Assembly: GCA_910580185.1 (NCBI GenBank)
Contig: CAJTWC010000002.1
Coordinates: 126,888 to 158,887, forward strand
DNA: 32,000 nt
Source of the DNA: an uncultured Bacilli bacterium
GTDB lineage: Bacteria > Bacillota_I > Bacilli_A > RF39 > UBA660
Direction of reading: 5' to 3'
The translations under genes were made by a program, and so were the position numbers. This document shows positions 1 through 32,000 of the stretch, one piece after another (position 1 is the first letter of the stretch; the number at the start of each line of letters is the position of its first letter). The notes beneath the pieces were generated by a model. The model was not told where the DNA came from and did no database searches. It saw nothing but the letters and a program-made list of their open reading frames with translations.

Positions 1-129
1 GTTTTTAGTATCATAAAATAGCTCAACGCGAAATTTGTCGAAATTTGATGTTCGAAAAGCGTTGAAAAAAGAGGTTTACATGATTTATAGTAGAAGTGTA
101 AGCAATAAGGGAAGTGAGGTGTATGTGTG

Positions 130-354
130 ATGCTAAAAACGGGTAGAATCAAATGGTTCAATAATGAAAAAGGCTATGGCTTCATTGAAGGCGCAAACGA
201 TGAAGATATCTTTGTTCATTATTCTGCCATTAAGCAAGAGGGATACAAGTCTCTTGCGGAAGGACAAGTAGTTGAGTATGAACTTTTAGAAACGGAAAAA
301 GGATTACAAGCTATAAATGTCAAAGAAGTATCAAATGCTACTGTTCATGAGTAG
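130..354 (+). CDS. Cold-shock protein (CspA/CspB family, single cold-shock domain)
   Basis: ORF track 127..354. Translation has the RNP1-like KGYGFI and RNP2-like IFVHYS motifs. The track start is GTG 127, but ATG 130 lies about 10 nt after GTGAGGTG (114-121), so 130 is preferred. Confidence 0.9.
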
Positions 355-403
355 CATTTGTTTTTGTATTATGATATAATTTAGTTATAGGAGGATTGAT
401 AAA

Positions 404-934
404 ATGAAGTACAACATTCGTGGTGAAAAAGTAGAAATAACATCTGCTATAAGATCTTATATTGAGGAGAAAATAGGAAAGCTAGATAAGTATTTCGATG
501 ATGCATCAGATATAACTGCAAGTGTGGTAATAAAGGTTCGCGGAAATGAACAAAAAATAGAGATAACAGTACCAGCTATGCGTTATACTTTAAGAAGTGA
601 AGAAGCTCATTCTGATTTATATGCTGCAATTGACCTTACGGTAGATAAATTAGAAAGACAAATAAGAAAAAACAAGACTAAGATCAATTCTAAAATTAAA
701 CATAATATGATTCAAAACTTTGAAGTTACTTTAGAAGATGAATATGAAAACGATGATTCTATAGTATTAAAAAGAAAAAAAGTTGATATGAAGCCAATGG
801 ATGAAGAAGAAGCAATTCTTCAAATGGAAATGTTAGGGCACTCATTCTTTGTTTTTAAAAACGTAGATACTGATTCAATTTGCGTTTTATATATAAGAAA
901 AGATGGAAACTATGGAATTATAGAAACAAAATAG
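404..934 (+). CDS. hpf: Ribosome hibernation promoting factor, long form (YvyD/HPF)
   Basis: 176 aa with an N-terminal S30AE-type domain (MKYNIRGEKVEITSAIRSYIEEK) and the long-HPF C-terminal dimerisation domain (EEAILQMEMLGHSFFVFKN). AGGAGG at 389-394. Sits upstream of secA, as in Bacillus. Confidence 0.9.
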   Translation: MKYNIRGEKVEITSAIRSYIEEKIGKLDKYFDDASDITASVVIKVRGNEQKIEITVPAMRYTLRSEEAHSDLYAAIDLTVDKLERQIRKNKTKINSKIKHNMIQNFEVTLEDEYENDDSIVLKRKKVDMKPMDEEEAILQMEMLGHSFFVFKNVDTDSICVLYIRKDGNYGIIETK

Positions 935-947
935 TAATAAACTTAAT

Positions 948-986
948 GGAAAGTAATTAAATCTCTTTAATTATTTTCTTTTTTTT
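948..986 (+). terminator. Intrinsic terminator after hpf
   Basis: GGAAAGTAATTAAA / TTTAATTATTTTC stem (one G:T pair), loop TCTC, followed by a T8 run. Confidence 0.75.
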
Positions 987-1018
987 GCTACAATATTCTT
1001 TAAGGAGATGATTCAAAA

Positions 1019-3517
1019 ATGCTAGGTTTTTTAAAGAAATTATTTGATCACGGAGAAATAGAATTAAAAAAATTTAGATTAATAGCAAATGAAGTATTTG
1101 CATTAGAAGATAAATATTCAAAAATGACAGATAAAGGTTTACAAAGCTGTACGAAAAAATTAAAGAAAAGATTAGAAAATGGAGAAACATTGGAAGAATT
1201 AATTCCAGATGCTTTTGCGGTAGTTAGGGAAGCTGCATATAGAGTAATTGGTGAAAAGCCTTTTTATACACAAGTATTAGGAGCCCTTTCAATTCATTTT
1301 GGTAATATATCTGAAATGAAAACTGGAGAAGGTAAAACGCTTACTTGCGTTATGCCAGCTTATTTAAATGCATTAACCGGAAAAGGTGTTCACGTAGTAA
1401 CAGTAAATGAATACTTAGCAACTCGTGACGCAGAGTGGATGGGAAAAATTTATGCCTTTTTAGGAATGACGGTTGCTGTTAACTTAAGAGATATGTCGCC
1501 AAAAGAAAAGAAAGAAGCATATGAAGCTGACATTTTATATTCAACTAATAATGAATTAGGATTTGATTATTTAAGGGATAATATGGTTGTTAATGCTGAA
1601 AATAGAGTTCAAAGACCACTTCACTTTGCGATAATAGACGAAGTGGATTCAGTGTTAATAGATGAGGCAAGAACACCATTAATTATATCTGGTGGGGTTA
1701 TGAAGTCGGCTAACCTTTATAAAGACTCAGATAGATTTGTCAAGACATTAAAAGAAAATGAAGATTATACTATTGATGAAAAAACTAGAGATATAACTTT
1801 AACCGATCAAGGTACTTCTAAAGGAGAAAAACATTTTAGAATTGGAAACCTTTATGATATAGAACATTCTGCGCTAGTTCATCATATAAACCAAGCCTTA
1901 AAGGCTAATTATACAATGCATAATGATGTTGATTACGTAGTGCAAGAAGGAAGAATAGTAATAGTTGACCAATTTACTGGAAGACTTATGCCAGGTAGAG
2001 CATTTTCTGATGGACTCCATCAGGCTATAGAAGCAAAAGAAAATGTAGAGATAGAAGAAGAAACTAAAACCCTTGCAACAATTACATTCCAAAATTATTT
2101 TAGAATGTATGAAAAACTATCTGGTATGACTGGTACCGCTAAAACAGAAGAAGAAGAATTCAGAAATATTTATAATATGTTTGTTATAGAAATACCAACA
2201 AACTTACCAGTAATAAGAGAAGATGCTGCAGATTTAATATATTCGACTAAAGATGAAAAATATAAAGCAATAGTTGCTGAAATTAAAAGAAGGCACGAAA
2301 CAGGACAACCAGTATTAGTTGGTACTATAGCAATTGAAACAAGTGAGATAATATCTAATTTATTAAAAAAAGCTAAGGTAAAACATGAGATATTAAATGC
2401 TAAAAACCATGCTAGAGAAGCTGAAATAATAGCTAAAGCAGGTGAAAAAGACTCCGTTACAATAGCAACTAATATGGCAGGACGTGGTACTGATATTAAA
2501 CTTGGTGAAGGTGTAAAAGAACTTGGCGGACTTTGTGTAATAGGTACTGAAAGGCATGAATCAAGGCGTATTGATAATCAGCTTAGAGGTCGTTCTGGTC
2601 GTCAAGGAGATCCAGGGTTTAGCCAATTTTTTGTATCTTTTGAAGATGATTTAATGGTAAGATTTGGAACTGATAGATTTAAAGCTATACTTGAAATGGC
2701 TGGGTTAGATAGTGAAAGAAACATGAGAAGTAAAACAATCACGCGTTCTGTTGAAACTGCTCAAAAAAGAGTTGAAGGAAATAACTTTGATGCTCGTAAA
2801 CATTTATTACAGTATGATGATGTTATGGGAAAACATCGTGAAATAATGTATGCAAGAAGAAATGAAATCCTAGATAATGAAGATATTCATGAAACTGTTT
2901 TAAATACTATAAAAGAACATATAGAATCAGTAATAAGAAGACACGCAAATGAGCATGGTATTATTATAGAATCGGATTGTAATGAAATTATTGAATATGT
3001 AAATGAAAATCTATTAAACAAGTCAAATTTAAAATTATCAGAAATCTTAAATAAAGATATATTAGAAATAATAAATACTATTCAAAATAAAGTAATAAAA
3101 GAGTATGAAGATAAAATTAATGCTCTTCCAATAGAAATAAGAAACGATTTTGAAAAAGCTATAAGTCTACAAGTAATTGATAATTATTGGATGGAGCATA
3201 TTAACATAATGGATCATTTAAGAGAGGGTGTATCTTTAAGGGGATATGCTAACGAAGATCCGCTTCAAGCTTACATAAGAGAAGGCTTTGAAATGTTTGA
3301 CAATATGCTTGATAGAATAAGTAAGGATATTACTTTATATTTATTAAAAGCCGAAGTAAGACAAAACTTAGAAGCAAAGGAAGTAAAAGGTAGTGCTAAT
3401 TCAGGTTCTGAAAAAGTATCAAAGTCAAGAACTGTTAAGAAAGATAAGAAAATTGGGCGCAATTCAAAGTGCCCTTGCGGCTCGGGCCTTAAGTATAAAC
3501 AATGCTGTGGTAGATAG
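1019..3517 (+). CDS. secA: Preprotein translocase ATPase SecA
   Basis: 832 aa with the Walker A-like MKTGEGKTL, DEAD-like IIDEVDSVLIDEARTPLIISG and TNMAGRGTDIKLG motifs, plus the C-terminal zinc-binding SEC-C tail CPCGSGLKYKQCCGR. Confidence 0.98.
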   Translation: MLGFLKKLFDHGEIELKKFRLIANEVFALEDKYSKMTDKGLQSCTKKLKKRLENGETLEELIPDAFAVVREAAYRVIGEKPFYTQVLGALSIHFGNISEMKTGEGKTLTCVMPAYLNALTGKGVHVVTVNEYLATRDAEWMGKIYAFLGMTVAVNLRDMSPKEKKEAYEADILYSTNNELGFDYLRDNMVVNAENRVQRPLHFAIIDEVDSVLIDEARTPLIISGGVMKSANLYKDSDRFVKTLKENEDYTIDEKTRDITLTDQGTSKGEKHFRIGNLYDIEHSALVHHINQALKANYTMHNDVDYVVQEGRIVIVDQFTGRLMPGRAFSDGLHQAIEAKENVEIEEETKTLATITFQNYFRMYEKLSGMTGTAKTEEEEFRNIYNMFVIEIPTNLPVIREDAADLIYSTKDEKYKAIVAEIKRRHETGQPVLVGTIAIETSEIISNLLKKAKVKHEILNAKNHAREAEIIAKAGEKDSVTIATNMAGRGTDIKLGEGVKELGGLCVIGTERHESRRIDNQLRGRSGRQGDPGFSQFFVSFEDDLMVRFGTDRFKAILEMAGLDSERNMRSKTITRSVETAQKRVEGNNFDARKHLLQYDDVMGKHREIMYARRNEILDNEDIHETVLNTIKEHIESVIRRHANEHGIIIESDCNEIIEYVNENLLNKSNLKLSEILNKDILEIINTIQNKVIKEYEDKINALPIEIRNDFEKAISLQVIDNYWMEHINIMDHLREGVSLRGYANEDPLQAYIREGFEMFDNMLDRISKDITLYLLKAEVRQNLEAKEVKGSANSGSEKVSKSRTVKKDKKIGRNSKCPCGSGLKYKQCCGR

Positions 3518-3598
3518 TCTCATTTACCCTTATAAATAAAGGGTTTACGGGATTTTTCTTTATTATAATTTTTAGGTAATTTTGTATCCAAAAAGGCG

Positions 3599-3613
3599 TT
3601 TAGATAAGTTTTT
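3599..3613 (+). repeat. Left copy of 15-nt direct repeat TTTAGATAAGTTTTT flanking the two-gene cassette
   Basis: Exact 15-mer found again at 4815..4829. Confidence 0.7.
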
Positions 3614-3671
3614 TTAGCTCAAATGAGCCTTAAAATGGAGTGTTATGGTATAATTAAAAAGGAGTGACAAT

Positions 3672-4247
3672 ATGAAAGAAATTTTAAAAGAAATAACAAC
3701 TTCGGATTGGATTCAAATAATCATTGCATTTATAACATTCTTAGGTATTATTGTATCTATTGTTATTACAGTGGTAACAATTAGGAAAAATAGTAAAATA
3801 ATAAAAGAATCAAATAGAGCACAAATTATATTTTATATCGATTACAACCCTGCTTGTGATATGTATTTTTTAATTATAAAAAACTTCGGAAAAAGTATAG
3901 GAAAATTATTAAAACTGCAGATAACTCCAAAATTAGATTGGCAGAAGACAAAATTTAAACAAGATATGGTTCCTTTAACTGAAGCAACTGATATTTTATT
4001 AGCACCTAAACAAAAAGTAAGTTCTTGGTTTGATTTCAAGAAATATCCAGACAAGGTATTTGATGTCATAATAGAATATGAAACATTGAATGAAGTATAT
4101 AAAGATAATTATAAAATTGATTTAAATTATATAAGTAATATTGACTGGCTCACACCTTATGCCTTAGATGATTACAGTAAGGATAATAAAGCTGTATTAT
4201 ATAAAATAAATAATAGTATACGAGATTTGACAGATAAATTTAGATAG
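3672..4247 (+). CDS. Hypothetical single-pass membrane protein (N-terminal TM helix, unknown C-terminal domain)
   Basis: 191-aa ORF with GGAG RBS at 3660-3663 and a hydrophobic stretch WIQIIIAFITFLGIIVSIVITVVTI. I recognise no family motif. Confidence 0.7.
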   Translation: MKEILKEITTSDWIQIIIAFITFLGIIVSIVITVVTIRKNSKIIKESNRAQIIFYIDYNPACDMYFLIIKNFGKSIGKLLKLQITPKLDWQKTKFKQDMVPLTEATDILLAPKQKVSSWFDFKKYPDKVFDVIIEYETLNEVYKDNYKIDLNYISNIDWLTPYALDDYSKDNKAVLYKINNSIRDLTDKFR

Positions 4248-4262
4248 TTAGGAGTTGAAAAT

Positions 4263-4805
4263 ATGAATAAAGATTTAATAATTGAAACTGAAAGATTAAT
4301 ACTAAGACAATATAAATTGGAAGATGTTAATGATATTGTTGAAGGATTAAATAATTTAAATGTAACTAAATGGTTACAAGGAGCTCCATATCCATATACT
4401 GCAGAAGATGCATTACATTTTATAAATAAATCACTAGATAATAATTTATATAATTTTGCTATTGTTTTGAAAAGCGAAAATAAAGTAATAGGTGGAACTC
4501 AATTAACTAATATAGATTTGCACAACGGAACAGCCGGAGGTGGAATTTGGATTAGTGAAAAGTATTGGGGAAGAGGATATGGTTCAGAAGCATTTGGAGC
4601 TAGGATCAAATATGCATTTGAAGTTTTAGGATTAAGAAGATTAGAAAATGGTTATTTTAAAGAAAATGAAAAATCGCATAAAATGCAACTAAGATTTGGT
4701 TATAAAGATGAAGGCATTAGAAGACAAAAATTTGTATCAAGGGGATCTGGAAAAATTGAAGATGAGTATATTACGGGATTATTAAAAGATGAATGGATAA
4801 AATAA
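4263..4805 (+). CDS. GNAT family N-acetyltransferase (RimJ/RimL-like)
   Basis: 180 aa with the N-terminal IETERLILRQYKLEDVNDI typical of the RimJ/RimL-type GNAT subfamily, and an acetyl-CoA loop-like WGRGYGSEA. Starts 16 nt after the preceding stop; RBS GGAG at 4251-4254. Confidence 0.85.
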   Translation: MNKDLIIETERLILRQYKLEDVNDIVEGLNNLNVTKWLQGAPYPYTAEDALHFINKSLDNNLYNFAIVLKSENKVIGGTQLTNIDLHNGTAGGGIWISEKYWGRGYGSEAFGARIKYAFEVLGLRRLENGYFKENEKSHKMQLRFGYKDEGIRRQKFVSRGSGKIEDEYITGLLKDEWIK

Positions 4806-4814
4806 ATAGATTTT

Positions 4815-4838
4815 TTTAGATAAGTTTTTAGATAAGTT
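4815..4838 (+). repeat. Right copy of TTTAGATAAGTTTTT plus an overlapping partial tandem copy
   Basis: 4815..4829 is identical to 3599..3613. TTTAGATAAGTT recurs at 4827..4838 (12-nt period). Confidence 0.7.
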
Positions 4839-4937
4839 GTACGAAAAAACTTACAATAATTGAATAAAAAATTATAAATTTGAAATAAAAAATACCGATT
4901 TAAAAGGAAAAAATTACTCGATTGTTTTAATATTTTA

Positions 4938-4982
4938 CCTTGTGGCTCGGGCCTTAAGTATAAACAATGCTGTGGAAAGTAA
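4938..4982 (+). pseudogene. Displaced copy of the secA 3' tail (PCGSGLKYKQCCGK*), not part of an ORF
   Basis: 40 of 45 nt identical to secA 3473..3517 by hand alignment, including a 32-nt perfect run. It has its own TAA stop. The frame is closed upstream by TGA at 4881 with no ATG between. Confidence 0.8.
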
Positions 4983-5131
4983 CAAAAAATAAGGGTAAAA
5001 TCAAAATAATAATTGATAATTTGTTCGAGTTTTATAACTTGTCTACAAAATATTAAAAATATATAGTAAAATAAAGGTGTGAACAAGAAATAATGTGTTG
5101 ACACCTTTTAAATTTAAAAAGGAGGTTTTTA

Positions 5132-5554
5132 ATGGAAGAAAAAAATAATATAGTAATATATCAATTAAATGATGGTAAGACAAAAATAGATGTAAAACTT
5201 GAGGATGAAACGGTATGGTTATAGCAATAGCAAATGGCTGAATTATTTTCTACATCTAGAACTAATATTATTGAACATATAAATAATATTTATGCTGAAG
5301 AAGAACTTGATAAGAATTCAACATGTCAAAATTTCCGACAAGTTCGAAAAGAAGATAATAGAACAGTAAATAGAGAAATTCCATATTATAATCTAGATAT
5401 GATTATCTCCTTAGGCTATAGAATAAGATCTAAAGTTGCTACAAATTTTAGAAGATGGGCAACGGAAAGATTAAAGGAATATATGATTAAAGGTTTCACT
5501 ATGGATGATGAAAGACTTAAAGGTAATGGCGCGGGCATTGTCTTTAGTAGATAA
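5132..5554 (+). pseudogene. RhuM-family virulence-associated protein, decayed (two in-frame TAG stops and C-terminal truncation)
   Basis: ATG 5132 after AAGGAGG gives MEEKNNIVIYQLNDGKTKIDVKLEDETVWL, then TAG (5222), CAA, TAG (5228), CAA, then the track ORF 5234..5554 (MAELF...YYNLDMIISLGYRIRSKVATNFRRWATERLKEY) in the same frame. This matches my memory of the RhuM N-terminal half. Total length is about 140 aa, against roughly 300+ aa as I recall intact RhuM proteins. Confidence 0.75.
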
Positions 5555-5656
5555 AACATTTATAGTAAAGCTAATACCAATAATACTGATACTAAATGAA
5601 ATATAGATAATACTATAAATACTAATAATGTTAATAATATAGGAGTATTTATTTCA

Positions 5657-5698
5657 TACGATTCAGGTCTTAAATATTAAAAATGCTGTGGAAAATAA
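5657..5698 (+). repeat. Third, degenerate copy of the secA 3' tail (YDSGLKY*KCCGK*)
   Basis: TAC GAT TCA GGT CTT AAA TAT TAA AAA TGC TGT GGA AAA TAA. About 32 of 42 nt match copy 2. Followed by a hairpin plus T-run at 5680..5713. Confidence 0.6.
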
Positions 5699-5744
5699 TC
5701 CCAGCATTTTTTTATATTTTGACATTTTATTAGTATATGATTTG

Positions 5745-5753
5745 TGTTATAAT
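5745..5753 (+). promoter_or_regulatory. Extended -10 element (TGTTATAAT) upstream of prfB
   Basis: Matches TGnTATAAT, 18 nt upstream of the prfB ATG. TTGACA at 5719-5724 is 23 nt away, too far to serve as a standard -35. Confidence 0.45.
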
Positions 5754-5770
5754 TAAAAATAGGTGATACT

Positions 5771-6866
5771 ATGTTAGAATTAAGAGAATATATTATCGAA
5801 GTAGATAACCTTAGTGACAGATTTAATACTGTATGGAGGGGACTTTGACGCAGAAAAATTAACCAAAGATATAAAAGATATAGAAGTTAAAATGTCAGCC
5901 TCCGATTTTTGGAATGATCAAGAAAATGCAAATGAAGTATTAAATGATTTAAAATCTAAAAAAGCTATGTTAGAGCCTGTTATGGGTATGAAAAATAACA
6001 TTGATGGTTTAAAAACATATATAGAGTTAATGCAAAATGGTATAGATGATGAGTTAGGAGATTTTGAAGATTTATTATCGAAAACAAAAAAGGATATGGA
6101 GTCATTAGAAACCCTTGCTTATTTAAACAAAGAGTTTGATGCTAATAATACAATATTTGAAATACATGCAGGAGCAGGTGGAACCGAAAGCTGTGATTGG
6201 GCAGATATGTTATCTAGAATGTATACAAAATACTTTTCCAAAAAAGGATATTCATATGAAATTTTGGATGAAACACCTGGTGATGAGGTAGGAATAAAAA
6301 CTATAGTTTATCTAGTAAAAGGCAGTTATGCTTATGGGTATCTAAAAAATGAAAAGGGTGTTCACAGATTAGTTAGATTATCTCCTTTTGACTCTAATAA
6401 CAGAAGACATACTTCTTTTGCAGCAGTGGATGTTACACCAGAATTTGATAATGATGCTAACGTAGAAATAAAAGATAATGATGTAAGAATAGATGTATAT
6501 CGTAGTAGTGGTGCTGGTGGCCAAGGGGTAAACACAACGGACAGCGCTGTTAGAGTTACTCATATACCAACTGGAATAGTTGTTACTTGTCAAAATGAAA
6601 GAAGTCAAATAAAAAACAAAGAAACTGCATTAAAAGTTTTAAAAAGTAAACTTTATCAAATGAAACTTAGGGAAAATAAAGAGCAAATAGATTCTATGAA
6701 AAAAGATCATAATGAAATAGAATTTGGTTCACAAATAAGAAGTTATGTAATGCACCCATATTCAATGGTAAAAGACCATAGAACTGGTTATGAAACTTCT
6801 AATGTTAGTAAAGTAATGGATGGATATATAGATGAATTCATAGAAAAGAGTTTGAAAGGAGAATAA
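5771..6866 (+). CDS. prfB: Peptide chain release factor 2, expressed via +1 programmed frameshift
   Basis: Frame 0 from ATG 5771 gives MLELREYIIEVDNLSDRFNTVWRGL, then TGA at 5846. The +1 frame (track ORF 5814..6866) continues DAEKL... and contains SPF (RLSPFDS) and GGQ (SGAGGQGVNTTDSAVR). Confidence 0.95.
5835..5849 (+). promoter_or_regulatory. RF2 autoregulatory frameshift site: internal SD-like GGAGGGG, then CTT TGA C
   Basis: GGAGGGG at 5835-5841, CTT 5843-5845, TGA 5846-5848, C 5849. This is the canonical CUU UGA C slippery/stop context. Confidence 0.9.
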
Positions 6867-6867
6867 A

Positions 6868-7794
6868 ATGAGGCTATTTAAAAATTTTAAGAATAAAGAG
6901 CAGTACAAAATACTTAAATTAGTTAATAAAGCTCACCTATTAAGAAGATATATTTTTCTATTATTAGGGACTTTAATATACGCCATAGCATATAATTTAT
7001 TTTTCTATAAAAATAATATTGTATATGGTGGGGCTAGTGGTATTTCTATTTTGACTAAAAATCTAATAGATCCATCGATAATGATTTTGATATTAAACGT
7101 ATTTTTCCTTATATTAAGTTTGATATTTTTGGGAAAAAGAAAAACAATAGATTCGTTAGTTGGTTCAGTACTATTTCCAGTTTTAGTAAAGTTAACTGCG
7201 GATATAGGTAATTATATAGCAATTGATAATAGTGATTTACTATTAATTACTATTATTGGTGGCGTTTGCGTAGGATTCGCATCAGGTATTGTTTTTAGAA
7301 GTGGATTTACAACTGGAGGTACTGACATAATTAATCAAATTGTTGCTAAATATTTTAAAGTATCTATGGGGACCGCTGTTTTAATAACTGATGGTGTAAT
7401 AGTATTAGCAGGCGGTTTTATATTTGGATGGACAAGAGTTTTATATGCCATGATAGTTTTATATATAATAAATATTATGGTTGATAAAGTTATGCTTGGC
7501 ATTTCTAATAATAAAGCTGTATATATAACAACTGATAAGGATGATGATGTTATAGATTATTTATTAAATGAATTAAAACTTGGAATAACACTAATAAATA
7601 CCAGGGGTGGTTATACAAATAAGAAAGATCAAATGATAATGTGCGTTGTTCCAACAGGTGATTATTTTAAAGTTAGCGAAGGAATAGAACACATTGATTC
7701 AAAAGCAGTAATATTAGTAACAGATGCTTATCAAACATCTGGGACATATAAGGGAAATAGTAGTGAAGGAAGTGATATTAGTGGAATTTATTAA
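6868..7794 (+). CDS. YitT family membrane protein (DUF2179-type C-terminal domain)
   Basis: 308 aa, polytopic, with GGASGISIL and GFTTGGTDI motifs and a soluble C-terminal domain (TRGGYTNKKDQMIMCVV). The ATG is 2 nt after the prfB stop. Confidence 0.8.
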   Translation: MRLFKNFKNKEQYKILKLVNKAHLLRRYIFLLLGTLIYAIAYNLFFYKNNIVYGGASGISILTKNLIDPSIMILILNVFFLILSLIFLGKRKTIDSLVGSVLFPVLVKLTADIGNYIAIDNSDLLLITIIGGVCVGFASGIVFRSGFTTGGTDIINQIVAKYFKVSMGTAVLITDGVIVLAGGFIFGWTRVLYAMIVLYIINIMVDKVMLGISNNKAVYITTDKDDDVIDYLLNELKLGITLINTRGGYTNKKDQMIMCVVPTGDYFKVSEGIEHIDSKAVILVTDAYQTSGTYKGNSSEGSDISGIY

Positions 7795-8479
7795 GTTTAG
7801 GAATGTTGAAAAAACTTATAAAAATGGTGTTAACGCAGTATACAATATGAATTTAGACATAAAAAAAGGAGAATTTGTATTTGTAATAGGAGCTTCTGGC
7901 TCTGGAAAATCAACACTTATTAAAATGTTGTACAGAGAAGAAAGACCGACTAGTGGTGAAATATATCTTGGTGGAATAAACGTGGCAAAAGTAAAAAATA
8001 ATAAGGTTTATAAACTAAGAAGAAAAATAGGAATAGTGTTTCAGGATTTTAAACTACTGCCAAAGTTAACAGCATATGAAAACGTTGCTTTTGCACTTGA
8101 AATATATGGATTACCAGCATCTGAGATAAAAAGGAAAGTATTAAAAGCTTTGGATTTAGTTGGTTTAAAATCAAGAACTAAAAGTTATCCAGACCAGTTA
8201 TCAGGTGGGGAGCAACAGCGTGTTGCTCTAGCTCGTGCAATAGTAAACTCTCCAAAATTACTTATTTGTGATGAGCCAACTGGTAATTTAGATCCAGACA
8301 CTAGCTTAGAAGTAATGAAAGTAATTGAAAAGATTAACGATTTAGGTACCACTGTTGTAATGGCTACTCATGATAGAGAAATGGTTAATAAAATGAAAAA
8401 AAGAGTTATTCTTTTAGATAATGGTAAATTAGCGAAGGATTATGAGAAAGGAAGTTATAAAAATCATGAAGTGGTTTAG
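7781..8479 (+). CDS. ftsE: Cell-division ABC transporter ATP-binding protein FtsE
   Basis: Walker [10 protein letters not shown], signature LSGGEQQRV, Walker [13 protein letters not shown]. The track ORF begins at 7724 inside yitT. GTG 7781 ([13 protein letters not shown]) after GAAGGAAG (7765-7772) fits the usual FtsE N-terminus. Confidence 0.9.
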
Positions 8480-9365
8480 AATTTTAGGAAGAAACATAAG
8501 AGACGGATTTAAGAGTGTTGGAAGAAATTTAAGCTTATCAATTGCATCTATATCTTGTATAACAATTACTCTTTTAATAGTTGCAGTTGCACTTGTTGCA
8601 TCTTATAATGTTGAGAATATGACTAAGTTAATAAAAGAAGATTTTACGGTAGTAGCCTTTATTGATACAAAGGCGTCAGATGAACAAATTAGTGAATTAA
8701 AACATACTATAGAAACATATGAAAACGTTGAAAAAGTAGATCATGAAACAAAAATAGATATAGCTAATGAAATGAAAAATACGTCTGATTCATTAGCTAG
8801 TATAATTGATAGCTGGTCAGATGAAAGTAATCCATTATATGATACTTTATTAATAAAGGTAAAAGATACAGAAAAAATATCTGATACTGCTAAAAGTGTT
8901 AATGATTTAAAATTAATAAAGGAAGTTAAGTATGGTCAAGGAATGGTTGAAAACTTGTTATCTGTATTTAAAGTTTTAGAAAAAGCTATGATAGTAGCAA
9001 TGGTAGCATTAGTATTTGTAACTTTGTTCTTAATAACTAATACTATTAAAATCACTATTTTTTCAAGAAAAAGGGAAATTGAAATAATGAGATTAGTTGG
9101 AGCTTCAAATTTTTCAATTAAACAACCATTTGTAATAGAAGGTTTTTGTTTAGGTTTCTTAGGAGCTTTAATTCCAATTGCTATTACGCTTTATGGTTAT
9201 TCAGCACTGTATAATCATTTTAATGGTCAGTTGTTTTCGCCATTTATTAAGCTAGTTACACCAGAACCGTTTATATATATTGTATCGCTAGTATTATTGG
9301 GATTAGGTGTTGTTGTTGGTATGTTTGGTAGTTATAGAGCAGTAAGGAAGTATTTAAAAATATAA
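8466..9365 (+). CDS. ftsX: Cell-division permease-like protein FtsX
   Basis: [21 protein letters not shown] resembles the B. subtilis FtsX N-terminus. One TM, an extracellular domain, then three C-terminal TMs. Overlaps the ftsE stop by 14 nt. The track start 8442 is less likely. Confidence 0.9.
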   Translation: MKWFRILGRNIRDGFKSVGRNLSLSIASISCITITLLIVAVALVASYNVENMTKLIKEDFTVVAFIDTKASDEQISELKHTIETYENVEKVDHETKIDIANEMKNTSDSLASIIDSWSDESNPLYDTLLIKVKDTEKISDTAKSVNDLKLIKEVKYGQGMVENLLSVFKVLEKAMIVAMVALVFVTLFLITNTIKITIFSRKREIEIMRLVGASNFSIKQPFVIEGFCLGFLGALIPIAITLYGYSALYNHFNGQLFSPFIKLVTPEPFIYIVSLVLLGLGVVVGMFGSYRAVRKYLKI

Positions 9366-10546
9366 TGAGAAAATTATCAAGTTATTTATTAGTAACATTA
9401 ATATTATTTTTAATACCAATAACTACAATATGTGCAAAAACTATAGGTGATATTCAAAAAGAATTAAATGAGGCGCAAAAAAAATTAAATGATACCAATA
9501 CAAAAAAGGCTATGAATAGTCAAGATTTAGCTGAAACTCAAAAAAAGATAACCGAAATAAAACAAAATATAACTAAGACGGAAGGGAACATTAAAGCAAA
9601 AACAGAAGAAAGCGAACAATTAGAAAAAAATATAAAAAAGAAAAATGAAGAGACAAAAGATTTAATGAGATATTATCAAATTTCCTCTTCAGGTTCAGCT
9701 ATGATTGAATACATAATGGGCGCAGAGAGTATAACAGATCTTATTTATAGATTATCAATAACTGAGCAAATTTCATCATATAACAAGAAAGTTGTATCCG
9801 AAATGAATGATATGATAAAGGAAAATGAGAAAATAAAAAAAGATTTGGTAGCTAAAAAAGAAGAACTTGTTAAACTAAAAGAGGAACAAGATACTCAAGT
9901 AATTGTGTTGAATAAAAAACAAAGTGAACTTGATGCCGAAGGCGAATCTGACGAAAAGGCTATAGCTGGTATGCAAAAAGAATTAAAATACTATAGATCA
10001 CTTGGTTGCAGCGATAATAAAACCATAGATGCATGCTTAGCTAGTGTTTATGGTAATGGTTATTTACCAACTGGGACTACTTTTAGAAGACCTACAACAA
10101 CAGGTAGAATATCAAGTGAATTTGGTAATAGAACGTTAAACGGTGCACCAAACAAGCATTTTGCAATAGATATAGCAATGCCTACTGGAACGCCTGTATA
10201 TTCGGTAGCCCCTGGTATAGTTGGATATACAGGTGAAGTATGTGGAATATCATTAGTAATATGGCATAATATAAATGGTAAAACATATTCTTCTATATAT
10301 TGCCATTTATCAAAACAATTAGTTAAAAAAGGACAAATTGTAACTGAGAATACAATGATTGCAAAATCAGGTTGTACCGGACAGTGTTATGGCGCTCACT
10401 TACATTTTGGGATGGCAACTGGAAAATATAAAAGCGATTATTATAGATATTATGCAGGAAACGGCGATAGTTTAGAAAACCATACGTTTAATCCACGTAA
10501 TGTAATAGTTTTTCCGGCCAAAGGACAAAGTTATTATAATAGATAA
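9365..10546 (+). CDS. Secreted coiled-coil M23 peptidoglycan hydrolase (PcsB/EnvC-like FtsEX partner)
   Basis: Signal peptide MRKLSSYLLVTLILFLIPITTICA, about 200 aa of lysine/glutamate-rich coiled coil, and a C-terminal M23 domain with HFAIDIA (HxxxD) and HLHFG (HxH). The ATG overlaps the ftsX stop. Confidence 0.85.
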   Translation: MRKLSSYLLVTLILFLIPITTICAKTIGDIQKELNEAQKKLNDTNTKKAMNSQDLAETQKKITEIKQNITKTEGNIKAKTEESEQLEKNIKKKNEETKDLMRYYQISSSGSAMIEYIMGAESITDLIYRLSITEQISSYNKKVVSEMNDMIKENEKIKKDLVAKKEELVKLKEEQDTQVIVLNKKQSELDAEGESDEKAIAGMQKELKYYRSLGCSDNKTIDACLASVYGNGYLPTGTTFRRPTTTGRISSEFGNRTLNGAPNKHFAIDIAMPTGTPVYSVAPGIVGYTGEVCGISLVIWHNINGKTYSSIYCHLSKQLVKKGQIVTENTMIAKSGCTGQCYGAHLHFGMATGKYKSDYYRYYAGNGDSLENHTFNPRNVIVFPAKGQSYYNR

Positions 10547-10576
10547 AAGGAGTAGTTACTCCTTTTGTTTTATTTT
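10545..10576 (+). terminator. Intrinsic terminator after the M23 peptidase gene
   Basis: AAAAGGAGT / ACTCCTTTT stem, loop AGTT, then GTTTTATTTT. Confidence 0.8.
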
Positions 10577-10587
10577 GAGTTTAGGTA
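10574..10587. repeat. Left arm of a 14-nt perfect inverted repeat (TTTGAGTTTAGGTA)
   Basis: Its reverse complement TACCTAAACTCAAA occurs at 10872..10885. Confidence 0.7.
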
Positions 10588-10603
10588 AAATTTATAAAGG
10601 TAT

Positions 10604-10645
10604 AAAAAAATCAGAGAATGTGGAAAACTTTCTCTGATTTTTTGT
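10604..10645. terminator. Bidirectional intrinsic terminator hairpin
   Basis: AAAAAAATCAGAGAA ... TTCTCTGATTTTTT: a 9-bp stem flanked by an A-run on one side and a T-run on the other, so it reads as a terminator on both strands. Confidence 0.7.
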
Positions 10646-10737
10646 TTAAAAGTAAGGTAAATATCCCTCGATTGTAGTAAAATTTAATTGGTATCAAAAA
10701 TTAATACTAAACAAAAATACGAGGAGGTATTTACATG
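10604..10737 (-). ncRNA. Candidate ~130-nt small RNA (orphan promoter to bidirectional terminator) with a CCUCCUC motif near its 5' end
   Basis: The minus strand reads TTGCAT (10770-10765), a 17-nt spacer, then TATAAT (10747-10742). Predicted start is near 10735-10737. The transcript runs into the hairpin plus U-run at 10645-10604. No ORF of note on that strand. Confidence 0.4.
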
Positions 10738-10806
10738 ACTAATTATACTATGAATGCATATGAAATGCAAAGAGATAAATATAGACAATTAGAATTAAAA
10801 CTATAG
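10735..10806 (+). CDS. Possible 23-aa small ORF (MTNYTMNAYEMQRDKYRQLELKL)
   Basis: ATG lies 7 nt after a perfect GAGGAGG (10721-10727). I found no convincing + strand promoter between the upstream terminators and the ORF. The SD-like sequence may simply be the complement of the antisense RNA's CCUCCUC. Confidence 0.2.
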   Translation: MTNYTMNAYEMQRDKYRQLELKL

Positions 10807-10871
10807 TGTTTTTTAAAAAACTAACCGCACATTAATTGTGCACTTCATTTTTTAAAAAACATTTCATAAAA

Positions 10872-10885
10872 TACCTAAACTCAAA
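10872..10885. repeat. Right arm of the 14-nt perfect inverted repeat (TACCTAAACTCAAA)
   Basis: Reverse complement of 10574..10587. The arms enclose 284 bp. Confidence 0.7.
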
Positions 10886-10957
10886 TGTTTTATATATTGT
10901 GATTTAATACCATTTGTGGTAGAATTAATATAAATAATAGTGTAGGAGTGTGCTATC

Positions 10958-11809
10958 TTGAGAGAAAAAGTAATTAAGATAAAAAATAGAATTATAGCGA
11001 AAATTAATGATATAAGTAAAAAGAAAATGGTAGTAATTTGTATTGCTATATTTTTTATTGCTTTATTAATGATGCTATCTCCTACATTAATAAAAAATAT
11101 ATTGGGAAGTGTTAATAATATTAAACAAGGTTCCGCAGCAGGAGTAGAAATTGAAACTCCAAAAAGAGTTTTATTAGGTGATCCAAACGGATGGGAACAA
11201 TACCTAGGTGCTACAATTTATAATTGGGACAATTTCCAAGTTACAATTAAAAATGACAGTGAATTTAAAATGACTAACATATCTGTTAGTATGACAGGTA
11301 CAGGAGAAGTAATAGGAACGGATAATAGTACTGGAAATTTTTGGTGTGTTGAAGGATTTTCTAATGAGATTGAGTCTAAAACATCAAATACTTTTAAATG
11401 TAATGGAGTTATAAAAGATGCTTATAATTATAATGATGTTACTGAAACTATGACTATTTCCTATTCTATGAATGGTAATATTTATAATGATACAGTTGAT
11501 ATAGATTTCTATCATATTGTACCTAAAATTAATAATGAAACAGTTCTACAAAATACTACTGATCCAGCAATATATTCATATAAATATAAAGGTGGAGAAG
11601 GCGAGGATTTTTATCAAAAAATATCCAAAACGGATATTTATATGGATATAACCGAATCTTTAGATGATCAAAATATTAATTTTTCATACCGGTCGAAATT
11701 CGGGAATCATATATACATAGAAGCCCCTCAATCAGATGATTCTGCTAAAACCATTTATAATCAAAGTTTAGCACCGAGGTTAAGTGAATATTTTTATTCA
11801 AGTAGATAA
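10958..11809 (+). CDS. Membrane-anchored/secreted hypothetical protein, possibly the N-terminal part of a split giant surface protein
   Basis: TTG start 7 nt after TAGGAG. N-terminal signal-anchor MVVICIAIFFIALLMMLSPTLI. Its end overlaps the next ORF by 26 nt in the +1 frame. Confidence 0.65.
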   Translation: MREKVIKIKNRIIAKINDISKKKMVVICIAIFFIALLMMLSPTLIKNILGSVNNIKQGSAAGVEIETPKRVLLGDPNGWEQYLGATIYNWDNFQVTIKNDSEFKMTNISVSMTGTGEVIGTDNSTGNFWCVEGFSNEIESKTSNTFKCNGVIKDAYNYNDVTETMTISYSMNGNIYNDTVDIDFYHIVPKINNETVLQNTTDPAIYSYKYKGGEGEDFYQKISKTDIYMDITESLDDQNINFSYRSKFGNHIYIEAPQSDDSAKTIYNQSLAPRLSEYFYSSR

Positions 11810-14459
11810 TCATAAACTATGGGGAACTCCATCTAAGGTTACGAATGGTACTGTAACTGTGTATGTGCCAGTTTTTGCAAAATATTGTAAGAATGATAAT
11901 TGTAACATACTTGGTTATAATTATAATACGTATCAAGAAGCGAATTTTGAAATTGGCACTGCTGGTTATCCATATATAAATTTAACTATATATGATAAGA
12001 AAGAACTAGCTAATAACATAAACAAAGCTCAGTCAAAATTAGACATGTATGATGATTCTATTTATAATAACTCTGATCTGAAAAATGCTATTAAAACGGC
12101 TTTAAGTATATATAAAACAAGAGTTTTAAGTCAAAACGATATTAATAATGCGGTTGATGCATTATTAAGTTATTCATCAGATGAATATGTGCCACCGAAG
12201 TTTCCAGCTGATTATTCGGAACTTGATAATATGATTGTGCAAGCAAGAAGTTTAAATAATGTAACCAGTGTCGGGGAACATCAATTGTACACAACTGAAT
12301 CTTGGAATAATTTTCAAAACATACTAAATGAAGTAAGTAGTATTTCTAGAAATTATATGATAGATGAGCAAAGTATAGTTGAAGATGCTATTAATGAGTT
12401 AAAGACGGTAATGTCAATTTCGGATGAAGGTTTAGTCTACGCAAATGGATATTATGATTCGGTATCTATTGCGTTATCATCTTTAAAAGATTTAGGAATT
12501 GTTTATGATATTACGGATTTATCGGGGAGAAAGCTAGAAAAAGTTAAGATAACTATAAACGATAAAAAGTATGACTTATATACTACAGAGTCTTGGGATG
12601 TATTACAAAGTTCTGTCGATCGAATAGATACAACACTTAAAGCAAATGAACAAGAAAAAATAGAAAACATAGCTAATAATATTACCAAAGCAATAGAAGG
12701 TTTAGAATATGCCCCTGCTATATATGATGAGTTATTGGAAATAATTTCAACATATGAAAATAATAAGGATTCGTATACTGAAGTTTCTAAAATTCCAGTT
12801 GATAATTTTATCGCTACTTATGATAAAAATATTAAAATTAATAATCAGATATTAGTTGATAACTTGGTTAATGAATTAAAAGAATTAATTGCTCGATTAC
12901 AATATAATCCAGCAAATTATGAAATATTAGATGCCAAAATAATAGAATATCAATCAACAGTAGAATATAAAAATAATTGGTATACAGAAGAAACAAAAGA
13001 TGCAGTAGAAAAGTATATTTTATCGATAGATAGAAATAAAACCTTTGATAAGCAAAGTGAAGTAGATAATTATGTAATAGAATTAGAAAACTTGATTAGA
13101 AAGTTAAGATTAAAACAAGCATCATATACTGATTTTGACGAAAAGGCAAAAGAATATAAGCAAAGTGAAGCTTATACAAACAATTGGTATACAGAAGAAA
13201 GCAGAATTATAGTTGACGAGTATATATCATCGATAGATAGAACAAAATTAATTGATAAGCAAGGCGAGGTAGATAATTATGTAATAGAATTGGAAAGTAA
13301 AATTAATGCTTTGATATTAAAACCTGCTGATTATACTAAAGTAAATGAACTTGTAAAGAAGGTAGACAATGATATTACTCCAATAAAAGATATGTATCTA
13401 AATTACGATAACGTTATAAATATTATAAATAAAATAGTATATAATTATGATATATCTGAACAAAGTAAAGTAGAATCTATAATAAAAGAATTAGAAGAAG
13501 CTATTCTTAAACTAAAATTTAAACCTGCAAATTATGATGAATTAAAAGAGTTAATTGCAAAACTTCCTAATGATTATTCAGCATACAATAAGGATTTGCA
13601 AGACGAATTTAAACAATTACTAAATGACTTAGAAAAATTATCAAATGATTTATTTATTTTTGAACAAGAAAAAGTCAATAAAATGACTGAAAGAGTAAAA
13701 TTATTATTAAAGAAAATAAGCGAATCTGAAGCTTCATCTGAAGTAACGAAAGATGTTGTCACTGATACACCAGTAGAGGTAAAGGAAGATAAATCTCAAA
13801 GCGAAAAGTTAAAACACGAGTCAGATAATATAATTAAAGTAACTCCAAAAGAATCTACCAAAACAGATACTAAAGTAATTAGATATATTAAGATAAATGG
13901 ACAAATTATAGATTTAACTAAAAAAGAACTTAAATTAACTGTGAAATCTAATGTTTCATCAGTAAGTATTGACGTTAGTTTGTATAATAATAAATATAAA
14001 TATGAAGTATATGGTGGACAAAAACTAACATATGGGGATAACGAAATAACGGTAATTGTAACAGATAATTTAAATGAACATTATGTTTACACGATAACTG
14101 TTAGTAGACAAAGCGCTAATAATTATTTAACTACATTAGAAGTAAAGGGTTCTAATATTGTATTCGATAAAAGAAAATTAGATTATAATATTAAAGTAGA
14201 TAGAAAAACAAAAAAACTTAATATTACTGTTTTGGCTGAGGACAAAGATGCTAAAATAGCCATAAAAGGTAATAATAACCTTAAAGATGGAAGCAAAGTA
14301 ATAATAGAAGTAAAATCAGTAGATAGTAATGTTAGGATCTATACTCTAAATATTCAAAAGCCGAAATCAATTATTGTTGAAATTTCCATAATTTTAGTAG
14401 TAGGTTTATCTGCATTAGCTGGGATTTTTAGAACAATAACAATTAGAAAACAAAATTAG
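11784..14459 (+). CDS. Large repeat-containing surface protein (helical repeat modules, cadherin-like beta-sandwich-type C-terminal domains, C-terminal TM anchor)
   Basis: 891 aa. YTTESW motifs (FIVAR-like, from memory). Five roughly 68-aa modules beginning P-A-x-Y. Two domains resembling the cadherin-like beta-sandwich pattern (NNYLTTLEVKGSNIVFDKRKLDYNIKV...IYTLNIQK). Terminal TM IIVEISIILVVGLSALAGIF. No N-terminal signal. GTG start directly after an in-frame TAA (11781). Confidence 0.75.
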   Translation: MNIFIQVDNHKLWGTPSKVTNGTVTVYVPVFAKYCKNDNCNILGYNYNTYQEANFEIGTAGYPYINLTIYDKKELANNINKAQSKLDMYDDSIYNNSDLKNAIKTALSIYKTRVLSQNDINNAVDALLSYSSDEYVPPKFPADYSELDNMIVQARSLNNVTSVGEHQLYTTESWNNFQNILNEVSSISRNYMIDEQSIVEDAINELKTVMSISDEGLVYANGYYDSVSIALSSLKDLGIVYDITDLSGRKLEKVKITINDKKYDLYTTESWDVLQSSVDRIDTTLKANEQEKIENIANNITKAIEGLEYAPAIYDELLEIISTYENNKDSYTEVSKIPVDNFIATYDKNIKINNQILVDNLVNELKELIARLQYNPANYEILDAKIIEYQSTVEYKNNWYTEETKDAVEKYILSIDRNKTFDKQSEVDNYVIELENLIRKLRLKQASYTDFDEKAKEYKQSEAYTNNWYTEESRIIVDEYISSIDRTKLIDKQGEVDNYVIELESKINALILKPADYTKVNELVKKVDNDITPIKDMYLNYDNVINIINKIVYNYDISEQSKVESIIKELEEAILKLKFKPANYDELKELIAKLPNDYSAYNKDLQDEFKQLLNDLEKLSNDLFIFEQEKVNKMTERVKLLLKKISESEASSEVTKDVVTDTPVEVKEDKSQSEKLKHESDNIIKVTPKESTKTDTKVIRYIKINGQIIDLTKKELKLTVKSNVSSVSIDVSLYNNKYKYEVYGGQKLTYGDNEITVIVTDNLNEHYVYTITVSRQSANNYLTTLEVKGSNIVFDKRKLDYNIKVDRKTKKLNITVLAEDKDAKIAIKGNNNLKDGSKVIIEVKSVDSNVRIYTLNIQKPKSIIVEISIILVVGLSALAGIFRTITIRKQN
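12899..13315 (+). repeat. Tandem in-frame duplication (~208-nt period) inside the surface-protein gene
   Basis: AATTGGTATACAGAAGAAA...TCGATAGATAGAA...GATAAGCAA...GTAGATAATTATGTAATAGAATT recurs at about 12966 and about 13173. More diverged copies flank it (about 12700-13720). Confidence 0.7.
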
Positions 14460-14469
14460 TAATAGAAAT

Positions 14470-14501
14470 AAAGCAGCCTTTTTATGGCTGTTTTATTTTT
14501 T
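14470..14501 (+). terminator. Intrinsic terminator after the surface-protein gene
   Basis: AAAGCAGCC / GGCTGTTTT stem (one G:T pair), loop TTTTTAT, then a T-rich tail. Confidence 0.75.
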
Positions 14502-14727
14502 AAATTTTATAGTTAAAAGATGACATATAATTCAAAAAATTATTAACTAAATATATAATAATTATTTTTTCTCCTTATTAGGTGTTTGAATTATATAAAT
14601 TAATAAAGTATAAAACAATTATTTATATAACAGATAATATTATCGCTATTTAATTCTAATTTGGATAAAAATAGTATGGTAATATTACATTTATATTGTA
14701 TAATATTTGATAAGAAGAGGTGATATT

Positions 14728-15948
14728 ATGGAATTATTAGATAGATTTTTAAATTATGTTAAGATACCTACTGCATCTAATTCGAAAAGTAAAACTACAC
14801 CTAGTACTAATTCTCAGTTTTTATTAGCAAATCTTTTATATGATGAATTAAAGAATTTAGGAATAGATGATATATATTATGATGAAGAAAAATGTTATAT
14901 ATACGCTGTATTAAAAGGTAAAGAAAAGTATGATAAAGTAGGATTTATTTCCCATATGGATACATCTGAAGATGCTTTCTCATCTAAGATAAATCCGATT
15001 ATCCATTATAATTATGACGGTTCTATAATAAAATTAAATAATGAAGTAATAATAGATCCGGAAAATTATCCGGGATTAAAAGATAAAATAGGAAAGACTA
15101 TAATAACAGCTGATGGAACAAGTTTATTAGGTGCTGATGATAAAGCAGGGATTGCTGAAATAATGAATATGCTCGAATATTTTTCACAAAATGAATGTGA
15201 CCATGGTGATATATACGTATGTTTTACTCCAGATGAAGAAATAGGAAACAGCGTAGAAAACTTTTCATATGAAAGGTTTCCAGTTGATTATGCTTACACC
15301 GTTGATGGTTATGCAGCAGGAGAGATTTCTTATAATAATTTTAATGCTGCAACTGCTTATATAGAAATAGAGGGTATATCAACTCATACTGGAATTGCCA
15401 AGGATAAAATGATAAATGCTTTAACGGTGGCAAGCGAATTAGATTCTATGCTTCCTAATGAAAGACCAGAAAATACAGAAAAAGATGAGGGCTTTTATCA
15501 CCATTACCATACCAATGGTAATCATTCAAGAGCAACTATGGACTATCTGATTAGGGATTTTAGTTTAAAAGGTTTTGAAGATAGAAAAGAAACCTTAAAG
15601 AAGATAGTAGACGAATTATCAGAAAAGTATGGAGTTAAAATTACTTTAAAAATAGTAGATTCTTATTATAATATGTATGAAGTTATTAAAGATAATTTTT
15701 ATATTGTTGAAAACGTATTAGCGGCAACTAAAAATGTAGGAATAGAGCCAAAACAAGTGTTAACTAGGGGTGGTACTGATGGTACTAGGTTGTCAAGTAA
15801 CGGAATTCCTTGTCCTAATTTAGGTATTGGTGGCGATGGATTTCACAGCGTATATGAGCACGTTTGTTATGAAGACATGCAATTAGAAAGTGATATATTA
15901 ATAGAAGTAGTAAAAGAAAGTGCAAAGCAACATAGAATTAAAAAATAA
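14728..15948 (+). CDS. pepT: Peptidase T (tripeptide aminopeptidase, M20B)
   Basis: MELLDRFLNYVKIPT start, ISHMDT, GADDKAGIAEIM, TPDEEIG and TRGGTDG motifs. ATG 14728 after AAGAGGTGA. The track start TTG 14707 is unlikely. Confidence 0.9.
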   Translation: MELLDRFLNYVKIPTASNSKSKTTPSTNSQFLLANLLYDELKNLGIDDIYYDEEKCYIYAVLKGKEKYDKVGFISHMDTSEDAFSSKINPIIHYNYDGSIIKLNNEVIIDPENYPGLKDKIGKTIITADGTSLLGADDKAGIAEIMNMLEYFSQNECDHGDIYVCFTPDEEIGNSVENFSYERFPVDYAYTVDGYAAGEISYNNFNAATAYIEIEGISTHTGIAKDKMINALTVASELDSMLPNERPENTEKDEGFYHHYHTNGNHSRATMDYLIRDFSLKGFEDRKETLKKIVDELSEKYGVKITLKIVDSYYNMYEVIKDNFYIVENVLAATKNVGIEPKQVLTRGGTDGTRLSSNGIPCPNLGIGGDGFHSVYEHVCYEDMQLESDILIEVVKESAKQHRIKK

Positions 15949-15979
15949 TTTAAACCTAGCCTAAGGAGGTGAAATATGG

Positions 15980-16918
15980 ATGTTAGATCAATTTAACAGT
16001 TATAGAAATAAAAATGGATATATAAATTTAGACCAAATAAAAAATAAATTTATTATCAATAATAATATATATGGTTCTAGGGATAAAGAGTGGTTAAGCT
16101 TAAACGGAACAAAAGTTTTGTTTATAGAAAACAAAAGACATGGAGAAGACATAAAAGAAATGGTAAATCAAGAAATATCTAGGTATTTGAAAGTTTCTTC
16201 CGCTAACTATGATTTAGCCATAAAAGAAGGAAAAGCAGGAGTTATAACATTACCATTTTTTACTGGAAAACAGGTCTTTTTACCTGCAATGCTTTTATTA
16301 TTTCAATCCAAAACGGTTGGGAACTCTAATGATATATTATCTATTTATAATGCATTGGTAGAAAATAATGCATCTAATAATGAACTAATATGTATAATGA
16401 ATGCTTATTTTTTAAATCAAGTACAGGATATTTTTACTTTTCAATATGATCGCAATATGGAAAATTCTGGTATTATACTTGATGATAAAAAGTTTTTACC
16501 AGGAGTTAGATTTGATTCCGCAGGAAGTTTTCTTAAATTTTATGAAGATAGGAAGATAAATAGTTTTCTTTTAAGACAAGATAGAAAAGTATGCGTATAT
16601 AATAAAAATTATGGTAGAACAAAACTTAGAATTACACCAACGCAAACATATGATTCAATAAAAGAATTTATTCAATTTAGATATTTAGACGAATTTAATA
16701 GTAAACTTCCAGAAATTATGAAAGATTCTATTAAGAATATGGATAGTTCTGTAGAAAAAATGTATAATTATAATTTAAAAGAAACATTTGATAAACTTTC
16801 GTATTATAATATCAATGTAAGTAATATGTATCAAAAATTGATTAAATTTTGCCTAGATTTATCTAAGGAAAGATTTGAAGATGATATGAATAAAATCCAA
16901 AAGTACGGAACAATATAA
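15980..16918 (+). CDS. Hypothetical protein, 312 aa; weak kinase-like (HipA C-terminal-type) motif
   Basis: AAGGAGGTGA RBS, 31 nt after pepT. QYDRNMENSGIIL...VRFDSAGSF loosely resembles a D-x-x-x-x-N catalytic loop followed by a metal-binding D, as in HipA-type kinases. The ORF looks real; the functional hint is weak. Confidence 0.6.
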   Translation: MLDQFNSYRNKNGYINLDQIKNKFIINNNIYGSRDKEWLSLNGTKVLFIENKRHGEDIKEMVNQEISRYLKVSSANYDLAIKEGKAGVITLPFFTGKQVFLPAMLLLFQSKTVGNSNDILSIYNALVENNASNNELICIMNAYFLNQVQDIFTFQYDRNMENSGIILDDKKFLPGVRFDSAGSFLKFYEDRKINSFLLRQDRKVCVYNKNYGRTKLRITPTQTYDSIKEFIQFRYLDEFNSKLPEIMKDSIKNMDSSVEKMYNYNLKETFDKLSYYNINVSNMYQKLIKFCLDLSKERFEDDMNKIQKYGTI

Positions 16919-16991
16919 TTTAAATAAAATAATATTGTTTTTTTATGATGGTTGTATTAAAATAATATTATAAATTAGAAAGAAGGTGAGT

Positions 16992-17465
16992 ATGATGAAA
17001 AAGTTTGGAATGTTGTTTTTAGGATTAGTTGCTGTTGTTTTGGTTACAGGGTGTGGTGCTACTAAAGAAACAAATCAAAAGTTAGTATGTACAAGTACGC
17101 AAAACCAAGAAGGAATGAATTTTGAACAAGTAATTTCTATGTCATTTAAAAATGATAAGTTAAATTACATGACAATGGATGTTAAGACTAAAATTACTGA
17201 TGATGCAGTAAAAGAAAATTGGACTGCCTTTGTAGAAACAATGGATGAGCAAAATAAAGAATCTGATAAAGATGGTGTTAGTTTAAAGGTAACTAAAGAT
17301 GATCAAAATTATGAATATAAAGTAACTTTAGATATTGATGTAGAAAATGCTACTAAAGAGGCATTGGAAGCCCATGATTTTGGTGATTTAAAGGATGATA
17401 GTAGTACCTTAGAAGATAATAAAAAATCTGCTGAAAAAGATGGATTTACTTGTGTGGTTAAATAA
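16992..17465 (+). CDS. Lipoprotein, unknown function
   Basis: Signal peptide with lipobox MMKKFGMLFLGLVAVVLVTGC followed by an acidic mature domain. RBS GAAGGTGAG. Confidence 0.8.
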   Translation: MMKKFGMLFLGLVAVVLVTGCGATKETNQKLVCTSTQNQEGMNFEQVISMSFKNDKLNYMTMDVKTKITDDAVKENWTAFVETMDEQNKESDKDGVSLKVTKDDQNYEYKVTLDIDVENATKEALEAHDFGDLKDDSSTLEDNKKSAEKDGFTCVVK

Positions 17466-17490
17466 AAAGTCTAACTTAGACTTTTTATTT
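17465..17490. terminator. Bidirectional terminator between convergent genes
   Basis: AAAAGTCTA / TAGACTTTT stem, loop ACT, with an A-run upstream and a T-run downstream. Confidence 0.75.
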
Positions 17491-17751
17491 TTGTTTAGTA
17501 TTCATAAGTGATTCTAGGTATTCTAGTTGTTCATCATTAAGAAAAGCAGCGTTTAACTGTTTTCCACTAGGTAAATATATTATAGGATTCTGTCTTTCAA
17601 ATACTAATTTGCCCATTAATAAGTTATATTGTCTGTTATGTTCTAAATTGATTAAAGCCATTCTATCTTTTAATTTTTTTATTTCTTTTTCGTAGGAATT
17701 TATCAAAGTGTTAAATTCATTTTTAATATATTCTTCTTCATCTTTTCTCAT
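17485..17751 (-). CDS. Hypothetical 88-aa protein (predicted helical)
   Basis: The only sizeable minus-strand ORF not embedded in a + gene, and a terminator follows it. No SD is visible upstream of the ATG (possibly leaderless), which lowers confidence. Confidence 0.45.
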   Translation of the reverse strand: MRKDEEEYIKNEFNTLINSYEKEIKKLKDRMALINLEHNRQYNLLMGKLVFERQNPIIYLPSGKQLNAAFLNDEQLEYLESLMNTKQK

Positions 17752-17996
17752 GTTTATATTATTAGATAAAAAATAGAATATTATGCGTTTAATTTTATAA
17801 TAGCACGCTTTATTGTTTTATTATAAAATAAGTGTTAGAATAGGTTAATAAGGCTTAATTAGTATTATTTAGTGCTGGTATATAAATTTGTGGCCGAAAT
17901 GTGTATTTTATGTGTATCGACACGTGTCAGCCAAATTGTTAATTTTTGAGAATACGAATTTTTTAGGCTGATAGTAGTCATAGTAAGGAGGAAATT

Positions 17997-19949
17997 ATGT
18001 TTGATTTAGTATCAAAATTTAAGCCATCAGGTGATCAACCAGAGGCTATAAAAGAGCTTTCTGATGGAATTAAAAATGGCAAGAAATATCAAGTTTTACT
18101 AGGGGCTACGGGCACTGGAAAGACTTTTACAATTGCTAACGTAATCAAAGAAGTTAATAAACCAACACTAGTACTTGCACATAACAAAACGCTTGCAGGT
18201 CAGTTGTATTCTGAGTTAAAGGAAATCTTTCCAAATAATCAGGTTTGCTATTTTGTTTCTTATTATGATTATTATCAACCAGAAGCTTACGTTCCATCTA
18301 GTGATACATATATAGAAAAAGACTCTTCAATAAATGATGAGATAGATGAGTTAAGACATTATGCTACATCATCACTTATAAATGCTAAGGACGTAATAGT
18401 AGTAGCATCAGTTTCATGTATATATGGTATTGGTGATAAAGAAGAGTATGAAAATCACATGCTTACTTTAAAAGTTGGCCAAGAAATAGACAGAAACGAA
18501 GTTTTGTCTAAACTAGTTGATATGATGTACGAAAGAAATAACATTGATTTAGTACGTGGTACCTTTAGAGCTAAAGGCGATGTTATCGAAGTTATTCCAG
18601 TTTATGAAAAAAGTCACGGAATTAGAATTGAACTATTTGGTGATGAAATAGATAGAATATCTGAGTTTGATGTATTAACAGGAGTAGTTGTTAGTGATAA
18701 AAAGTTTATATCAATAATGCCAGCTTCTCACTTCGTAACAAGTGAAGAAAAATTAAAGAAAGCGATTGTTAATATAAGAGAAGAATTAGATGATAGATTA
18801 AAATATTTTAAAGAAAATGGTAAATTATTAGAGGCTGAACGCCTGGAACAGAGGTGCAAGTATGACTTAGAAATGCTTGCAGAAACAGGTTTTTGCTCAG
18901 GAGTAGAAAATTACTCAAGACATCTTGCTTTAAAACAAGAAGGAGAAACACCAACTTGTTTATTAGACTTCTTTCCTGATGACTTTTTAATGGTAATAGA
19001 TGAATCTCATGTTACGCTTCCGCAGGTTAAAGCAATGTATAATGGAGACAGAGCAAGAAAACGGATGCTTGTTGATTATGGGTTTAGACTTCCTTCTGCA
19101 CTAGATAATAGGCCACTTAAGTATGAAGAGTTTGAAGAAAAAATAAATCAAATAATATATGTATCTGCAACGCCCGGAGATGAGGAATTACAAAAAGTTA
19201 ATAACGAGGTGGTAGAGCAAATAATAAGACCAACAGGACTCCTTGATCCAGTAATAGAGGTAAGAAAATCTAATAATCAAATTGATGATTTAATAGAAGA
19301 AATACAAAAACAAATTGATAAAGGCGATAGAACTCTTGTTACAACACTTACAATTCGTATGGCCGAAGAGCTTACTTCTTACTTAAAAAATTTAAACATA
19401 AAGGTTGCTTACCTTCATAGTGAAGTAAAGACATTAGAAAGACTTAAGATAATACATGATTTAAGGGAAGGTAAGTATGACGTTTTAGTTGGTATAAACC
19501 TTTTAAGAGAAGGACTAGATATTCCAGAAGTTAGCTTAGTTGCAATACTTGATGCTGATAAACAAGGATTTTTAAGAAGCCATCGTAGTCTTATTCAAAC
19601 AATTGGTAGGTGTGCAAGAAACGCTGGTGGTAGAGTAATTATGTATGGTGATATTATAAGTGATGCAATGAAAACCGCGATAGATGAAACGGCAAGACGT
19701 CGTGCTATCCAAATTAAATATAATGAAGATCATGGTATAGTTCCACAAACAATTAAGAAGAAGATAATGGACGTAGTAAGCGTAAGTGATGATTCATCTA
19801 AAGATAAAAAGCATCATAAACGTGAGGAAATCCATAATGATAAGTTAATTAAGCAATTAGAAGAAGAAATGAGGAAGGCTGCTAAAGACCTAGACTTCGA
19901 ACGTGCTATGGAACTTCGCGATATTATATTTGAGATGAAAGTTAATTAA
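17997..19949 (+). CDS. uvrB: Excinuclease ABC subunit B
   Basis: Walker [10 protein letters not shown], beta-hairpin region [14 protein letters not shown] box (VIDESHVT), helicase motif [11 protein letters not shown], and C-terminal UVR domain ([16 protein letters not shown]). Confidence 0.98.
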
Positions 19950-20118
19950 AAAATGTAATTTTACTAAAACGATTTAAAAATAGGAAAAATAATACAAAAA
20001 AGGAAATTTTGCTTAGCAATTTTTCTTTTTTTGTACTATAAAAATTACAAAAATGTTATTTTAGTGATTTGCATGCAATTTAAATAAATGCTACTATGCA
20101 AACGAAAGGAGCATTTAC

Positions 20119-20946
20119 ATGACAAATTTAACAAAATATAATGAAAGCATTTTCGAAAGTATTAAACATATTGATGAATATGGTAATGAATACTGGAAGG
20201 CAAGAGAACTTCAAAAAGTGTTAGAATATAAAGAATGGAGAAAGTTTGAAGGGGTAATTGAAAAAGCAAAACAATCTTGTGATAACAGTGGGTTTACACA
20301 AAGTTTCCATTTTGTCGAGGCCGACAAAATGTCAAGTATAGGTAAAGGTAGTAAAAGAAAGACAGTTGATTATAAGCTATCAAGATATGCTTGCTATCTT
20401 ATTGTACAAAATGGAGATCCTAGAAAAGAAGTAATCGCACTTGGCCAAACCTATTTTGCAGTGCAAACAAGAAAACAAGAGTTAACTGAATTAGAATATG
20501 AAAACTTAAGTGAGGATGAAAAAAGATTATACCAAAGAAGTAGGGTTAGAAAAGGAAACTATACTTTAAATATTACAGCTAGGAAAGCAGGAGTTAAAAG
20601 CTTTGATAAGTTTCATAATGCAGGTTATAAAGGATTATATAATGGAGAAACAGCTGATGATATTGCTAAAAGAAAAAATTTAAGATATAGAGAAGAAATT
20701 TTAGATAATATGGGAAGTGATGAGTTAGCAGCTAATCTCTTTAGAATATCTTTAGCTAACCAAAAATTAAATAATGAAAAAATAAAAGGTGAAAAGAACT
20801 CTTGTGATGCTCACTTTGAAGTTGGAAAGGCAGTAAGGGATACAATTGATAAAGTTGGTGGAACATTACCGGAAAGTTTACCTACTCCAGAAAAATCGAT
20901 AAAAGAGTTAGTAAAAGAAGAAAAAACTAAATTAATAGAAAAATAA
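20119..20946 (+). CDS. dinD: DNA damage-inducible protein D family
   Basis: 275 aa. WKARELQKVLEYKEWRKFEGVIEKAKQSC, LSRYACYLIVQNGDPRKEVIALGQTYFAVQTRKQE, DKFHNAGYKGLYNGETADDIAKRK and GGTLPESLPTPEKSIKEL match my memory of DinD-family proteins in Firmicutes and E. coli DinD. Confidence 0.8.
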   Translation: MTNLTKYNESIFESIKHIDEYGNEYWKARELQKVLEYKEWRKFEGVIEKAKQSCDNSGFTQSFHFVEADKMSSIGKGSKRKTVDYKLSRYACYLIVQNGDPRKEVIALGQTYFAVQTRKQELTELEYENLSEDEKRLYQRSRVRKGNYTLNITARKAGVKSFDKFHNAGYKGLYNGETADDIAKRKNLRYREEILDNMGSDELAANLFRISLANQKLNNEKIKGEKNSCDAHFEVGKAVRDTIDKVGGTLPESLPTPEKSIKELVKEEKTKLIEK

Positions 20947-20979
20947 TAAGAAAAAATAAAATTAGAAAGGAAAATTGTT

Positions 20980-21267
20980 ATGAATGAAATTAAAGAATAT
21001 AATAAAAGCATTTTTGAAAGCATTAAACATAGCGATGAAAATGGGATTGAATATTGGGAGGCTAGAGAGCTTTAAAAAGTGTTAAAATATAAAGATTGGA
21101 GAAAAATTGAAGGAGTAATAAATAAATCAAAACAATCTTGTAGTGTAAGTAATATTAATGTATTTGACCATTTTGTCGGCGCCGACAAAATGGTTAAAAC
21201 AGGTGATTTTATAAGAAGGATGATTAATATAATAAAAAATGATATTAGAGATTTATATATTCTATAA
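20980..21267 (+). pseudogene. Tandem dinD paralogue remnant (N-terminal ~60 aa, in-frame TAA, divergent truncated tail)
   Basis: MNEIKEYNKSIFESIKHSDENGIEYWEAREL, then TAA (21073), then KVLKYKDWRKIEGVINKSKQSC...HFVGADKMVKTG. This parallels dinD residues 1-70, and the stop replaces the Q of ELQKVL. Similarity is lost after about 21200, with a stop at 21267. Confidence 0.75.
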
Positions 21268-21333
21268 AATGATAGATTATAGATGGAAAGCAAATAATAA
21301 GTGTTATAATGATTCATAGATGGAGGTAAAAAA

Positions 21334-21882
21334 ATGAAGTTATATCATATTGATAGATTTGGAACCATAAATGAAGGACAAACTCTTAATTTGCAAAAAA
21401 AACTATATTTTGATAAAAAAGAACAAAACCAATGTTTAAATATGATACTTCCATATTATAAGGGAGAAGTTTCACATCATGGGATTCATTATTTGTTAAA
21501 TAATGAATTGGCCATTAATAATGTTATGTCACTGAGTTGTGTAATGGATATTGTATTTGAATATGAAAGAATGTTAAATTACAAAGATAAATTATCTCGT
21601 TATCAGTCATTTTTTGCTTTTGATAGTACAGGAGTTAAAGAATTTATAAAAGAAAATAATTTATCTGAAAACTTTTATAAAATATATGAAGTTAGTTCTG
21701 ATTATTATGAAAAATTTAATATGCGTTTAATATCTGGAACTGCGCATTTTAATATTGCTGCAATGGCAAAACTTTATTGGGAAAATGGTAAAGATCCATA
21801 TAATAGACCTGTTCTAAACGAATATTTATTAAAATTCCCAGTTAGGGTTATAAAAGAAGTTAAATTAAATGAAATTAATTAA
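21334..21882 (+). CDS. Hypothetical protein, 182 aa, unknown function
   Basis: GGAGG RBS at 21322-21326. Soluble. Motifs YHIDR, EYERMLNYKDKLSRYQSFFAF and IYEVSSDYYEKFNM. I vaguely recall a Firmicute DUF family with an SR..s.fa plus YEV pattern but cannot verify it. Confidence 0.7.
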   Translation: MKLYHIDRFGTINEGQTLNLQKKLYFDKKEQNQCLNMILPYYKGEVSHHGIHYLLNNELAINNVMSLSCVMDIVFEYERMLNYKDKLSRYQSFFAFDSTGVKEFIKENNLSENFYKIYEVSSDYYEKFNMRLISGTAHFNIAAMAKLYWENGKDPYNRPVLNEYLLKFPVRVIKEVKLNEIN

Positions 21883-22157
21883 AATTTAGATGTTATGAAA
21901 GGTACCATACCGTAAAGAATATATAAAATTTTAAATAGTGATAGACAAACTTACTGTAAAATTAATTTATAAAATGGTTAAAACTAGAGTTTGTATATAA
22001 AAGATATGTATTATAAAATATCAGGAATTAATTGTTTTTGTCTATATATCATTGGCTTGTTTACTTCAACAAACCAATGACTATAGGTTATTATATTTTT
22101 AGTTGATATTAATAATGACGTTTATTATGACCTGAATAAGTGTTAGATGTCAAATGG

Positions 22158-22190
22158 AAAAATGGTTATAATTTACATAACCATTTTTTA
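22158..22190 (+). terminator. Orphan intrinsic terminator in the uvrA upstream region
   Basis: Perfect 12-bp stem AAAAATGGTTAT / ATAACCATTTTT, loop AATTTAC, then T-rich sequence. No gene ends here. Confidence 0.55.
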
Positions 22191-22306
22191 AATTGTATGT
22201 TAAAATAGATATCAATAAATGCCAATATATAGTACAATTGTTCATGTTTTGGTTGAAATAATTTATATTTATGGTAGAATTGATATTAGTAAAGGTGTGA
22301 TTTATT

Positions 22307-25120
22307 ATGGATAAAATAATAGTAAAAGGTGCTAGAGAAAATAATTTAAAGAACGTTGATATAGAAATACCAAAAGATAAGTTAACGGTAATGACGGGTG
22401 TATCAGGTAGTGGTAAGTCAAGTTTAGCTTTTGATACTATATATGCAGAAGGGCAAAGAAGATATGTTGAAAGTTTATCTGCATATGCAAGACAATTTTT
22501 AGGTGGTACTTCAAAACCAGACGTAGACTCGATAGAAGGCCTTTCTCCATCTATTTCGATAGATCAGAAAACAACTAACAATAACCCAAGGTCAACGGTT
22601 GGAACTGTAACTGAAATATATGATTATTTTAGACTTTTATTTGCAAGAATTGGTGTACCATATTGTCCTAATCATAATATTCCAATATCTAGTCAATCTA
22701 TTGAAGAGATGACTACCCAGATAATGAATGAAGAAGATGGAACTAAATTAATTATTATGTCACCAGTAGCGTATGGTGAAAAAGGTACTTTTAAAGATTT
22801 ACTTGAAACCCTAAGAAAAGATGGTTATGTAAGAGTTAAAATAGATGATGAAACAAGGGATTTAAGTGAAGAAATTGTTTTAGATAAAAATAAAAAACAT
22901 AACATATTGGTTGTTATAGATAGAATAGTAAAAAAAGATGAGTCAAGAAGTAGAATATATGAAGCGATAGAACTAGCTTGTAAATTATCTAAAGGAAAAG
23001 CCATTGTAGAAATACCTGGTAGGGAAGAAATTGTAATGAGTGAGTCTTTTGCGTGCCCTCATTGTGATTTTTCGCTAGAGGAACTAGAACCTAGGATGTT
23101 TAGTTTTAACGCTCCTTATGGATCATGCCCAGATTGTAAGGGATTAGGTTTTAAACAAAAGATAAGTGAGCAGCTAATAATTCCAGATAAAGAAAAAACT
23201 CTTGCAAGAGGAGGTATTGAACCACTTGCAGGGATGGATGACCAAAACATTTATATCAAAAAGTTAGAAATCGTTTGTGATAAATTTAACATCGATATGA
23301 ATAAAAAGATGAAAGATTTCACTAAAAAAGAATTAGATATTATTCTAAGAGGGACGAAAGAGCCTATCGAGTTTAAGTTTAAAACTAGAAGCGGTAACGA
23401 AATGAATAGCTTTGAACCTTATGAAGGTATATTAAACAACTTAGAAAGAAGATATTTTGAAACTAATAGTGAATTTATTAGAGAGTGGCTTGGAAAATAC
23501 ATGGTAGAACTTACTTGCCCTACTTGTAATGGTAAGAGACTTAAACAAAGTGTTTTATCAGTTCTAATAAACAAGAAAAACATAATTGATTTAACCGATA
23601 TGAACATTGATAAGTTATACGACTTCTTTGATAAATTAAAACTAAGTAAAGAAAAAGAAGAAATAGCAAGGCTTCTTATAAAAGAGATAAAATCTAGATT
23701 AGAATTTTTACATAACGTTGGATTAGGATATCTTACTTTATCTCGTAGTGCTGGAACTTTATCAGGTGGGGAAGCACAAAGAATAAGACTTGCAACCCAA
23801 ATAGGATCACAGTTAACTGGCGTATTATACGTACTTGATGAACCAAGTATTGGGCTTCACCAAAGGGATAACCAAAGACTAATTGACTCTTTACTAAAGA
23901 TGAGAGATTTAGGCAATACTTTAGTTGTAGTAGAACACGATACTGATACCATGCTTCAAGCTGATTACCTAGTAGACGTAGGGCCAGGAGCGGGAGATCA
24001 TGGTGGAGAGATAGTAGCATGTGGAACGCCCGAAGAAGTTATGCAAAATACCAATAGTTTAACAGGGGATTATCTAAGTGGTAGAAAAGAAATAGGTGTT
24101 CCTAAAAAACGTAGAAAAGGTAATGGTAACTTTATTGAAATTAAAGGAGCTAAGGAAAATAATCTTAAAAACATTAACGTTAAGTTTCCTTTAGGTAAGT
24201 TAGTTTTAGTAACAGGTGTATCTGGTTCTGGTAAAAGTAGTTTAATAAATCAAATATTATACAAAGCTTTAGCACTAAACGTATATGGTTCTAAAGTTAT
24301 TCCAGGTAAACATAGAAGCATAAAAGGATTAGAAAATGTAGATAAAGTAATAGATATAACGCAAGATCCAATCGGAAGAACACCTCGTAGTAATCCAGCT
24401 ACTTATGTTGGTGTATTTGATGATATAAGAGATGTTTTTGCAAATACTAAGGAAGCTAAAATAAGAGGTTATGAAAAAGGTAGATTCTCATTTAACGTAA
24501 AAGGCGGAAGATGCGAAGCCTGCTGGGGAGACGGCGTTAAGAAGATTTCAATGAACTTCTTACCAGACGTATATGTTCCTTGTGAGGTGTGTGGTGGAAC
24601 AAGATTTAACAAGGAAACCCTAGAAGTTAAATATAAGGGTAAAACCATTTATGATGTTTTACAAATGCGCGTAGAAGAAGCTTTAGAATTCTTTGAAAAC
24701 CATCCTAAGATAAAAAGAAAATTACAAGTATTAATGGACGTTGGATTAGGTTATATAAAGCTTGGCCAAAGTGCACCAACATTATCAGGTGGTGAAGCAT
24801 CACGTGTAAAACTTGCTAAAGAACTACAAAAGAAACCAACTGGTAAAAGTGTGTTTATATTAGATGAACCAACTACTGGTCTTCATAGTCATGATATTAA
24901 AAGATTACTTGTAATACTAAACAGAATAGTTGATAATGGAGATACCGTAATCGTAATCGAACACAACCTTGACGTTATAAAAGTTGCAGACCACATAATC
25001 GACCTTGGACCAGAAGGTGGAGATGGTGGTGGAACCATAGTTTGTGAGGGAACACCAGAAAAAGTAGCTAAATGCTCTGAATCATATACGGGTCAATATT
25101 TAAAAAAAATATTAAAATAA
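22307..25120 (+). CDS. uvrA: Excinuclease ABC subunit A
   Basis: 937 aa with two ABC modules (GVSGSGKSS twice; LSGGEAQR and LSGGEASR signatures) and zinc-finger cysteines (CPHCDF...CPDCKG; CEACWGDG...CEVCGG). Confidence 0.98.
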   Translation: MDKIIVKGARENNLKNVDIEIPKDKLTVMTGVSGSGKSSLAFDTIYAEGQRRYVESLSAYARQFLGGTSKPDVDSIEGLSPSISIDQKTTNNNPRSTVGTVTEIYDYFRLLFARIGVPYCPNHNIPISSQSIEEMTTQIMNEEDGTKLIIMSPVAYGEKGTFKDLLETLRKDGYVRVKIDDETRDLSEEIVLDKNKKHNILVVIDRIVKKDESRSRIYEAIELACKLSKGKAIVEIPGREEIVMSESFACPHCDFSLEELEPRMFSFNAPYGSCPDCKGLGFKQKISEQLIIPDKEKTLARGGIEPLAGMDDQNIYIKKLEIVCDKFNIDMNKKMKDFTKKELDIILRGTKEPIEFKFKTRSGNEMNSFEPYEGILNNLERRYFETNSEFIREWLGKYMVELTCPTCNGKRLKQSVLSVLINKKNIIDLTDMNIDKLYDFFDKLKLSKEKEEIARLLIKEIKSRLEFLHNVGLGYLTLSRSAGTLSGGEAQRIRLATQIGSQLTGVLYVLDEPSIGLHQRDNQRLIDSLLKMRDLGNTLVVVEHDTDTMLQADYLVDVGPGAGDHGGEIVACGTPEEVMQNTNSLTGDYLSGRKEIGVPKKRRKGNGNFIEIKGAKENNLKNINVKFPLGKLVLVTGVSGSGKSSLINQILYKALALNVYGSKVIPGKHRSIKGLENVDKVIDITQDPIGRTPRSNPATYVGVFDDIRDVFANTKEAKIRGYEKGRFSFNVKGGRCEACWGDGVKKISMNFLPDVYVPCEVCGGTRFNKETLEVKYKGKTIYDVLQMRVEEALEFFENHPKIKRKLQVLMDVGLGYIKLGQSAPTLSGGEASRVKLAKELQKKPTGKSVFILDEPTTGLHSHDIKRLLVILNRIVDNGDTVIVIEHNLDVIKVADHIIDLGPEGGDGGGTIVCEGTPEKVAKCSESYTGQYLKKILK

Positions 25121-25157
25121 CAAAAAAATTAGGGGAATTTTTAAAGTAACGTCTAAT

Positions 25158-25197
25158 AATAAAGTAGAGATAAAGATAATCTTTACTTTATTTTTTT
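25158..25197 (+). terminator. Intrinsic terminator after uvrA
   Basis: AATAAAGTA / TACTTTATT stem with an inner AGAT/ATCT extension, followed by a T-run. Confidence 0.65.
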
Positions 25198-25275
25198 ATG
25201 AGTTTTTAATTATTTTAACCTTAACTTTTATGGCTTTAAAAATGATAAAATATTTAAGAAAGGAGTTGTTATCTT

Positions 25276-25695
25276 ATGATTGAACCTGTAAGTATTTTAT
25301 GGTCTAAAACTAAAAAGAATGTGGAAAATATAATATCTAAGTATGTTTACTATAGTTTATCAGTTGATAACAACTCTACTTCTGATATATCTGATTCCTT
25401 TATATTAGAAAAAATACAATATGATCAAAAATTTAGTTCATATCTTAAACTTAGTACTGATGAAATAAAAAAACGTATAGATTTTATTAACTATGTTAGA
25501 ATTTCTTTTAATAAGCTAACAACCGAGGAAAGAAAAATAATATATTGGACATATCTTGATAAAGAAAATAATTATGATGATAGATATATTGCTAATAACC
25601 TTGGTTTTTCTCTTGGATACTATTACATAAAGAAGAAAGAAACACTTATTAGACTTGCATATTCCTTAGGAGTTGAAGAAACAAATGATAAATAA
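25276..25695 (+). CDS. Small sigma-70 region-4-like / ArpU-family-like transcriptional regulator (tentative)
   Basis: 139 aa. The C-terminal TTEERKIIYWTYLDKE...DDRYIANNLGFSLGYYYIKKKETLIRLAYSLGV resembles the ArpU-family phage late-regulator HTH, as I recall it. Confidence 0.5.
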   Translation: MIEPVSILWSKTKKNVENIISKYVYYSLSVDNNSTSDISDSFILEKIQYDQKFSSYLKLSTDEIKKRIDFINYVRISFNKLTTEERKIIYWTYLDKENNYDDRYIANNLGFSLGYYYIKKKETLIRLAYSLGVEETNDK

Positions 25696-25855
25696 AATAA
25701 GAAAAATTTATCCTGGTTTTTTAATATTTATAAAAAAGGGTAAAAACCTGTATGATGTTAATAATAATCTAATTTTAGATGATGCCTTAAAACATAATAA
25801 TTATATTATAATTATTGATGACTTTTACGAAGTTCATAAAAAAATAAGACCTTAA
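25673..25855 (+). CDS. Hypothetical small protein (56-60 aa)
   Basis: Overlaps the end of the preceding gene. The start is either TTG 25673 or ATG 25685. A terminator hairpin (AAGACCTT...AAGGTCTTTTTT, about 25846-25873) straddles its stop. Confidence 0.35.
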   Translation: MKKQMINKIRKIYPGFLIFIKKGKNLYDVNNNLILDDALKHNNYIIIIDDFYEVHKKIRP

Positions 25856-25937
25856 CATAAAAGGTCTTTTTTCGATAAAAATAGTTAAAATAAAACATTT
25901 GCTATGTGTTATAATGTTTTTATATGAGGTGGTAAAT

Positions 25938-26375
25938 ATGAAAGTAATAATAGTTAATGATAAAAAAAAGAAAGATAGCAAAGAAATAGAATATAGACTT
26001 AATTTATTTGTAGAATGGCTTATATATATGGTTTGTTATGCAATAGTATTATTATTAGCATCTAATTTGTTTAGATCATTATACGTAGAAAACTTTTTAT
26101 ATGGTTTTTTAGCTGCAATAATTATTTACATATTAAATAAAACAATTAAACCTATTTTAGTTACAATATCACTTCCTCTTATAGGAATGTCATTAGGATT
26201 ATTCTATTTTGTTATAAATGTTATTATTTTGCTAATCGTAAACTTAATACTTGGTAAACATTTTTATATGACTGGTATTTTATCTCCAATTATAGTTGCA
26301 ATCTTTATAAGTGTTTCAAATGTATTGTTAGATAATTTAATAATAAAACCAATTATAGAAAGGTGCAAAAAATAA
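25938..26375 (+). CDS. YvlD/DUF360-type membrane protein (phage holin family 4-like)
   Basis: Four TM helices. ATG 25938 after GAGGTGG. The track start 25899 is unlikely. It sits upstream of lgt, consistent with the Bacillus yvl/lgt neighbourhood. Confidence 0.7.
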   Translation: MKVIIVNDKKKKDSKEIEYRLNLFVEWLIYMVCYAIVLLLASNLFRSLYVENFLYGFLAAIIIYILNKTIKPILVTISLPLIGMSLGLFYFVINVIILLIVNLILGKHFYMTGILSPIIVAIFISVSNVLLDNLIIKPIIERCKK

Positions 26376-26376
26376 T

Positions 26377-27180
26377 ATGAACCCAATTGCGATAACTATA
26401 GGTAACTTAACAATTACGTGGTATTCTATTTGTATTTTAACTGGAATAATATTAGCAGGGATTTTAATTTGCAGGGAAGCTAAGAAATATAATATAGAAA
26501 CCAGTTTTGTATCTAATTTAATATTTTGGTGTGTAATATTTGGAATATTAGGGGCAAGAGTATATTATGTTATATTTAATTTAGATTATTATTCATTATA
26601 TCCAATGGAAATAATAAAAATATGGAATGGTGGCCTTGCTATCCATGGTGGTTTAATAGCGGGAATAATAACACTTTTTGTATATTGTAAAAAACATAAT
26701 GTTAATGTTTTAAGAATGATAGATATAGCAGCACCGTATGTGCTTCTTGCTCAAGGAATCGGAAGATGGGGAAATTTTTTTAATAGTGAAGCTCATGGTG
26801 GTATTGTATCTAGAGGTTTCTTGGAAAATTTACATTTACCAGAATTTATAATTAACGGGATGCATATAGGTGCTTATTACTACCATCCAACATTCCTTTA
26901 TGAATCAATATTTTGCATTTTAGGTTTTATTATACTGATTTTAACTAGAAAAATAAAAGGTATAAAACTAGGCAATATAACTGCCTTATATTTAATTTGG
27001 TACGGAATATTAAGGTTCTTTATTGAATCACTTAGAACTGATAGTTTAATGCTTGGAAGTTTGAAGATGGCACAAGTTATATCTATTTTAATGGTTATAA
27101 TAGGAATTATCATATTTATAGTAACTAGAATTAAATGTAAAAAATATAATATTTCTAACGAAGGAAAGGAGATAAGATAA
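26377..27180 (+). CDS. lgt: Prolipoprotein diacylglyceryl transferase
   Basis: ITWYSICILTGI, GARVYYV, WNGGLAIHGG, GRWGNFFNSEAHG and YESI motifs typical of Lgt. Confidence 0.95.
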   Translation: MNPIAITIGNLTITWYSICILTGIILAGILICREAKKYNIETSFVSNLIFWCVIFGILGARVYYVIFNLDYYSLYPMEIIKIWNGGLAIHGGLIAGIITLFVYCKKHNVNVLRMIDIAAPYVLLAQGIGRWGNFFNSEAHGGIVSRGFLENLHLPEFIINGMHIGAYYYHPTFLYESIFCILGFIILILTRKIKGIKLGNITALYLIWYGILRFFIESLRTDSLMLGSLKMAQVISILMVIIGIIIFIVTRIKCKKYNISNEGKEIR

Positions 27181-27438
27181 ATGGAAAAACCAATTATATT
27201 TACTATAATGAGACATTCTGATGAAACCGAAACAGGCGCAGAAGAGTTAATAAGAGATATTAAAACAGGAAGACTTAAGCGTGATATTGATCCTTCTCTT
27301 ACAAACGACGAATTTTTAGTCAATATAATAAATGAAAGAGAAGAAGGAAGTTTTTCAAAATTTTTAGAAAGTGAAATAGGTCAGTCCGTTATTAATACTC
27401 TTTTGGATTCATCTATTAATTCATCATGTAAAAAATAA
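27181..27438 (+). CDS. Hypothetical acidic 85-aa protein, immediately following lgt
   Basis: The ATG directly abuts the lgt TAA (27178-27180). No recognised motif. Confidence 0.5.
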   Translation: MEKPIIFTIMRHSDETETGAEELIRDIKTGRLKRDIDPSLTNDEFLVNIINEREEGSFSKFLESEIGQSVINTLLDSSINSSCKK

Positions 27439-27482
27439 ATTTATTATTTGTTTAATTAATTTTGATAAAATGTCACATAATA

Positions 27483-27509
27483 AAAACGAAAGGAAAAGCT
27501 TTCGTTTTT
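27483..27509. terminator. Bidirectional terminator between convergent genes
   Basis: AAAACGAAAG / CTTTCGTTTT stem, loop GAAAAG, with A/T runs on both sides. Confidence 0.75.
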
Positions 27510-27574
27510 ATTATACAATAACTTTTTTTCTTTCATCTATCCTAGAATAATTAGTTATATGATTTTTTCTAAAT

Positions 27575-27796
27575 CTAACTAGATCTTCCAGGTTTAATTT
27601 TAGCCTTTTTGTCATATTTATTAATTTTATGTGCAAACTTATCAATAGTAGATGCCTTAACATCTACTTTAATGTTTTCAATTTGATTCAAATAAGATAA
27701 TGTTGTACCTAATATTTCTGCAAATTTTTCTTGTGATAAATGGTATTTCTTTCGATAATATTTTAGATTTATTGCTAAAATCTCACATAAATTCAT
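27575..27796 (-). CDS. XRE-family helix-turn-helix transcriptional regulator
   Basis: MNLCEILAINLKYYRKKYHLSQEKFAEILGTTLSYLNQIENIK is a classic HTH_3/Cro-C1 motif. ATG 27796 is preferred over the track start 27811. Confidence 0.85.
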   Translation of the reverse strand: MNLCEILAINLKYYRKKYHLSQEKFAEILGTTLSYLNQIENIKVDVKASTIDKFAHKINKYDKKAKIKPGRSS

Positions 27797-27841
27797 ACAT
27801 GCCACATCCAAACTTTTAAATTTATGTTTATTTTATACTTT

Positions 27842-27875
27842 AACGAAAGCAAAGTCTTTACTATTAAAACGAAAG
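27842..27875 (+). promoter_or_regulatory. Two direct AACGAAAG repeats (26-bp spacing) in the divergent XRE/LRR intergenic region; candidate operator
   Basis: TTTAACGAAAGCAAAG (27839-27854) and TAAAACGAAAGGAAATG (27865-27881), immediately upstream of the predicted -35. Confidence 0.35.
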
Positions 27876-27881
27876 GAAATG

Positions 27882-27910
27882 TAGACAAAAAATATAAAGT
27901 ATTATATAAT
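27882..27910 (+). promoter_or_regulatory. Sigma-A-type promoter for the LRR protein gene
   Basis: TAGACA (27882-27887), 17-nt spacer, TATAAT (27905-27910), 29 nt upstream of the GTG start. Confidence 0.55.
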
Positions 27911-27938
27911 TTAACTGTTATAAAATAGGAGAAGTATC

Positions 27939-30900
27939 GTGAAACTATTTAATAAAAAAGAAGAAAAAAATAAAATAGGAAGACCAAAACTAGCGGATAC
28001 AGAATTAAAAAAGAAGTCAATAATAATGAGTGTTGTATCACTATTATTAGTAGTAATCTTACTTAGTGGTGGTCTAGTAAGCTTTAATATAATACCGAAG
28101 TTTAATAAGTTAAAAGGTACGGTAAATGTAAATTTATGTTCAGAAATACCAGCTAGATATCAGCCTAAAAGCGAATCTAACCCAGAAGGAACATATGATT
28201 ATGGATTTACTGACCCTAAGTTTTATAGTGCAGTAGTAAGTACATATAATAGTGATACATCTTATTGTAGTGCAATAACAGAAGACCAACTAAAAAGTAT
28301 TACAAAGTTTAGTTATGGTATTTTTCCTAGTGGAATAACAAATGTAGATGGTCTTGAATACTTAACAAACCTTACTCATTTAGAGATAACTAGTAGTAAT
28401 ATAAGTAGTATTAATGTAAGTAAAAATACTGCATTAGATACCTTGATATTGAATAATAATAACTTAAGTAGAATAGATGTAAGTGCTAATACTTCATTAA
28501 CAACTTTAGATTTATCTAATTCTGATTTAATTAATATTGATTTAAGTCAAAATACGGCATTAACTTCTTTAAATTTAAGTAATAATTATTTAAGGAGTAT
28601 AAATGTAAGTAAAAATACTGCATTAGAATATTTGAATTTGGATCAGAATCAAGTTGGTAGTATAGACTTAAGTCAAAATACATCTTTAAAAAGTTTGTCT
28701 TTGGAGCAAGTTTATCTTCGTAGTATAGATTTAAGTCACAATATAGCTTTAGAATATTTGAATATGCCATTTAACTATTTAAGTAACATAGATTTAAGTC
28801 AAAATAAATTATTAACATATTTAGATTTAAGTAGGGATAAATATTTAAGTAACATAGATTTAAGTCAAAATACAGCATTGACAACTTTAAATTTATTTAG
28901 TAATGAAAATTTAAGTAGTGTAGATTTAAGTAGTAATACCGCATTAACAACTTTAAATTTGAGCAGTAATAACTTAACCAGCGTAGACTTAAGTCACAAT
29001 ACGACTTTAACGTCCTTGAATTTGGGTTATAATTATAATTTAAGTAGTATAGATTTAAGCCACAATGAGGCTTTAACATCCTTAAATTTATATAGTAATA
29101 GAAAATTAAGTAGTATAGATTTGAGCAAAAACACGTCCTTAACATCTTTGTATTTATATAACAATAACTTAAGTAGTATAGATTTGAGCCACAATGAGGC
29201 TTTAAAGGAGTTGGAAGTGACAAACAATAATTTAAGTAGTATAGATTTGAGCCACAATACTGCTTTAACAAAATTGAATTTGTACAATAATAACTTAACT
29301 AGTATAGATTTGAGTCATAATGCAGCTTTAACCTGGTTAAATTTAAATAATAACAAATTTGGTATAGAATATTCCTCGATAGGTAATAACATAACTATAG
29401 AAGAACCTAATGTTATCACAGCATATCCAGATGATACTAAATATAGTATAGAAGACGCTTCTATAGCAACTTATAATGATGGAATAATTAAAAAGGTAGC
29501 TCCCGGTACAACAAAACTAAATATAGCATATAAAGTGTCAAATTCTGTTACCTTTAATGTTGATCATAATATAAATTTTATAAATATAACTAGTACGTAT
29601 TACACAATAAATGAAGAAAAGAAAATAATAGATTTAAATAAAGACATACTGAGTAATGTTTATACTTACAAATTTTCTATTACACCTACAAGTTATAGAT
29701 TAAATATAAATGATGATAAATTAGAAATAAAAGATAGTGTAGGAAATATAATAGGCACATATATGTTTAAGAATTATAGATCATATAATTTAACTAGTAA
29801 TTATTACACAATAAATGAAGAAGAAAAGACAATAGATGTAAATAAAGATTTGTCAAATAATGTTTATACTTATAAATTTTCTATTACACCCACAAATTAT
29901 AAATTAAATATAAATAATAATAAATTAGAAATAAAAGATAGTAATGATAATGTAATAGATACATATAAGTTTATAAATTATTCACAATATAAATTAACTA
30001 GTTACTATTACACGATAGATGATAGTGGTAAAACGATAGATGCAAAGGGAGAAATATTAGATAAAAATAAAATATATATAAATTCTTCAAATCGATATGT
30101 ATTAAGAGTAAACGAAGATAAATTAGAAATAATAGACGAAGATAAAAACGTGGTAGATAATTATGAAATAATCAATGCGCGACCTAAAGTCGAAGATGCA
30201 TATTTAAAAGCAGGATTTAAAGATGAAAATTTGTATGCATGGGTAGTAGCATTTTTTGCTGGAATAGAAGATGATGATTTTGAAAGAGTCACTATGTATA
30301 AGGATTACTTATTAATAGATGAAGAAATGCAAAGTATAGGTGGTATAGGAGTTGTAAATCAAAATATAACAGATACGACAGGGCTAGAGAAACTTACTAA
30401 TTTAAGTGAAATTTATCTGTTTAACACGAACGTACCATCAATAAACTTAAGTAAGTATCCTGAACTTAGCACTCTCATAATAAGAAATGGTAAATTAACA
30501 AGTTTAGACGTGTCAAAAAATACTAACTTGCAGTATATTGATGTTTCGTATAACAACATAAACAATATAACAGGTTTAGATAAATTAGAGGGTCTTGGCG
30601 CTTTATTTGCATATAACAATAACTTATCAGATTTAGATATAAGCAACACTACTAGTTTAGAATTATTAATGGTAAGTGATAATCCACTCGCAAATACATT
30701 ATATATGTTAAAAGGAAAAGAAATAGATTATAAAAAAGACTTTAAGTTAAATGAGGCATATGATATAAAATATGATGTTGTTGATAAGAGTGTTGTATCA
30801 TATAAAGATAATAAGTTAAAAGCATTAAAAGAAGGAATAACAAATATATATTTATCAAATGAGAATATATATAATTATAAACCAGAACTTTGGGATAAAA

Positions 30901-31919
30901 ATATGGCTTGTAGCTATTTATTAGATCAGAAAGCATGCGAAGAGTTAGAAAATATAAATGAAGAAGAAGCTTTATTACCATACTTAATTAATCAAGAAGT
31001 AAAAGTATATGATATAACAAGTAAGGCGTACAAAATAGATAAAGATAAAAAAATAATAGATGCATTAAATAAAGATTTTGATGCAAGTAAGATTGACTTA
31101 ACACTTAATGGCTTAACAGGTACATTAGAAGATGATAAATTCATTATTAAAGATAAAGATGTTATAGTAGATACATACACCGTAACTAATATTAAAAAGG
31201 TAATAAAAGAAGAAGTAGTTAGTGACTCAAGTAATGGCACAAAGGTAAAGCCGAGTGATAAAGTAATAGAAAAAATAGAAGAAAGAAAAGAAAAAGCCGA
31301 AGAAAACCTAGAAGATATAATAATAGAAGGAAAAAACGTACCACTTTCAACTTTGTTATTAGTAAAAGGAAAAGATAGAAATATAATAGTAAAAAGTAAT
31401 GGAATAACAATTACGATAAATGGAAAAGACATAAATAAAGTAACTGGTAACTTAGATTTAAACTATGAGATAAATATACTTAAAGAATCTTTAATATATG
31501 AAGTTGTAAAAGATAAAGTAACAAGTGGAATAGTATTAATCTTTAAGAGTAATGGTAACTTACCAGGAAAAGTATTAGTAGATGTAGAAGTAACAGATAA
31601 AATAAAGAAAAACATAGGAACAAAAGACTTATATTTATACAATTATGATTTAGATAAAATGATGTTAATAGCAGATAAGATAAATCTAAACAATAATAAA
31701 TTAAGTTTCTATATAAATAAACTAGGAAACTATGTACTAACAAATAATGAAATAAATAAAAAGAATGTAGATATAGATTCTAGTATGTATAAAGAAAATG
31801 ATAAGTTATCAAAAAGTATTAGTAATAAGAAACTAATAATACCAATAGTTATATTTATCTTACTAATAATACTTGGAGTAATAGGTTATTTAACTTATAG
31901 GAAAAATAAGGAAAAGTAG
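27939..31919 (+). CDS. Giant leucine-rich-repeat surface protein with N-terminal signal-anchor and C-terminal TM anchor
   Basis: 1326 aa. GTG start 7 nt after AGGAG. About 15 consecutive ~22-aa LRRs (LSSIDLSHNTALTSLNLYNNN) and a second short LRR block. Four YYTINEE.K.ID...KLEIKD modules. TM segments near both termini. No LPXTG. Confidence 0.85.
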   Translation: MKLFNKKEEKNKIGRPKLADTELKKKSIIMSVVSLLLVVILLSGGLVSFNIIPKFNKLKGTVNVNLCSEIPARYQPKSESNPEGTYDYGFTDPKFYSAVVSTYNSDTSYCSAITEDQLKSITKFSYGIFPSGITNVDGLEYLTNLTHLEITSSNISSINVSKNTALDTLILNNNNLSRIDVSANTSLTTLDLSNSDLINIDLSQNTALTSLNLSNNYLRSINVSKNTALEYLNLDQNQVGSIDLSQNTSLKSLSLEQVYLRSIDLSHNIALEYLNMPFNYLSNIDLSQNKLLTYLDLSRDKYLSNIDLSQNTALTTLNLFSNENLSSVDLSSNTALTTLNLSSNNLTSVDLSHNTTLTSLNLGYNYNLSSIDLSHNEALTSLNLYSNRKLSSIDLSKNTSLTSLYLYNNNLSSIDLSHNEALKELEVTNNNLSSIDLSHNTALTKLNLYNNNLTSIDLSHNAALTWLNLNNNKFGIEYSSIGNNITIEEPNVITAYPDDTKYSIEDASIATYNDGIIKKVAPGTTKLNIAYKVSNSVTFNVDHNINFINITSTYYTINEEKKIIDLNKDILSNVYTYKFSITPTSYRLNINDDKLEIKDSVGNIIGTYMFKNYRSYNLTSNYYTINEEEKTIDVNKDLSNNVYTYKFSITPTNYKLNINNNKLEIKDSNDNVIDTYKFINYSQYKLTSYYYTIDDSGKTIDAKGEILDKNKIYINSSNRYVLRVNEDKLEIIDEDKNVVDNYEIINARPKVEDAYLKAGFKDENLYAWVVAFFAGIEDDDFERVTMYKDYLLIDEEMQSIGGIGVVNQNITDTTGLEKLTNLSEIYLFNTNVPSINLSKYPELSTLIIRNGKLTSLDVSKNTNLQYIDVSYNNINNITGLDKLEGLGALFAYNNNLSDLDISNTTSLELLMVSDNPLANTLYMLKGKEIDYKKDFKLNEAYDIKYDVVDKSVVSYKDNKLKALKEGITNIYLSNENIYNYKPELWDKNMACSYLLDQKACEELENINEEEALLPYLINQEVKVYDITSKAYKIDKDKKIIDALNKDFDASKIDLTLNGLTGTLEDDKFIIKDKDVIVDTYTVTNIKKVIKEEVVSDSSNGTKVKPSDKVIEKIEERKEKAEENLEDIIIEGKNVPLSTLLLVKGKDRNIIVKSNGITITINGKDINKVTGNLDLNYEINILKESLIYEVVKDKVTSGIVLIFKSNGNLPGKVLVDVEVTDKIKKNIGTKDLYLYNYDLDKMMLIADKINLNNNKLSFYINKLGNYVLTNNEINKKNVDIDSSMYKENDKLSKSISNKKLIIPIVIFILLIILGVIGYLTYRKNKEK
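28340..29355 (+). repeat. Coding tandem repeats (~66-nt period) encoding LRR block 1
   Basis: AGTAGTATAGATTTGAGCCACAATGAGGCTTTAA and close variants recur throughout. Several units near 29040-29300 are nearly identical. Confidence 0.85.
29580..30185 (+). repeat. Three tandem ~80-aa (~240-nt) modules; a fourth diverged copy at about 30995-31200
   Basis: TATTACACAATAAATGAAGAA...GTTTATACTTA(C/T)AAATTTTCTATTACACC...AAATTAGAAATAAAAGATAG is repeated at about 29596 and about 29803, with a diverged copy at about 30004. Confidence 0.8.
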
Positions 31920-31932
31920 TCCTTATTTTTTT
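31905..31932 (+). terminator. Intrinsic terminator overlapping the LRR gene stop
   Basis: AATAAGGA / TCCTTATT stem, loop AAAGTAG, then a T-run. Confidence 0.75.
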
Positions 31933-32000
31933 ATGCATTAAAAAAACACCTGGATATGTTGAAAAAGAAGTCTTTATTTGATATAATTTGTCTGGTAGGA

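What the first reader, a model, noticed from the sequence alone, without database searches (positions are those of the whole stretch)
3473..5698. The secA 3' tail occurs three times: likely footprints of serial insertions between secA and prfB
The last 15 codons of secA (3473..3517, PCGSGLKYKQCCGR*, the zinc-binding SEC-C tail) recur at 4938..4982. By my hand alignment 40 of 45 nt are identical, including the 32-nt perfect run GGCTCGGGCCTTAAGTATAAACAATGCTGTGG. That copy has its own TAA stop but no usable start, because its frame is closed by TGA at 4881. A third, more decayed copy lies at 5657..5698. About 32 of 42 nt match copy 2, and it has an internal TAA. A hairpin plus T-run (5680..5713) follows it, directly upstream of the prfB promoter. 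secA and prfB are normally adjacent in Firmicutes. The simplest reading is that the prfB-proximal copy is the ancestral secA end with its terminator. Two DNA segments then integrated successively into the secA 3' end. Each brought a surrogate tail that kept SecA intact and pushed the older tail downstream. Segment 1 (3518..4937) carries a membrane protein plus GNAT pair. Segment 2 (4983..5656) carries only a decayed rhuM. No integrase remains. I do not know of a described attachment site in the secA tail.
Basis: partly seen in the sequence, partly recalled or inferred. Interest (0 to 1): 0.7.

Follow-up and report, generated by a model that had tools for sequence, protein, structure and literature searches.

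The report
Mobile-element landing site in secA's tail
The last codons of the essential gene secA are a landing site for integrating mobile DNA in uncultured gut bacteria, and the three tail copies in this window mark the edges of two small integrase-less gene cassettes stacked between secA and prfB.

Summary
There are three direct copies of the secA SEC-C tail: 3473-3517, 4938-4982 (40/45 identical) and 5654-5698 (32/42). None is expected by chance. Copies 2 and 3 cannot be translated.

- In most other Bacillota sampled, secA and prfB lie 80-650 bp apart.
- In this clade (Ca. Aphodocola / CAG:594 relatives) the interval holds 1-4 or more unrelated gene segments, each bounded by a tail copy.
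- Strains with identical SecA protein differ by precise tail-bounded insertions of 1,348 and about 2,461 bp.
- The tail is the most divergent 42 nt of secA.
- All six integrase lineages examined sit directly after the secA tail, five of them 184-233 bp past the stop. One element is 100% identical across hosts of different species, with the junction at ...CCN|TGTGG.

New here: segment 1 belongs to an abundant family of integrase-less cassettes (tail-to-tail intervals median about 1.4 kb). Their arms are conserved, with a TAGATAAGTT tandem about 84 nt after one tail and about 102 nt before the next. Segment 2 is a decayed rhuM element whose left arm matches that of an integrase-bearing relative.

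This is the known mechanism of tyrosine-integrase integration with tandem accretion of integrase-less remnants (CIMEs). The target and the cassette-like form were not found described.

The parts
1019..3517 (+). secA (832 aa), the target gene. Its last ~13 codons are supplied by the inserted DNA.
   Evidence: Pfam hits to SecA_DEAD, SecA_PP_bind, SecA_SW and SEC-C. The final 42 nt are the most divergent 42-nt window of the whole gene against L002 and L007.
3473..3517 (+). Tail copy 1: the live SEC-C tail and attL-type junction. Host sequence runs up to ...CCTTGC; the element-derived or shared core starts at GGCTCGGG (3479).
   Evidence: The junction position is inferred from an identical element found in divergent hosts.
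3518..3620 (+). Left (P') arm of cassette 1. It carries an element-supplied hairpin plus U-run that ends secA (3512-3559) and a TTAGATAAGTT motif at 3600-3610, 84 nt after the secA stop.
   Evidence: Fold of -13.5 kcal/mol, z = -3.0. The arm aligns at 76% mean identity with the arms of five cassettes carrying other cargo (A1). The spacing equals the metagenome median of 84 nt.
3672..4247 (+). Cassette 1 cargo: 191-aa ORF with a hydrophobic N-terminus, function unknown.
   Evidence: ORF list. No significant Pfam, PADLOC or NCBIfam family.
4263..4805 (+). Cassette 1 cargo: GNAT N-acetyltransferase (180 aa).
   Evidence: PF13302, 3.5e-24. All NCBIfam equivalogs score below their cut-offs.
4806..4937 (+). 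Right (P) arm of cassette 1, with tandem TAGATAAGTT-TT-TAGATAAGTT at 4817-4838, 100 nt before tail copy 2.
   Evidence: (D6, D9). Alignment A2 has 71% mean identity. The 2-nt-spacer tandem lies before a tail in 51 of 51 tail-linked metagenome cases, median 103 nt.
4938..4982 (+). Tail copy 2: the displaced former secA end (…CCGK*). It is the attR of cassette 1 and the attL of segment 2, and is untranslatable.
   Evidence: Its right flank (to 5007) is 80% identical to the secA tail plus downstream of L007, where an integrase-bearing element sits.
4983..5131 (+). Left arm of segment 2, with TTGTTCGAG / TTGTCTACA motifs at about 5020-5047.
   Evidence: Flank comparison with L007_a and L013_b, which share TTGTC(C/T)ACA / TGTGGACA motifs.
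5132..5554 (+). rhuM pseudogene: two fragments, 5132-5224 and 5234-5554, truncated at about one third of full length.
   Evidence: PF13310, 6.4e-30, covering profile positions 1-70 of 252. PADLOC candidate defence family PDC-S05. An intact 339-aa homologue lies in the equivalent cassette of L013. 82% nt identity to L133 and L197.
5555..5653 (+). Right arm of segment 2: AT-rich AATACTATAAATACT…ATAATATAGGAG repeats.
   Evidence: The same motif block precedes tails in L013 (16215-16255), L002 (7290-7315) and L175. In L175 it follows an excisionase-like ORF plus integrase (xis-int) pair.
5654..5698 (+). Tail copy 3: the oldest, decayed secA end, with an internal TAA.
   Evidence: Homology with L002 resumes here (window 5670 aligns to L002 10914; 86% over 488 nt).
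5679..5711 (+). Ancestral secA terminator hairpin plus T-run, built partly from tail copy 3. It now insulates prfB from the array.
   Evidence: -14.5 kcal/mol, z = -5.4. The L002 orthologue folds at -17.3 kcal/mol with a compensatory G:C to A:U change.
5771..6866 (+). prfB (RF2), with the usual +1 frameshift site CTT TGA C at 5843-5849. It is the right-hand boundary of the hotspot.
   Evidence: Sequence read. PCRF and RF-1 domains.

Best explanation
The 3' end of secA is the chromosomal attachment site (attB) of a family of tyrosine integrases carried by conjugative and smaller integrative elements in gut Bacillota. The site covers the codons for ...C|GSG(K/L)KYK(Q/N)CCG(K/R)*.

Integration recombines an element-borne copy of the tail with the chromosomal one, just after the second Cys codon. 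SecA therefore keeps a complete zinc-binding tail, with two Cys from the host side and two from the element. It also receives a new stop codon and terminator. The previous tail is pushed downstream as a dead copy.

Repeated events stack segments between secA and prfB. In this window the likely history is as follows.
1. The ancestral tail with its terminator (copy 3) lay directly upstream of prfB.
2. A rhuM-carrying element integrated and later lost its integrase and most of rhuM (segment 2).
3. A 1.4-kb integrase-less cassette of the TAGATAAGTT-arm family (segment 1: small ORF plus GNAT) entered at the live tail. It was probably mobilised in trans by an integrase from another element.

Shown here: the repeats, the hotspot polymorphism, the integrase association, the junction position and the conserved arm geometry. 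Inferred: the order of events, that TAGATAAGTT is an arm-type integrase or excision-factor binding site, and mobilisation in trans.
For: **Repeats and untranslatability.**

**Ancestral adjacency.** secA to prfB is 80-650 bp in about 45 of 55 other Bacillota loci. It is 2300 bp here and 2390-6210 bp in relatives.

**Different cargo in close relatives, each piece tail-bounded.**
- L002 (SecA 96%) carries NUDIX x2 | ABC transporter | AAA_22 protein | stub, with five tail copies.
- The CAG:594 strains, the P0093 lineage and L026 show the same pattern.

**Precise insertion polymorphisms among strains with identical SecA protein.** L010 equals L008 plus 1,348 bp. L013 equals L010 plus about 2,461 bp. 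Both insertions are bounded by tails. Homology between L011 and L008 ends exactly at the secA stop.

**Tail swapping.** The tail shows 10-21% mismatches against 0.6-1.3% for the rest of secA in nine of ten pairs of CAG:594 strains (the tenth pair shares an identical tail). It is the most divergent 42-nt window in all three pairs tested by sliding window.

**Integrases.**
- Intact 422-439-aa tyrosine integrases with an arm-binding domain start 184-233 bp after the secA stop. This holds in L011 and L226 and in every place returned for three clusters: P0221 (8 places), P0210 and P0144 (5 places each; in one place of each the gene upstream of the integrase is cut by the contig end and was not identified).
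- The P0144 element carries PrgI and a VirB4/TraG-like ATPase, so it is conjugative.
- One element is 100% identical over 2 kb in hosts whose secA 3' regions are only 36-74% identical. The junction is at CC[AT]|TGTGG. Clostridia-type hosts have the same junction.

**Cassette family**.
- In 120 metagenome loci fetched by the tandem motif, 82 carry tails: 154 on the motif's strand and 1 on the other.
- The 1-nt-spacer tandem lies 73-88 nt after a tail (41 cases). The 2-nt-spacer tandem lies a median 103 nt before a tail (51 cases). The two forms are never swapped.
- The 72 tail-to-tail intervals have a median of 1,426 bp.
- The longest ORF is co-oriented with secA in 71 of 72 intervals.
- Window geometry matches: 84 nt and 100 nt.

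**Arms.** They align at 76% and 71% mean identity across cassettes with unrelated cargo.

**Segment 2 links to integrase-bearing elements.**
Against: - No integrase lies in the 32-kb window, so nothing shows that these two segments can move now.
- No relative with an empty secA-prfB junction was found inside the clade. The insert-free state of this lineage is inferred from outgroups and from the conserved copy 3 plus terminator.
- No integrase-bearing element with TAGATAAGTT arms was identified, so the partner of cassette 1 is unknown and the motif's role is inferred.
- 38 of the 120 motif-fetched loci show no tail. Many are short contigs, but some may be unrelated matches.
- Nearly all comparison data are metagenome assemblies, where repeats can cause mis-joins.
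- No excision or integration was observed.
Confidence: 0.88

Rival explanations
1. Both segments are simply the in-situ wreckage of two full-size integrase-bearing elements. The small size and conserved ends of segment 1 are incidental, and integrase-less cassettes never move as units.
For: Segment 2 clearly is a wreck: a broken, truncated rhuM whose arms match those of integrase-bearing relatives. The CIME literature describes exactly such decay products (PMC5704250). Integrase fragments lie next to TAGATAAGTT motifs in several metagenome loci.
Against: Integrase-less cassettes show precise presence/absence among strains with identical SecA. Independent decay would have to give the same geometry in dozens of loci: motif at 73-88 nt after a tail in 41 cases, a median 103 nt before a tail in 51 cases, and 71 of 72 co-oriented. 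It would also have to leave about 75% conserved arms around unrelated cargo.
Confidence: 0.3
2. The cassettes are moved by a host-encoded recombinase (Xer-like or another chromosomal tyrosine recombinase) that recognises the tail sequence. This would resemble Xer-dependent modules. The ICE integrases merely share the site.
For: No integrase partner with TAGATAAGTT arms was found. The window has no element integrase.
Against: Every integrase lineage sampled at this site has an arm-binding N-terminal domain. Int-bearing elements carry their own repeated motifs in the equivalent arm positions: TGTTTGYA in L018, L175 and L002_a, and TTGTGTGCA in L011. That is the lambda-type architecture the cassettes mimic. 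The secA tail has no resemblance to dif that I could see; this was not formally tested.
Confidence: 0.08
3. The extra tails arose by local duplication or gene conversion of the secA end, with no mobile element involved.
For: Copies 1 and 2 share a perfect 32-nt run.
Against: The DNA between the copies is unrelated cargo that differs between close relatives. Integrases abut the site. An identical element is joined to divergent hosts at one fixed point.
Confidence: 0.02
4. Copies 2 and 3 are small expressed SEC-C-motif genes.
For: Copy 2 keeps an intact 15-codon reading frame with its own stop.
Against: There is no ATG/GTG/TTG in the 32 open codons upstream of copy 2. Copy 3 has an internal TAA and only 5 open codons. 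Equivalent copies in relatives carry stops or substitutions at Cys codons.
Confidence: 0.01
5. The arrangement is a metagenome assembly artefact caused by the 38-nt repeat.
For: Another genome assembled from a metagenome, with identical SecA, breaks its contig 132 bp after the secA stop.
Against: The same architecture recurs in hundreds of kilobases of independent assemblies from many studies. The geometry is consistent and the flanks are collinear at 98%. A 38-nt repeat is shorter than typical assembly k-mers or reads.
Confidence: 0.02

Closest known systems
CIMEs (cis-mobilizable elements) and tandem accretion at ICE/IME attachment sites, e.g. ICESt1/ICESt3-related elements at the 3' end of fda in Streptococcus thermophilus (Pavlovic 2004 and Bellanger 2011, as reviewed in PMC5704250)
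   Same: A tyrosine integrase targets the 3' end of a housekeeping gene. The element carries a copy of the gene end. Integrase-less segments remain flanked by attL and attR. New arrivals integrate next to old ones and form tandem arrays (for the definition; here).
   Different: The target is the secA zinc-finger tail, which none of the ICE/IME surveys held in the library mention (0 occurrences of secA). The integrase-less units are numerous and small (median interval about 1.4 kb). They share conserved arms with fixed motif spacing around unrelated cargo and are almost always co-oriented with the target gene. Cis-mobilisation was not tested.
dusA-specific integrase family (PMC4482086): a clade of integrases dedicated to one protein-coding gene
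   Same: An integrase clade is found at one site of one conserved protein-coding gene across many taxa, and the element restores the gene.
   Different: dusA elements insert at the 5' end; here it is the 3' end. The secA clade was sampled here in only six lineages, not surveyed systematically.
Tycheposons and the tRNA-anchored islands of Prochlorococcus (bioRxiv 10.1101/2020.12.28.424599)
   Same: Successive integrations at one site push older elements further in, leaving partial copies of the target and fragmented integrases. Cargo behaves as plug-in cassettes.
   Different: The target there is a tRNA gene, not a protein tail. Tycheposons carry their own recombinase and replication modules. 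The recombinase clade relationship was not tested.
Integron cassette arrays
   Same: Arrays of small, mostly single-gene units that are co-oriented and lack a recombinase, each ending in a recombination site.
   Different: There is no integron integrase. The site's integrases have an arm-binding domain and score 68 bits against the cut-off of 265 for TIGR02249. The recombination site is a copy of coding sequence with asymmetric lambda-type arms, not an attC hairpin. No attI/Pc platform is present.

Membership tests
Site-specific integrative element at the 3' end of a gene (tyrosine-integrase att system) | Inserted DNA is bounded by direct repeats that duplicate the 3' end of the target gene | tested here: met
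   Three copies in the window. The same pattern occurs in L002, L010, L013, L026 and L227-L236.
Site-specific integrative element at the 3' end of a gene (tyrosine-integrase att system) | The element-borne copy restores an intact target ORF | tested here: met
   Copy 1 encodes PCGSGLKYKQCCGR* with a SEC-C Pfam hit. Element-supplied tails in 10 junctions all keep the Cys ligands.
Site-specific integrative element at the 3' end of a gene (tyrosine-integrase att system) | A tyrosine integrase is encoded next to the att site in autonomous members | tested here: met
   L007, L011, L226 and the P0221, P0210 and P0144 clusters. The intact integrases start 184-233 bp after the secA stop.
Site-specific integrative element at the 3' end of a gene (tyrosine-integrase att system) | Presence/absence polymorphism precisely at the repeats in close relatives | tested here: met
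   L008 vs L010 vs L013, and L011 vs L008. For the window's own two segments no insert-free relative was found.
Site-specific integrative element at the 3' end of a gene (tyrosine-integrase att system) | Integrase present in the element itself (autonomy) | tested here: not met
   No integrase homologue by tblastn in the window. No Phage_integrase domain among the window ORFs scanned.
Site-specific integrative element at the 3' end of a gene (tyrosine-integrase att system) | Demonstrated excision and integration | not testable with these tools
   Needs read-level data or experiments.
CIME (cis-mobilizable element) | Retains attL and attR but lacks integration and transfer genes | tested here: met
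   Segment 1 (3518-4937) and segment 2 (4983-5653) are each tail-bounded and encode only a small ORF plus GNAT, or a rhuM pseudogene.
CIME (cis-mobilizable element) | Derived from, or sharing arms with, an autonomous ICE/IME | tested here: inconclusive
   Segment 2: the left arm is 80% identical to L007's attL arm, and the right arm shares its motif block with L175's xis-int element. Segment 1: no integrase-bearing element with TAGATAAGTT arms was found.
CIME (cis-mobilizable element) | Mobilised in cis or in trans by an accreted element's integrase | not testable with these tools
   Only indirect support, from precise cassette polymorphisms.
Integron | Integron-type integrase (IntI) with attI and Pc next to the array | tested here: not met
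   No integrase in the window. The site's integrases carry Arm-DNA-bind_4 and fall far below the TIGR02249 cut-off (68 vs 265 bits).
Integron | Cassettes end in attC imperfect palindromes | tested here: inconclusive
   The sites are direct copies of coding sequence with asymmetric arms. No inverted repeat spanning a tail appears among those listed. Single-strand folding of the tails was not tested specifically.
Tycheposon | Integration into a tRNA gene, leaving partial tRNAs | tested here: not met
   The target is the secA coding end.
Free-standing SEC-C-motif small protein genes | An open reading frame with a start codon covering the motif | tested here: not met
   No start codon for copy 2. 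Copy 3 has an internal stop.

The most novel reading that the evidence does not exclude
The secA tail works as an integron-like gene-capture platform built on lambda-type recombination. A large family of integrase-less, mostly one- or two-gene cassettes (0.7-3 kb) carries conserved P and P' arms, with TAGATA(A/C)GTT arm sites fixed at about +84 and about -102 nt from the core. On this reading the cassettes are actively inserted, excised and exchanged in trans by secA-specific integrases carried on ICEs and IMEs. That would build co-oriented arrays of up to five or more cassettes downstream of an essential gene in uncultured gut Bacilli and Clostridia.
Probability: 0.4. Interest if true: 0.75.

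Novelty: new variant of a known kind. Interest (0 to 1): 0.6.

Why it matters
- **A new target.** The finding adds an essential, universally conserved protein gene, and specifically its C-terminal zinc finger, to the list of integrase targets. One consequence is unusual: two of SecA's four zinc ligands are supplied by whichever mobile element arrived last.
- **A variable locus.** It identifies a fast-changing site in abundant but uncultured human and animal gut Bacillota (CAG:594 / Ca. Aphodocola and Clostridia-type hosts). Accessory genes accumulate there, including candidate phage-defence genes such as rhuM and WYL regulators, transporters and glycosidases.
- **A testable mobility model.** The small cassettes with conserved arms give a concrete case of non-autonomous cargo moved in trans by integrases of conjugative elements.
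- **Practical uses.** The 45-nt tail motif is a simple marker for finding island boundaries. It also explains recurrent contig breaks after secA in genomes assembled from metagenomes.

Tried and rejected
- **blastn of 3300-5900 against GenBank phages.** Only weak hits to the rhuM part, in unannotated fecal phage contigs. No element match.
- **IMG/VR scan with the L011 integrase.** No relatives, so there is no support for a prophage origin.
- **Genome-contig scan with SecA.** It served only to establish the outgroup secA-prfB adjacency and one more array, L026.
- **Search for an empty site inside the clade.** I used SecA clusters P0007, P0005, P0114, P0011 and P0093. None was found; every strain has at least one cassette or an integrase element.
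- **Simple terminator scan.** It found nothing. The hairpins have bulges and were confirmed by folding instead.
- **PADLOC and NCBIfam on the cassette 1 cargo.** No defence or specific functional assignment.
- **Literature searches for secA as an attB.** No relevant paper. The hits were incidental, such as an ICE 'between uvrB and secA' in group B Streptococcus and accessory SecA2 systems.
- **Integrase partner for the TAGATAAGTT arms.** Looked for among 120 metagenome loci and not found. Only fragments of L007-type integrases lie next to some motifs.
- **Shufflon or inversion switch for alternative SecA tails.** Considered and rejected, because all copies are direct repeats.

Full report
**1.

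The window contains one direct-repeat family with three members:
- 3473-3510, the reference copy;
- 4938-4975, 37/38 identical;
- 5654-5691, 28/38 identical.

Shuffles expect zero in both cases. Recounting gives 40/45 for copy 1 vs copy 2 and 32/42 for copy 2 vs copy 3. The frame of copy 2 is closed by TGA at 4881 and has no start codon in its 32 open codons. Copy 3 carries an internal TAA. In 2000 shuffles no 38-mer reached 28/38.

The hairpin after copy 3 (5679-5711) folds at -14.5 kcal/mol (z = -5.4). Its 5' arm is the tail's own AAAUGCUGUGG.

**2. The secA-prfB interval is a hotspot**

SecA homologues place the window in the Candidatus Aphodocola / 'Clostridium sp. CAG:594' group of uncultured gut Bacilli.

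In about 45 of about 55 other Bacillota loci where prfB was in reach, it begins 80-650 bp after secA. In this clade the gap is much larger and filled with unrelated genes:

| Locus (SecA identity to window) | Gap | Content |
|---|---|---|
| window | 2300 bp | small ORF + GNAT; rhuM pseudogene |
| L002 (96%) | 5252 bp | NUDIX x2, an ABC transporter, an AAA_22 protein |
| CAG:594 strains with one identical SecA protein | 2390, 3740 or 6210 bp | WYL + 424-aa pair; plus CutA1; plus His_Phos + intact RhuM |
| P0093 lineage | about 6.3 kb | array with a GH10 glycosidase; one variant has MCRA + TetR |

Each boundary between segments carries a copy of the secA tail.

L010 equals L008 plus a precise 1,348-bp insertion. 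L013 equals L010 plus about 2,461 bp. Both insertions are bounded by tail copies, and the flanks are 98% identical.

**3. The tail is swapped**

In nine of ten pairs of strains with identical SecA protein, the last 42 nt differ at 10-21% of positions, against 0.6-1.3% for the remaining 2.45 kb. The tenth pair, L010 and L013, shares an identical tail. For the window the figures are 26% (vs L002) and 31% (vs L007), against 10% and 7% for the gene body. In all three pairs tested by sliding window, the tail is the single most divergent 42-nt window of the gene. This is what is expected if each incoming element brings its own synonymous version of the tail.

**4. Integrases sit at the site**

Tyrosine integrases with an arm-binding N-domain were found directly after the secA tail in the following places:
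- L011, same SecA as the CAG:594 strains: an intact 439-aa integrase plus a replication-initiator-like gene. Homology to L008 stops exactly at the secA stop.
- L226, SecA 89% to the window: integrase 184 nt after the stop, then ParA, ParB, a SpaA adhesin, a sortase and a 2441-aa SNF2-type protein.
- L007, SecA 97%: a 361-aa ORF followed by an integrase split into two reading frames, about 1.3 kb after the stop.

Three further integrase clusters, 71-75% identical to L011's, were looked up. All 18 places returned have the integrase about 224-233 bp after the preceding gene. That gene is secA in 16 of them; in the other two it is cut by the contig end and was not identified. The hosts include Clostridia-type organisms with 916-937-aa SecA. 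One element carries PrgI and a VirB4/TraG-like ATPase, so it is conjugative.

The P0221 element is 100% identical over 2 kb in hosts whose secA 3' regions are only 36-74% identical. Host variation ends at ...CC[AT] and identity begins at TGTGGAAGTGG. Clostridia-type hosts have the same junction.

The crossover therefore lies at or just after the second Cys codon. The element supplies roughly G-S-G-K-K-Y-K-Q/N-C-C-G-K/R, the stop and a terminator. In the window the only core difference between copies 1 and 2 is that Cys codon's third base (TGC against TGT). The 32-nt perfect run starts right after it, which is consistent.

**5. What the two window segments are**

*Segment 1 (3518-4937).* Its ends are homologous to the ends of cassettes carrying quite different cargo:
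- The left arm aligns at 76% mean identity with five others, including the WYL cassette of CAG:594 and the AAA_22 cassette of L002 (A1).
- The right arm aligns at 71% mean identity (A2).

Both arms contain the motif TAGATAAGTT: one copy at 3600-3610, 84 nt after the stop, and a tandem at 4817-4838, 100 nt before copy 2.

Analysis of these loci gave:
- 82 loci carry tail copies: 154 on the motif's strand and 1 on the other.
- The 1-nt-spacer tandem lies 73-88 nt (median 84) after a tail in 41 cases.
- The 2-nt-spacer tandem lies a median 103 nt before a tail in 51 cases.
- The two forms are never interchanged.
- The 72 tail-to-tail intervals have a median of 1,426 bp (range 656-6,747).
- The longest ORF is co-oriented with the tail in 71 of 72 intervals.

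Segment 1 is therefore a typical member of an abundant family of small integrase-less cassettes with lambda-like arms.

Other elements at the site carry their own repeated motifs in the equivalent positions: TGTTTGYA in L018, L175 and L002_a; TTGTGTGCA in L011; TTGTCYACA in L007, L013 and window segment 2. That pattern is why I read these motifs as arm-type binding sites. It is an inference.

*Segment 2 (4983-5653).*
- Its left arm is 80% identical over 70 nt to L007's tail plus downstream, where the integrase-bearing element sits.
- Its right arm carries the AATACTATAAATACT…ATAATATAGGAG block. The same block precedes tails in L013, L002 and L175, and in L175 it follows an excisionase-like ORF plus integrase.
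- Its rhuM fragment is 82% identical at nucleotide level to copies in L133 and L197, and the intact 339-aa gene sits in the matching cassette of L013.

Segment 2 is a decayed relative of those elements.

*Copy 3.* Copy 3, its terminator and the prfB promoter are orthologous to L002 10914 onward (86% over 488 nt). The hairpin is kept by a compensatory G:C to A:U change. It also suggests why the 3' half of copy 3 is better preserved than the 5' half.

**6. Mechanism and its limits**

The best-supported reading is classical tyrosine-integrase attP x attB recombination at the 3' end of a gene, with tandem accretion and integrase-less CIME-like units. This matches what is described for streptococcal ICEs and IMEs (PMC5704250). 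[quoted passage not shown]

- Shown: repeats, polymorphism, integrase adjacency, junction position and arm geometry.
- Inferred: the order of insertion (segment 2 first, then segment 1), the motif's function, and trans-mobilisation.
- Not shown: any movement.
- Not found: an integrase in the window, an empty site within the clade, or the integrase partner of the TAGATAAGTT arms.

**7. Comparison and novelty**

The kind of system is known. I found no paper in the held library that names secA as an attachment site. The main ICE/IME surveys it holds do not mention secA at all.

The closest published analogue in type is the dusA-specific integrase family (PMC4482086). That family is also a clade of integrases dedicated to one protein-coding gene, but at its 5' end.

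The cassette family goes beyond the usual picture of CIMEs as occasional wreckage. Its members are small, numerous and co-oriented, and they share conserved arms with fixed spacing around unrelated cargo. In outcome it resembles an integron array, but it is not an integron: there is no IntI-type integrase, and the recombination sites are copies of coding sequence. I therefore rate it a new variant of a known kind.

**8. Verdict**

Interest is moderate to fairly high (0.6). The mechanism is unsurprising to a specialist. The target, its breadth across gut Bacillota and the cassette-like architecture are worth a dedicated study.

Noticed in passing
L007 14285-14300; also L111 and L160 (metagenome loci, oriented as): The L007-type integrase is split at the same place in three independent assemblies. 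Frame 0 ends ...SFELKKTI*, and the -1 frame continues KKNDIGH... into the catalytic domain. The shift site is GAATTAAAAAAAAC, an A8 run that forms an A_AAA_AAA slippery heptamer; A9 would be in frame. This is a candidate programmed -1 frameshift, transcriptional slippage or phase-variable tract in a tyrosine integrase. It would yield a 170-aa arm-binding-only product plus full-length integrase.
   Followed up: partly
L132, L160, L162, L169 (N-terminal fragments); L111, L126, L128 (C-terminal fragments): 145-aa N-terminal integrase fragments end 28 nt before a 1-nt-spacer TAGATAAGTT tandem. About 46-aa C-terminal integrase fragments begin right after a 2-nt-spacer tandem. It looks as if motif-bounded cargo had replaced the middle of an integrase gene. 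This is unexplained.
   Followed up: no
window 3643-3680 and 5742-5779: The promoter and ribosome-binding region upstream of the cassette 1 ORF is 76% identical over 38 nt to the prfB promoter and ribosome-binding region (repeat D2). It could be chance in AT-rich consensus elements or a copied expression signal.
   Followed up: no
window 20119-20946 and 21334-21882: A Bro-N domain ORF and a 182-aa ORF lie between uvrB (17997-19949) and uvrA (22307-25120). CAG:594 relatives have a different pair after uvrB, an HTH protein and a DUF4190 protein. This may be a second small variable spot.
   Followed up: no
L001 10330-10461 (GCA_948686965.1): Another genome assembled from a metagenome, with a 100% identical SecA, ends its contig 132 bp after the secA stop, inside the left arm of cassette 1. 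Many SecA-bearing contigs of this clade are only 3-10 kb long. This suggests that strain heterogeneity at the hotspot breaks assemblies.
   Followed up: partly
L243 3230-3308: In one conjugative-element-bearing host the secA tail is frame-shifted. The called SecA (937 aa) reads through into element DNA and loses the SEC-C hit. This is either an assembly error or a case where integration damaged the tail.
   Followed up: no
window 5843-5849: prfB has the canonical programmed +1 frameshift site (CTT TGA C, preceded by AGGGGA). ORF callers therefore start it at 5814 instead of 5771.
   Followed up: yes
L002 7319-7363 and 10749-10793: Two decayed tail copies in L002 share the same right flank (AAATTAGTAGGTTTTATAAGGG), which resembles L011's integrase-element left arm. 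The last L002 'segment' is only about 100 bp long. This implies near-complete deletion of an element between two att sites.
   Followed up: partly
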